Assembly (NCBI GenBank): GCA_031835245.2
Contig: JAVKOQ020000031.1
Span: 124,001-188,000 of the forward strand
Direction: 5' to 3'
Length of the DNA stretch: 64,000 nucleotides
Source: Balamuthia mandrillaris
Taxonomy: Eukaryota
The notes beneath the pieces are model-generated. The model did no database searches. It worked only from the letters and a program-made list of their open reading frames with translations, and was not told where the DNA came from. Shown piece by piece: positions 1 through 64,000 of the stretch (position 1 is the first letter of the stretch; every line of letters starts with the position of its first letter). The translations under genes and the position numbers were made by a program.

Positions 1-1097
1 CCCTCTGTCCCCGACGGTTCGTTGCTATAGCCCCCCGCAAGCTTCGTTCATGAGCGCTACACTCCTTCTGTTTTGCTTGTCGTTTTTGTCACTAATCATT
101 TTTCTCTTTCTGCTGTTTCGTTCCTCTCTTTTTTGCAGGCGACTACATCGACAACATACATGAAAAGTGGTGGGGCAAGTACAAGCTTTTAGAGCGCCAC
201 CACGGCTACATCCAATGGCTGTTCCCCATCCGCGAGGAGGGCATGAACTTTCGCTCCCAGAAGCTGCAGCCCCACGAGGCGGAGGCCATCAAGGAAGACC
301 CCAAGTGCATGGAACGCATCCTCAAGAGCTACGAGCTCATGCTTGACTTTTACGGCATGCGGCTGAAGGACCGCCAGACAGGAGAGCTGGAACGGACCGA
401 AAACTGGGAGGAGCGATACGACAACCTCAACTGGTCCAGCCACAACTACCTCCGCATCACGCGCATCCTCAAGTGCTTGGGCGAGCTTGGCTTGGAGCAC
501 CTCAAGTCCAACTTTTTGCAGTTCTTCATTGAGGAGGTCTACGAGACCAAAGCCCTGAAGAACTGTAGAAGCAGTCTTGGAAACTATTGGATCGGCACCA
601 TCAAGGACGACACGGAGAGAGCTAGATTGGAGGGAATCATAGAGGAGAAGAACGCACAGCACCCAGAGGAGAGATACAATCCCTACAGTTATAGAAGAGC
701 TGGTGGAGGTGGTGTTGGAGGAGGGGGGAACAGTTCGGCTTGGTCTTCAGCTGGCTCTAATTCTCGCTGGGCAGTCTCCAAGCGTCTCGAGGACAGTGAC
801 GAGGAAGAGGAGGAAGACGACGACGATGACGATGAAGCTGATATCAATGTTTCGGATGATGATGACGACGATGAGGATGAGGAGAATGAAGTGAAAGAAA
901 GCAAACAACAACGAAAAGAGGCTGGTAGTGATTACGAAGTCGAGTCGGATGGAGCCGAAGCCGGCGATTCATCAGCGATGCTGGAAGCAACGCCATCCTC
1001 GCTTGCCGCAAGGGAGGATGACACTCTGCCCCAACCTCAACCCCAACCCGAAGACCCTGTCGAGGACTCTGCCGGTGACCTGCGGAATCATATCTAA
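1..1097 (+). CDS. Opioid growth factor receptor (OGFr_N) domain protein, 5'-truncated by the window edge, with acidic low-complexity C-tail
   Basis: After an intron (about 17-138, gt...tgcag) the exon reads GDYIDNIHEKWWGKYKLLERHHGYIQWLFPIREEGMN...HNYLRITRILKCLGELG, matching the OGFr_N signatures HxYIQWLFP and HNxLRITRILK. Stop at 1095-1097. Confidence 0.85.
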
Positions 1098-1381
1098 CTT
1101 TCTCTTCTTCCTCTTCTTACATGTGTATGATCTTCCTTTTTTTTTTTGTGTTCAAAAAAAAATCTATTAAAAAAAACAGTGTAACTAGCGAGCGTCGAAA
1201 TGGTGTCTTGGCATAGCGCAACCCCTCAAGCGTGACTTCTCGCTTTTTTCTCTCTTTTCTTTGTCACTTTCTTCTTCTTTCCATTCTTTTCTCGTCTCTT
1301 TTTTTGTCGGAAAGGAAACAAAAAAAAAAGGGGGAACCTGTCACTAACGTACTGCACCTCCACTTCACTTTTTTTTTTGGG

Positions 1382-1418
<37 letters not shown>

Positions 1419-1486
1419 TTCCTTTATTTATTTACTTTTTCTCTCACTCACTCACAAACTAACGAACAAAACACAGTCACACCAAC

Positions 1487-1894
1487 ATGCCTAAGCTCGA
1501 AGTCATTGTCAGCGGAGCCAACTTCAAGCGTATGGACCTCAAGGCCTACGGCGTGACCGACAGAGAGGCCTACGTCAAGCTCTCCCTCGGCGATCAGGAG
1601 GTCTGCACCACCAAGAACAACTGCCCCACCCTTGACCCCACTTGGGACGAGACCTTCACCCTCGAGGTGGCCGACCCCGAGAAGGACAAGCTCACCGTGG
1701 CCTTCTTCCTGGGAGGCAACCAGATTGGTCAACCCGCTGACTACCTTCTTTCTGGCCTCATCCAAAACAAGGCTACCTACAAGGGCATGGCTGTCGTTGG
1801 TGGCAAGGTTGACATGATGTTCCGCGCTTTGGACTTTGGCAAGGAGGAAGTTGCTGAGGAAGATGAGGGCGAGGACTTCCTTGAGTTCCTCTAA
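1487..1894 (+). CDS. Small single-exon C2-domain protein (135 aa)
   Basis: AYVKLSLGDQEVCTT...TLDPTWDETFTLEVADPEKDKLTV fits the C2 pattern; GC3-biased codons; acidic C-terminus. Confidence 0.75.
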   Translation: MPKLEVIVSGANFKRMDLKAYGVTDREAYVKLSLGDQEVCTTKNNCPTLDPTWDETFTLEVADPEKDKLTVAFFLGGNQIGQPADYLLSGLIQNKATYKGMAVVGGKVDMMFRALDFGKEEVAEEDEGEDFLEFL

Positions 1895-2006
1895 ACAACC
1901 TCTAATTTTCTCTTTTCTCTTCTTTCTCTGACTTAGAACAATTGAACGAAACATTCGAAAAACCCAATCCAACCTCGAGCCTTTTTTTTTCCCTCCCCTT
2001 CCCTTC

Positions 2007-3790
2007 TCATCCATCCAGCGAAGCAGAAAGCTCTCTTTCCTCCAACAGTTTCACCACCTCTGGCCAACCGCGCTCCTTTGCCATCATCAACGCGGTCAGC
2101 CCCCATCGATCCTTCCGGCCGACCTCCGCTCCAGCCTCCACCAGGTACCGAACAACCTCTGCATGCCCGTTGGTGGCCGCCAAGTGTAATGCCGTGCGGT
2201 GATCATAATCCGTGTGGTTGGCCGCGGCGGCGCGCTCCTTCTCCTCCACGTTCTCCAGGATGGCTCTCACGCTGCGCAGATCCCCTTTGGCGCTCCGTGG
2301 GATCAGCCGTTGTTTGAGGACTTGATGAGAGACGTGGCAGCCGGCTGCTTTCAGGATGCTTACCACCTCTTCCCTGTCGTAGAGCACGGCGTAGTCCATT
2401 GCTGTGAGCTTCCATCGATCCACCGCGTGGAGGTCCACTTCCTTGCGAAGCAAGTAACGCAACGCGGTCACCGCTCCTTTTGTGTTTTTCAACAGAACCT
2501 CTCATGAGAGACCAACAAAAAGAGGAGCTGAGAGAAAGGGAAGAAGAGAAGAGAAACCGTGAGAGGCAGCCAAGTGGAGGGGCGTTCGGCCGTCGTAGTT
2601 GCCGGCGGACAAGTCCATGCCCATGTGGTGGTACTTTCGCAGGCCGCTCTCATCGTCGTTGGCTGCATGGGGCAGCATCATCCCTATTCTCCTCTTCTGC
2701 AGGTCTCTCATGAGAGGGTCTGCGTCGATGCCGTCAAACTCGGCGCGGAGCTCCAGGCGTTGGCCTCTCTTCACGACGAACATCTCGCGGGGATGGAAGA
2801 AGTTGGTGGAGTGCGGGCCGTGGATCAGCACTCCGCTGAAGAGGGCGTAGTCGCAGTTGCGGTTGTCTTTTACCGTTGCTTCCAGCGTTGACTGCACCAT
2901 CGATAGCTTTTTCGTGGAGAAGGTTTAACAGGAGTAAGAAGGGAAACGTGATGAAGAAGAAGAAGAAGAAGAAGAAGAAGAAGAAGAAGAAGAACAAGAA
3001 GAAGAAGACCAAGAACAAGAAGAACAACTAACAATGCAGTCATGAGTAAAGTCCGTCAATTCCAACAAGGTGGGAACCTGCCCATGGTTTAGCCGGTCCG
3101 CGAGGTGCTGCTTCAACAGGCTCTGCTCCACGTCGTTGACATCCTGCTTCACGCTCAGCCGGCCCTCCTTGAGCTCGTCCAGAAACGCCAGCAGCGCCCC
3201 ACAGGCCACCGAGGGGCGCTCCCTCCCTTCCCTCTGCACGTTGCCCAACGCGCCATCCTTGGCGATGGCGATGTGAGGACCCACAAAAAAAACGTAGCGC
3301 TCGGTGCCGTCTTGGTGCGGGGCATGGCCCATTGCCGCCAGAAAGCCTTTGGAGTCATGAACAAAGTTTAGCGGTGGAACGGAGAGAGAGAGAGAGAGAA
3401 GGTTTAAAAATAAATAAAAGAAAGGACACCTGTTTTGCCACAAAAGACCATCCCGCCGAGGCTAGAGATGTTGAAGCTGTTGCCCCATAAAAAATTGACC
3501 TGCAAGTGAAGTGAGGCACAACCCAAAATGAAGGGAAAAGAAAGAAAGAATGCCCAACTCACTTCTTCTTCAAACGGTTGTGTTAACTCGTCTCGGCACA
3601 TGCTGACCAAGGCAAGAGCATTCTCTTTGGTGATCCCGTGAGCCGACACGGCGGCCTGCGCTTTGACCAGGAACTCGTTGAGGTGGAGCGAGTTGGGAAA
3701 GTGCTCCCCCAAGCTCTTCTGGAACTGCGTCTCGCGTTTGACGGCCACCAACGGACAGCTTCTGCTTTGCTCCTTGCTCAGCTGCTGCAT
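2007..3790 (-). CDS. LCIB/theta-class carbonic anhydrase-like domain fused to C-terminal ankyrin repeats (about 5 exons)
   Basis: Spliced product contains ALVSMCRDEL, FNISSLGGMVFCGKTGFLAAMGHAP, YVFFVGPHIAI, ACGALLAF and DYALFSGVLIHGP (LCIB motifs with Cys/His/Cys ligands), then ankyrins NYDGRTPLHLAASHG, DRWKLTAMDYA, DYDHRTALHLAATNGH, DRWGLTALMMA. Introns 3562-3500 and 3429-3347 are GT-AG and keep frame. Confidence 0.85.
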
Positions 3791-4305
3791 TCCTGAATTC
3801 TTTTTTTTTCCTCCACCCCGATTTTCTTGATCGGCCAATTAATTCGTTTAATTAGTTGTTGAATTGGATCTACATTTTCTCCTTTTAAACAGTTGCTTGG
3901 TAATTATGTAACCTAGCAACATTCTACTTGGGTTTCCATGGATACAGAAAACATAACGAAAACATCCAGAAAACAGCAAGCTAATCGAGAGACGTGCGGC
4001 CAAGCCTTGCCCCACTTTGACATAAAGACGATGTTGGTGGGGCTGGTTTTTTTCAAAATAAAAAGGAGGCCATCCACCCTTCGCCATTGGAAAGACTCTT
4101 TTTTGTTTTGATTTTGTTCTCACAACAACAGCTGCGTCATCTTTGGTTTCTTCATGCTGCGATGGGCTAAAAGGACATCCGCAGTGAAAGGCCACTTTGC
4201 TTCATCGCGACTTTAGTGAGTATTTTGGGTTTTCGCTTTAGTTTCATTTCTCTCCCTCTCCCTCTCCCTCCTCATATTATTTTTTTTGCATTAATAAGCG
4301 CAACC

Positions 4306-4938
4306 ATGTTGGAAGACTACTCGGGACGTTCGAATGGAAGAGCGCTGTACGCCTGCGCGGCCGCCACGCGCGGCAGACGGCCCTACATGGAGGACACCTC
4401 TGCCGTTCTTCACACTCCCTTCTGTTCGCTGTTCGGCCTGTACGACGGCCACGGCGGCACTGTACGTTGTGTTATTTCTCCCCTTTCTTTCTTTCTTCTT
4501 TCATCTCTTCAACTTTCTTTCTCTTTCATTCATTCTTACTTTGTACGAAAAAGGCGGCAGCGTCTTTCGCGAAGAAAAAATGTTTGCAGAACGTGCAACA
4601 ACAGCTGGAAACACTATACAAAAGCATCCACGACGAACACAAAGCTCAACAACAAAACCCTTCCCTGCACCTATCCTCTGGAGAGGTGATAGGCAAAGAA
4701 GACGCTGCTGAACAGAAGTCATCGCTGTGGAAAGACGCCTTCACTGCTGCTTTCCTGAAGACGGACGATGAGTTCTTGAGCAGCAGCGGCGGTAGCACGA
4801 GCGGCACCACTGCCCTTGTGGCTGCTGTCGCTGATGATCGAATCGTTATTGCAAATGCAGGCGACTCTCGTGCTGTGCTAGTACAAATGGTTTGGCAAAT
4901 CTCGTTGGCCTATCTCACCTGTGTTCTGTCTTCTCTTC

Positions 4939-4979
<41 letters not shown>

Positions 4980-5709
4980 GCTCTGGTAGCTTCACTATTT
5001 TTCACTCTTCTTTCCTCTCATTGCTTCCTGTTCATGCTCAAAGGATGATTTGGATGGAACAAAAGATGGAACAAGAGGACCGGTAGGAACAAGGGTAAGA
5101 GCGCTGTCTGATGACCATAAAGCTGATCGACCGGACGAGGTGCAACGCATCAAAGCAGCCGGAGGATTCGTTACCAAGGCATTTGACATTGGCCGCGTTG
5201 CTGGAATGTGCGTCCTCTCAACTTCACCAAACAAACACAGAGAGAGAGAGAGAGAGCGCGCCAGGAGAAACTAACGTTAAATGATAAACAACAGTTTAGC
5301 AGTATCTCGAGCTTTAGGCGACAAAGAACTCAAATCGAAAGGCGTCATTGCCACCCCAGAAGTTCACTTCCTTCATTTCACTTCATCTTCTGCAGACGAT
5401 GCAAAAACCACCACGAAAAATGAAAGAGAAATGACGTTGAGCTTTCTGGTTCTTGCAACAGATGGCCTTTGGGATGTGCTTTCTAACAAAGATGTTGGCC
5501 AAGCTCTCAGCACCCTCTTCATTGAACAACAACATCAACAACAAAAGAGCTTTCAAAAAGAAGATGAATTGGACCCTTCGATTCAAAGCTACAAGTTTGT
5601 CCGTTTGGCGGCTGAAATGTTGATCAAAGAAGCTTATCGACGAGGTTCGAGCGATAACATAACAGCCATCGTCGTGAAGCTGCCATCTTCCTTCTCTTTC
5701 CCAACTTGA
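4306..5709 (+). CDS. Protein phosphatase 2C (PPM family), multi-exon
   Basis: Motifs GRRPYMED, FGLYDGHGG, SGTTA, IANAGDSRAVL, LSDDHK, LAVSRALGD, LVLATDGLWDV and SSDNITAIVV all present in order. Confidence 0.95.
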
Positions 5710-5741
5710 AGATTCGAATAAACTTATCTGTACAATTTTTT

Positions 5742-7140
5742 TTAGTGATAAAAGAAGTGTTGATGCTGGTGTTGGTGTTGGTGTTGGCCGGATGAGTGAG
5801 CATTGACGTGAGCACTTGTGTGAGCATGAACATGCTCTGAAGCGTAAGGCCGTCTCGAAGATGAAGAGGATGACGAAGAAGAAGAAGAGGAAGAGGAAGA
5901 AGGAAGAGCTTGTTCACGACCGGTCGATCCGTTTTCCAGTTGTAGTTCTTGTCGCACTCCATTTACAATCTGTTGTGAAAGAGTTGAAGTGTTAAAAGGT
6001 GAGATATAGGAAACTAAAAATAAAGAAGGAAGAAAGAAGATAAGGAACCTTTTCAACCACTTGTCCATTACGCTCTGTGATTTCCGTCTTAACGCCATTC
6101 ACAACCGTTGTCGTCTTCTTAACCGCCACCCCATTCACCACGCTTGTAGTGGTTGATGTCGAGGAAACATGTCCTCCTGCACCAAATCCTCCAAATCCTC
6201 CAAATCCACCAAAGTCACCACCTCCGCCAAATCGTCCAAACACTCCATCATCAAAGCCACCAAAACCGCTAAACGCGGAAGAAGAAGACATGCCACCAAA
6301 GTTGCCAAATGCTCCACTCCCAAAACCGCCAAACGCTCCAAAATTGCTGAATCCTCCTCCAAAGAAAGGATCGCCTCCTCCTCTTTCTGTTCTCCCTCCT
6401 CTGGAAGAGGAAAAGGGCGATGAAGAAGGGAAAAACGGATCCGCTCTTCCAAAGAACTCTCTAAAGAGCTCAAAAGGGTCATGAAACACAAAGTCGTGCT
6501 GGTGAAAGAAAGGATCGTCACCACTTCTTCCTCTTCCTCCTCTCAAACCAGCGATGCCATGACGATCGTAGACGCGCCGCTTCTCAGGGTCGGAGAGCAC
6601 ATCATAGGCCTCGCTCACCTTCTTGAACATCTCCTCCGCTTTCTTGTTGTGCTGGCCGGGGTTCTTGTCAGGGTGCCACTTGACAGCCAGGCGACGATAG
6701 GCTTTCCTCAGCTGAGTGTCAGTGGCGTTGCGGGGCACGCCTAACAGCTGATAGTATTCTATTTCTTCTTCTTCTTCCTCCTCCACTTCTTCCGCCTCCA
6801 CTCCTTCCTCTCCGTCTTCTTCATCATCTGACCCTTCAATTTTTATTTCGATTCTAGTTGGCCGAGCGTTTGTTCTTCTGTCGTCCTCTTCTTCGTTTGC
6901 TCTTCTGCTTGTGCTTCTGGGGTGTACGTTCTCTTCAGCAGCAGCAGTCGTAGCTTCGGTTCTTCTCATCTTGGCAGAGTGTGCGGCAGAGCGTGTTTCC
7001 TGTTCTGTTGCCTCGTCTTCTACTCTTCTTGTTCTTTTTTCTGCGTTGTGTGGTTGTTGTGGCTGCTGCGATGTGGTGGCATCAAAAGCGGAGGCTTCCT
7101 GCCCGTTGTTTGCAGTGTTGGTGCCTGCCCTTCGTTGCAT
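5742..7140 (-). CDS. DnaJ/Hsp40 class B co-chaperone (DNAJB6-like) with N-terminal extension, G/F-rich region and His-rich tail
   Basis: J domain YYQLLGV...[11 protein letters not shown]...[23 protein letters not shown]-rich linker; [20 protein letters not shown]-terminal beta region; one intron near 6047-5970. Confidence 0.92.
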
Positions 7141-7580
7141 GACCACACAAAGAGTGAATCACGACACCTGATTTTTGCAGCACGTAGCGTCACTTTTAGA
7201 TTCCATTGTTTTTAGAAAAAGAAAGTATATCAAATCATCAATCATACCTTTCGTCGTGTTGTGATGAACAACGGGCGTGTGATGAAAAAGAGTAGTAATC
7301 CACAAACCAAATAGCTTACCGCCGGCGGCCAAAGGGAAAAGCTCAAACAACAACCCGGCGGCGTGATCTTCTCTTCCTTGTAGGCTTCTTCCTCAGTTTT
7401 TTTTTTGTGGACTGTCACTCCCGAAATTTCTACCACCTAAAACGATTATTGAAGGAAATTTCCGTGCTTATCGGAAAATTTGTTCTATTTAAGGAAAATA
7501 TTGCCTTAAGGAAATATAATTTACTGCGAGGGGTCAGATTAAGGAACTTAATTTTTTTTGGGGCCAAACAAGGTGCTTTG

Positions 7581-9548
7581 TTATTGATGGGCGGGGAGGT
7601 GGACTTCTTGCAAGGCCAGAGCTCGTTTGCTGGGGTCCTTCAGCAGAGCCAAGAAAGCACGACAGACATGAACCTCCAGCTCAGTCAGCTTGGCAGCAGC
7701 TGGTCCCGCGCTACCGTTCTCCATCGGGTGTTCTTTCTTGTTTCTTTCCTCTTCTCTCTTTTGTTGTTGCTGCTGTTGTTGCCTATGCCTCCTTTCCTCT
7801 TCTTCGGCTTGCAGCTGCCTTTGACGCTCGGCCTCTGCTTTCCGCTTTCTCTCTTCCTCCTCTTTTTGACGGCGCTGACGTTCTCTCTCCTCTTCGGCGG
7901 CCTTTCTGCGAGCTTCTTCGGCTTCTTCCTGTTGCTTGCGCCTTCTTTCTTGGGCTTCTTGCTCCTCCTTTTGTCTTTGCTGTCTTTGTCTTTCTCTCTC
8001 CTCTTCCTCCTGTTGGCGTTGTTCTTCCTCTTTTTCCTCTCTTTCTCTTTGTTCTTGTTGTCTTCTCTCCTCCTCTTCTGCCTCTGCTTCTCTTCTTGTC
8101 AGTTCTGCTTCCTCCTCGTCGTGCGAAGAAGGAACCAACGGATCTTCTCTTGGCGATGAAGAAAGTGGGCTGATCGGCTTGTCTCCTAGAGATCCCTTTC
8201 TTTGCTTCTTCTTCTCCTCCACTTCCCTCAGCTTTCTCTGCACTTCTTCCCTCTTCCTCGCGGCCTCCTGCTTCAACCTCTCCAACTCTTGTCTCTTTTT
8301 CTCCACCTCCATCTTTCTCTTCTGGTCCATTCTCTTGCCAGGAGAAGTGGGAGAGGAAGGAGCATTGGGCAGAGGTCCCCGTTTCTTCTCCTTCAGCTTT
8401 CCTTCCAGCTTTTCCAACTTCTTCTCCTGTTCCTGCTCCTTTTTCTGCAACTTTTGCAGCTGCTTTTGATCTTTCTCAATAGCCTTCTTCTCTTTCTTCT
8501 CAATCACAGGAGAGGAAGCGGTAGGCGAGGTAGAAGTAGGAGAACGGGTCCCTGGAGGAGAAGGCAAGCCACCTCTTCCTCTTGGACTACCACCACGAGC
8601 CATTCCTCTTCCCCTTCCTCTAGCTGCTCCTCCTCTTCCACCGGCACCAACAGGAGCGGCAGAGGTGTTAGTAGTCTCCTCTTTCTTAGACAGGGCTTCC
8701 TGTCCAGCAGCCTCCACGGCGGCGGCGGCAGCACTGTCACCGTTGCTAGCCTCAAAGGCTTTTCTTCTCTCGTAGAAAGAGAGGGAGCGACCAAAGCCTT
8801 CCAAGCTGGGTCGTTTCTTGGTTTCCTCTTCCTTGGGTGGGTCCTGAAGAGCCTGAGCCACAGACTCTTGATACCTTTGCAACATGGTGGAGCCTGCGGC
8901 TCTCTTGTTGGCCGGTCTCAACGTTTGTGCCCCCGAAAACGTTGTTGTCTGCTCGGAAGAGGAAGAAGTGGACGAAGTCAAAGAACGGAGTCTGCTGTTT
9001 TCAGAAGAAGGAGGAGAAGGAGACTTGGCGTCGCTTTGGCCAGCAGAGGCGAGCATGCTATCCAGGGCGGAGCGGGTAGCAGAGGAAGAGGGCACCATCA
9101 TGGACTGAGTTCGTCTCAAAGACTTTCCATGAGCCTCTCCCACCAAAGGAGAGAGTGAGGCATCATCTCCTCCATTTTGCAACCATTTGGCTTTGGGGTC
9201 GCTCTCTCCTTCAAACGCACCAAAGTAGTTTCCCTTGAGGGCAAACAGCTGCTTAAAGTGAGGCTTGCAGTAGAACTTGCCGCCGAGAGCCGCAAAGTTG
9301 CCGAGCTTCAGGGTGGAGTTACATTGCGTGCAGCGGAAGCAGGCTCTATGGAAGGACTTGCCGTCCGCGTCCAGACGCTCCGTTGGGTAGACTTTCTTGT
9401 TGCAGACTTGGTGTTTAGAAAAAGGCAAGAGAGTGGTTTTGTTAAAAAAAATGGTAATGATCAGACGATAAGAAAGAGAGAAAGAAAGAGAGAAAAAAAA
9501 GAGAGAAAAGTACTCACTAGCACAAGGCGCGGTTCCTATAAAACTCAT
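7581..9548 (-). CDS. N-terminal LIM-domain protein with long low-complexity and coiled-coil C-terminus
   Basis: PCA|VCNKKVYPTERLDADGKSFHRACFRCTQCNSTLKLGNFAALGGKFYCKPHFKQLF is a MICAL/EPLIN-type LIM; one in-frame intron near 9517-9408; E/R/Q-rich coiled coil. Confidence 0.88.
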   Translation of the reverse strand: MSFIGTAPCASEYFSLFFFSLSFSLSYRLIITIFFNKTTLLPFSKHQVCNKKVYPTERLDADGKSFHRACFRCTQCNSTLKLGNFAALGGKFYCKPHFKQLFALKGNYFGAFEGESDPKAKWLQNGGDDASLSPLVGEAHGKSLRRTQSMMVPSSSATRSALDSMLASAGQSDAKSPSPPSSENSRLRSLTSSTSSSSEQTTTFSGAQTLRPANKRAAGSTMLQRYQESVAQALQDPPKEEETKKRPSLEGFGRSLSFYERRKAFEASNGDSAAAAAVEAAGQEALSKKEETTNTSAAPVGAGGRGGAARGRGRGMARGGSPRGRGGLPSPPGTRSPTSTSPTASSPVIEKKEKKAIEKDQKQLQKLQKKEQEQEKKLEKLEGKLKEKKRGPLPNAPSSPTSPGKRMDQKRKMEVEKKRQELERLKQEAARKREEVQRKLREVEEKKKQRKGSLGDKPISPLSSSPREDPLVPSSHDEEEAELTRREAEAEEEERRQQEQREREEKEEEQRQQEEEERERQRQQRQKEEQEAQERRRKQQEEAEEARRKAAEEERERQRRQKEEEERKRKAEAERQRQLQAEEEERRHRQQQQQQQKREEERNKKEHPMENGSAGPAAAKLTELEVHVCRAFLALLKDPSKRALALQEVHLPAHQ

Positions 9549-10154
9549 CTTTTGAGGTCAGCTGAGTTCTTTTTTTTGTTTTCTTCTGTAACAAAAAATA
9601 TATATATTTATATACATACATACATCAGTCAAAGGTGTCAACGCAATAAGACGAAAAGAAAGGGCAAAAAGATGAAAGAAACACAGAAAGGCATAAAGAA
9701 AGAGCAAGGAAAAGGGGGAGAAACAAGTCGTTGCATTACTTTCGGTAGTTTCCGCGGAAAGAGAAGGGGGAGGCACAACGAAAATAACGCGTTCTTGGCG
9801 GAGAGAGAGGACCACAACCAAGAAGGAGGCCGAACACAGCAAAAAAGAAACCGGCGTGTCTCTTTCCTTCTTCCTTAGAAAAAATGCGATCTTGGTTTTT
9901 CGCAGTCTAATAAGCGTTGCGACAGGGCTTGTGTGGAAATTGCGTCTACGGTGTGCATGTACCATTGCTGCGGACAAAGGTTACCCTTCTAAAGATCCGT
10001 ATCGATTACTGGGTGGCAAATGATGCCGCTCGCGTTCGACACCCACCCGACCTCTTTTCCTTCTGAAAAAAACGAAAATAAAAGTTACAGTCTAAATTGT
10101 TTTTTAACAGCCAAAAGGACAACATAAAGAAAATAAGAAAGGGACGTTCACCAG

Positions 10155-11135
10155 TCACAAAAAGGCTTCCGGCGAGAATAACCCATCGGAATTGAATTCC
10201 TCCTCGAAGGATGTGAGCTCAGCTGCCGCTTCATCCCCCTCTTGTTGTTGATACACCATCTGCAGTGGTTGCAGATTGGCTTCAACGACAAGAAAGTCGG
10301 CATCGTTGTGGCTATTCCCGTGGTGAGCGGAATAATTCTGTGCGTCATGGTGATGAAAGTAGGATTGCTCGTCGAAGTCCCAGGGATATGAAAGAGGAAA
10401 ACAAGACAGAGCGTCGTCCATTGAACACGGGAGCACCTCCGACTCCAAGTCAGGGCAAGGTGGTTGCTCAGCTCCAACAACAGGCGCTTCCGGATGTAGC
10501 GGTTCTTGTGGTTGTGGAAAATAGATACGATGGAAGGAGTCTAGCTGTTCCTGGGAGGAATCGCCGCTCTCAGGGGAAGCTCCAGGGGAGGAGCAGACAG
10601 AAGGAGCTTGAGACTTCTTCTGCTTCTTCTTTGGTTTATCATCTTGATCGATCGAGGCAAGAATGACGGGCGAACACTCGCCCATCGACTCTCTGCGGGA
10701 TCTCTTGCAAGAAGGACCTTCCCAGTCGTTGTTCTTCTCTTCCTCACATCTGCTCTCCTCCTCATCGCTGCTCTCTCCTGGGTTGTCGTCGTCTTCTTTC
10801 TGGTGGCCTTGGCCCTCAGCCTCATGTTGGAGCTCCTCGGGCTGGTGCTCCTCCTGCTCACGTTTATCGTCGGGTTGACTCTCCTCCGCAAGTTCTTCGT
10901 GGTTGCCTCTACGGCGTTGCTCCGTGAAGCCCGCACACAACAAATGAAGGAACTTGACAGACAGGACGTCCTGCTGAGAGGGTCGTTGTTGAAGTTTTGT
11001 CGTTTGTTGATCTTGGCGCCTTCTCGATCGCTCGGCCATCGCCATTCTGTGGTTTTTCTCCATTCCCTTCAGCTTGGCCATTCGAGGCAACCTGCCCGAT
11101 CGGTAGATAGCAGATCTGGTGCGTTGAGTGGACAT
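10155..11135 (-). CDS. Hypothetical protein, 326 aa, largely disordered and acidic with a basic NLS-like patch
   Basis: Uninterrupted ATG-to-stop ORF with AT-rich flanks; PKKKQKK patch; no family recognised. Confidence 0.5.
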   Translation of the reverse strand: MSTQRTRSAIYRSGRLPRMAKLKGMEKNHRMAMAERSRRRQDQQTTKLQQRPSQQDVLSVKFLHLLCAGFTEQRRRGNHEELAEESQPDDKREQEEHQPEELQHEAEGQGHQKEDDDNPGESSDEEESRCEEEKNNDWEGPSCKRSRRESMGECSPVILASIDQDDKPKKKQKKSQAPSVCSSPGASPESGDSSQEQLDSFHRIYFPQPQEPLHPEAPVVGAEQPPCPDLESEVLPCSMDDALSCFPLSYPWDFDEQSYFHHHDAQNYSAHHGNSHNDADFLVVEANLQPLQMVYQQQEGDEAAAELTSFEEEFNSDGLFSPEAFL

Positions 11136-12341
11136 GTTTAGTCTTTAAAAGCTAAAACCTGTTTAGTCATCCAAAAAAAAAAGTTACTCTTGTGCGAAGC
11201 AACAAAATTCATAAAATGGAGTAGTGGGCTTACATACCGGTAATGAATTCGTTCGCGTGATTGGGTTAACACGTCGTCCAGGTGGGCGTAGCAGGTCCTC
11301 CTTTGCTGTGTGGTGTAACGTTACGGTGGTTGTTTTTTTTTGTTGTTGCTTTGTTACGTTGTTGAACGAAAAAGAAAAAACTAAAGGAAAAGAGAGACAG
11401 GAATGAGGTGGTTAGCAAACGAACGAACGAACGAAAAAAAAAAGTTGGACACTCCGCCGTGGAGGCTTAAGGGAAGGGTGGTGGGAAAATTTGGGGGTCG
11501 TGCAACCAGGGCGGTCCATCTTTGGATGGGTACCGCCGTGCAAGTGAACTGGGGATTGTTTGGGTAAAAAAAAAAGCGAAATGGCGGGAATAGAATTACC
11601 GAACCTTAAAAGCGTTTGCGCGATGCAGTGTGGGACGAGAGATGAAACAGTGCAGAAGGGAATAAATGCAGGTAGCTGGTGGGTAGTCAAATGCAGTGAG
11701 TTGTTGTTGGTTTTGAAAGGAGAAAAAGTTATGATTCGATTCGAAGAGAACTGCGTTTTTATGGCTTGGTTGAAGCGGTGAGCACCGTACCCACTGACAT
11801 TTAGGAGACAAAAGACAGCCGAAAGAAAATGGATGGATGGATCACCCCATTGACCATGTGTGAGGGGTACGTACGCCATTCTTTCGGAGCGCCCTTCCTC
11901 GCCCAGTTTCCCCGCCAAAAAATGAAGCACTGCATCCTGCCTCAAATATGATACCGTTATGCCTTTTCGCTCTTCCGTTTTCCCCCTACTTTCTGCGACA
12001 TTTCGATTGGCGAGAGGCATCGCATATTAGCAGAGTTGTAACAGAGTGAGATGAAAAGAGATCAACCAAACACACGTTTGAATTGCAAAGCGACCCGAGA
12101 TTCGTGTAGAGCCAAGATGGTTGGACATCTACGTCTTCATAGAAAGGCAAGTCACATCCGCATGGTTCCGCTTTCTGCGAACTAAGGACAAAAAAGACAC
12201 AAACAGATAAGAAAAAATATAATTCTTCTATTTTAGGAAACCAAAATAAACCTTTCCGGTCAGTACAACCCATCCAACAAAGAATGAAACCAAAAAGCGA
12301 AATGAAAAAAAAAGCACGCATTACGTTTTTGGTTTGTAATG

Positions 12342-14040
12342 TCACTCATCAAACTTGAAGTTGTTGAAGATCTTTGATTTAAGGTGAGCGCCGTAATGCA
12401 CCTTCTTCTTGAAAGATTTGTCAGCCGTGTTCGATGAAGACGAAGATGAAGATGAAGATGAGGATAGAAGAGGCTCAACGACGCAATCTATATTGGGCTC
12501 GTAGAAGAACGGAATGGAGATCCTGTAGTTGGTTCCGGCGTTGACCACTCTATGCGGCGTCGATTGATACCTACCATTACTCCAGACCTGTTGTAAAGAA
12601 GGAGAAGGATGAATAAATAAATAGAAATAAAAGAAGAGGAAGAAGAGGAAGAAGCAGAAGCAGAAGAAGAAGAAGAAGAAGAAGAAGAAGAAGAAGAAGA
12701 AGAAGAAGAAGAAGAAGAAGAAGAAGAAGAAGAACAAGAAGAAGAACAAGAACAAGAAGAACAAGAACAAGAAGAACAAGAACAAGAACAAGAACGAAAG
12801 CAAACATGAAGCATATCGCCTAGATTGACAACAAAGGCTCCAGGGATGGGATCAGCATTAATCCACTGCCCAGCCGTGTTTTTTACTTGCAATGCTCCTT
12901 TTGTGTCGTCCTGTGTTTTGACAATCGTTGGCAAACCAATCAAGAGAGAGAGAGAGAGAGAGAGAGAGGCAAAGAATGAAAGACAGAAAGAAAGACCTGA
13001 TTTACGATGGTAAGACATCCATAGTCGCAATGTTCGCCACAACTGTGTATTACGTGGTTGAGTATTAGCCTTTTTTGAAACGATACATGCAAAGGAAGAA
13101 GAACAAAACGAAGAAATAAAACACTGAAAGCAGCATAACGTAATGAGAGATACCTAAGCCCCAAATCAGGAACAGAACGATCCAATGTGGGATAGCCAAT
13201 AACCCTCATAACCCAATAGGACTCGTTCGTCAGGTTCTTCTCCACAAAGAAGTCCTCCGACGGCAGCTCCAACGACATCGCGATGGCTCTCATCATGTCC
13301 TCTCCCAGCCGCAACATCTCCCGGATGTACTGCTGGAAGAACGGTTTAAAGTCGGAGGGAAGTGAGGGCCATTGATTGGGAGAGTAGATCCAATCGCCCA
13401 GCAGGGCCTCGACCTCGTGCATGCTCGGCGATTGAGGATTCAGATCGTCCCGGTGAAGGTCGATGGCCTCGTGCCAGTCCTTCTTTTGAAGGGTCACGTT
13501 CTCACCTAGTTTTTGGTATCCTCTTTTTTTTTTGTTCGTTTGTTTTTTTTTTGTTTAGGTTAAGTAAGTAAAGAAAGTATAAGGAGAAAGATAATAAAGA
13601 ATAACAAAGAAAGAGTGGAAAAAAAAAAGAAAAAGAAAAGAAAAAGAAATGGAAAAAAAAAGAAAAAGAATAAAAATATAAAACGAAAAAAAAAAAAGAA
13701 AGACAGGTAATACTACTCTCGGAGCAAACCTGAAGCCAGGAGACTGAGTGACAGAGATGGCGTCCTTTTCGCTCTGCGGCAAGTCGAAGAACCGTTTGGC
13801 AAGCGCTCTTGCCTCCTCCTGAAGCGCTGCAGGCACGCCATGGCCCACCACGTAGAAGAATCCCACCTCCTCGCAGGCTTGGCGCAGCTGTCGAGCCACC
13901 TCTGCCTTTGTTGGTCCCCCATCACCACTTTCTTTGCCCTTCTTCCGAACGAACGGAGAGATGTCTATGATGGGAAGCCTTTGGAACGCCTCTTCTGTTG
14001 GTTTGTTGTTCTCCACCTCCTCCTCTGCTGCTGCCTTCAT
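12342..14040 (-). CDS. 2-oxoglutarate/Fe(II)-dependent dioxygenase (IPNS-like; DIOX_N + 2OG-FeII_Oxy)
   Basis: LPIIDISPF...[25 protein letters not shown]...[23 protein letters not shown] (HxD), [16 protein letters not shown] (distal His), [10 protein letters not shown] (RxS). About 5 exons. Confidence 0.93.
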
Positions 14041-14060
14041 CCTTTGTTTTTCGTTTCATG

Positions 14061-14227
14061 GTCATTTAGGATAATAGCTTAATAGAAAAAATTCAAGATT
14101 TAAGGATAATAGGTTAACAAGATTGCGGCAAACCGCTAGACGTCTGTTTGATAGTCATTTAGTATAATAGACTAATAGAAAAAATTCAAGATTTAAGGAT
14201 AATAGGTTAACAAGATTGCGGCAAACC
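14061..14227. repeat. Two-copy AT-rich tandem duplication (about 74-bp core, 93-bp period)
   Basis: gtcatttag(g/t)ataatag..taatagaaaaaattcaagatttaaggataataggttaacaagattgcggcaaacc at 14061-14134 and 14154-14227. Confidence 0.9.
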
Positions 14228-15138
14228 ACTTGGCCTGGACGTCTTTTTTTTTTTCCTCCTGTCCCATGGTGTCCTTACGTTTGCAAGGATTAGTGAATAC
14301 ACAAAGCCTGACCTGTTTCTGGACCACAAAACAGTTGCAGGGAACACCAAGGTTGAGGGTTGAAACTAGCAAACTGACTTCCACTAGTTCTCAGGTCAAA
14401 ACTTCGAGATGACGTGGCATGCTTACTTTTTACTCTGGCCTGAGCCATTTTTTTGTTTTTTGTGTTCCGTCTGGACTGGAATCGAAAGGTGAGCAAAAGG
14501 GTTGACCCCTGCAGGACAAGTACATTAAGGGCCTCGCTGACGCCTAGTCAGCGTTGCATGTATGGTCTAGATATCTACTTGATATCATCTTTCTGCAAAC
14601 AAGCGCCTTTGCTTGGTTGCAACGCGTCTCATTACTGCGTGTTCAAATGGTTGTGGAACGCCTTCACTCTCTCGTTATCACGTCAGGACACATCTGACCA
14701 CTTCCATGCAAAGGCAAAGGTGCCAATCGCGGAGAATCGAATCACCATGGTCAGCGCATCGACGGCAGGCTCTTCAGTCTCGCCTCTTGAGATTTAGTAA
14801 TTGAAGGCGGACGTCCATCACATCATGTCCATAATCATTCGACAATATGGGCCTTTGCTGCGTGGGCAGCGGCATGAGCGACTCACGAGAGACAAATGCC
14901 ATAATTCTTGCACAAGCGATATCGGGCAAGCTCTACCTCACTTTTAACAAGCCGCTCACATAGAAAATGAGAAAAGTGAGTTGGGTAAAGAAGCGCTCTT
15001 CTTTGTTGTTTTAATTGTCAAACGTTCTATACAAACAGAATAAAATAAAAATAAAAAATAGGCTGTGCTTTACCAGGACGTCGTCCTGAAGAAACCACTG
15101 GGTGGGTTGAGCTGGTCTCCCATACTTTTTTTGTGGCC

Positions 15139-15444
15139 TCACTCCTCCGCGTCAAAGCTAAAAGTCCGTATTCGTGGTCGAGGCGAGGTCTGTTTGTGCT
15201 TGATCACGCGCATGTTGTTCTTTGGGGTGGAGGGTTTGCCTCCTTCTGGAGGCATGGAGGCTGTGAGCTTGTCTTCCAACTGTTCTGGTAGCCGAAAGCT
15301 GTCCTGACTGGCAAGCTTTCGTGGACTCCGAATAACTTCGTTGTCTTCCGAGTACAAGATGACCTCCTCTTCCTCCTCTTCTCTCTCTTCTCCTCGTATA
15401 ACTGTTTTTTCTTCTGCTCCCTCTTGTTTTTTCTTCCGAGCCAT
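15139..15444 (-). CDS. Small hypothetical protein (about 101 aa)
   Basis: ATG-initiated ORF MARKKKQEGAEEK...RIRTFSFDAEE with coding-like purine composition; no family recognised. Confidence 0.35.
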   Translation of the reverse strand: MARKKKQEGAEEKTVIRGEEREEEEEEVILYSEDNEVIRSPRKLASQDSFRLPEQLEDKLTASMPPEGGKPSTPKNNMRVIKHKQTSPRPRIRTFSFDAEE

Positions 15445-15772
15445 TTTGTTGGTCCTGTGGTGGTGTTCACCTCTCAAGGGAATAAGGAAGCGCATATCGC
15501 TTTGTTTTTTTTTTTTTCCCACGTTCCGTAAAACCCAACTCTCCTGTGACGAAAAGTATTTTTGTCTTCCCGAAGTTGCCCGAAAAGATCAAAATAACTT
15601 ATTATATGATTGGTAGATCACATATATTAAAATTAATATCATTGAAGAATTCATACAATTGGTAGATAATCTATTATAACCAAATTTGGATACTCATTTA
15701 GGATATAAAGAGCGAATTTGCTGATCAAAATCTCTCTCCATTTTTTTTTCTGCCTTTTGGATTGTTTGTTGT

Positions 15773-17712
15773 TTACAGTTTACCCGCCACGTCCTCCACG
15801 ATGGTCACAACGACGCTGATCACCCCGAACAAAGCGCCCAAGACGGCCAACGTGAGGGCCCCGATCTTCTTTGGCGACCGCAGACGGCCTGGCATGAGCC
15901 TCACGTACATCATGCCGGGGGCGATGAAGACGATGATGTTGCCGGCCGTTGCGCCCACCAAACTGAAGACGATGGCGATGTCCGGCATCAGGATGCTGAG
16001 GCCGTAGGACAGGAGGGCATAGAGGATGGTGATGACGATGTAACGCCACCGGATGTCCGGCAGGCGAGCCTCACCAAAGATCTCCACCAGGAGTTCGTCC
16101 AAGTGGAGGCGTGCGGCGTAATGCAGCAATGGATAGGAAACACTATGGCAGAACCGGAGATAAGCGAATAGAGAACAGGATAAACTACAAAAAAAGAAAG
16201 AGAGAAAAAGAAAATCCAGTAAAAGAAACCAAACCAAATGATCACAGCCAACAGTATCTTTCCGACTTCCACAGCGGTGTTGTCATTGTAGTTCGTAAAG
16301 ATATTGCCCTCCGTCTCCTCCGCAAAGGTGATGTAGCCCAACACGCCAACGACTACGTAAACGATGCCGCAAAAGGCCGAGGAGGAGAAGACCACCCTCT
16401 GCATTCTCCTCCTCGTGGCATTCTTCATCTCTCCAAAGATAGGAAAGATGTTGGGATGAAAAGTGAAGGAAAAACAGATGATCGGAATGCTGGTGAACAC
16501 CCCAACGGTGAACCGCATTAAGTGAAGATCCTCCAGGCTTTCCTTCACAGACTTGTCCCAAACGTGTTTAACGCCATGGAAGGAGACCACACCGACAAGG
16601 TAGAGAATGCAGGCCAGGGCGAGGATGCTGGTGTACTTGAGCTTGTCCACTTTGGTGAGGAGGCTGAGAGGAAGCATGACGGTGAGCATTGCTACAGCTA
16701 CCACGAAGGCGCGCGTGTCCAGAGGACCCAGAAACCCGGTGAAAGGCGTGAGGACGTCCCCCACGATGATCATGTAGCCTGTGAGCGCGCCAAAGATGAA
16801 GAGAACCATCGAGAGGTCCAACATTATTGCTCCTGTTTTGGTTTGGATTGTGGAATATAAGTGGGTGGGTGAAGAGGAGAGAAGAAGAGAGGAGAGGGAT
16901 AGGGGAGGAGGATATGAAAGAGAAAGAGAAAGAGAAACGACGAAGGAGAAAGAGAAAGAGAAGCGCCGAAAGAGAAGGAGAGAGAGCAGGAGAAGGAGGA
17001 GCAGAAAGAGAAAGAGAAAGAGAAAAAGAAAAAGAAAGAGAAAGAGAAAGAGAAAGAGAAAGAGAAAGAGAAAGAGAAAGAGAAAGAGAAAGAGAAAGAG
17101 AAAGAGAAAGAGAAAGAGAAAGAGAAAGAGAAAGAGAAGCGACGAAAGAAAGAGAAGCGCCGAAAGCGAAACGACGAAAGAAAAACGAAAGAAAAACGAA
17201 AGAAAAACAACGAGAAGGAACGACGCAACGGAAAGGAAAGATGAAAGAAAAGATAGTAGGCCGAAGTCAAGCAAACCCTTGCGCCCGTAACAGGCAGCAG
17301 CAATGGCGCGGTAGCTCTTGGTCTCCACACGGCTGCTGGCCGAGATCAACAGCTGACAGCTGTAGGCGCTCAACGCGCCCACCAGGCACAACAGGAAAGA
17401 GCCCAGGAAGATGCCGCTGGTCTTCAGCGCGAACGGCAGGGCCAACACCCCTCCACCGATGATGTTGTTGACGAGGTTGAAGGTGCAGCTGGTGGCTGTG
17501 GCCGTTTGTTGCTTGGTTGGATCCACCAGAATGTACTCGTCTTCGTCTGCTTCCTCACTGTCTCCTCCTTTTCGGCTTGAAGGAGGAGAAGAGGAGCTCA
17601 GCGTTTCTTCGTCCACCATCCCGTCGTCCTCTGCTTTGTCATGGTCGGCAAAGGGAGCTGTGTCCTCCACGGAGGCGTAGGTTGCCACCGACTTGCCCTT
17701 GCCCTTAAACAT
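15773..17712 (-). CDS. Amino-acid transporter, AAAP/Aa_trans family (SLC38/AVT-like)
   Basis: TFNLVNNIIGGGVLALPFA, YMIIVGD, LPLSLL..VDKLKYTS, FSFTFHPNIFPIFGEM, VFSLVGAT..IVFIAPG; multiple hydrophobic helices; 2 introns. Confidence 0.93.
17003..17138. repeat. (GAGAAA)n hexanucleotide microsatellite in an intron of the amino-acid transporter
   Basis: About 20 near-perfect copies read directly. Confidence 0.9.
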
Positions 17713-18253
17713 TTTTTTTTCAGTGCTAACCGTCTTTCACTTGTTTCCTTGGAGTGTGTGCTTGCTGCTTTGAAGCGTTACCGCATCTGATGTTTTAGTT
17801 GCAAAATTTTCAAATAAAAATTCAAAAAAAAAAACGTTTTGGTTCAAAAATATCCCCTTGCGAAGCGACTATGGTGTTCGTTTGTGCAGTAGGGTCGTGT
17901 TCAAAAAAAAAAAAAGGAGGGAGGGAGGTGGTGGTTTGTTTCTCGTTCGTTTGTCCCTTTCTTCTGTTTTGTCTCTTTACTTTGGTTGAATTTTCATGAT
18001 GAAAAAAATGGAACCTTTTATGGTTATGGACATGAGAGAGGACAAGAGATAGTTTAAGAGACAGTAGAGGAGAGAGGACGAGGAAATGGAGAGGAGACAG
18101 TAGAGGAGAGAGGACAAGGAGATGGACGTCGGCGGAGAGGAGCCAGGACAGAAGCGAGTACCGGAGAAAGGATAAGAGAGTGTCGACAAAAATAGGTTAA
18201 AGAAAAAGAAAGAACAAAAGAGAGAGAGAAAGAGAAAGAGAGAGAGAGAGAGA

Positions 18254-18308
<55 letters not shown>

Positions 18309-18309
18309 A

Positions 18310-19608
18310 ATGAATATCTTGCCGCACAAGAGCTGGCACGTCTGGAACCGCGCGAACCGAGAGAAGGTTGCCAGGGATGAGAAGGAACACGACGAGAAGG
18401 AGGACCGAAAGAAAAAGCGGCAACTAGAAATCGTGCGTAACCGCTTGATCATCCTTTCTTGATCTTCTTCGTTTTCTTGTTCTTCTCCTTCTCCTCTCCC
18501 TCCTCCTCTCTCTGATGTGCTCCTTCAACAGGAACAAGAAAAACGGGTAACTCTGCTACGCGAAAAACGACAACGCCTTTCCACCCACGAACCAACGTTG
18601 GTTCAACAACCAGAAGAAGAACAGGGCTCCGCTGCCGCTGCTCCTCTGCGGCACATCAACTTCTTTGAGGAGGAAGAGCGAGCCCAAGCGGAGGCCAAAG
18701 AGCATCCGGAGCGCGTGGCAGAGGCCAAAGCCGCCAAGGAGAAGGAGCTCAAGCAGTTCACCACCTTCCTGGGCCAAAGCGCGGCGGAGAAGCAGGACAC
18801 CAAACCTTGGTGGTATCAACCGCCTCCCAAAGAAGAAGATGAAGAAGGAGGAAGAGAAGGAGCGAGGGAGGCGACGAAACCAAAGACGGACAAACAGCGA
18901 AAGTCCGACCGATGGAAGGAAAGAGCGGATCCGCTGGTGAGCGTGAAGAAGCATGTGAGAGAGAAGAAAGAGAAGGAGGAGAAGCGGAGAAAGGAGGAGG
19001 AGGCTGCCAACGCTCTGTTCAAACGACAACAAAGACTTAGGTTGGAAGGAACGTCTTCTTCCTCATCACCCAACAAGCACAAGAAGCAATTGATATGGTC
19101 ACGAAAAAAAGAGGATCGAGAAGGACGAGGACCGGCGTTGTCCGTTGAAACAAACGCAAAAGCGACGAAACAGATGAGCGAGAAAGGGTTGAGATTGCAG
19201 CAGATGAGAGAAGAGCGGTTACAAAGAGAACAAAAAGAACAACTTAAGGTTTGTTGTTAATATTTCTTTCTTCTGCCGCTTCTTGTTGTTCTTGTCTCTC
19301 TCCTTCTTAATTCGCTTGCTTATTCCATCATTTCTGTCTTTAACTTTTCTCTGTCAATCAACATAGACAAGGGCATTGTTGCAAAGCAACTCCGGTGGAG
19401 GTGGTCACCCCCAAAACCATGCCGCAGGATACAACCCGCAGTACCTCACATACAGTCGGGGTAGAACTCGCGCTGGTATCTGCCCTTCTCTTTCCGTTTA
19501 TCTTCTGTTTTTTTGATGTTTGTGCTTACTGTATCTCCTATGCACCATAAAGATAGTGCACTGGTACGCCGCGAACGAGGTGGCGCACGGTTACGCGATG
19601 ACTATTGA
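18310..19608 (+). CDS. LENG1: LENG1-like protein (CIR N-terminal domain)
   Basis: MNILPHKSWHVWNRANREKVARDE (Cir_N), HINFFEEE, FLGQSAAE..KPWW, ADPL, LQQMREERLQREQKE, YNPQY; 4 exons, stop at 19606-19608. Confidence 0.8.
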
Positions 19609-19745
19609 CCCATCCGGGAAACGAAAGCAACATCACGTGGATGATTTGTTAATATAGTGAATTACAACAACGCTAATGCATCGTCTTTAGGTTTTAACAA
19701 TTTTTGAAGAACACAGAAGACAGAAAAAGAACAAGAAAACACAAC

Positions 19746-22439
19746 ATGGGCAGGCAGTTGTGTATTGTGCTGCTTTGTTTGTTGCTGTCGTTGAGGCATT
19801 GCTCAGGTTACATTGTTTCTCTTGGTTGGCCACACATTCTAAGGGAGTTTTGGTGTTCAAGCAGGAAGCGGAGTGACCTCTTACGAGGAGCTTGGCTATG
19901 AAGGGGTTGTGGGTACAGTCTTGGGCGATGTTGACCTGGATGGCTTCTCGGAGCTTCTGTTTTCTTTTAGTGAGTACTTCCTTGCGAGCTTGTTGCTTCT
20001 ATTTCGTTGTTTTTTTCACTGCTTGCTTCTCGGGCGTCCAAGCTTTTAACTGTCATGTGGTGTGTATGTTTGGTTTAAATACTTAACCTTCTTTGTTTAT
20101 TCTTTTCAAAGGTGACAATTCTATGGGCTTGTGGTACACGCAAGCAGCTAACGTAACTCGAAAAGAATCCGTTCCGCCTCCTTCTTCTCCGGCAATAAGC
20201 CTCACAAGTCTTGGGGACCTCGACAAGAATGGGCGACCGGACGTGGTTGCCCGATTCAGCGCAAGTGCGTTCTCCGTTGGATTGATGAACCTCAATGACA
20301 CTGGTGATTTTTTTGTTGTCGTTTATGTCGTTCTTGTTGTGTATTACTCTCTTTCTTCTTGTTCTTGTTCTTCTTCTTCTGCTTCTGTGTTCGTTCTTCC
20401 TCTTCCTTCTCTTACATCTTTCTTCAATCCTCTCGTTCTCTCTCTCTCTCTCTCTCTCTGTTTATTGCTCTTTCTTCGCTTCTCCTTTCTCTCTTGTTTT
20501 TCTCTTTTCTTGTTTCACCTATTTCTCAACTTTTTTTTATTCGGCAGCTTTCCACTGGTTGGACTTTACAGTCCTGTTGCCTCCACCGGCAGGACCACTC
20601 CTAACATTACATCCATGTTCACTGGTTGTCGGGGATGACACTTTACCAATTGTTGTTGCTTTGTCAGACAGTACCTACTTAACTCTCTGTTCATTCTTTG
20701 TCATCCGAGGAGAGTTGTGCGCTGCTCACCTGTTTTTTCATAACAGTATCTGTGTATGTGCTCTCATTTCATAGTAATGGCAGCCTTCAGTATGGAGAAG
20801 GTATAGCACAGGATGTCCAACAATTTCCAAACGGAATTGATTACTCTTTTTTAGTACGTGGCAAGTGTGTTGCGCCAACAGGCTACGAAGACGCTCTTGT
20901 TCGCGGCGGTACTGACCTTTCTACTTTCATGTATCTTTTATTATTCCTTTCATTGTTTTGTGTTTGGCTTGTTCTTTTTTTTTTATTGTTTGGATGGTTG
21001 TTCACAAACCTACTATAAAGCAAATGGTGATACATTTGCGTTGTCATTCGCACGAAAACAGGATGGCAGCATCGAGTTAGTTCAAACAGTGGACTTATCA
21101 GCGACGTTCTTTGCACATACCACCACCGTTGTAAACGCGTTTGACTACAACAACGATGGCAACGCTGACTATCTGGGTTGCGGTGCCTTAATGGAGCAGT
21201 GTGAAATGTTGTTAATGGCTGAAGAGGCGTACACCATTCTTAGCTCAGAACGAATCCTCTTCTCTTATCTTGAACTCGGACCACAGCAAGTCTTTCCTGT
21301 TGGCTTCATTCCCCAACCACAAGAATCTCTGTATTCTTCTGTAATGGTCGTTTTGCTTAGGTCTTCGGGTGAGTCTTTTTTTTTTCGGTCTTTACACTTA
21401 GGATCTCTAACCTATTCTAAACTGAATAGTTGGTATTGAAAGGCTGTACCTTTCGTTGGGCTCGTTGCCTATGGAAAGAAACGTGACCGCCATCCTTTCA
21501 CCCAACCATTCCAGCATCCAAGTGCACCCGTTCCACTTGAACTCCTCTTTTCTCCAATCGCCAACCGTTCACCTCTCTTTGGCCAACATCCAACTTCACC
21601 AAACCAACGGTGATCCCATAGCTCTTAATTCATCTTCGTTGTCGTGGAGTGCGAGCTTACCAATAACAACTGTTGTAGACAACAACAACATGTGGGCTCG
21701 TGTCACTCTTTCCACCTCGATTTCGTGGCAGGAAGCAACTTCAAGCCTTTTTCCATCCTTACAAGTCTCGTATGATGCGTATTGGCTGCACCACCCCGGT
21801 GCAGTGGATGGGTTTCTCTTGGCACAAGACGACATGAAGATCTCCTTCGCCATGAACTGGGGTGAGCCGCTAACCCAAGCCAGCGATACGGAAGCAGTGG
21901 TTGGATGCTCATTTGTGGTGGAGTTCCGAGGAAATGGACTGAACGTTGAGGAAGGAGAGTTAATTGGGATGAATGATGGATCAGCGAAGCGGTATGTGTT
22001 TGGCGATGTAGAAGGAGAAGGCAGCGTTGTGAAGGTAGGCATGGCATTAATGGCGTTGGTGGATGAAACGGCAATGGAAGAAGTGCTACAAACAACGTGG
22101 ATCAAAAAGGTGGCAGACAACGTCACCAGGTTGGAAGTGGAACTGTGGTTACCATGGTTCAGCGAGTCGTTGGCGTATGACCCTGACTTTTCTGTCTTGT
22201 TCGGAGAGGGCGACGTTGATGGAGAAGACGGAGAAGATGGATTTGATGGCGATGGTTCTGCAGCGGACAAGGATGATGATGATGATGAAGTCTTGGCGAT
22301 TGTTCTTCCTTCGGTGTTGGTGCCCTTGGTTGTCATCGGAGCCGTTGGTGGCGTGGTTGCCTTTGTCCTCGTCCAAAAGTGGAAGGCAAAGAGGGCACTG
22401 ACGCGTTCCAAGGAACTTCGGGCCGTTAACTATCAGTAA
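19746..22439 (+). CDS. Type I membrane protein: signal peptide, FG-GAP-like DxDxDG repeats, ComC-like beta-sandwich, single TM helix
   Basis: Signal MGRQLCIVLLCLLLSLRHCSG; LGDVDLDGFSELLF, LGDLDKNGRPDVV, FDYNNDGNADY; LPWFSESLAYDPDFSVLF; TM VLAIVLPSVLVPLVVIGAVGGVVAFVLV followed by a basic tail. Internal exon boundaries are approximate. Confidence 0.7.
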
Positions 22440-22590
22440 TGTAAAACTATTATATTCCTTTTTTGTTCATTGAATGGGGACACCGAATGTCTTACCGCCT
22501 AGCCGATATTTTCAGGTAAGAAAAGTTAGACAACATTCTCTGTTGTTTTATCCCCAATTTTGTCACAAAAGCGGAACTCAAACAGAGAAG

Positions 22591-22927
22591 ATGGAAGGAG
22601 GAGGAGGGCTGCTTGAAAGGATACCTCCAGAGCTGTTGTCTCTGGTGCTGACGTTCCTGGAGGATGCCAAGGACGTGGCCTGTTTCGCCTGCACCTGCTC
22701 CACCACGCGAGACCTCGTCCAGCAGGACCTCTTTGTCCGCTACGCCATTGAGAAGAAGAGGGAGAAGCGGCTGCTTCCCGCACCGGAAACCGCAAGCCTG
22801 AGCGGAGTGAACGGAGACCTCCCGCAGCCTTGGAGCCAAGAGCTTTTGCCTCTGTTCCTTGGCGGTTGCGAGGACAACGAAACGGTGGACTGGCGGCATT
22901 GCTTCACTTGTGGCACCCGCTCAGCTG

Positions 22928-22959
<32 letters not shown>

Positions 22960-23761
22960 CTTCTTCTTCTTCTTCTTCTTCTTCTTCTTCTTCTTGTTTT
23001 TCTTCTTCTTCTTCTTCTTCTTCTTCTTCTTCTCATATAGCTATTCTTTTTCTTCGACAGACGTTTTCGTTTCTGATACTGTGCACCGGTAGTTATCCTG
23101 TCCCTTTGAACGTGCCCTTTCGCATACGCCGCCTGGCCATACTCTACGCGACCAACTCGCAACCGACCTTTGACTATCTGTGCGAGTTTGATGCCATCTT
23201 GGTCATTGGCGGTGGCGCCATCTCCAAGAACGAAGCCATCAGTTTGTTCTCCCTCTTGCTTTTCGTCGTCGCTTAGTCTCTTTCTTTCTAAGAGAGGCCT
23301 CCTCTTTCTTCCCGTAAACAGGCAACATGTTGGCTCGTTACATCAAAGAGGATCGTGGCGGAGTGGTCATAGCCAGGGCAGGCAACCAAAAGGACGGCGA
23401 CTACTGCGTCAAAGGCGAGTTCCTTGCCGAAGGCCTCCATCCTTTGATCCCTGACGGCGGCGAGCTGGTCCATCGCACCCTCGGATCAAAGCTGCGTCCC
23501 AACCACCCCACATTGTACCAAGTGGAGGAGATAGGGCGGGTGTACCGTTGTCGGGGAGTCCCGGAGCAAGGCGCAGAGGTCATCGCGGAATGGGATGACG
23601 GCGTGCCTTTGGTGGTGCAACTGCGAAAGAAGGAGCATTACGGCATGGTGGTCACCGTCAATGCTGGGTGCGAGGTGCCTCCTGTCGGTGGCTCTCGTCT
23701 TCTTTCCAATGCGTTGGCCTACGTGGCGCTTGCTTCGAAGAGAGCGAAAGGCCAAACATAA
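22591..23761 (+). CDS. F-box protein with C-terminal alpha/beta (class I GATase-like?) domain
   Basis: LLERIPPELLSLVLTFLEDAKDVACFACTC is an F-box; FDAILVIGG...GNMLARYIKEDRGGVVIA...VIAEWDDGVPLVV...LLSNALAYVA; 2 introns. Confidence 0.7.
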
Positions 23762-23870
23762 CAACTGTGTTCCTTGGGGAAGGGTTCAGAGGGACAGAGA
23801 CTGCTGTGTCCCCTTTTGTGAAACACACAACCCCTTAACCTTGTGTGGTTTATTATCATTATGAAGAGCA

Positions 23871-24104
23871 ATGGCAGAAGGAGGAGGTTTGATGGAGAAG
23901 ATACCGCCGGAGGTGTTATTCCCGATGTTGTCCTGCCTGGAAGATCTCAAGCACAGCGGACCTTTCGCGGCCTGCAACACCGCCAAGGCTCTCATCAAGC
24001 AGAACTTTTTTGCTTGCTATGGGCGAGAGAGGATGATGGAGGAGGAAGAAGCTTCAAGCAGCAAGAGACGCGTGGTAGAAAATTCACGTCGTCCCGGATA
24101 TTAA
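23871..24104 (+). pseudogene. Truncated paralog of the upstream F-box gene (F-box only)
   Basis: MAEGGGLMEKIPPEVLFPMLSCLEDLKHSGPFAACNTAKALIKQNFFACY aligns with MEGGGGLLERIPPELLSLVLTFLEDAKDVACFACTCSTTRDLVQQDLFVRY and ends after 77 aa. Confidence 0.6.
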
Positions 24105-24317
24105 AATTCTTTACATTCGTCACATAATTTTCATTCCATAGAACGCCCATGACGACACGAAAGACCCACATGCACTGAAAGAGAAAGAAGAACGACGTCG
24201 AGCTTTCAACAAAAGAGCAACGTCGGCTGCTTGTCATCCATCCGTGTTTTGAGGCGAGGTACTCTCTGTTGTTTTTTCTCTGCTTTTGTTGGATAGCAAC
24301 TAACGCGCAGTGGTACA

Positions 24318-25102
24318 ATGGGGATCGTTCACAGAGAGGAAGGAGCGAAGAAGAAAAAGAGAGGCCTCAAAGCAGAAGAGGAGGAGGAGGAGGAGATGGC
24401 GAGGAACAGGGTATCTTTTTTGAGGTTGCCGTCAGAGGTTCACCTCTTGGTCCTTTCCTTTCTTTCACCCGCCGAGCTGATCACCATCAGCCGCACCTGT
24501 CGCGAGATGGCGGCCCTCTCCTCCGACAACCTCCTCTGGAGAAACCTTTTTCTCTCCTCCGCAAAACGGCTGCAACAAAGATTCATTAACATTGCTCAGC
24601 CTCACAACGAAGAAGAAGAAGAAGAGGAAGAAGACGGAGAAGCAGAAGAAGACGGGGAAGAGAAGAGGCAACAAAAGGGTTTGGAAGAGCTGGTGGCATG
24701 CATTTCTGCTTGTTCTTCTTCGCCAGAGACTTTCTTCGCCTCAACCATTTTTGAAGAAGAAGAAGAAGAAGAAGAGGACGCAAAAGTAGAGAAAGAGAAA
24801 GAAGAAGAAGCAGAGGAGGGAGAACAGAAACGGTTGCGGTTGGCGCAAAGGAAGGAGAGGAGGAGGGAATGGACGGCGTCAGTGCTGCAGCAGCTCTCTT
24901 GGAAGGAGCGAGCGAAGGCGTTGAGCATCGGCATCCCTGCGCTCTTCAACGCTCGGCCGGTGTTGTGCATGGAGGGTCTGATCAGGGCTGGCCTCCTACG
25001 AAGGAGAGCCTCTGAGGTGGCCATGTTCTTGGCTTCCACTTTGGGCTTGTCCAACTGGAAGGTGGAGTGGTTGCTCAAACGGTTTGGTTTCATTAGGTCA
25101 GC

Positions 25103-25144
<42 letters not shown>

Positions 25145-26521
25145 CTCTTTCTCTTTCTCTTTCTCTCTCTCGTTCTCATGCCTTGTCTTCTCTTTTCTTG
25201 TTCGCTCTTCGCTCTTCTCTCTTCTTCTCTTCATTCTGCTGCTACTCCCTTTGTTCCTGTTCCATTTCGCCTTCTCTCTTTATCTCTTTGTGTTCTGTTT
25301 CTTACCAGAAGAAAACGATGATAGATATAAGCGAGCACCTTATGGAAAGGCGCTTGTGATCAAGTATATCGACTACATGGATTTCAAAGACCTTGAACTT
25401 GTGGACGCCTTACGGTAGATTCTTTCTCGTTTTGTTTTCCTTGTTCTTCTGCTTCTCTTCTGAGCTGATTTATGTGCTGTTAAACAGATCATTGGTGGAT
25501 AGAGTGCCATTACCACCCGAGAGTGGAGTGTTGGACAACTTCATTCAGAGCTTTGTTAAAAAGTATTATCTCGACAATCCAACTGCGTTTCCTAACCAGA
25601 GCGAGGACGACGTATATGTTCTCGTTTATGCCATCTTCATGTTAAATACAGGTTCGTATATTTTGTTTTAAGCGCTATCAGTTTTGGCTAACTTCTTGCT
25701 CTTCATCTTCTTCTTCTTGTTCTTCTTCTTCATCATCTTCTTCTTCTTCTTGTTCTTCTTCTTCTTGTTTGTCTTCTTCTTCTTGTTCTTGTTCTTCTGC
25801 TTCTTCTTCTTGTTCTTCTTCTTCTTCTTCTTCTTTCTCTCTTTTGTTTTGACAAACGCAAACAGACGCACATTCAAATATGGTCACCTCGAAAATGTCG
25901 AAAGCAAGCTGGATGGACCATGTCCCATCATTTGACAAATCTGTGCTGAACAGCATTTACGATTCCATCACAAAAAACGAACTCAGAAAGCGACGAGTCA
26001 TCAAGCAAGGCACACTTCTCGTCAAACCACCTGGCGGTAACCTTTCTCTTCCTTGCTCGCTCTTTGGCTCTCCTCTCTTCGGTTCTCTGCTTCTCTTCTC
26101 GTTCTATATTCTTAGCATCTTCTCTCTTCTCTCTTCTCTCTTCTCTCTTCTCTCTCTCTCTCTCTCTCTCTTTTGTTCAGGTTTTCTGTCGAAAGCGAAA
26201 AAACGAACCGTTGCTTTGACTCAAGCCTCATTAGTGGTTTATGACGATAAACGAAACCAATCCTCGATGGCACGCTTCTCCCTCCGTTGGAACACCAAGC
26301 TGCAACACGATCCAACGGAACACACTTTTGCACTTGCAGAAGACACGACCTCTCCTCCCAAAGGACTGTTTGTCTTTTCGGAACTGAAAACGAAGAAAAA
26401 GACAAACAAGAACAAAGAGAAAGACAACGACGACGACAGCGAGAACAGTTTGGAGAGCTGGATTAATGCCATCTACGAGATTATTCAACTCGAACGTGAC
26501 TGCTTCAGAGAGTTGATTTGA
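24318..26521 (+). CDS. F-box + Sec7 (ArfGEF) + PH domain protein
   Basis: F-box FLRLPSEVHLLVLSFLSPAELITISRTCR..DNLLWRNL; Sec7 YIDYMDFKDLELVDALR|SLVDRVPLPPESGVLDNFIQSFVKKY...YVLVYAIFMLNT|DAHS..KMSK..IYDSITKNEL; PH VIKQGTLLVK..KKRTVALTQASLVVY...SWINAIYE. Confidence 0.85.
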
Positions 26522-26599
26522 AGAAACACATGGCTTGTTTATGTAAAGTATCATACCACAACAACACAAGTTCATCGAATCCTTTGGTTCGGCTTAAAC

Positions 26600-29500
26600 T
26601 TACTTCCCTGTGGTTACTGTGGCTTGTTTGGTCGTTCCCGAAGACTTTGAAGCAGATGTAGAAGAGCTCTTCTTTGATGCTGACGAGTGGTGAGAAGAGG
26701 AGGAAGATGAACTAAAGGAGCTTTCTTTCCCACCGCTTCCCTTTCTCGACGAAGAAGTGGTTTTCTTCATGCTGGTCGTTCTCTTCATCTTCCTTTCTTT
26801 CTTCATATCCACAGGTACAGAAGGATGACTAAAGTTGGGGTAGATCTGATAAAAGTGGTCCTCCCTTTGCTTGCACCTGTTGGCGAGGTCTTCCAGGCTG
26901 GATAACTCCTGCTTCAATCTCTTCAGATAGAGAGACACATCAAAGAGCTCTTCCAGGTCGTTGGAGTTCATGGCGTTAAGCTTCAATTGCAGGCCACTGG
27001 ACAACAGCCCACGTTCATACACCCTGTGTTGGTTTCAAGAAGAGACAAGCTACTATGAGAACAGAGAAGCACAAGCGACAAGAGAAATAAGATAAAAGAT
27101 CTCGTACAAAGGCACGATGACGTATTGGTGGAACTTTAGGAGAACGTTGCAGGTGATCCTGGAGCGTATGTCCTCAAAGAATAGGGTGGCCATCGGGATG
27201 AACTCCCTCTGAAGAGCATGCCTTGTAGCGGGTCCCATCCCAAAATCGTTGGGTTGAACAGAGTCCAGAACGCCATAGTAGGTAGTGTTGGCATGAACGT
27301 AGGCACCACCGCCATGAGCAAAGTCTACGCCCAACAAGCTGCCCATCGAGTCGGAACGCATAAGCTGGGCGTTGCCACCATCTAAACCTATTGTAGCAAA
27401 TGAGCAAGGTTAACCGGAAGAAGAGCACAAGAATACCAAGCAAGGGAATACCAGAAAGATTGGCCTCTGAGAGCTTGTTGGAGGTGTTGCCCGCATCGAT
27501 GGAGCTATGCAATGGCGACTCGGCCCTACGAATAGAATGCTCTGACAAGGAAGACCCCGGCTCCTTCTCTCTGCTTGCACTGTTCCTTCTCGCTGCGCTG
27601 GTTTCCGAGTGTTGAGCCAAAGGACTTCCTCCAATAAAAGCGCTAACGCTTCCACCTCCTGCATTACTTGTGGAGGAGGAAAGAGCAACAGCAGGAGCAC
27701 CCGAAGTGGAGGAAGAAAGAGGAGATGGAGCGGAAGGTCCACCCGATCCGGAAGGAGAAGGTGAGGAAATCCCAAGATTGCCTCCACTGGGAGTTCTTCT
27801 CATGCCAATCTCAAGCTTGGCTCGGTCGGAGTTGGAGTCCCTTCGGTGGTGCATGGTGGTGTAGGCAGGCGGCTGAACACCAGTTGGCATAACAATGGTG
27901 GAACCAGCAGAGATGGTGGCGTTCTTGAACTCTATGCTCCTTCTTTTGTTGGCAACTGGGGTTCCCGCAGCCGACGAGGCTCCACTGGCAGCATTGCTGC
28001 CTGGAGCACTTCCACCATTTCCACTTCCGCTGAGATTGCTGCTTGCAGCGACATTACTTGCAGCGATGGCAGCCAGCAGGGACTGAGAGGCAGTGCCTGG
28101 GCTTATCGAGTTGCGCCCGATGCTCAGGGCGGAGGGTGTCACGTTGCTGCTTCGACGAGAATGGGTCATGTGAGAGAGAGGAGTGAGGCTCTCCCCTGGT
28201 TTTACGCTGTCCCGCTTCCGCAGGATGGTCGACCCAGAGGGTGAGGAAGAGGAAGAAGATAGTTTGTTGGAGGTGGTTTTGCCAATTCCCGAAACTCCTC
28301 CGATGCTTCCTCCCCCTCCAATGGAGGAAGTCTTGCTTGCTGTAGTTGTGCTTTCGGAAATGCTTTCTGAGTCACTCCATTCTTCGGTTGCTTCGGAGTC
28401 TGAATGGCATGTTTTCAGCAGTGAGAAGAAGAGCAGAGAACGCAGTAGAGAAGAAACGCAAAGAGCAGAGTCAGAGAAGAGAGAAAAGACTGCAGAGAGA
28501 AAAAGTACCACTGCTGTTGGCATCGTCAACGGAAGCAGAAGGTAACACGTAAATCAAGCGAGGAGCATCGATCTCCTCCAAGCAAGACATCTCTGCTCGT
28601 TTCACCGCTCTCTTCACACAACCAAGGAACTGATCCTTGATCATATAGGCCAACTGGGGGGAAGACTGCTGGAACGTGTGCAACAACTGAGCTTGCATCT
28701 GCCTTCTTACCCTTTCATGGAGGTCTCCATCCAATCCACTTCTCTTCATCTCTTCTTGCAACTTGATGTTGTTGTCCTCCGAAGAACAAGATGATGAAGA
28801 GACAGCATTCTGATGAAGACTCAGTCCGTTGAGGAAATACCCGGAAGAGTTGGTGCTATGCTCCCAAAAGCGTTTGCTGTTGTTCTCGCTGGTTTTCTTG
28901 GGGTTGTGACGCTGGAGCATAGCCACTGCCGGAGAGAACACAGAATAAATGTCTTTTCCCGCTCCAAAGGAAGAGGCAGACGAGGAAGTAGCGGGAGATG
29001 AAAGCCACTGAGCAGAAGTGTAGTCCAACATGGTCCTCGTTCGGAGCTTCAGATCCACCGCGGCGGCTATTCTCTTCATGATCTTCTTCGCTCTTGCAAA
29101 GAGAGCTTGGATCAGCGGCCTTGCCAACTCTCTAAACTTGTTCTCTGCCATCTCCACAGCTTTGGCCTGAAGCCTTGCCTTCTCCTCCAGGGTTGTGGGG
29201 GAGGAAGGGGAGGTAGAGGATTGTGGTGGTTGCAAAGCGGAGATGGCAACGGTGGCCAGCTCCATGGCGGTGAACTGCAGCGATAATCGTTGCTCCATCA
29301 AGTCTCGAAACTCTGTGATGAGCTTGCGGAGCTGAGCTCCGCCGTTGTCGATGTTCGAGTCCCAGTAAGGGGTAGTCCATTTGAGGTGCTCCGGCTGAGC
29401 GCTGTCTCTTAGGCCAAACACAGAGTCCTCTTCTGCAATGTTGTTGGTGAACTGAAACGAATGGAGGGCAGAAAACAAGAAGAAGAAATAAAACGAACCA

Positions 29501-32323
29501 AAGGCTTTGCCAGAGATATCCACATGCTTGCTCTTGCACTTGAGCGAGACCTCCTTGTTGCGCTGATGGCCAACAGCGCCGGAACCGATGGCTGAGGACA
29601 TGGCGGCAGTCACCGACTGATGGATGCGACTCTCCATCGCACAAAAAACCTGCTCCAAAAACTCAGTGGCATAGCCGCTGGCAATAGAGCGAAGCTTCTG
29701 AGGGCGTTGCTTCAGGGCGTTGAGCTCCTTTTCCACCTCCTCCAGCTGCGCTTTCAGCACTGCAGTCTTCCTCTCCGTCTCCTCCTGAAGAGAAGCCATC
29801 AGAAAGGGGATCATAGGGATGAGCTCCTGGTGCTTCCTCCAACCCAGCTCAAGGATCCGTCGGCGCAAGTGGTTGACCCCCAGCCGTGGGGCAAGCCTCT
29901 CGATGCAGTCCATCTTTTCGAGGTCCGCCACATCCCTTGCGTAACACTGTATGAGCCTGGTCCTATACTGCTCCGATATGGATGAAGCAGAAGAGGCCAA
30001 GACTTTGGCCCTTGCGGCGGAGTTGAGGAGAGAGACGTAGACAGAGTTGAAGGGGCGTTGCGCGAGGAGCTGGCCCAACAGACTAGGCTCGGCGGTCACC
30101 TGGGTCAACAGGAGGTGAAACTTGGTGTGCACAAAGAGAGTTCGTGCAAAGGCGGGATCGGCGCGGCCGATGAGGTCGTAGAGGTAGTTGCGAGCACGGG
30201 TGGACTGGTCGCTGGGAGGGGCAAACTCCTCCACGCAGAGAATAAGCCGATTGGGAGGGGAGATGAAGCGGCGGACGAGCTTCTCCACCTCCTCACGCTC
30301 CTTTCTGGTGCCGCTCTTGCCGTACATCAGCCCCGGCGTGTCGATGAGCCTCAGGTCCCAACACTTTTCCCACTCATAGACCACCTCGATGGTGGCGTGG
30401 TTGAACGCATCTGTTGTGGAATACCAAAAGATGAAGCTCGCTCGTTATTAATAATAAAGGGACAGAACACAGAGGAGGAAGGGACAGGAGCCTCTGACCT
30501 TTCTTGCTCTTGGAGGGAGCGGTGGGCTTCCATGTCGGTACCGTCATATCCCCCGCCGCGCTCTTGTAGATGGTCGAGTCGCCGCCCAGTCGCGTCAACT
30601 GCGACACCGGCGTAGAGGAGGGCTTCCCCTGGTTGGCGGCCTCTTTGCTCTCGGCGTACTGCTCCGCTTTGGCTCGAATGGCCTCCGGCAGTTGCTCCAA
30701 GGTGATCCCTTTGATGGTCTCCTTCTCGAGGGAGGGTCGTACGGCCTCGCAGCTGTTGCCGGCTCCCTGGCTGGAGGCTCCGGGATAGTAGACCAGGGAG
30801 AACCGGGGCTCCTTGCAATCGGGGTTGTGGCGCATGGAGAGGCAGAGGGGCAGCTTGGTGCCCTCTTGTTGTTGCTGCTGAAAGGGCAAAAAGGGATGAC
30901 CGAGGAGAGCTTCCAGCAGGGTGCTCTTGCCGTGCCCTTTGAAGCCAACCAACACTACCTCCGGTGGACTCAGCTCTACATTCATGCTGAAACGAAGGAA
31001 AGCAGAAGATAAGAAAGGCGTAAACAAAACAAGGATAGGGAAGAAAGGGAGAGGAATAACAAACTCTTTGGCGAGAGAGGCGAGGATATCAAAGGACTTG
31101 TAGACTTGCTCTGGGAAGGGGTTCTTCCAAAGCTCTGTCGACAAGTCCACCAACCTGTTCTTCACTCCTCCTCCCTGCTCCCGTTTGTGGCTACCCTCAA
31201 GCTCCGCACTATCATCCTCTCCCTCCATGCTCTTCCTGGTCTGCTCCATGGCCTTCCTCCTCTCCTCCTCGTTGCGATAGTCCCTGGCTCTCCTCTGGTT
31301 ATTTACCTCTTGGCAGCTCTTATCATAGTCCGACTGGATCAGCTTCCACTTCTCCTCCTCCAGCGCCTCTATCTGCTCCTCGATGCGCTGCCTCTTCTTG
31401 AGGAGGAGGTCGTTGGCCTTCATGACGGCCACAAAGTCGGCCCGCACCTTCTTGTGCTCCTGGTCTAGTTCCTTGTTCTGCTTCTGGAGGATCTTTATCT
31501 CGGACTCCTTCGTCTGTGCCGCCATGCTCATCATGTCCTGGCCAAACCGTCCTGGTGCGTAGGAGAGGACATTCAACGAGGGGGAGACGAGGCTGATGGA
31601 GTGGCCGCCACGACGGTCATCGTCACCGCTGCCCTCTGCTCCATTGGCGCTGTAGACCTTGACCAGGTCGTGCAGCAGTTGGAGGAGCTCGGCTTTGGCG
31701 GGAGTGGTGGAGAGGGTGAAGGTGTGCGCCTTCTCGGTGCTCAGCAACTCGAAGGCATTCCGCATTGCTTTATGTTCGCGTTTCGACAACGAATGTTAGA
31801 GCAAAGGGCAAGGAGGAAGGAGGAAGAAGAAAGGAGGGAAAGGAAGCAAAGAAAAACTCAGACAGGGACGTACAGTCTCCATCAGGAAGGTCATGGATGC
31901 GAGAGTTCGTCAGAGATATCTCCTCGGACAGCTTATAAATCGTGCGAGAGGCGCTCTTCGTTCGCGTGTTCTTGGCCAGGATGATCATATCGTTCAACAA
32001 GAAGTACTGTCGCTCCTTCTCCTTGCCAGCCTCGATATGCGTCAACGTCCCCTCGTGCACGAACCTCCGCCCTGGAGCCACGAGCTTCAGCACAGGAACG
32101 CCATCGCTGAGGACCGTGTTCTGTATCTCCAACAGCTTCTGAACGCTCTCCATGCGACGCTTGTTCTCGTTAACGTCGGTGACCACCTCTGTGACCTTGT
32201 TGTAGGCCGCTTCCAGGTTCTCATAGTCAAAGTGGTCTTTAGGGGTATGTTGTTTTATTTCCTGTGTCGCTTTGTGAGAAAGAAAGGAACAGAAGCATAG
32301 GAAGAGGAGGCCGGAAGGAGAAG

Positions 32324-32368
<45 letters not shown>

Positions 32369-32999
32369 AGAGAGGCTTACTTTCAAGAGAAGAGGATATT
32401 TACAGATGCGTTGGATGGGCTTAATGATGAAGCTTCCAATGTCTTGCCTCTGACATCTTGGTTTACTTTTACATTGCTGTTAACACCAACAAGAAAGAGA
32501 GAGAGAGAGAGAGAGTGAGAGAGTGAGAGAGAGGTCTCTATATTAACAACTTCCCAAGCAAAAATAAAACACATGAGCAGAAGGACCGACGTACCTCGAG
32601 AAACTCTTTGAACCTCTCGTTCTCGAGCTCCAGTCGTTCTATCTCCGCGAGGGCTCTCCCTTGATTGGAACAATACTGCGTGTACATCTTGAGGTAGTCG
32701 GCCATGCTCAGGAAGATCTCGCCGATGTTCTGCGTGGAGGGCTTGTTCTTCTTCACCTTTCTTAGCTTCTCCAAGAGCTCGGTGTTGATGGTGAGGATCA
32801 GGGCGATGTTGGAGAATATGACCTGGACCTGCGGCGGCGTGAGGATGTTCTTCTCCTTGATGGGCTCCACAAAGACCTCCACGATGGTGCTGAGATGGTC
32901 CACGTAGGCCGACTCGGTCTCTACCAGCTCCTTGATCACCTCATTTCTGAGCCTTTCGTGCTTTTCCCACTCCTCCTTCTCCTTTTTGTCTTTGCTCAT
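26600..32999 (-). CDS. RhoGEF (DH) + PH + coiled coil + dynamin-like (Dlp/DRP5-type) GTPase fusion protein with Ser-rich insert
   Basis: DH: RNEVIKELVETESAYVDHL...YLKMYTQYCSN...PIQRI; PH: RRFVHEGTL..RQYFLLNDMIILAK|MRNAFELL..TFTL; dynamin G1 PEVVLVGFKGHGKSTLLEALLG, G2-like TKLPL, G3 LRLIDTPGL, G4 FVHTKFH; helical stalk LRSIASGYATEFLEQ. About 10 exons. Confidence 0.8.
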
Positions 33000-33672
33000 T
33001 CCGGTTTGCCCGAGTCCAACCACCACAGCTGAAAAAGTGGCGCAGAAAGCTGCTCGCTCCCTGCCTTGAGTACCGCAGAAAGCTGCTCCCCTCCCTTAGC
33101 GTGAGTGAGTTCAAAATGGCTCCTATACGCGGAGTGCCTCGTTATATAGCGTTCCACACCCAACAAAAAAATATTATGAGACGCCCACCGCAACGAAGCG
33201 GCATGTCTACAAATATTCAAAGGAACCGCAGGGGGGCCAGCCAAACCTCGGCGACTCCCGTAATTTTGCTCCTTTGTTTGGGACAGAAATGTGCGTTGAG
33301 CCTTTTCCAGGCAGAAAGTCTGACGTCAGGGCACCGCATTTTGGGTATTATTAAACGTCGACAAATCAAAAAAAAAGAGTGAGCCAACGAAAAAAATAGC
33401 ACAAAAAAAAGAAGAAGGGGGCAAAGAAGAAGAGACGGTTACCAACTCCTCCTTGCCTGAGAAACAAGGTATGTGACCACCAAATGATTTGTTTGTTTGT
33501 TTTTTTTTAAAAAAATTATTATTTTAAACTTTCCTCCTCCAATCTTTTTTTTATTTTTTTGATTTGTTCTCACAACTCTCTTCCCTTCAGGTTTTTTTTA
33601 AAAAAAAAAACTAGTACACCCCACTCCAAGGAAGAAAAAGAAAAAAAAAGTAGCAACAGCAAACACAAGATC

Positions 33673-34110
33673 ATGTCACAACTGCAAAGCCCGATTCGTT
33701 TGATGGACGCTCTCTGCGTGAGAAAGGCCAAGGAAATGGGCAACACCCCTCCGCCCTCCGCCTCTGGCCTCACCTTCATGGCCGCCATGCAGCTCGCCCG
33801 GAAAGGCAACTGGGAGGCCGCCGTGGAGAAGCTGCTGGCCGCCAAGCAGGAGGCCGAGAAGACCCCCGAGGACCTGGAGCCCCTGGCCATCTCCGTCAGC
33901 ATGTTGGGCTTTGCCTACGCCAACCTCAACCAGTGGCCCCAGGCCGTCGAGGCCTACCTGGAGGCCCTCTCCCTGTGGCAGCGTGAGCACGGCGAGAGGA
34001 GCAAGGCCCTGGCCCCCTTCCTGCAGGACGTCTCCTTGGTTTATCACAAAGCTGGAGATCAGGACAAGGCTGATGAGTTCCGAAGGAAAGCAAACGAGGT
34101 GAGCAAGTGA
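33673..34110 (+). CDS. Small TPR-repeat protein (145 aa)
   Basis: AISVSMLGFAYANLNQWPQAVEAYLEALSLW...LQDVSLVYHKAGDQDKADEFRRKA (kinesin-light-chain-like TPR pattern); strong GC3 bias. Confidence 0.75.
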   Translation: MSQLQSPIRLMDALCVRKAKEMGNTPPPSASGLTFMAAMQLARKGNWEAAVEKLLAAKQEAEKTPEDLEPLAISVSMLGFAYANLNQWPQAVEAYLEALSLWQREHGERSKALAPFLQDVSLVYHKAGDQDKADEFRRKANEVSK

Positions 34111-34150
34111 GTCACACAAGTTTTTTTTTTTTGGAAAAAAGAAAGAGAAC

Positions 34151-34196
<46 letters not shown>

Positions 34197-34505
34197 ATCG
34201 GTCTCTTCTCTTTATGTTTTTTTTTTAATTTGGCCAAACAAGCAAAGAGGAAGTGTATCAACAGACTAATGGACGAAGGAAGAAGGGACTTTGCTCTTGT
34301 ACTTTTTTTTATTGCAACAAAAACAAAGGCCATACTACTTACATGGAAGTCCTCTTCTCTTCTGCTCTCAGGACATATTACAATTCTCCCTCTTCATCTT
34401 GTTCTTGTTCTTCTTCTTCTTCTTCTTGTTCTTCTTCTTCTTCTTCTTCTTCTTCTTCTTCTTCTTCTTCTTCTTCTTCTTCTTGCCTCTCTTCTTCTTC
34501 CAAAG

Positions 34506-35267
34506 TTAAGGCAGAGGGTGGTGGGGATAGTGCGTGGCTCGTTGCCAGACCAAAGCCAACAACAGCCCAAACAGGAAGAACGTGGCGGTCATGAGGACCA
34601 AAGGCAGCCACCACTCTGCTTTGGTTCGCACCACCAACGAGGAGTGTTGGTCGATGGTGGCGGCTTTGTTGTGGCAGGAGGGAAAAGCGGCAGAGGCATT
34701 CAACAATGGCTCCGTTTCTTGGAGGTGCAATGGAAGAGGAGGAGGAGCCCCCTGTTTGGGGCGGACCGCAGCGGCGGCCTTCCAGCGACAGAAGAGCAAG
34801 GTGAGAAGGCCCACCAGGGTCATGGCCAAGGAGGTGCCGTACTGGGGCAGCCAGATGAGAGCGGAGCTAGCCGCGCACCAAGGACAGTGCGGGCCATGGG
34901 GACTATGAATGTTGCAGCGTTCCACACCCCCTGAACCAGTTTGGGTGAGCTAGCTTAGCAAAAAAGACAGGTCGATGCAAACTAAAGCGTGTTCCTGACC
35001 TGACCAAACCCAGGAGCAGCCACAGCGAAAGAGAGCGCCGCAGTAGGGCAGGATGAACAGGTAACAGGTCAAAAAGGAGAAGCCCACCACGAGGCCGAAC
35101 TCCAGCGCCAGGAACAACCAATGTTGAAGAGGTCTAGCAAAAAGACCTTCCTTCCAGGAGCCCCTCCTTGTGGTCACCGCCACTGCCACCATCCTTGGCC
35201 AGAGAGAGGAGGAAGGGGAAGAAGAGGAGGAAGGGGAAGGGGCTCTCCTTCCTTCTTCTTCCTCCAT
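34506..35267 (-). CDS. Uncharacterised 3-TM membrane protein with a Cys-rich loop
   Basis: Two exons joined by a GT-AG intron (about 34999-34931) give PYCGALFRCGCSWVWSGGVERCNIHSPHGPHCPWC between hydrophobic helices. Confidence 0.7.
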
Positions 35268-35671
35268 TCTCCGGTTTCGAATCCCACAGCAGGCAATCTT
35301 TTTCATTTCGGTTTTATTTATTTTTGCAACGAAGCAGCATTCCTTTTCAATGCTCTGCCAAGAAACAAATCGTATGAGAACACAACGTAAAATGAGGACA
35401 GATGGAGAATTGGTGGCGGCTGTTTCGACGGCTCAGTTTGTCCAAAAACAATCAAATTTGTCATTCCGAGAAAAATCTTGGGTTTTATTTGTCGACATCC
35501 TTAAATAGATAAATAAAACTAAATTCGCCTCAAAATATTTTCTTTCTTTTTTGTTTTCGTCGACGCGCAGAGAAGAACAGAGGGAGGGATCCCTGTGGCC
35601 ACTTGTTTCACATTCGTTCGGGGAGAGAGATTCGTTCGCTTCACACACACACACAAAAAAAAAAGAATAGA

Positions 35672-36061
35672 ATGGTGCTGGATATCACTTTGTTTCGCAA
35701 GGAGGCTGGAGGAGACCCTGACATCATTAGGGAGTCGCAGAGGCGCAGATATGCCAGCGTGGAGGTGGTCGATGAAATCATCGCCCTCGACGAGAAGTGG
35801 CGACAAAGTACTTATTCTTCTTCTGCTTTCGCTATGATTTCATTATTTTTTTTTCCATCTTAATTCGTTCACTACTCATTTTTTCCTAATATTCTTGGTC
35901 AAATAAAAAAAATTGTAGTGACTTTTGAGCTCGATAACTTGAGGAAAGACAAGCGCTTGAAGAGCAAAGAGATTAACGAGAAACGGAAGGTTGGTCTCAT
36001 CTTTTTTTTTTCAACACTTCTTTTTCTCTCTCTCTCTCTCTCTCTCTCCGCTTTGCACGAA

Positions 36062-36098
<37 letters not shown>

Positions 36099-37841
36099 GC
36101 CAGATGACAAAACTGACGCCTTTTTTTGGCTCCCTTTTTTTGTGCAGGCTAAAGATAAAGACGGAGAGGAGGCTTTGAAGAAAGAGGTCGGCGCCATCTC
36201 TCAAAGGATCAAACAGTTGGAAGTGGACGTGGAGACAACGGCCAACGAGATCAAGCCCAAGCTCAGCGAGATTGGAAACATTGTCCACGAGAGCGTTCCT
36301 GTCAGCGATGATGAGGTTTGTTCTTTACTCGTCTTCCTGTGCTTCCTATTGTCTCTTTGTCTATTCTATTGTTCTGTTCTTTTGCGTTGTTCCTTGGCTC
36401 ACTTCTCCTCTTTTGAAACCAAGGCTAACAACGAGATCGTACGCATAAATGGAGAGTGCGCCGCCAAGCCTGACGCCCTTCATCACCACGAGCTCTTGGC
36501 CATGATCGATGGCTACTCTCCTGAAAGAGGTTTGTTCTTCACCTTCTCTCTCTCTCTCTCACTCACTCTTCATCTCTTTCTCTTTTCCTTTCTTGTCCCC
36601 AGTTGCCAATACATTTGCTCACCCTCATTTTGCGTTTCGATTGTGCAGGAGTGAAAGTGGCGGGCCACAGAGGTTATTTCCTGAAGGGCTTGGCCGCTCG
36701 TTTGAACATGGCCCTCATCACCTACAGCCAAGACTTTTTGATGAAGAGGGGATACACACTCCTCCAGACTCCCTTCTTCATGAACAAGCCCTCCATGGCC
36801 AAGACCGCCCAGCTCACTCAATTCGATGAAGAGCTCTACAAAGTAAGCCCTTCATTCTTTTCTTCCTCTTCTCTTCTCATTCTTTCTTGTTTTTTTATTC
36901 AATTTTATTCTTATTTCATATTTTCAAATTTAAAAAGGTCATTGGAACAAGAACGGAAGGCAAACCCGGAGAGGAGGTTAAGAAGACCAGCGAGGAGATG
37001 TACCTCATCGCCACCTCTGAACAACCCATCTCTGCCTATCACATGGACGAATGGATTCAACCCAGCGATCTTCCTCTTAGGTTTGTCTTTCTTTTGCTTC
37101 TTTTTCTTCTTTGCTTTTGCAATTTTAAAACAAACTGACTCCATTAAAAAAGATATGGAGGATTCTCTACTTGTTTCCGTAAGGAGGCTGGCGCGCATGG
37201 CAAGGACAACTGGGGCATCTTCCGTGTGCATCAGTTTGAAAAGGTGGAACAATTTTGCATTACTGCTCCCGAAAAGTCGTGGGAAGAACACGAGAACATG
37301 CTTAAAGCCTCTGAGGAGTTTTATCAATCGGTACCTCTCCTCTTTCATTTTCCAAAAAATCACCGAACAAATGAATGAATGTTGACAATAACGATAACTA
37401 TAGTTGGGCCTTCCTTACCGTGTTGTCACCATCGTCTCCAAAGAGCTCAACAACGCCGCTGCCAAGAAGTACGATCTGGAGGGCTGGTTCCCCGGTTTCC
37501 AAGGCTTCCGCGAGCTGGTCTCCTGCTCCAACTGTACCGACTACCAATCGAGGAGCCTCGAGATCCGCTTCGGCACCAAGCAAAAGGGCGAGAGGGAGAA
37601 GAAGTACGTGCACATGCTCAACTCCACGCTCTGCGCCACCACGCGCACCATCTGCTGCATCCTCGAGAACCACCAAACGGCGGAGGGAGTGAAGGTGCCG
37701 GAGGCGTTGGTGCCTTACATGGGCGGCATCGACTTTTTGCCCTTCACCCAGCCCAAGCCCGTCACCGTGGCGGAGGGCGAGGCCGCCGGCGCCAACAAAA
37801 AGGACAAGCAAAAGCAACAAAAGAAGGAAGAGAACAACTAA
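35672..37841 (+). CDS. SARS1: Cytosolic seryl-tRNA synthetase
   Basis: [116 protein letters not shown]. Confidence 0.97.
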
Positions 37842-37910
37842 GAAGCAGAGGAACCAACTCTACTTTCTTTTTTATTTACAATGACGCTTGCTTTGTTTGA
37901 GTAGAAGAAG

Positions 37911-40900
37911 CTAGTCGTTTGTGGTGGATAAACAAGAGAGATAGGCAGCGACGTGGAGAGAGCAGGCTTTGTTGGAGAAGCGCTCCACGATTGGCATCCA
38001 GTGGTGCCGCCAGTTGCTCTCGCTGTGCTCTCTCATGGCTTTGGTGTCGTACAGCTCGCGCACGTTGTTTGCCGCGATGTCGATGTGCGTCTTGTCCATG
38101 AAGTAGCCGAATGAAGAACGTTGCAGCACTTCCAAGTGGTCCAACGCCTTTTCCTCCTCTTGTGAAGAAGACGAAGGAGGGGAAAAGGGTTTTTGAGCGA
38201 TGAGAACCGGTTCGCTCTCGTTGTTGTCGTAGAGAGAGACTTGGTCAAAGAGAGGCACGTAAGACATGAAGTTTTGGCTGAACAGCTGGTGGGATCTGAG
38301 TTGTGCTCCTATTGGCACATCCCTTCCTGTCTCGAGTCTTCTGCTCAGCCCTGCATCTTTTCGTGTTAGGCCAATAAAAAGTGAGAAGAAGGGAGGGAGA
38401 GAGCAAGAACAGACCTCGTAAGACTGCGACGTGGGGATCAACGGTGACAGCAACAAGTTCGATTCTGTAGGGCTGCTGTGGCACGCACTCCGCCTCCACT
38501 TCCCAATACTTCTCTTCTACTATCCACTCTTCTTTTTCCGTGGTTCCTTCATTCTTTGTAGGAGAAGACGTTCGACGATGGCGAACGTAGCCCGGACCTC
38601 TGCGGTAGACGTGAGAACAATCTCGGACCATGGCGATGGTTTGCTCCAAGAATGGAGACCATGTAAGAGTGCCATCGAAGAGAATGTCTCGGCGTTTACG
38701 AACGGCGAGAAGAAACAGCTCTTCTGCCGTTTGAGTGGAGTAGGAATGAACTGCTGCTCCTGCTGCTGTAATGCTGCTGCCGTTGTGGTGCCGCTCTGAC
38801 AATGCTTTGAAGACTGGATCGGACATCTTGAACGCATCGGCTTCTATTCTATTGTGAGACACGAAGAAAAGAAGTAGAATAAGAAAAGCAAGAAAAGAAG
38901 AGTAAAGGGACAAAGAGTTGGTTGGTTAGCTACATGACAACAGCAGCGCCGTGCTTTTTCATAAACTCTGTTTGAGCAAGTTTCTTCTCGACCACGCTCG
39001 TTTTACCTTTCATTAAAAACAAACACAATGAGAAAAAAACCGATAAAGAAACAAGGAAAAAGAGATGAGAATAAGAACGAACCAGCACCCATACCACCTC
39101 CCAAAAAAATAATTCGAGGAGGCTCTATTTCCAGCTCTTTTGCTTTGCGTACTAATGCAGCACAACTGTCTTCGTCCATACAGCCCAATGCCTTTTTATA
39201 AGATATATATTAGAAAGAACAGGAAGGAGAGAGCGAGAATTAAGCACAAACCTTAAACTTCATCACCATTGTATTGAACTTTCGTTGTACACTAAGATTT
39301 TGTTCCGTGCGAAGGACCTTCCATTTGCTCAATGCACGCAGCCACAATGCCAATCCATGACTCTGTCTCACATTTTTCAGGTCTCCATCGCTTGTTGTTG
39401 AGAAATACGAAAAGAGGAAGATTGAATCAGCTTTCAGAAATGAAAAGGGATAGAATGGCATAGAAACGAATTACTCGCGTACGAAGCAAAGGAAAGAGAA
39501 GACTGTGCGTTCAGCTTCAGGCGGAAACTTGGCAATATCTACTCCATTTCTTTGTTTTTGTTATTCGAAGATTGGTGTCGACAAGAGACAAAAGAGCTGA
39601 GTGCGTACTTTATGAGTTTGATGGTAGGATATACGCGAACACCGTATTTATCACGAAGAGAGGGCTCTGTAGGTCCATCCACGCATACACATAATGCCTC
39701 TCCTTGCAATTCCTTCAGTGCATTGAAGGAGAAGGAGAGGGAGAGGGAGAGGGAGAGGGAGAGAGAGAGAAGCGTCAATTGTAAAGGCAGAGGAGGGGGA
39801 GGAGGAGGAGGGGAGGAGGGAGGGAGGAGGAGGGAGGAGAGGAGGAGGAGGAGGAGGAGGAGGAGGAGGGAGGAGGAGGAGGAGGAGGAGGAGGAGGAGG
39901 AGGAGGAGGAGGGAGGGAGGAGGAGGAGGAGGAGGAGGAGGAGGGGAGGAGGAGGGGAGGAGGAGGAGGAGGAGGGAGGAGGAGGGAGGAGGGGAGGAGG
40001 AGGGGAGGGGAGGAGGAGGAGGAGGAGGAGGAGGAGAGAGGTTAATATCATGCACACAACGAAGCGTAAGAAGACAACAAGAATATGGAAATGAGCGAAG
40101 AGAAGCGGAGAATAGATAAGCGAAAGGAAAGAGAGAAGCAGAAAAGAGAAAAGAGACCTTGGCAGCTGCCATGAATGAATAAGATACTTGTTCGCAGTGA
40201 GTGCAGTACGACGCGTAAAACCAAACCAGAACCTTGCCATTGAGAGCGCAGGCGATAAGTTCGTCGTGGTTCTGTGTCGTCATTCGCTGAAGCCCATATC
40301 GACTCCATTGCTCCTCTGTTGTTAGCTTTGCTGAAGACTCGTTGGATTGTTCTCCCTTGCTTCCTTTTTCTGGTCTTTGTCGTTGCGTGTTTTGCATTTG
40401 TTGTTAAATTGAAAAGCGAACGAGAATGATCAAGCAGAAGAAGAAGAAGAAGAAGAAGAAGAAGAAGAAGAAGAAGAAGAACAAGAAGAAGAAGAAGAAG
40501 AAGAACAAGAAGAAGAAGAAGAACAACAACAACAACAACAACAACGAGGCTTACAACAGTTGTTGATTACAGGCGATGATGCTGTCCATATGGTGCCAAT
40601 GGTCGCTCAAGTACTTCTCTTTGAGGAAGTGCAGCTCTTCCAACAGCTTCCTCGCGCAGTAGGCCTTGTCTATCTCCGGAGCCCCTGCTCCCTCCTCTTC
40701 TCCTCCGCTTATTCCTTTCCTCCAAAGGCAAGCCTCTATGAACTCGAGAACGTGCTTGTGCAGGAGCGGGTCGTCCTCCTCCCCCTGGCTCGTGCCCGCC
40801 TTAGAGCCGGCGAAGAGCACGCGAGAGGCCACGCGAGCCAACAGCAGCACCAAGCGGCGGTCCTGCTCTTTGGTCTCATCGCTGCAGGGCAAGGCGTTCA

Positions 40901-41036
40901 ACGCCACCCATTGCGGGAAAGAGGGAAACGTGCTGCCCAACGTGTGCAGGTCCAACGAGCAAGAGAAGAAGTCCTCTTTGTTCCATCCCATCAGATGGGG
41001 ATGGTCGCTGCTGCTGTTGTCCTCTTCTTCTTCCAT
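37911..41036 (-). CDS. Zeta-toxin-fold P-loop kinase of the plant CaM-dependent NAD kinase (NADKc) type, with inserted thioredoxin domain
   Basis: IIFLGGGMGAG|KTSVV (Walker A across an intron), IEADAFKMSDPVFKAL, RDILFDGTLTWSPFLEQTIAMVR, PYRIELVAV, AQLRSHQLFSQNF; Trx exons VLVWFYASYCTHCEQ...CVDGPTEPSLRDKYGVRVYPTIKLI. About 9 exons. Confidence 0.82.
39791..40036. repeat. Imperfect (GGA)n/(GGGA)n polypurine microsatellite in an intron splitting the thioredoxin domain
   Basis: About 245 bp containing only G and A on the + strand. Confidence 0.9.
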
Positions 41037-41216
41037 TTTTCTTTTTTCTTTCCTCCAATTTTCGATTCTGTCGACTTTGCCGATAGAATTTGTCTTGTAT
41101 CGATAATTTCCCCAAAATTATTTCGTGTCGTCATGGAATAATGAACACGATAGATGCAGAGAGAGATAAGGGGAGAGAGAGAGAGAGAGAGAGAGAGAGA
41201 AGCAGAGAGAGATAAG

Positions 41217-41256
<40 letters not shown>

Positions 41257-41394
41257 TGACGAAGCAAAAAAGAGTTGAGCTTTATTTTGTTTGTTTCAAA
41301 AACTTCCAAATGGAAGCAAGCTCATCAAAAAAGTGATACCAAATAAAAATGAGATTAGATATCAGAAAAAAAGGAGGAGGAGGGATGCCTTGTT

Positions 41395-42666
41395 TTACAT
41401 CCAAAAGGCAGCAACAGAGGCGGCAGCGCTCTCATCGTCGCCAGTGTTGTAGGCAACAACATCGCTGCCGGTGTTGTAGGCATCACCGTCGTAGGCCACA
41501 TCACCGCCGCCATATTCCACGTCACCACCGTCGTAGGAGACATCTCCGCCATCATAGGCAACATCAGAGCCGTCGTAGGAGACGTCACCGCCGTCGTAAA
41601 CAACATCACCACCGTCGTATTCAACGTCGCCACCATCGTAGACAACGTCGCCGCCGTCGTAGGAGACATCACCACCATCGTAGGAGACATCACCGCCGTC
41701 GTAGGAGACGTCGCCACCATCGTAAGCGACGTTGTCGCCGCCGTCGTAGGAGACGTCACCGCCGTCGTAGGAAACATCACCGCCGTCGTAAGACACGTCG
41801 CCACCATCGTAAGCGACGTTGTCGCCACCGTCGTAAGAAACATCACCACCATCGTAAGAAACGTCACCGCCGTCGTAGGAGACGTCACCGCCATCGTAGG
41901 TCACGTCACCGCCATCGTAGGAAACATCACCACCATCATAGGCAACGTTGTCACCACCGTCGTAAGAGATATCTCCACCGTCGTAGGACACATCACCACC
42001 GTCGTAGGACACGTCTCCGCCGTCGTAGGACACGTCGCCACCATCGTAAGAGACGTCACCACCATCGTAGGTCACGTCACCGCCATCGTAAGAAACATCA
42101 CCACCATCATAGGCAACGTTGTCACCACCGTCGTAAGAGATATCTCCACCGTCGTAGGACACATCACCGCCATCGTAGGAGACATCACCGCCATCGTAGG
42201 TCACGTCACCGCCGTCGTAGGAGACGTCGCCACCATCATAAGCAACATTGTCACCTCCGTCGTAGGAGATGTCTCCGCCATCGTAGGACACATCACCGCC
42301 GTCGTAAGAGACATCACCGCCATCGTAGGAGACGTCGCCACCATCGTAAGAAACGTCACCGCCGTCGTAGGTCACATCGCCACCATCGTAAGAGACGTCA
42401 CCACCATCGTAGGCAACGTCGCCGCCGTCGTAGGAGACGTCACCGCCATCGTAGGACACATCACCATCGTAGGACACATCACCACCGTCATAGGAGACAT
42501 CTCCTCCATCGTAGGAAACATCACCACCGTCGTAGGTCACATCATCCCCGTCGTAGGAGACATCTCCGCCTCCGTATTTCACGTTACCTCTCTTACGAAG
42601 AGGGGCAGCAAAGCCGGCAGTAACCAGCAAGGCCACCACGGCCAGAACGGCAAGTGCTCGTTTCAT
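41395..42666 (-). CDS. Secreted acidic tandem-repeat protein, about 50 x YDGGDV(S/T/A)
   Basis: Single exon, 423 aa; signal MKRALAVLAVVALLVTAGFA; APLRKR; then about 50 seven-residue repeats with abundant synonymous codon variation. Confidence 0.9.
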   Translation of the reverse strand: MKRALAVLAVVALLVTAGFAAPLRKRGNVKYGGGDVSYDGDDVTYDGGDVSYDGGDVSYDGGDVSYDGDVSYDGGDVSYDGGDVAYDGGDVSYDGGDVTYDGGDVSYDGGDVSYDGGDVSYDGGDVSYDGGDISYDGGDNVAYDGGDVSYDGGDVTYDGGDVSYDGGDVSYDGGDISYDGGDNVAYDGGDVSYDGGDVTYDGGDVSYDGGDVSYDGGDVSYDGGDVSYDGGDISYDGGDNVAYDGGDVSYDGGDVTYDGGDVSYDGGDVSYDGGDVSYDGGDNVAYDGGDVSYDGGDVSYDGGDVSYDGGDNVAYDGGDVSYDGGDVSYDGGDVSYDGGDVVYDGGDVEYDGGDVVYDGGDVSYDGSDVAYDGGDVSYDGGDVEYGGGDVAYDGDAYNTGSDVVAYNTGDDESAAASVAAFWM

Positions 42667-43159
42667 AGTAATGGTTGAAGGTTGTTGTTTACCTGTTGTT
42701 TTTGTTGTTTTGGTTGTTGTTTGTTTGATGATGTTGTTGATGAGAGAGAGATGAAAGCAAAGCAAACAATTTTTTTTATAGTTGGTTGGGACGGACCTTG
42801 TGCTAACGAAATTCTGCGTAAAGTGCCAAAGGGTTCCTTGCCAGTTTGGCAGCGAATTTTCTGGTTGGTCAGGTGGCGGCTGTGGCGATCTTGCATTGGT
42901 CGATCTGTAAAATTATTGCACGTGCGGTTGAAAAACGTTTGACAGAGCAGCATTCATCACTCGAAGAGCAACAGAGAGGAATTCTAAAGACAAACGAGAG
43001 TTGAAGTAACTTACTGTTTTTTTTTTCGGGACTGCCTGGAAAGTTTTTTCTTCTTTCTTTCTTGCTTGCTTCTCGATCAAACATGCTTCTTTGTTCTTGT
43101 TCTTTGAATCTGTGTTGCTATGGTGTCATCCTTGTCCTTTGTGCTCTCCTTGTTGCTCT

Positions 43160-43662
43160 TCATTGTTGTTGAGTGGCTTTCTTCATCTGTTGGATTTGTT
43201 GGAGACAGAGTTTGGAGAGGTTGGACAGGCGGACGTTCTTGGAGGTGCTGTACTTCTCCATGCACTCCACTATAGGAGAGTTTTCTCCTGCTATCACTTG
43301 ATGTTTTTTTCTATCAGTTAGAAAAGCAAGAGGGAGAGAAGCATAGAAACAGGAAGCAAAAGAGAGGAAAGAGGAGAGAAGAGAACCAGAAAAGTGAGAA
43401 CTAGAGAAGGAGCGAGGAGAGGAGAAAGAACAGAGAATAGAGAGGCAGAGGTCAGAACATACGATCCAACGATGAAGGGGTGAGAAGATAATACAGAGTG
43501 GTAATGGCAGAGAGAACGGTCTCCAGGTTGGCGCTGCCAAGACACCCAGCAACGAGCGGCACTCCATCATTTTCAAGGATGAAGGCTCCGAACTGAGGAT
43601 CTATTTTTTTTTTTTTCAGTGTTAAGAAGTAAAGAAAGGGGGAGGAGGAGGAAGAGGAGGAG

Positions 43663-43706
<44 letters not shown>

Positions 43707-44055
43707 CAAAACCTAAGCAACAGTTACATAACCCTCCCATAGCAAATTCTACCGCTTGGTCGTTGTCCGGCTCGCTGAGGACGTCCAGGAAGAGGTCCAA
43801 CACGTTCAGCTTGCGAAAGTGGTCATAGTTGATGGGGTCATAAGCAAAGTTGGCCAGGTTGGCAAGCACCTGTCTCTTGGCCTCTGTTTGTTTTTGTAAT
43901 CCACAACTTTAGTGGAATAAGCTAATAAAACGATGTCGATAGAAACCTGCATCGGTGGTATCTTGAAACTCGGTAACGAGCGCCTGCAGGTACTCAAAGC
44001 GTGGGGCATCGTACTTGCCCGTTCTTCTTCGCAGCTGCCCTTCTGTGCTGAACAT
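43160..44055 (-). CDS. ARMC7: Armadillo repeat-containing protein 7
   Basis: [93 protein letters not shown]; 4 exons. Confidence 0.92.
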
Positions 44056-44280
44056 CTTTCGGTACGTTTCTTTTTTTGCCGTAAACCATGACGACCCGAA
44101 ATCTTCTGCTTTAACCACCCGCGACGACATGAATGGTCTGAGTGTCGACAATATCACCCCAGTATTGGAAAATATATTCTTTCTTTTTTCTTTTTTATCG
44201 ACAGTTTGAATATTTTATTCCTTTACCAAAATTATTATTCTTTATAGGATTTTTGGTGAACAGTTACGAGAGAGAGAGAG

Positions 44281-47162
44281 ATGGAAGCGAGCAGACGCTT
44301 GTTGTCGGCGCTGCAGGCCCAAGGACCCCTTTCGGTGGAGAGGAGGAGGCAGCAGCGCAGGCTGGCCGAGGACGACCGCAAGCTGCGCAAACGGTTTCGT
44401 TCGCCATGGTGGACCTACAACGAGGACCAACGGAGACAACGGCGCCTGCAGCTGCAAACCGAGGTTGAGCTCCAGCGAGACCAACGGCAGTTGATGTTGC
44501 CGCAGGACTGGAGAACGCGTTCTTCCGAGGCCAGGTTAGCTTGGTTGCAAGAGAAGTATGTTTCTTTGTTGTAGTCGTTGCTGTCTTTCTTCTCCCTTCT
44601 CTCTATGTCTCTTTCACCCACAGCGTTATATTTGAACAACCAAACCAAACAAGAGGACAAACTGTAAAGAAAACATCAGCGCTGCGAAGTCTATGGTCCT
44701 ATGTACACCAACACTCCTTTCCTCAAGCCAATGCTTCTTTTGCTGCTTGGCAACAACAACAAGATAACGCCTTTGACTTCTTCATTGCGGAGGTAGAAGC
44801 TGGAGCTGTTACTGGTGCTGCTTCTCCCTCTTCCACAGCATCTTCCTTGCTCTCTATCCTGGGCGATAGTTTGAAAGAGGGCACAACTTCTCTTTGGCAC
44901 CATGTCAAAGAAGGTGAAGGAGAGGAGAACGATAAGACGAACAAACTCGCCAGAAAGAGGGCAAGCTCCAAATATCAACGCCGTCAAAATAAGCATAAAC
45001 AAAAGGACGGCAACAACGATAAAAGCGAAGCAACAGCAGCAACCGAGGCGATGAGTCCATTGGAAGAAAAGTTGATGACGGTGTCTTTGTTAGCTCCGCT
45101 AGTTTTAGCCTTTTCTGTGGATGATGCCCTGCATGCCGCTGATGAAGTAATGCCCTTTTTGGCTTCGCTTTTGCTTCATTCGAAGGGAGATGAAAACGAC
45201 GGCACTTGGACGGAAGAAAAGGAAAAGGAACAGGCAAAAGAGACTTGGAAGAAGCAAAGGAGGCGAGCCACAATGCGGAAAAAGCAAAATGCCAAGCAAG
45301 CAGCCTTTCGCTCCGCCGTACGCTATCTAGGCTTTCTTCTTTCTCAGTATCTTCTTTGCTTCTGTTTTGACCATCATTCTTCGCTAAACGTGTTTCCTTC
45401 TAACCTCATCTATTCCTTACACGTGTTCAACAAAAGCTGTTAGAGTTACATGCCGAGCTGCGGTTTGTTCTATACATGCACGACAAAAGAGTCAGCAGAT
45501 CAACAAATGGGTTATCTCCATTTCACGAGGCAGAAACCGACAATCCCCACGATGAGGCACATCAACGAAAGCAACAAGAATTGTTTGATGCGTTGGTAGA
45601 TTTCTACACACCTTTCATGCAAGACGAGGAGAGCTCAGTCAGGATCGCGGCCACTCGTGTTATTACGTTTTTCATTAGCTTGTTATCTGCTGATATGGTT
45701 CACAATTGCTTCCATGAGTATGGCTCTCTCTATCTCTCTTCTCGTCTCTTTGAAACCCTTTCTACGGTTATCTTATCGCTCTTACTTTCCTGTTCTTCAT
45801 CTCATGTTGTTTTTTGCCAGGCATAACCTCTATGTTCATTACTGATAGGTTCTTTCACCGTTACATGGATTTGTTGGAAGACGTCCACTTGGAGGTGCGA
45901 GTGGAGGCAGCAGATGGCTTGGCCGTTTTGCTGCTGCTCAATGAGGAAGACGCGGAAGAAGCGGAAGACAAAAACTATTACGAAGTGGGCAGTCATCAGT
46001 TGCTTGAATTGGAAGAGAAAGTGAAAGAACTGTGCTGGAAACGGGACTTTGCTTTTGACAAACAAAGCAATTCACTTCAGTTCAAGACCTTCAAACGACT
46101 TAGAACGTTGGTTGAACAGTGCCGAAAGAAGGAGGAACAACTTGAAAGAACCGCTCAAAGCCAAAATGCAAAGCATTTATCTCCTCTTTCTGATCTTGAA
46201 GCTGAACTCTCCACTGCTCATCACAGCTGTAGTAATGATGTAAACAAAGTGGACTGCAAAAGTGAAGGTGAAGAAGAAGAAGCAGAAGACTACAGTGAAT
46301 GTGACGATGCGAATTGCTATTACGGGGGCGAGGAAGAAGAGTTTGAGATCGAAGAAGAGGAGGATGAGTTTTTCAATGAGCTTCGCTTACATTTGGGACG
46401 TCGTGAGTTCTACGGATTGCAACAAAAGAGCTTTGCAGTTTTGGACACCGTTCCTGTCGACTCCGGGATAGAATGGCACGTACGAAACTGGAGAACAATA
46501 GTTCAATTGAAAACGTTAAGAAGTATCGTTGGACCTTCATTCACTCAGTGCTTCGGGGTACGCTTCTGTTGTTCTTGTTCTCTGTATCGCTCTCCTTCTC
46601 TATATGTTGGCAAATTTACAATGACTGCGCGTAAAGGGAGCTGTGCTGGGCAAGTACATTGCTTCATGTGCTGAAGAGGATGATGAGGTGGTCATTCATT
46701 CGCTCTCATATGAATCCACGAAACGAATTAACCTAGAACTGGAACGCAATCGTTATGAGGTATCTCTCTTCTGCTGTCTCTATCTTTCTCTCCTTATTAT
46801 TCTCTTTCTTTATGTTCCTTTGTTTCTATCTCTAACAACTACCACCACTCTTTTTAAAGCTACGGAACAACGCCCCTAAAAAGTATGGCCGAAACCTCAA
46901 GTGGAAGCCAGCAGATGATTTCATGGGAGTCAACCTACCCGCCTCAAGCTATCGCTCCAAATACTCTTACGTGTGGTACAACCCCCACTCAAGACTGCGC
47001 ATGAGAGCCACCATCACTCCGATGATAGACCCACAGCCGAACCCCAACCACAAAAACATGGAAGAAGATCACCAGGAAGGAGTGACGAGCGTCACTGTGC
47101 TTGGTAGAACACAGCGAAAGTATCACGGGCGTTACCTGGTCAATTTGCCTTATGGCGCTTAG
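44281..47162 (+). CDS. Helical-repeat protein, possibly divergent IFRD (interferon-related developmental regulator)-like
   Basis: Multi-exon; EVRVEAADGLAVLL, KVKELC...QFKTFKRLRTLVE and VRNWRTIVQLKTLRSIVG resemble the spacing of IFRD C-terminal motifs. The family call is tentative. Confidence 0.5.
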
Positions 47163-47398
47163 AGTTGCAACCTCTGTTGAAGGTGGTGGTAAAGCGGCAA
47201 TAGTGTGTCCCAAGCAGGGTCGCAAAAATCCAACACACCTGCTCTCCTGATACCACGGTCCCAGCAGGTGGTCGACAATAATTACTAAAGAGGTTTTCCA
47301 AGAAATTTTTAAAATTGAATTTTTTTGCTTAATTGTCGAGTGTTCCGTTCGTTCTTTGCATGCTTTGCATTCTGGCAATACCGAAGAACAGCTGTAGA

Positions 47399-48888
47399 AT
47401 GGAAGCAGAGAGGCAAGAGCTGTTGCGAGCGCTGGTGGGCCAACAGGAGGATTCAGCCGATCCGGCGGCGACGGGCGACGCTGAGAACAACGGTCGCTCA
47501 ACACTTTCTGATGAGCTGCTCGCACGCTTTCGCCTGCGGCGAGAACAGGTGCTGCACTGCAGTTTCCCCCATTGGTACCCTCGCTTCCGCCACCTGACCT
47601 TTAGGAGCGAAATCATTCCGCTCTCGGAGGAGGTGGTGTCCTACCTCTCTGGCGCTGCTAACAAGGGAGAAGACGCGTCTGATGATGATGAGGAAGGGTC
47701 CTCGGAGCTCTTCTTCTTGCCAGCCTCTGCTTTCCCTCCAGCCAGCAAAGAGGACTACTGTGTAAATAGTTGGAGTGATGAAGAGGAGGAGGAGGAAGAG
47801 GGGAAGAGAGCGGATGTGGAGTTTCCGGAACTGGCTGAGAGGGTGAGTGAAGTGATTGAGCGGTTTGAGGGAGGCGTGCTGCCGAAGCTGAACTGGAGCT
47901 CCCCCAAGGACGCCCTTTGGATGAGTCTTGGCAACACCCTCAGGTGTGACTCGTTTGGGGATATCATGAGGCTGCTCAAAAGCTCTGACTTTATTACACA
48001 CGATCTCTGTCATGCGTTCGTCTTCTCTGCTTCTATTCTTTCCTATCTTCTCTCTACGCCGTCTATTCTCTGCTTCTCTTTCTGCTTTCCTTCTCTTCTC
48101 TTCTCTCCTTCTCTTCCTCTTTCGTTCTTTGTCGCTCTTTGGTTCCTCATTCTAACAAACTATGGTAAACATACAGGTTTGCACTGTGCGAGGACCACAA
48201 CACCGGACCTCCTCGACCAGAGCAATTCGTGTTGGTGTTGCGGAAATGGTACTTTGTATCGCCAGCCATGGAGTTTCGTTGCTTCATGAAAGGAAGACAA
48301 CTTATAGGTTTGACACGTTCTTTTGTCGTTTCTGTCTTTCTTTCTTTCCGTCTCTCTCTATTTGCATTGATTGTTTTTGCCAACGACTTTGGCAGGCATA
48401 ACACAACGAGATCCTTCCAAATATTTTGCTTTCTTGAAGGATTGTCGGCACGACCTACGGGAACGAATTGCTCAATTCTTCCAAGAACACATCCAACATA
48501 GCTTTGAAGATGAAGAAGGTAATTCTTTGTATACTTATCTTCGGTTTCATTTTGCATTGACATAGCCACAAAAGTTGTGTTTGATGTGTACCTTGACAAG
48601 AAACAACGAGTGTGGCTAGTGGACTTCAACCCATTCAGCCCTCACACGGATTCCCTTCTTTTCTCTTGGCAAGAGCTGCTGTCGTTTTCTTCTCCTCCTC
48701 CCGCTGAAGCACATGATTGTGAACTTCGAATCATCGAGTCAGAGGCCGAAGTACGACGAGCAGACAGTGGCAATCGGTTGCCTGATGACCTGGTGGATGT
48801 GTCCAGCGCTGGCGGTATCGAAAGCTTTATCGCGATGGTGAAAGCCAGCCAGGAGGCTTTCGCATCCTCTGCCCATTCTTCTGCCTGA
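47399..48888 (+). CDS. CDC123: Cell division cycle protein 123 (D123; eIF2 assembly factor)
   Basis: [94 protein letters not shown]. Confidence 0.95.
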
Positions 48889-48988
48889 CCTCTGCCTCTC
48901 GATCGATCACCAAAATCGTAACGAACCATATTTAGAAAATAACGGACGTATGATCTACCTTATTTGCTAATATATGACGTGAGTTTAA

Positions 48989-50252
48989 GGGGCCTGCTCG
49001 GATCACAAGGATCAGTCGTGTCGTCTTGACAAAAAGGTCGAGCGTTCAGGAACGCTTGATCTACGTGCGTTTTACTGCATTTGCTGACATAGTACAGATC
49101 AAGGGGATATTTTTTTTGTCGAGCAGAGGGAAGGGGTTTTGTCCGTGCGGACAAGGTTTTGTATGGGTTTCCCTGCTAATGGTCCCACCGCCAAACGGGA
49201 CCATTTTTTGTAGACAACACAAGGGAAAAAAAGGTGGGCAAAATGAAGCGAGACCGAGCTGCATACAAACGTGAGTGGCGAGCAAAAAAGAAAAGAGAAC
49301 GGGAGGAGAAGGAACAAGAGGAACAGCAGCGACTGAAAAAAAGGCGAGAACAAAAGAATGCTTCAGACCGTCGTTGCCGAGCACGGTTATCCAAAGCACC
49401 TTCCACCCAAGACCAACTACAGGAGGCTGAAAATGAACACAGGCTGGGTTTTCCTTCAGGTTTGTCTTTATCTTTGCCTTGCCTTTGCTCTTTAACCTGC
49501 CTACCTTTGGAGACCGAGCATTTCTCTCTGCATTACGAAGAAACCTTGGAGGAAAGGGGAGCACAACTGCAAGTGTGTTTGGAGAACTTGGATTGAACAT
49601 AACGACCGGTGTCCAGCAACATTTGGACAACTTGGATGAACAGGAGACGCGAAATCGAAAAAGGAAACAAAGTAAGGCCTTCAAGAAAAGAGAGCAAGAG
49701 TTGTGTCAACAACAAAAGGCGAGAGCGGAGCAAGAGAAAAAAATCTCAAAAAAAAAGGGGGATGCTTACCTGGACAAGCATCAAAAGAGCCTTGCTCCAG
49801 TCTTCGAAGAGGACACACACACAAAGCAGAAGAAGCAGAAGAAGCAGAAAACTGCGCCTGATCTTTCCGTTGCTAAAGTGTCCACAGTTGAAGAGGTGAG
49901 CAAGCTCCAAGGGAAAGCGCTTGAGGCACAAATCATTCTCTTCAACCTCTTCAAGACCTATAAGGGCGATTCCACCAAGGAGGGCCAGAAGAAGCGTTTG
50001 GCCGAGTTCGTCTCCAATCCAAGCGCCTTTCAACACTACGTGCGGCCTCACAAGCCACGAGCCACTCCGCCTCGCTGCTCTTCTTCTTTTCCTGCGGTTG
50101 CGGCCCACTCGCCGTCCTCTGCAGTCTGAGAGCACAAAAGCTGCAGCTCAATAAAACACTTCTCAGTTTGTGCACATCCTCAGCACTTTTACGAATCCCA
50201 TAATTTTCGCTTTTCCGCCCTTGGTTTATGGGACGAACCCGAGCAGGCCCCC
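48989..50252 (+). mobile_element. Non-autonomous TIR DNA transposon flanked by TTAA (Kolobok-like), 1264 bp
   Basis: Left end ttaa|ggggcctgctcgg (48985-49001); right end ccgagcaggccccc|ttaa (50239-50256); internal K/R/E-rich ORF fragments at 49243-49460 and about 49510-50129. Confidence 0.75.
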
Positions 50253-50346
50253 TTAACTATGATAAGCAAACATGACGTATGTTTCAGTAACGGGAAAAAT
50301 AATCTGCTTTGGCGCCAAATCAAAAAAAAAGTTAAGAAAAAAAAAG

Positions 50347-52221
50347 ATGTGGAGAAGAACGTTGGGAGGGCCTCTCAAAGAAGAAGAGTCCACAGGACCC
50401 AGTTTCAAAGGCGGTGTCACAACCACACGGAACAACACTTCCGCTTGGAAAGTGTGCAAGCTCCCCTCTTGGTTCTTCTTGTCCGCCTGCGCTCTCTACA
50501 TCTTATTTTACATTTGTTTACATCTCGACAAAGTTTGTTCTTCTTTCTTCTTCTTCTTGTCCTCCTTGTGCTTCTTCTTGTCCTTCTCCTCCCCCCTATC
50601 TTTCTTCCTTTCCTTACTTACTTCAAACAAACAGGAAGGGATTGGCACTTGTAACCGTTCTCCTTATGTTAGGGAAAGCAATCCGGATGCAACGAAAGAG
50701 GCTTGGTTGTCCGCTACCCTCCGGCACTACTTGTTCTTTTGGGCCATTCGCTTTGTATTTCTACTGCTGAACATTTTCCTCTTCATTCACTCTCGCTTTC
50801 GAGCCGGTAAATATTTTTTCAGTTTCTCACTTTATTAGCTTCTTCATTCCTCTCTTCACTTTTTTTTTTGTGCTCCCTTCTTCATTGTTTCTCTACTTTG
50901 CTCTTTTCTTCCTTGCTTCTTTCTTCTTTGGCCCTCTTTGTTGTCCTTCACTCTTCTCTATCTTCTCACTTCTCTCTTCATGGTGCTTGCTTTTTATCTC
51001 CTGTCCTCTCTGCATTCTTCTTTATCCTTTTCCCCTCTCTCTGCAACGCCCAAACCAAGCAAGACAATAACTTAAAACTTCCTTACTTCTCTTGCAGGTT
51101 TAACTGCATCTGCTATCATCATCTTTGTGGGCTACTTTGGAGGGGTATGGCTGGTGGAAGACCTGAAACACAGAACAGGAGATACGGAGTGCAAGAAAGC
51201 CATGGGAGAGCCCAACGGCATCTCTGGCCATGCCTTTTATTCGGCATGGGCCGTGGCCATGCTCTTCTATCACTTGATCTTGGCGAGAAGGACGCTGAAG
51301 AGCAGTGCTCTCAATCTGAAGCCGGCTCAACGGCATCGCATCCCAGAGAACAACTGGACGAAAGGAAAGGAGAACTATATCGCTTTGTCGAACTCTATGC
51401 CTTCGCCTTCTGCAGCCTTAACGTTGCGAAAAGGATTTACGTTGAAGGAGGAAAAAGGAGAAGGAGAAGAACGACGCTACAATAGCATACAGAATGGCGA
51501 AGCATCTCCGTTGGCAGAATGGCAGAAGGACGCTTACTGGCTGGAACGCAAAAAGAGATCCAAACGAGGAACAGAACAACACCACCGTCAACCACTCATT
51601 GAACAAGAACTACACGAAGCAGGCGGGATAGAAGAACCAGGAATGGAAGAACTCACCAAGCTGGAACGGTTTTGGGAACTGGTCTGCGAGAGCGATCTTC
51701 ACCACATCGAAGAAGACGAACAAGAAGAAAAAAGTAGAGGTCTCTGCATTCGCTCCACAAAGGAACTCTTGAGAAAGGACAGAGGGTTACGCCTCAATCG
51801 TAAACTCGAAGCGTCCTTGCTGCTCCTCTTTCTTCTTTGTTTGGGACAGCAGCTCCTCACGACCTATCGTTACGGCTACCACTCCATCCAGCAGCTCTTC
51901 TTGGGAGGATTTTGCGGCCTCTTATTCTGCTCCCTCCTCGTTCTTCTCTGCGAGACCGTTTTTTGGGTGGAACGCAGATGGGCTTTGTGGGAGCACTATG
52001 TTCGTTTGCTTCAGCAGCAACAACACGTTGCCTCCTCGACGACCATGTTCTGGAAGGTGGGAGAGAGATTGCGAGTGAGGGAAGTGGAGATGAGGAGGGT
52101 GATGAGGCAGAGCAGCAAGACGGCATCAAGATGGATGCAAAGAATGAAGCAATCTGTGATGGAGGAAGTGCGAAGGCGGCGGCAACAAGAGGCAAACACT
52201 ACACCCACAAAAGCCCTGTAA
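50347..52221 (+). CDS. Multi-pass membrane protein of the PAP2/FIT lipid phosphatase-like superfamily
   Basis: Hydrophobic helices plus LKHRTG (C1-like), NGISGH (C2) and TYRYGYHSIQQLFLG (C3 His); long hydrophilic insert between C2 and C3; 3 exons. Confidence 0.65.
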
Positions 52222-52397
52222 TTGGGGGGTTGACTTTATTTATAGATTTATCGAAGAAATTACCACAAATATCGCCAATCGAAAACAATCGATAACGAGT
52301 TTTGTATTCTTTGAGGATGATCGCAATATTTTTCAAAATATTGTCAACGGTCTGAAAATCCAATAGAAATCAGAGATATAAACGAAAAAATCAGACG

Positions 52398-53290
52398 ATG
52401 GAGGGAGGTGGATTGGCGCAAAGAAGCGGCTGGCTGTCGGCAGCTCCGTGAGGGCGAGGAGGAGCTGGAGTGCCCCGTATTCGAGGAAACGGTGGAGGGT
52501 TGTCAACAGGCGCATGATCTGCTGCGGCAGCACTACAAGCAGAGAGGCGAGGCCTTTCGCTCTTTCTGACTCAGCTTGCCTAAAGCCCAGAGAAAGAGCC
52601 TGGTGCGCTCCGTTGCCTCTTTCCTTCCCTCCACGGATAAGCGTAAGACCGTCAACTCGGTTATGTCCCCGAGATGGTACTCATGACGGAGCGCACCAGG
52701 CCCTATTCTGTTCGGACTCTTCAAATAGTTGGCTCGGCTTTATACGCTTATTCTATTCCTTGTTCTTTGTGCTGTCCTTTGGCTGCCCTCTCATTCTGCC
52801 TCTCTGCTTCACGCTTCTTCCTGTTTGCTGAAAGCCATTCTGACAAATTACAAAATACAGAGCCATCCTGTCAGAGTGGTGGGGCTGAAGGATGGCTCCA
52901 GCGAGTGGATACCAGGTTTGCTTTTGACCAACCAAAAAGCAACACAAACCAGGGACTTTCTTCAGACGATGGTCATTGCGGAGGCCTCAGAGTATCTCAC
53001 GACCATTCTTCAGAATCTATCATCTATCTACAGAAAGAGAGGAAGAGCAATGCCGCACTTCCGGAGAGACCCAAAGGCGACGACAGATGAATGTGGGCTT
53101 TGTGGCGCGAGGACCGGGGATGTTGGGACCACGTACTGCAGCTGAGCCCTGCGAGTACATGCGAATGTTTCGCGTCGTCTCGATGCAATGCTCGGCTGAT
53201 GTCATATTTACTAAACAAGGGATGAATGGACGTCATACGAAGGTTTCGCGTCGTCTTGAAACAGCTGTCCGCAAGAAAACAAAGAAAGAA
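52398..53290 (+). pseudogene. Possible decayed coding sequence
   Basis: The ATG at 52398 is 1 nt out of frame with a coding-like run EVDWRKEAAG...HDLLRQHYKQRGEAFRSF*; a later segment LSSIYRKRGRAMPHFRR..CGLCG echoes it; stops and frameshifts intervene. Confidence 0.3.
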
Positions 53291-53329
53291 AAGGAGGAAG
53301 AAGAACGCCCGTTTCCCTCAACCCCAACC

Positions 53330-54102
53330 ATGTTACGTGCCAAAGTATTGCCCAATATTCTCGCACAAGCCAACACAAATGGCGTGAAGGGAACCTTGTG
53401 AGTCTTTTTTTAAAATCTCTCGCTTGATCTGCTCCCTTTTGCTATTGTCACAAAAGCGATGGGCTAATTTTATTCATTTATTTTTTCTTGCAAACAAAAG
53501 GTTGATGAACGAGGAAGGATCTTTGTTGGCAATGAGTGGCCAGAGTGGCGATGAGGTAACTGTGTCGGCCATCGTTTCAAACATTTGGGCTCAGTACCAG
53601 CGCGCACGAGGTGAAGACAGCGATCTGGAATATATTCTTATGGACTGCGAGGTGCTCTTCTGCTTTGATTTTACTTTTTTTTTGTTTGTTTGTGGGTGTG
53701 TTGTTGACCAATTTCTTTTACGCAATGTAGCAAGGAAGAGTGGTGGTTACCAAGGTCAGCACCCTCTTGCTTTGCATTTACAGCGACAGCACCGCTCAGT
53801 TTGGCATGCTCAAGCAGAAGGTACGGACTTGCCTAACCACGAACCTCTTTAGTCTTTGTTCCTCTTTTTCAGTGTTTCTCGCTTCTCGTTTCTTTATCTT
53901 CTTTCGTCGTTCTCTTTCAATTTTTTCTTTCTTTCTCTCTTTCCTTCTTTCTCTCTCTCTCTCTTCCTCTTTGCTTTTTAGTTGTTATTTTCTCTCCTTT
54001 CTCTTTCTTATTTCTTTCTCCCTTTTATACTGAGCACCACTCCCTCTTCAGGCCCAAACGCTGCGGGAGTACCTGCGAGAGCCCCTCCAACAGGTCTTTT
54101 AA
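53330..54102 (+). CDS. LAMTOR2: Ragulator subunit LAMTOR2 (p14, roadblock domain)
   Basis: MLRAKVLPNILAQANTNGVKGTL|LMNEEGSLLAMSG..SAIVSNIWAQY..LEYILMDCE|QGRVVVTKVSTLLLCIYS..FGMLKQK|AQTLREYLREPLQQVF; 4 exons. Confidence 0.93.
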
Positions 54103-55118
54103 AACAACACAATAAAACCCTCCCCCCAGTATTTTTTTTCTTTCTCTTCATTCTTGTGTTGTTCCTTTTTCCTTTCGTTCCCAAAGAAAACAAGACGGGT
54201 TGGTGAAAAAAAAAAACCAACACTCCTCCCCCTCTCCTTTCTTGCTTTCATCTACCTTGCGTTCTTTCCATGTACTCTCTCTGACTCATAGCGTGTGTTC
54301 AAAATGGGGATATGGCGCGGTGCTCAGCCTGGACGACATCCGCAGCCCTGAGGACGTAAACGTTGGGCACTCCTCCGTCGTTTGGTTTTTTGTTCCTGCT
54401 GCTTTTCGTCATGCAATAAAGAAAGAAAAAAAACGTAAAGGGAGAGAGGGGTACAGGGCTGTTTGGATACAACTGTTTACCCAAAGTCGAAGAAGGACTG
54501 CTCCCTTCCCCGCTACCATTTCTCGCTAGCTCTTCTTCTGCGAGTGGCACTCTCTGCGCAACTCTTCTGACGCCCCGTTGGGTTGGTGCAATCGGAAACT
54601 TTGCTCTTTAATGTCCACAAAATATCCAAACTTGGAAGGTTTTCATATCCCATATTTTCCAAATTTAGTAAAACCGAGATCATTTTTTGAATTTCGATTG
54701 GATGTTTGATAATTTAAGGTATTGAAAATCGATTAATAAGGCGTCAGCCGACCAAATAAACGAAAAGAATGCAAAATTAAAAAAAAAATACAAAAAATAA
54801 GAAGAAGGACCGGAGCTTGGCGGGGATAGGCGAAACCCCCCTGGAAGGAGCTCTGATCCCTCTTTAACGCTCTCATCCCCTTCTCCTCCTCTTCCCTTCC
54901 CCAGGTTTGTTTTTTTTATTTTCACTCCCTTTGGGGTTGACCCTCCCCTCTTTTTTTTTTGTTTTCTATGGCTGGGTTTTTTACTCAAAGAGAATAATAA
55001 CCGAACCAATCGAACTCGATACGAAACATGCTTCGTTTTATTTCAATCTAATTCGTTTGTTTTTTTTTTTTGAACAGATAACAGCTATAATAAAAAAAAA
55101 CCAAACGGAACCACAGAA

Positions 55119-57120
55119 ATGACCGTCCAACAAAAAAAGCCACACACAAGACGACCGAGGAAGGCCACCCCAGACGATGACATCCCTTGGATAACCGCCA
55201 TCCTGACTTACCTGGCCTACGCTATTTACATCTTGTTGGGCCACATTCATGACTTTATCAGCAAACACATCCTCCGCAAGCACTTTGCCCCTGCCGAGAA
55301 AGTACGTTTTTTTTTTTTTGTTATTGAAACGTTCCAACGTGCTTCTCTTCCTTCTCATCGTTCTTCTCATCTGCCGCTATTTACCTATTTTTTGTGTGTG
55401 TGTGTGTTGATTTATTTCAACTTTTTGAATAACAAATCTTCCTTTCCTCAAAAACCAAAAATCTATCAACAAAACAATTTGTTTTTTTGAACTAGGGCTA
55501 CGCGCCGCTGCTCTTCCCTCAAGAGTACTTCTACGCCAGACGACTCTTTGGCCGCATAAAGGACTGCTGGGACCGTCCCATCTGCAGCGACCCCGGCGCC
55601 GTCATCACCGTCATGGAGCGCACGGCCAAGCGCAGCCGCTGGGACTTCTCTCTGGACCAAACGGGCACCACCATACGCAGCCTTAACCTCGGCTCCTACA
55701 ACTACCTGGGCTTTGCCGAGACTAGCGGCAAGTGCTTAGAGGAGGTGGTGGAGGCCACGCACAAGTACGGCATCTCCTGCTGCAGCGCCAGGGAGGAGGT
55801 AGGCACCATGGACCTCCACAGGGAGCTGGACAAGAGGGTGGCGGAGTTTGTGGGCAAGGAGGACGCCATCACCTTTGCCATGGGCTACGGCACCAATGCC
55901 ACCACTATCCCCGCCTTGATTGGTAAGGGCGGCTTGATCATCAGCGATGCCCTCAACCATGCTTCCATCGTGGTGGGATGCCGTGCCTCTGGCGCTAAGA
56001 TCAAGACCTTTAAGCATAATGGTTATTTTTTTTGCCGTTACTCTCTCTTCTCTTTTGTTGCTCATTGCTGATTGTTCTCTTCGTTTTTTTCCCCTACCGC
56101 GCAGATACGGAAGACTTGGAGAGGGTGTTGAGACAATCGATTGCGGAGGGACAGCCACGTACCCACAGGCACTGGAAGAAGATCCTCATCATTGTGGAGG
56201 GTATCTACAGTATGGAGGGTGAAATTCTTGCTTTACCCGAAATCGTTGCCCTCAAGAAGAAGTACAAGGCTTATTTGTACGTCGACGAAGCCCACAGCAT
56301 TGGTGCTTTGGGAAAGGTTTGTTTTTATTTTTGTGTTTTGTTTTAGTTTTTTTTTTCATTGGACTCACTCTTTTGTTTTGTTTTGGACAAAAAAAAGAGC
56401 GCAAGGGGCGTTTGTGATTATTGGGGAGTGGATCCGAAGGACGTGGACATACTGATGGGCACTTTCACTAAGTCCTTTGGCTCTATTGGCGGTTATATCG
56501 CTGGTGATAGGGTATACTATTTTCTTACTTTCAGGTTTTCCTTTGCCTTTTTTCCAAACGTGAGTTTAACCTGGATTTATCCCTTATTTTCACGCATAGG
56601 ATCTCATCGAATACTTGCGTCAGACATCGTTGGCTTCCGTCTACGATACCGCCATGTCGCCTGGTTGCGTTCGCATGATCCTCTCCGCGTTCGACGTGAT
56701 CACCGGAGCGGACGGCACCGACGATGGTCAGAAGAGAGTGCAGGCCCTTGCTGACAATAGCATCTACTTTAGGAATAGGCTGAAGGAAATGGGATTCAGG
56801 GTCATCGGTGACGGTGCCTCTCCCGTCATTCCCCTTATGCTCTATCATCCTAGCAAGATCGCAGCTTTCTCTAGGGAATGTCTTCATGCAGGGGTACATT
56901 TCCTTATTTTAACTCCTTTCCTGTTCTTTGCTTTCTGATGATTTGTGGTTTGTTTTATCAGATTGCAGTGGTGGTGGTAGGATTCCCTGCTACGTCGTTG
57001 CTGGCCTCCAGGGCTCGTTTCTGCATGTCGGCCGCGCACGACCGCGAAACGTTGGACAAGGCTCTCGCCGCAATAGACGAGATCGGAAACCGGCTAATGC
57101 TCAAGTATGGGGAACTGTAA
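55119..57120 (+). CDS. SPTLC2: Serine palmitoyltransferase catalytic subunit LCB2
   Basis: [76 protein letters not shown] (PLP lysine), [19 protein letters not shown]. Confidence 0.97.
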
Positions 57121-57718
57121 AAGACAAAGGAGAGAGAACAAAAACAATGGGCACTTCAAACAGGGAAACATGCAACACCTTCGCAACAAAATGGGCATTG
57201 GGAGATACAGAGACAGGGGAAAGGAGAGAGAATGAGAGAGGCGAGGGATTTTCATGACGACATGGTTTGAACTCCGGCCCAATCGGATTTTGCCACGCGT
57301 GTTATTGTGAAGAAAGGTAATTTTTCAAGTTTTACGTCGACATAAATATTTTTATCACTTAAACCTTTTAAATTTGAGAAAAGAAAAAGAAAGAAATTCG
57401 AAACAAAAAAAAAAGTGCAAGACGGCTTTTTTCTTTTCTTTTTTTTTTATTATTGTAAAAGGCGAAACCCAAAACAACGTAGCAGAAGTTGCTGAAAGTG
57501 TCACTTCTTCGTTCCAACTACTAAAAACACGCAGCCAAAGGGAGAAAGAATCGAGGTCAGTGTCTTTTTTTTTTCTCCCCCCTCCTCCTCTGCTTTCATT
57601 TTCACTTCCTCCTTAAAAGATTTGTGTTACCGGAAGTGACCTCTGATTATCACTTTTTTTTTTTGCTCCCTACTCACTTCAATCACACAAATCATTTATT
57701 TGACAAAAAAAAAAATAG

Positions 57719-60700
57719 ATGTCCAGCGAAACAACAGAGGTGGCCTTTGTGAAGAAGAGTGGTGGGTCCTCCGCTGGTGTTGTTGACAGCGCTAAATCCC
57801 ATTCGGGAGGTAGCGGCGGAGAGGACGGGGGAAAGGGGATGGACGGAGGAGGAAGCAGGTGGAGAAGGGAGGACAAGAAAGGACAGGAGGGAGCGTCATC
57901 GACAGCTAGCAGCAGCAGTAAATGGCGTCGCGGAGGCGGGGGAGGAGGAAGTGGAGGCGCAGGAGGAGCAGGCGGTGGAGGTAGTGCCAGTAGCAGCAGT
58001 GGAAGGTATGATGTCGATCAAGAATGGAGTCGTGCGGGTGGGAGGAGAGCGAGGAGAGAAGAAAGGGAGCGAGCGCATCACCACCACGCTTATGATACGC
58101 ACGAGCTGGCGGAGGAGGAAGAAGAGGACTCCCTCGAAGAGACCCGTTTGGTCGGGGCGGAAGGGGAAGGTAGTGGTAGCGGAGGAGGAGGAGGAGGAGA
58201 GGAGGACATCAAACTTGGCCCGGAGTGGATGCACAAGGACCGCTCGCGAGCGAACAAGAGCAGTAAAGAGTCCTCGTACTTGGTCTATTCCAAAGAAGAA
58301 CTTTTAGCTATGCACACGGAAACCGCGGAAGCCCCTAAAGGCTTTCTCATAATCCCTTTCATCACCTCGGAAGAGCCTTTGACACCCGTCAACAAAGACT
58401 CTGTTCAAACAAAGGAGGTGAGTTGTTCTTCTTTTTCTACGCTCTTTGGAGAGATTGTTCTAACTTTTGCAAAAATTAGTTTAAAGCCACCATACAAAAG
58501 TACATGTACAACATCTGCCCAAGCCGTAATCCTAGCGGCGGCGTTGGCGCCCGTGGACGTGGTAGAGGAAGGGGTCGTGGTAGAGGTGCAACCGGAGCAC
58601 CTGGCGAGCCCCCTTCTCCTATGCGCTCGGGTTCCAGAGAACGTACCTTCATCTCTCTCCCTCCCTCCCTCCCTCTTTTTTCTCTTCTCTCTCTCTCTTG
58701 TTTTGTAATCCGCCATTCTGTGTTAACGTATAATTTATAAAACGAAGCTGGGGGTTTGTATCGTCCTCCCAGAGAGAGAATGGGCGGACGAGGCCGAGGC
58801 CGAGGCGACTCTATAGAGCCATGGAAGAAGAGGGATTCCTATTCTTTCGACAACGCAGCCACCATAGGAGAAAGAAGCTGGTTCTACGAAGGATCCGATG
58901 CTGAAAGAGCAAGAGACGCTGAAACATTTGGAGACGACATTTGGGAGGTGGGAGAAGGAACCTTTGAGCCAGATGGCTCCTTCCGTTTGGAAGGCCCCAA
59001 AAAGAAAAAGTTGGAGTTGGGTGAAGAAGAGCAAGAAGAAGAAGAAGACGCAGGAAAGGATTACGGTTATGAACAAGAAGAAGCAGAAGGACATGACGAG
59101 GAAGGATGTCGTTGGCTTTATAAAGACCCCCAAGGAGTCGTTCGAGGTCCTTTTACCGACGAAGAGATGAATGATTGGTACATGGCTGGCTACTTTCCCA
59201 AAGACCTGCCCATCACTCCCGCGGATGAGAAGGATGGCTCGTTTTCCCCATTGAGCTCCTACGACTACAACCCCTTTGACGCTGCCCAGCGACGAATGCA
59301 CGAGAAGAAGTCTTCGAACGCGGCCAAACAGCAACCACAACCAAAGTCTGCAGCACCCGTTCACAACGCATGGAAGAAAGAGGCACCCCTCGCACAACAA
59401 AAGCCCCAACAACCTTCTTCTGCGCCCACCAAACCCTCTACTCGTACCTCAAGACAGAAGTCCAGGTTGATAGGCAACCGCCTAGAAAGCGAAGGAGAGG
59501 AAGAGGAAAAAGAGGAAGCCGTACAACTTGACGCTGACAAAGTACAAGGTATTGAATCAACAACATCTCCTGCCGCACTTGCAACAGCTGCCTCTCCTGC
59601 TCAACCGTCTTCTGGCGGAGCACCTTCTCTTCCTTCCTCTGCTTCTTGGAGCAAAGGCGCTGTCTGGAATGCAGAAGACCTCGAGCGCAAGCAATTCGAG
59701 GAGCTTACGTTGGAAGGTGGCGCAGTCCGATCCCTTACTCCACCGCAGACCAGCCTTCCCGCGCAACAAAAACAACAGCAACACTCTCCCTTGATGACAG
59801 GATCTCCTCCTGCCACTGCCCCTGCTAAGCTCAGCGGTGGCATCGATCCTGCCATCGCTGCTCAATTACCACCTCAAGTTTATCACGAACAGATGCAACA
59901 GTTGTATATGCAATCCCGCGCCCAACTTTACTTGCAGCAACAGCAACAGCAACAACAACAACAGCCTCCTCATCCTCATCACCCCTCATCGATGCCTCCT
60001 CCCCAACAACCCCTTAAACAAGGATGGTTTGATATGGCTGCCATAGAGCAACAGCTTCTTCAAGCTTCCTCTTCTGCAGGACCTTATCCTTCTCCACACG
60101 CCCTCCGTCATCCTTCCCAACAGCAAGTACCTCATCCCCATCTTCCGCACCAACACCCTCATCAACTTCACCACATGCCGCCGCAACAACAACCTCATTC
60201 CCTTCATTCTCACCAGCACCATCCTCATCACCCTTATGCCATGCAACCTCCCCACCCTCACCAGCACATTACCGCCATGCCACCCAAAGCAGCCCCATGG
60301 AATCAACCCCGACCAACTGATGCTCATCCCAAACCGCTTTCCTTGCTAGAGATTCAAGAGCAGGAAATGAAACAACGCCAAATGATGGCAGAGCAACAGC
60401 GACAACAGCACATGGCCACTGCTGGTCCTCAACAACACCAACCACAGAACATCAACAAAGCCTTCCAGGACGTGTGGGGCGTTCCTTTGGATGCTCCTTT
60501 CTCTGTGGAGGAAATAAGAGCTCAGATCAGACACGAACGAGAGGAGGAGGAAAAGAAGGCGCAGTTAGCAGCTGCCGCCCAACAAAGCCACCACATTCTT
60601 CCTCAACAAGGAAAAGAGGCCGCGCCCTCATCTGGACGATCTGAAGAGATATCCAATTCTGATGATGGTGCAGAGTCTATATGGGATGTTCCTGCATCCT

Positions 60701-62774
60701 CGTCTTCCTCCTCTGCAACTTCCTCCAAAACAGCTACCGCCAACCAAAAACAGCAAGCACAGCAGCCGCAGGCTTGGACAAAACCTTCGACCAAGCCTAT
60801 GTCCTTGAAAGAAATTCAAGAGCTGGAAAGGAGCCAGCAGCAACAACAAGGAGGAAGCAGATCCTCTTCTCCTGCATCACACAACGTGCAGAACTTTTTG
60901 TCAGCATGGGGCATCACCAATCAACCCTCTGAAGACGAAGAACTGACCTCGATGCAAGCTCTTCAAAAGGAGCAAGAGCAGATGAGCCAACGAGTCCATC
61001 AACAGCAGCAATCTCGTCAACCCCCTGCTTGGGGAGGGCAAGAAGAAAAGCCTGCTCCTGCTGGTGGTGCTTCCTTGCGTGACATTCAGCTGAGAGAAAT
61101 GCAGGAAGCCAACAGAGCTAGAGCAGAGATGCAAGCCAGAGCCGAGCTCAAAGCCAGAGAAGAGAGGGAGAAAGAGTTGGGCCTTGCTTGGGGTAGTGAC
61201 AGTCATGCCTCCGCTTCCAATCACAGCGGCGCGTCTTCTTCCAAGAAGACGCTTTTGCAAATTCAACAGGAAGAAATGATGGAGCGAGCCAAACGAATGA
61301 AAGAGATGGAGCAGCAACGTCAACAGCAAATGGCTGCTCTCCAACAACGAGGATGGGAGGGATCTGTTCCTTCTTCTGCGTGGGGCGGCACCGCCCCCTC
61401 TTCTTCCGCCCCGGCTCTCTCCCTCAAGGAAATTGAAATGGAGCAAGAAAGAGAGCGACAGAGGAGGCAGGCTGAGATGAACCGACGCAACTCCTCTCTT
61501 TTGGAAGGCGGTGGAGTGGGAGGCATTCCCTTGTGGGTCACTCACGCTTCTGGCAGCAGTGCTCCACCTCTCTCCAAGATCATGGAGGAGCAGATGCAAC
61601 AACAGCAACATCATCCGATTGTTAGCGCCATGACTGGAGAGGAGAAAGTGCAGGACATGCTGCAGTACTATCGCCAACAACCAGAAAGTGCCAACCGCCA
61701 GACTGGCTGGGAGGAGCAACAACAGGAGAAAAGTTCTTCGCTTTCGCTTCGCGAGATTCAGGAGCAAGAGGAGCAAAAGAGGCAACAACAAGCCGCCAAA
61801 AACCAATCCAACGACCAGCAACAAGGCAAACAAGCCAAACGCAAAGCCAACGCTTCCAAGGTCTCTATCTTCACTTCTTCTTTTGTTTCTTTTTTTGTTA
61901 AAATAATTAATAATTATTTCTATACGACAGGGACGAAGCGGCGGCAACAGTGGGGTATGGGGATCAGCGCCTGCAGCAGCCCCTCGCCCCAAGTCTCTGC
62001 TGGACATCCAGGCGGAGGAGGCCAAGACCAAGGGCAGCAACGGCTCTGCTCCCGTGCAGACCTTGGCCAGCATGTTGGCACCTGCTGAGCCACCCTCTCA
62101 ACCACCACAGGCCGTGTCTGCTACGGAGGATGACGGCATGTTTTGGGATGTGCCAACAACCGCAACAGCAACGGCCTCTACTACCCCTACTAGCAAGAAT
62201 ACTGTTGCAACTCCTCCCTCTTCTGCCAGTTCTATTATTAGCTCGTATGTTTATTTTCTTTCGTTCGCTTTTTTGTTTTTATAATTGAGAGGTTTTAACC
62301 TTTGTTCTAACATCATTTTTTTTGGTAACTTGAAGGGAAGCATTCCCGTCGTTAAGTGTAGCCGCAGCAGCGGTCCAGCAGCAAAGCAACGCCCAGCCTA
62401 GAGGCAAGAAAGCAGCCGGCGGCAAGAACAAAAACAAAGGAGGAGCCACTGCCGCTGCTCCTCCTCTTATTCGCAATCCGGCCAATCCCTGGGGCACCCC
62501 TTCAACGACAACGACAACAACCTCGCAAACCTCTACATCCAAACGCTCTTCTCAACCACAACAACAAGCGCCGAAGAAAGGAGGAAGCGGAGGAGGAGCA
62601 CAAAGCAATAATAATGCAGAGGGAAAGAAGAAACAACAGCAAGGAGGAGCAGCAAGCCAAGGAAAGAAAAAGAAGATGAGCAAAGTGGATCCTTCGTTGT
62701 TGGGCTTTAGCTCTAATGTTCAGAGCAGAGTGGCCCAAGGCGCCATTCAGCGCATTGATAGCGATGGCTACTAA
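57719..62774 (+). CDS. GYF-domain translational regulator (GIGYF/Smy2/EXA1-like)
   Basis: N-terminal YSKEELL (eIF4E/4EHP-binding YxxxxLL); GYF WLYKDPQGVVRGPFTDEEMNDWYMAGYFPKDLPI; repeated SLxEIQ motifs; C-terminal KKMSKVDPSLLGF; stop at 62772-62774. Confidence 0.88.
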
Positions 62775-63380
62775 ATGGCTGCATTGATTTGATGAGTATG
62801 GACCAACAAAGCAAACATATGAATAATGAATTCGCTATCTTCTGTCCTTTTCTTCTTGTCTTCTTCTTCATTGTGTCCCAGCAGAACCCCTGTATTTCCA
62901 TGGGGGGCTGGAGCATTGCTCGAAATTCACGACCTGGAGCATGCATCCCACCCCTAGTCCAGGATGGTCTTGGTCCCCCAAGCAGACAAGTTGTTTGCTT
63001 GCTGATCGGCCAGTTCATCCGTTTAAGAGAGAGACCAACTCTTCAGGGACTGTGTGTCACGTTAGCATTTGGGTGTGATCAGCTTTCAACCTGATGCATT
63101 GATTGGGTCGGATGTTCATCTCGTGGCCGACCTGGATGTTGGTTTTTCCTTATGCCCCATGGTGTGGACGGAACGGAGTGACAGTTGTGCCCCTGCTGAC
63201 GGCATCGGATGATCATCGAGTGGACTTTTGCTAACGTAAAGCGTGCATTTCGTGTTGTGCTTTTTTGTTCTGTTCACTCCACCCTTTCATTTGTTTTCAT
63301 TTCATCGCAACCATCCTCTTCAAAACCAAACCCCATCCAGTCCGGTCCTCACCGCTCACAAAGTTTTAGAAGCAACCATC

Positions 63381-63957
63381 ATGGCTTATAGCAGCGTTGG
63401 GAATGGAGACCGCATTCTGTGCTCTCTGGAGACACCAGATGTGTTACGGGCCGAAGACTTTTGGATGAGAACACCGTCAGACGAAACCTCTCCGTGGGAT
63501 AGCGCTCCTCTCCTCTCTCCTCCGCCTTTTGTCCGTGGAGCCCCTGAGGGACGAGGACGCCTTCACGACCGCCGCCCCGGCGGGAACAATACCCCCGGAA
63601 CAGCGACCCACTACCGAGCTTGACCTTTTGGAAGAGATTCTGTTCAAAGACGACAGCGAGGGTGGGGTTGCCCCTTGTTCAGGCGTGTGGACCTACGACC
63701 CGAGCGCGCCGTGCTCTGGTTGTTGCCATGAATGCATCTTGACGGACGGCAAGGTGCCTCCCGTTGGATCAGGACTGAAGTATCTACGACCGAATAAGAG
63801 GCCCCCAAAGGCGAAGAAGAAGATAACGAAGAAGAAGAAGATGAAGGAGCAGCACCAACGGGTCAGCTCGAGGCAGCGGACGAACAAGAGGCTAGGCGGA
63901 GGAACCCCACCAAAGAAGAAGAGGCATTGCAGAGACTTGGGGCATATGGACTGGTAA
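63381..63957 (+). pseudogene. Hypothetical ORF apparently split by a frameshift near 63525
   Basis: MAYSSVGNG...LLSPPP continues most naturally in the overlapping frame SVEPLRDEDAF...CSGCCHEC...KKKRHCRDLGHMDW*; no intron is evident and no family was recognised. Confidence 0.3.
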
Positions 63958-64000
63958 ATATACCATATTAAAGAAAAAACACAAAACCAAAAAAAAAAAG

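What the first reader, a model, noticed from the sequence alone, without database searches (positions are those of the whole stretch)
37911..41036. Plant-type CaM-dependent NAD kinase (NADKc) homolog with an inserted CxxC thioredoxin domain
Seen: the kinase motifs GGGMGAGKT, IEADAFK, DGTLTW.PF..QTIAM.R, PYRIELV and QLRSH follow the plant zeta-toxin-fold NADKc as I recall it. The first exon (KLLEEL...YLSDHWHH) and a basic helix (ALSKWKVLRTEQNLSVQRKFNTMVMKFK) resemble the NADKc N-domain and CaM-binding segment. Between them sit exons encoding a PDI/Trx fold (WFYASYCTHC...YGVRVYPTIKLI). Known: NADKc supplies NADP+ for the Ca2+/calmodulin-triggered oxidative burst, and thioredoxins are reduced via NADPH. 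Inference: this could be a Ca2+- and redox-gated NADP(H) generator in a protist, with the Trx domain placed next to the regulatory helix.
Basis: partly seen in the sequence, partly recalled or inferred. Interest (0 to 1): 0.8.

Follow-up and report, generated by a model that had tools for sequence, protein, structure and literature searches.

The report
Thioredoxin-bearing NADKc-like kinase in Balamuthia
This amoeba gene encodes a relative of the plant calmodulin-dependent NAD kinase with a thioredoxin domain built into its middle, an arrangement shared by many protists; it likely makes NADP+ under redox and possibly calcium control, which is untested.

Summary
Window 37911-41036 (minus strand) is a nine-exon gene of Balamuthia mandrillaris. 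Its unique GT-AG model translates exactly to an annotated 690-aa protein.

The protein has four parts in order:
- an NADKc-type helical N-domain;
- two long helices carrying a basic 1-5-8-14 motif where plants have their calmodulin site;
- a zeta-toxin-fold P-loop kinase.

The best named relatives are plant 'calmodulin calcium-dependent NAD kinase' (E about 1e-45).

The Trx insert is not peculiar to this gene. 23 of 76 relatives scanned carry it. Named carriers are a Balamuthia paralog, Clydonella, Trichosphaerium, Ichthyophonus, two choanoflagellates and Euglena. The two cysteines are kept in 25 and 26 of 26 rows.

On a kinase-only tree, all 25 Trx-bearing rows lie on one side of a split with 96% support, apart from the plant side. 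An AU test does not reject moving Balamuthia across (p = 0.218).

RNA reads or a spliced contig support 4 of 8 introns directly.

NAD kinase activity, redox gating and calmodulin binding are all inferences. Verdict: a new variant of a known kind, of moderate interest.

The parts
37911..41036 (-). Whole coding region. The 9 exons are 41036-40555, 40374-40158, 39712-39609, 39549-39475, 39390-39252, 39191-39083, 39006-38934, 38848-38415 and 38350-37911 (stop codon 37913-37911).
   Evidence: A unique GT-AG exon chain translates exactly to P0006, 690 aa. The protein is named by NCBI as 'putative Zeta toxin domain-containing protein [Balamuthia mandrillaris]'.
40557..40931 (-). NADKc-type helical N-domain (residues about 36-160), holding the nearly invariant Y142 and W147.
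   Evidence: An HMM of N-regions of Trx-less relatives scores E 6.1e-7 against P0006; the best of 480 shuffles scores 0.0082. W147 is invariant in A1. The model shows helices 40-48, 57-79, 90-106, 124-145 and 147-158. No informative structural match was found (best Z 6.5, to a designed protein).
39381..40310 (-). Thioredoxin domain (residues about 183-296), spread over exons 2-5 with three introns inside the span.
   Evidence: Pfam Thioredoxin E 6.8e-15. The PDB profile search is led by TXNDC5 and PDI catalytic (a-type) Trx domains. Foldseek matches ERp46 Trx2 at TM 0.85, rmsd 2.2.
40194..40205 (-). CTHC active-site motif (C218-C221).
   Evidence: Coordinates. The first Cys is kept in 25 of 26 and the second in 26 of 26 Trx-bearing rows of A3.
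39626..39628 (-). Pro262, the cis-proline position of the Trx fold (YPT).
   Evidence: Pro in 26 of 26 Trx-bearing rows; coordinates.
39475..39549 (-). It encodes the last strands and the start of the last helix of the Trx fold.
   Evidence: Flanked by RNA-read joints 39549>39609 (5 reads) and 39390>39475 (7 reads) in runs X21 and X22. Required for the exact translation.
39312..39353 (-). Basic amphipathic 1-5-8-14 motif LALWLRALSKWKVL (residues 306-319), the candidate calmodulin-binding site.
   Evidence: Motif scan and spacing to Walker A: 64 residues here against 66-69 in 4 plant NADKc sequences. It lies in predicted helix 298-324. The net charge of the 46 linker columns is +7.
39174..39380 (-). 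Linker of two long helices (residues 297-345, one intron inside). It aligns with the plant NADKc region that holds the calmodulin-binding site.
   Evidence: Alignments A1 and A3, with L325 and R329 nearly invariant.
38999..39101 (-). Walker A motif GGGMGAGKT (residues 370-378), split by the exon 6/7 intron.
   Evidence: Coordinates. K377 is invariant in 56 of 56 rows.
38836..38838 (-). Asp404 of the EADAFK motif. It aligns with the second Asp of the IDNDTFK motif of solved zeta toxin. I recall that Asp as the catalytic Asp67, but I did not check the numbering in any call.
   Evidence: Invariant in 56 of 56 rows.
38064..39146 (-). Zeta-toxin-fold P-loop kinase domain (residues about 355-640).
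   Evidence: Pfam Zeta_toxin E 8.8e-18. Foldseek matches 1gvn_B, 3q8x, 4z8v and 2p5t. All 16 columns invariant across both subfamilies lie in this domain.

Best explanation
The stretch encodes a nine-exon, 690-residue Balamuthia mandrillaris protein that joins an NADKc-type N-domain, a CxxC thioredoxin domain and a zeta-toxin-fold P-loop kinase. It likely phosphorylates NAD+ to NADP+, and its activity would be set by the thiol redox state of the thioredoxin domain and possibly by Ca2+/calmodulin binding to the basic helix that follows it.

Shown:
- the gene model, the domain order and an intact Walker A motif and putative catalytic Asp;
- conservation of the CxxC and cis-Pro;
- recurrence of the same architecture in Amoebozoa, Holozoa and Euglena.

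Inferred:
- The substrate, from homology to the assayed Arabidopsis enzyme.
- Redox control. The proposed logic is that oxidation of the CxxC, when NADPH-dependent reductases fall behind, changes how the Trx domain and the adjoining helices hold the kinase. That would raise NADP+ supply for the pentose-phosphate pathway.
- Calmodulin control.
- A soluble cytosolic location, because no N-terminal anchor or signal is seen.
For: - Gene model: an exact GT-AG model. Spliced RNA supports intron 1 (a contig joins the N-domain exon to the first Trx exon) and introns 3, 4 and 8 (3-7 reads each); a 13-nt loose end fits intron 2.
- Domains: Pfam Trx E 6.8e-15 and Zeta_toxin E 8.8e-18.
- Relatives: plant 'calmodulin calcium-dependent NAD kinase' is the best named relative, at E 2.5e-45 to 3e-44 and 33-38% identity. 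It is also the nearest structural cluster in the ESM Atlas.
- N-domain homology: E 6.1e-7 against shuffled controls.
- Conservation: 16 columns are invariant across 56 sequences of both subfamilies, all in the kinase domain, including K377 and D404.
- Trx recurrence: 23 of 76 scanned relatives carry Trx. Named examples come from single transcripts of Clydonella, Choanoeca, Euglena and Trichosphaerium, from Monosiga and Ichthyophonus, and from a Balamuthia paralog.
- Trx active site: CxxC kept in 25 and 26 of 26 rows, cis-Pro in 26 of 26.
- Calmodulin-type motif: a 1-5-8-14 motif at the plant position and a +7 linker.
- Model: AF2 gives pLDDT 84.0 and pTM 0.79 for the whole chain, so the domains are predicted to pack together.
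- Assay in plants: the Arabidopsis enzyme was assayed as a CaM/Ca2+-dependent NAD+ kinase (preprint 10.1101/521658, whole text read).
Against: - No activity data exist for any Trx-bearing member.
- On the kinase tree the protein lies on the opposite side of the 96%-supported split from plant NADKc, so it may be a paralogous subfamily with another substrate. The AU test leaves the placement open (p 0.218).
- Zeta-fold kinases differ in substrate: UDP-GlcNAc for zeta, and the 3'-OH of NAD for AvrRxo1 (PMC5491322, passages).
- The calmodulin-type motif is absent from 9 of the 11 other Trx-side proteins scanned, the Balamuthia paralog among them. It is also absent from 2 Trx-less protist forms. 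Such a motif arises somewhere in 397 of 2000 shuffles.
- Most Trx-side linkers are acidic or neutral.
- Introns 5-7, which link the linker exon to the kinase exons, have no read support in my one usable lay.
Confidence: 0.5

Rival explanations
1. The architecture is the same, but the kinase acts on another substrate or position, for example the 3'-OH of NAD, NAAD, or a sugar nucleotide. The Trx-bearing group would then be a functionally distinct sister of NADKc rather than a second kind of NAD+ 2'-kinase.
For: All 25 Trx-bearing rows sit apart from the plant side of a split with 96% support. Known zeta-fold kinases use different substrates (PMC5491322, passages; preprint 10.1101/521658). No member of this side has been assayed; searches for one found none.
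Against: All 16 invariant columns are shared with plant NADKc. The E-value to plant NADKc is about 1e-45, against 1e-7 for a family profile versus solved zeta/PezT. The N-domain and linker are also shared. The AU test does not separate Balamuthia from the plant side.
Confidence: 0.2
2. The protein is an NAD kinase, but the thioredoxin domain does not gate it. It would serve as a structural spacer, or as an independent disulfide reductase for other clients, and control, if any, would come from calmodulin or from the N-domain alone.
For: Plant NADKc works without any Trx domain. On the Trx side of the tree, 5 of the 9 rows labelled Trx-less show no Trx match at E <= 0.01, and 4 have only weak matches, so the domain can decay or be lost. 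No contact data could be obtained.
Against: CxxC and cis-Pro are kept almost without exception across very distant lineages. This points to selection on redox chemistry at a fixed place between the N-domain and the regulatory helices. The whole-chain pTM of 0.79 suggests fixed packing rather than a loose spacer.
Confidence: 0.22
3. The fusion is an annotation artefact, and a thioredoxin gene and a kinase gene are transcribed separately.
For: No reads in my lay spanned introns 5, 6 or 7. A shorter annotated variant (P0001, 537 aa) shows that transcript diversity exists.
Against: RNA joins the N-domain exon to the first Trx exon, and the last Trx exons to the linker exon. There are no in-frame stops across the nine exons. 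Variant 2 still has Trx and kinase together. The same order is found in single transcripts or proteins of at least seven other named organisms. The N-domain, which belongs to the kinase family, lies upstream of the Trx domain.
Confidence: 0.03

Closest known systems
Plant NADKc (Arabidopsis At1g04280, CaM/Ca2+-dependent NAD+ kinase; Dell'Aglio et al., preprint 10.1101/521658, read in full)
   Same: It shares the N-domain of unknown function. The linker has a 1-5-8-14 basic motif at the same distance from the Walker A motif. It shares the zeta-toxin-fold kinase with the GGGMGAGK[ST], EADAFK, DGTxxW, QTIxM and SH motifs and 16 invariant columns. Sequence identity is 33-38%.
   Different: A whole CxxC thioredoxin domain is inserted between the N-domain and the linker. 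There is no N-terminal hydrophobic anchor. The host is a heterotrophic amoeba, whereas the preprint states that this domain organisation occurs only in plants and some algae. The protein lies on the other side of the main split of the kinase tree.
Bacterial zeta / PezT toxins (PDB 1gvn, 3q8x, 2p5t)
   Same: The kinase fold, the Walker A motif and the Asp in the xxDxF[KR] motif are shared.
   Different: The relationship is only distant: profile E 1e-7 and 15-16% identity in Foldseek. There is no antitoxin partner gene. This is an intron-bearing eukaryotic gene with two extra N-terminal domains. Zeta phosphorylates UDP-GlcNAc (PMC5491322, passages).
AvrRxo1 (Xanthomonas type III effector, PDB 4z8v and related entries)
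   Same: It is a zeta-fold kinase that acts on NAD (PMC5491322).
   Different: AvrRxo1 makes 3'-NADP and is a toxin with its own chaperone/antitoxin. It has no Trx or NADKc N-domain.
Thioredoxin-nucleotide-kinase fusions of animals (NME8/TXNDC3, NME9/TXNDC6). This comparison is recalled; only search listings of the NME papers were seen.
   Same: A thioredoxin domain is fused to a nucleotide kinase domain in one polypeptide.
   Different: Those kinases are NDP kinases of an unrelated fold, with Trx at the N-terminus. This is an analogy only.
PDI-family catalytic (a-type) thioredoxin domains (TXNDC5/ERp46, PDI, PDIA4)
   Same: These are the best sequence and structure matches for the Trx domain. 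They share the CxxC and cis-Pro.
   Different: This protein has a single Trx domain and no N-terminal signal-like hydrophobic stretch. Its C-terminus is ...STTND, not a KDEL-type ER-retention signal. The active-site motif is YCTHC rather than WCGHC.

Membership tests
NADKc (CaM-dependent NAD+ kinase) | C-terminal zeta-toxin-fold P-loop kinase domain with a Walker A motif | tested here: met
   Pfam Zeta_toxin E 8.8e-18. GGGMGAGKT is at residues 370-378. Foldseek matches 1gvn, 2p5t and 4z8v.
NADKc (CaM-dependent NAD+ kinase) | N-terminal domain of unknown function, about 150-200 residues, shared with plant NADKc | tested here: met
   An HMM from N-regions of the Trx-less relatives scores E 6.1e-7; the best of 480 shuffles scores 0.0082. 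W147 and Y142 are conserved.
NADKc (CaM-dependent NAD+ kinase) | Type 1-5-8-14 basic motif upstream of the kinase domain (sequence level) | tested here: met
   LALWLRALSKWKVL lies at 306-319, charge +4, 64 residues before Walker A; plants have it 66-69 residues before. The pattern definition is recalled. The four plant anchor residues come from the preprint.
NADKc (CaM-dependent NAD+ kinase) | Actual Ca2+/calmodulin binding and activation | not testable with these tools
NADKc (CaM-dependent NAD+ kinase) | N-terminal hydrophobic helix that anchors the protein to the mitochondrial outer membrane | tested here: not met
   The highest 19-residue Kyte-Doolittle mean in the first 80 residues is 1.41, at residue 62, inside an N-domain helix that holds two Arg. 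The four plant sequences reach 1.52-1.91 at residues 10-26.
NADKc (CaM-dependent NAD+ kinase) | NAD+-specific 2'-kinase activity | not testable with these tools
   Needs an enzyme assay.
NADKc (CaM-dependent NAD+ kinase) | Falls within the clade of plant and algal NADKc on a kinase tree | tested here: inconclusive
   The quick IQ-TREE places it on the other side of a split with 96% SH-aLRT support. The AU test does not reject holding it with the plant side (p 0.218). The tree is unrooted.
Thioredoxin (PF00085) | Trx fold with a CxxC motif and a cis-Pro loop | tested here: met
   Pfam E 6.8e-15. C218, C221 and P262 are conserved. The model matches ERp46 Trx2 at TM 0.85.
Thioredoxin (PF00085) | Disulfide oxidoreductase activity | not testable with these tools
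   Needs an insulin-reduction or redox-potential assay.
Bacterial zeta-epsilon toxin-antitoxin system | Adjacent antitoxin gene, prokaryotic operon, and a stand-alone toxin of about 250-290 residues | tested here: not met
   The gene has 8 spliceosomal-type GT-AG introns. Its neighbours are a seryl-tRNA synthetase exon and a repeat protein. The protein has 690 residues and extra domains.
Protein disulfide isomerase (the name given to the Balamuthia paralog) | Signal peptide, several Trx-like domains and an ER-retention signal | tested here: not met
   There is one Trx domain only. There is no N-terminal hydrophobic stretch. The C-terminus is not KDEL-like.

The most novel reading that the evidence does not exclude
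The thioredoxin-bearing form is an ancient, pan-eukaryotic NAD kinase that senses the cell's thiol/NADPH state through its built-in CxxC domain and feeds back on NADP+ synthesis. The plant calmodulin-dependent NADKc is then a derived form that lost the redox module. This would be an unrecognised redox homeostat working in choanoflagellates, ichthyosporeans, euglenids and amoebae, including the brain-infecting Balamuthia.
Probability: 0.25. Interest if true: 0.75.

Novelty: new variant of a known kind. Interest (0 to 1): 0.58.

Why it matters
NADKc is so far described as an invention of plants and algae that links Ca2+ signalling to NADP+ supply for the oxidative burst (preprint 10.1101/521658; review PMC12178909, passages).

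This work shows that the NADKc N-domain plus zeta-fold kinase also occurs in heterotrophic protists. A large, deeply spread subgroup of those proteins carries a thioredoxin domain with a conserved CxxC at a fixed place next to the regulatory helices. That points to a direct wiring of thiol redox state to NADP+ synthesis, and simple enzyme assays could test it.

It also corrects annotations. The window's protein is named only as a 'zeta toxin domain' protein, its paralog as 'protein disulfide-isomerase A4', and the Monosiga protein as a 'thioredoxin domain-containing protein'.

None of my five searches of the held papers for this combination found it described. The published Plant Physiology version of the NADKc paper and the preprint's supplements could not be read, and they may say more about non-plant homologs.

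Tried and rejected
- The window's own genome is not held, so I could not look for calmodulin, classical NAD kinase or thioredoxin reductase genes.
- Complex prediction (Trx domain against linker plus kinase) could not be run because the queue was full. Nothing can be said about contacts from it.
- A calmodulin-peptide complex was not attempted, because no calmodulin sequence came from any tool. A Pfam scan of 20 long ORFs of the window found none.
- The structure search with the N-domain model alone gave only generic helical matches (best Z 6.5, to a designed protein). No epsilon, PezA or Arc1 antitoxin was among the 50 rows shown. This neither shows nor excludes the fused-antitoxin idea I was testing.
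- ESM Atlas search by features gave no usable hit.
- A profile search of the word-indexed protein database with A1 added nothing new.
- The Plant Physiology paper PMC6878019 is not held.
- Earlier findings of this scan: three look-ups, all empty.
- The 'two separate genes' reading is rejected on RNA joints and cross-species architecture.
- The 'bacterial zeta toxin acquired by transfer' reading is rejected on introns, the shared N-domain and the much closer similarity to plant NADKc.
Full report
**What is in the sequence.**
The finding's span lies on the minus strand. A protein search with the largest kinase exon returned a 100% identical NCBI protein of Balamuthia mandrillaris (Amoebozoa, Discosea). 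Its cluster mate is the full-length 690-aa form P0006, named 'putative Zeta toxin domain-containing protein'. P0001, 'variant 2' (537 aa), lacks the N-domain.

A script that searched exon borders under the GT-AG rule found exactly one chain that translates to P0006. The exons are 41036-40555, 40374-40158, 39712-39609, 39549-39475, 39390-39252, 39191-39083, 39006-38934, 38848-38415 and 38350-37911.

**Transcript evidence.**
One lay of three raw RNA-seq runs carrying the same species label and one contig set was usable. Only 3-5% of each run was read, so depth is low.
- Joints at 39549>39609 (5 reads), 39390>39475 (7 reads) and 38349>38414 (3 reads plus a contig) match introns 3, 4 and 8.
- A 638-nt intron-less contig of run X1 joins 40555 to 40374. 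This is intron 1, so the N-domain exon is spliced to the first Trx exon.
- That contig ends in 13 letters that fit the start of exon 3 (intron 2).
- Introns 5, 6 and 7 had no listed joint.

Continuity of Trx and kinase on one RNA therefore rests on three things: the annotation, the open nine-exon frame, and single-transcript homologs in other species (below).

**Domains.**
- Pfam on P0006 gives Thioredoxin at 191-277 (E 6.8e-15) and Zeta_toxin at 356-463 (E 8.8e-18). On single exons, exon 2 covers Trx profile positions 4-44 and exon 3 positions 45-80.
- A profile of 16 family members against PDB sequences is led by TXNDC5, PDI and PDIA4 catalytic domains.
- A profile of ten kinase-only relatives finds zeta (1gvn_B, E 1.1e-7) and PezT (2p5t_B, E 5.4e-7) as the best solved chains. 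In that alignment GGGMGAGK pairs with GGQPGSGK and VEADALK with IDNDTFK. Asp404 thus falls on an Asp of the solved zeta toxin that I recall as catalytic; the recall is not checked. The catalytic Asp and Walker A Thr are described for AvrRxo1 in PMC5491322 (passages).
- AlphaFold2 with a 56-row alignment gives mean pLDDT 84.0 and pTM 0.79. The model has a helical N-domain (40-158), a Trx fold (183-296), two long helices (298-324, 326-341) and the kinase.
- Foldseek against the PDB finds zeta, PezT and AvrRxo1 for the kinase, and ERp46, PDI and ERp57 Trx domains for the insert.
- The N-domain modelled alone (pLDDT 77.2) has no informative match, the best being Z 6.5 to a designed protein. This agrees with the NADKc preprint, which found no structural homolog for that domain.

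**Relation to NADKc.**
I read the preprint that identified Arabidopsis NADKc in full (10.1101/521658). It defines:
- an N-terminal region with a transmembrane helix (residues 24-45);
- a domain of unknown function that holds a 1-5-8-14 calmodulin site (L172, V176, A179, F185);
- a zeta-toxin-type kinase domain.

It states that this organisation was found only in plants and some algae.

P0006's best named hits are plant 'calmodulin calcium-dependent NAD kinase' proteins (E 2.5e-45 to 3e-44, 33-38% identity). The nearest structural cluster in the ESM Atlas has the same name (TM 0.41/0.56).

An HMM built only from N-regions of the Trx-less relatives scores the P0006 N-region at E 6.1e-7. Of 24 real targets, 19 rank above the best of 480 shuffles (0.0082).

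In alignments A1 and A3 the Trx domain sits between the conserved Y..xW motif of the N-domain and the segment that aligns with the plant calmodulin site. Sixteen columns are invariant in all 56 rows. All lie in the kinase domain, and K377 and D404 are among them.

P0006 lacks the plant hydrophobic N-terminus.

**The calmodulin-type motif.**
A scan for the 1-5-8-14 pattern (definition recalled) with a positive net charge was run on 17 proteins.
- P0006 has LALWLRALSKWKVL at 306-319, 64 residues before Walker A. It has a second hit, LVLLLARVASRVLF at residue 62, inside the N-domain.
- The four plant proteins have the motif 66-69 residues before Walker A.
- Clydonella has one 53 residues before Walker A.
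- The Balamuthia paralog, Ichthyophonus, Monosiga, Choanoeca, Euglena, Trichosphaerium, P0009, P0053, P0004 and P0019 have none. P0003's only hit lies inside its Trx domain.
- 397 of 2000 shuffles of P0006 have such a motif somewhere, so the motif by itself is weak evidence. Its position is what counts.

Over the 46 linker columns the net charge is +7 in P0006. It is +6 to +9 in Clydonella, Ichthyophonus and Trichosphaerium, +2 to +5 in the four named plant proteins, and -4 to +3 in most other Trx-bearing rows, which share a W..LLRRQGIDEL-type segment instead.

Calmodulin control is therefore plausible for this protein and its nearest relatives, but it is not a general property of the Trx-bearing group.

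**The thioredoxin insert is widespread.**
An exhaustive HMMER search with the kinase exon found 262 cluster representatives at E <= 0.001, of which 150 were listed.

I scanned 76 of the listed ones with Pfam. These were the newly listed representatives (ids P0025-P0166) of 380-1300 aa; shorter and longer ones were left out. All 76 match Zeta_toxin, and 23 of the 76 also match Thioredoxin at E <= 1e-5.

Named members with both domains:
- a second Balamuthia gene, annotated 'Protein disulfide-isomerase A4';
- Clydonella sp.;
- Trichosphaerium sp.;
- Ichthyophonus hoferi;
- Monosiga brevicollis (UniRef A9V9E1);
- Choanoeca flexa;
- Euglena gracilis.

Several of these come from assembled transcripts.

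In the 26 Trx-bearing rows of A3 the first Cys is kept in 25, the second in 26 and the cis-Pro in 26.

**Tree.**
I built a quick IQ-TREE (LG+C20+F+G4 site-mixture model) of 83 kinase regions, using Trx-free columns only. Left out were isoforms, near-duplicates, five extra plant rows, and rows without a Walker A match or with under 230 residues of kinase region.
- A split with 96% SH-aLRT support separates 36 rows (28 without Trx, 0 with, 8 too short to tell; plants are here) from 47 rows (25 with Trx, 9 without, 13 unknown).
- The two Balamuthia proteins are sisters (95%). They sit in an 8-row set with Ichthyophonus and Trichosphaerium (95%).
- The label needs at least 8 changes on the tree, or 4 if only strongly supported branches are trusted.
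- Of the 9 Trx-less rows on the Trx side, 4 have weak Trx matches (E 1.2e-5 to 6.3e-3) and 5 have none at E <= 0.01.
- An AU test does not reject holding the two Balamuthia rows with the plant side (delta lnL 11.9, p 0.218).
- The tree is unrooted, so gain of the Trx domain cannot be told from loss.

**How it most likely works.**
Shown: an intact P-loop kinase of the NADKc family, preceded by the family's N-domain, a redox-type thioredoxin domain, and basic helices at the place where plants bind calmodulin.

Inferred from the assayed Arabidopsis enzyme and the shared invariant residues: it phosphorylates NAD+ to NADP+.

Inferred from the near-universal CxxC at a fixed place beside the regulatory helices: the disulfide/dithiol state of C218-C221 modulates the kinase. 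This would couple NADP+ supply to the state of the NADPH-dependent thiol systems.

Calmodulin gating is a further, weaker inference. I give about 0.5 to the combined reading, and about 0.95 to the architecture alone.

The rivals are another substrate, a Trx domain that does not gate the kinase, and an annotation artefact. They are weighed in their own section.

**What is known and what is new.**
No held paper combines these domains. The searches were:
- 'NADKc': 8 papers, all about plants or unrelated;
- 'zeta toxin' + thioredoxin + 'NAD kinase': only the AvrRxo1 paper;
- Balamuthia + 'zeta toxin': none;
- mixed terms: nothing relevant in the listing.

The 2025 review mentions NADKc only as a plant enzyme (passages). 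The Plant Physiology version of the NADKc paper was not held, and the preprint's supplementary alignments are closed. Either may mention non-plant homologs.

The proteins themselves are already in public databases under uninformative or wrong names. I therefore rate this as a new variant of a known kind.

**Surroundings.**
The neighbours are ordinary eukaryotic genes: a seryl-tRNA synthetase exon ending 70 nt from this gene's stop on the other strand, a GGDVSYD-repeat protein, and TPR, dynamin, GYF, amino-acid transporter, LIM, F-box, D123 and DnaJ genes. None bears on the function.

Noticed in passing
P0025/P0172 (another contig of the same species; not in the window): Balamuthia has a second gene of the same architecture (Trx E 6.1e-10, Zeta_toxin E 1.7e-15). 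NCBI annotates it as 'Protein disulfide-isomerase A4', with four variants; the name looks wrong. It is the sister of the window's protein on the tree (95%) but lacks the 1-5-8-14 motif.
   Followed up: partly
window 37404-37841 (+): This is the last coding exon of a class II tRNA synthetase; it matches tRNA-synt_2b at E 1.4e-15 and I read it as seryl-tRNA synthetase. It ends 70 nt from the stop codon of the kinase gene on the opposite strand, so the two 3' ends converge and may overlap. RNA depth is far higher on the synthetase side.
   Followed up: no
window 39790-40041, 40432-40523, 41158-41252: There are long purine-rich microsatellites: (GAG)n of about 83 copies inside intron 2, (AAG)n of about 31 copies inside intron 1, and (AG)n of about 47 copies just upstream of the start codon. 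The read-laying tool skipped them as repeats.
   Followed up: no
window 41395-42912 (-): An ORF of 505 aa is made of about 51 copies of a 21-nt unit (GGDVSYD heptads) behind a hydrophobic, signal-like N-terminus. It has a Pfam match to a beta-helical trimerization domain, PF21930, at E 2.5e-10.
   Followed up: no
P0144 and P0118 (relatives from the representative library): Other NADKc-like proteins carry different N-terminal modules. P0144 has a weak EF-hand_8 match (E 8.4e-6, below Pfam's cutoff), and P0118 has a PH domain (E 3.6e-7). An EF-hand fused to this kinase would sense Ca2+ directly.
   Followed up: no
window 37786-40747, many places: The RNA runs with the same species label differ from the window at many single bases, and most reads are 95-99% alike. 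This probably reflects another strain. It lowers the number of reads that could be laid.
   Followed up: no
window 40375-40403 / P0001: Annotated 'variant 2' (537 aa) starts at a Met just upstream of exon 2, inside intron 1, and lacks the N-domain. Read depth in that bin was near zero in my lay, so I could not confirm that it is used.
   Followed up: partly
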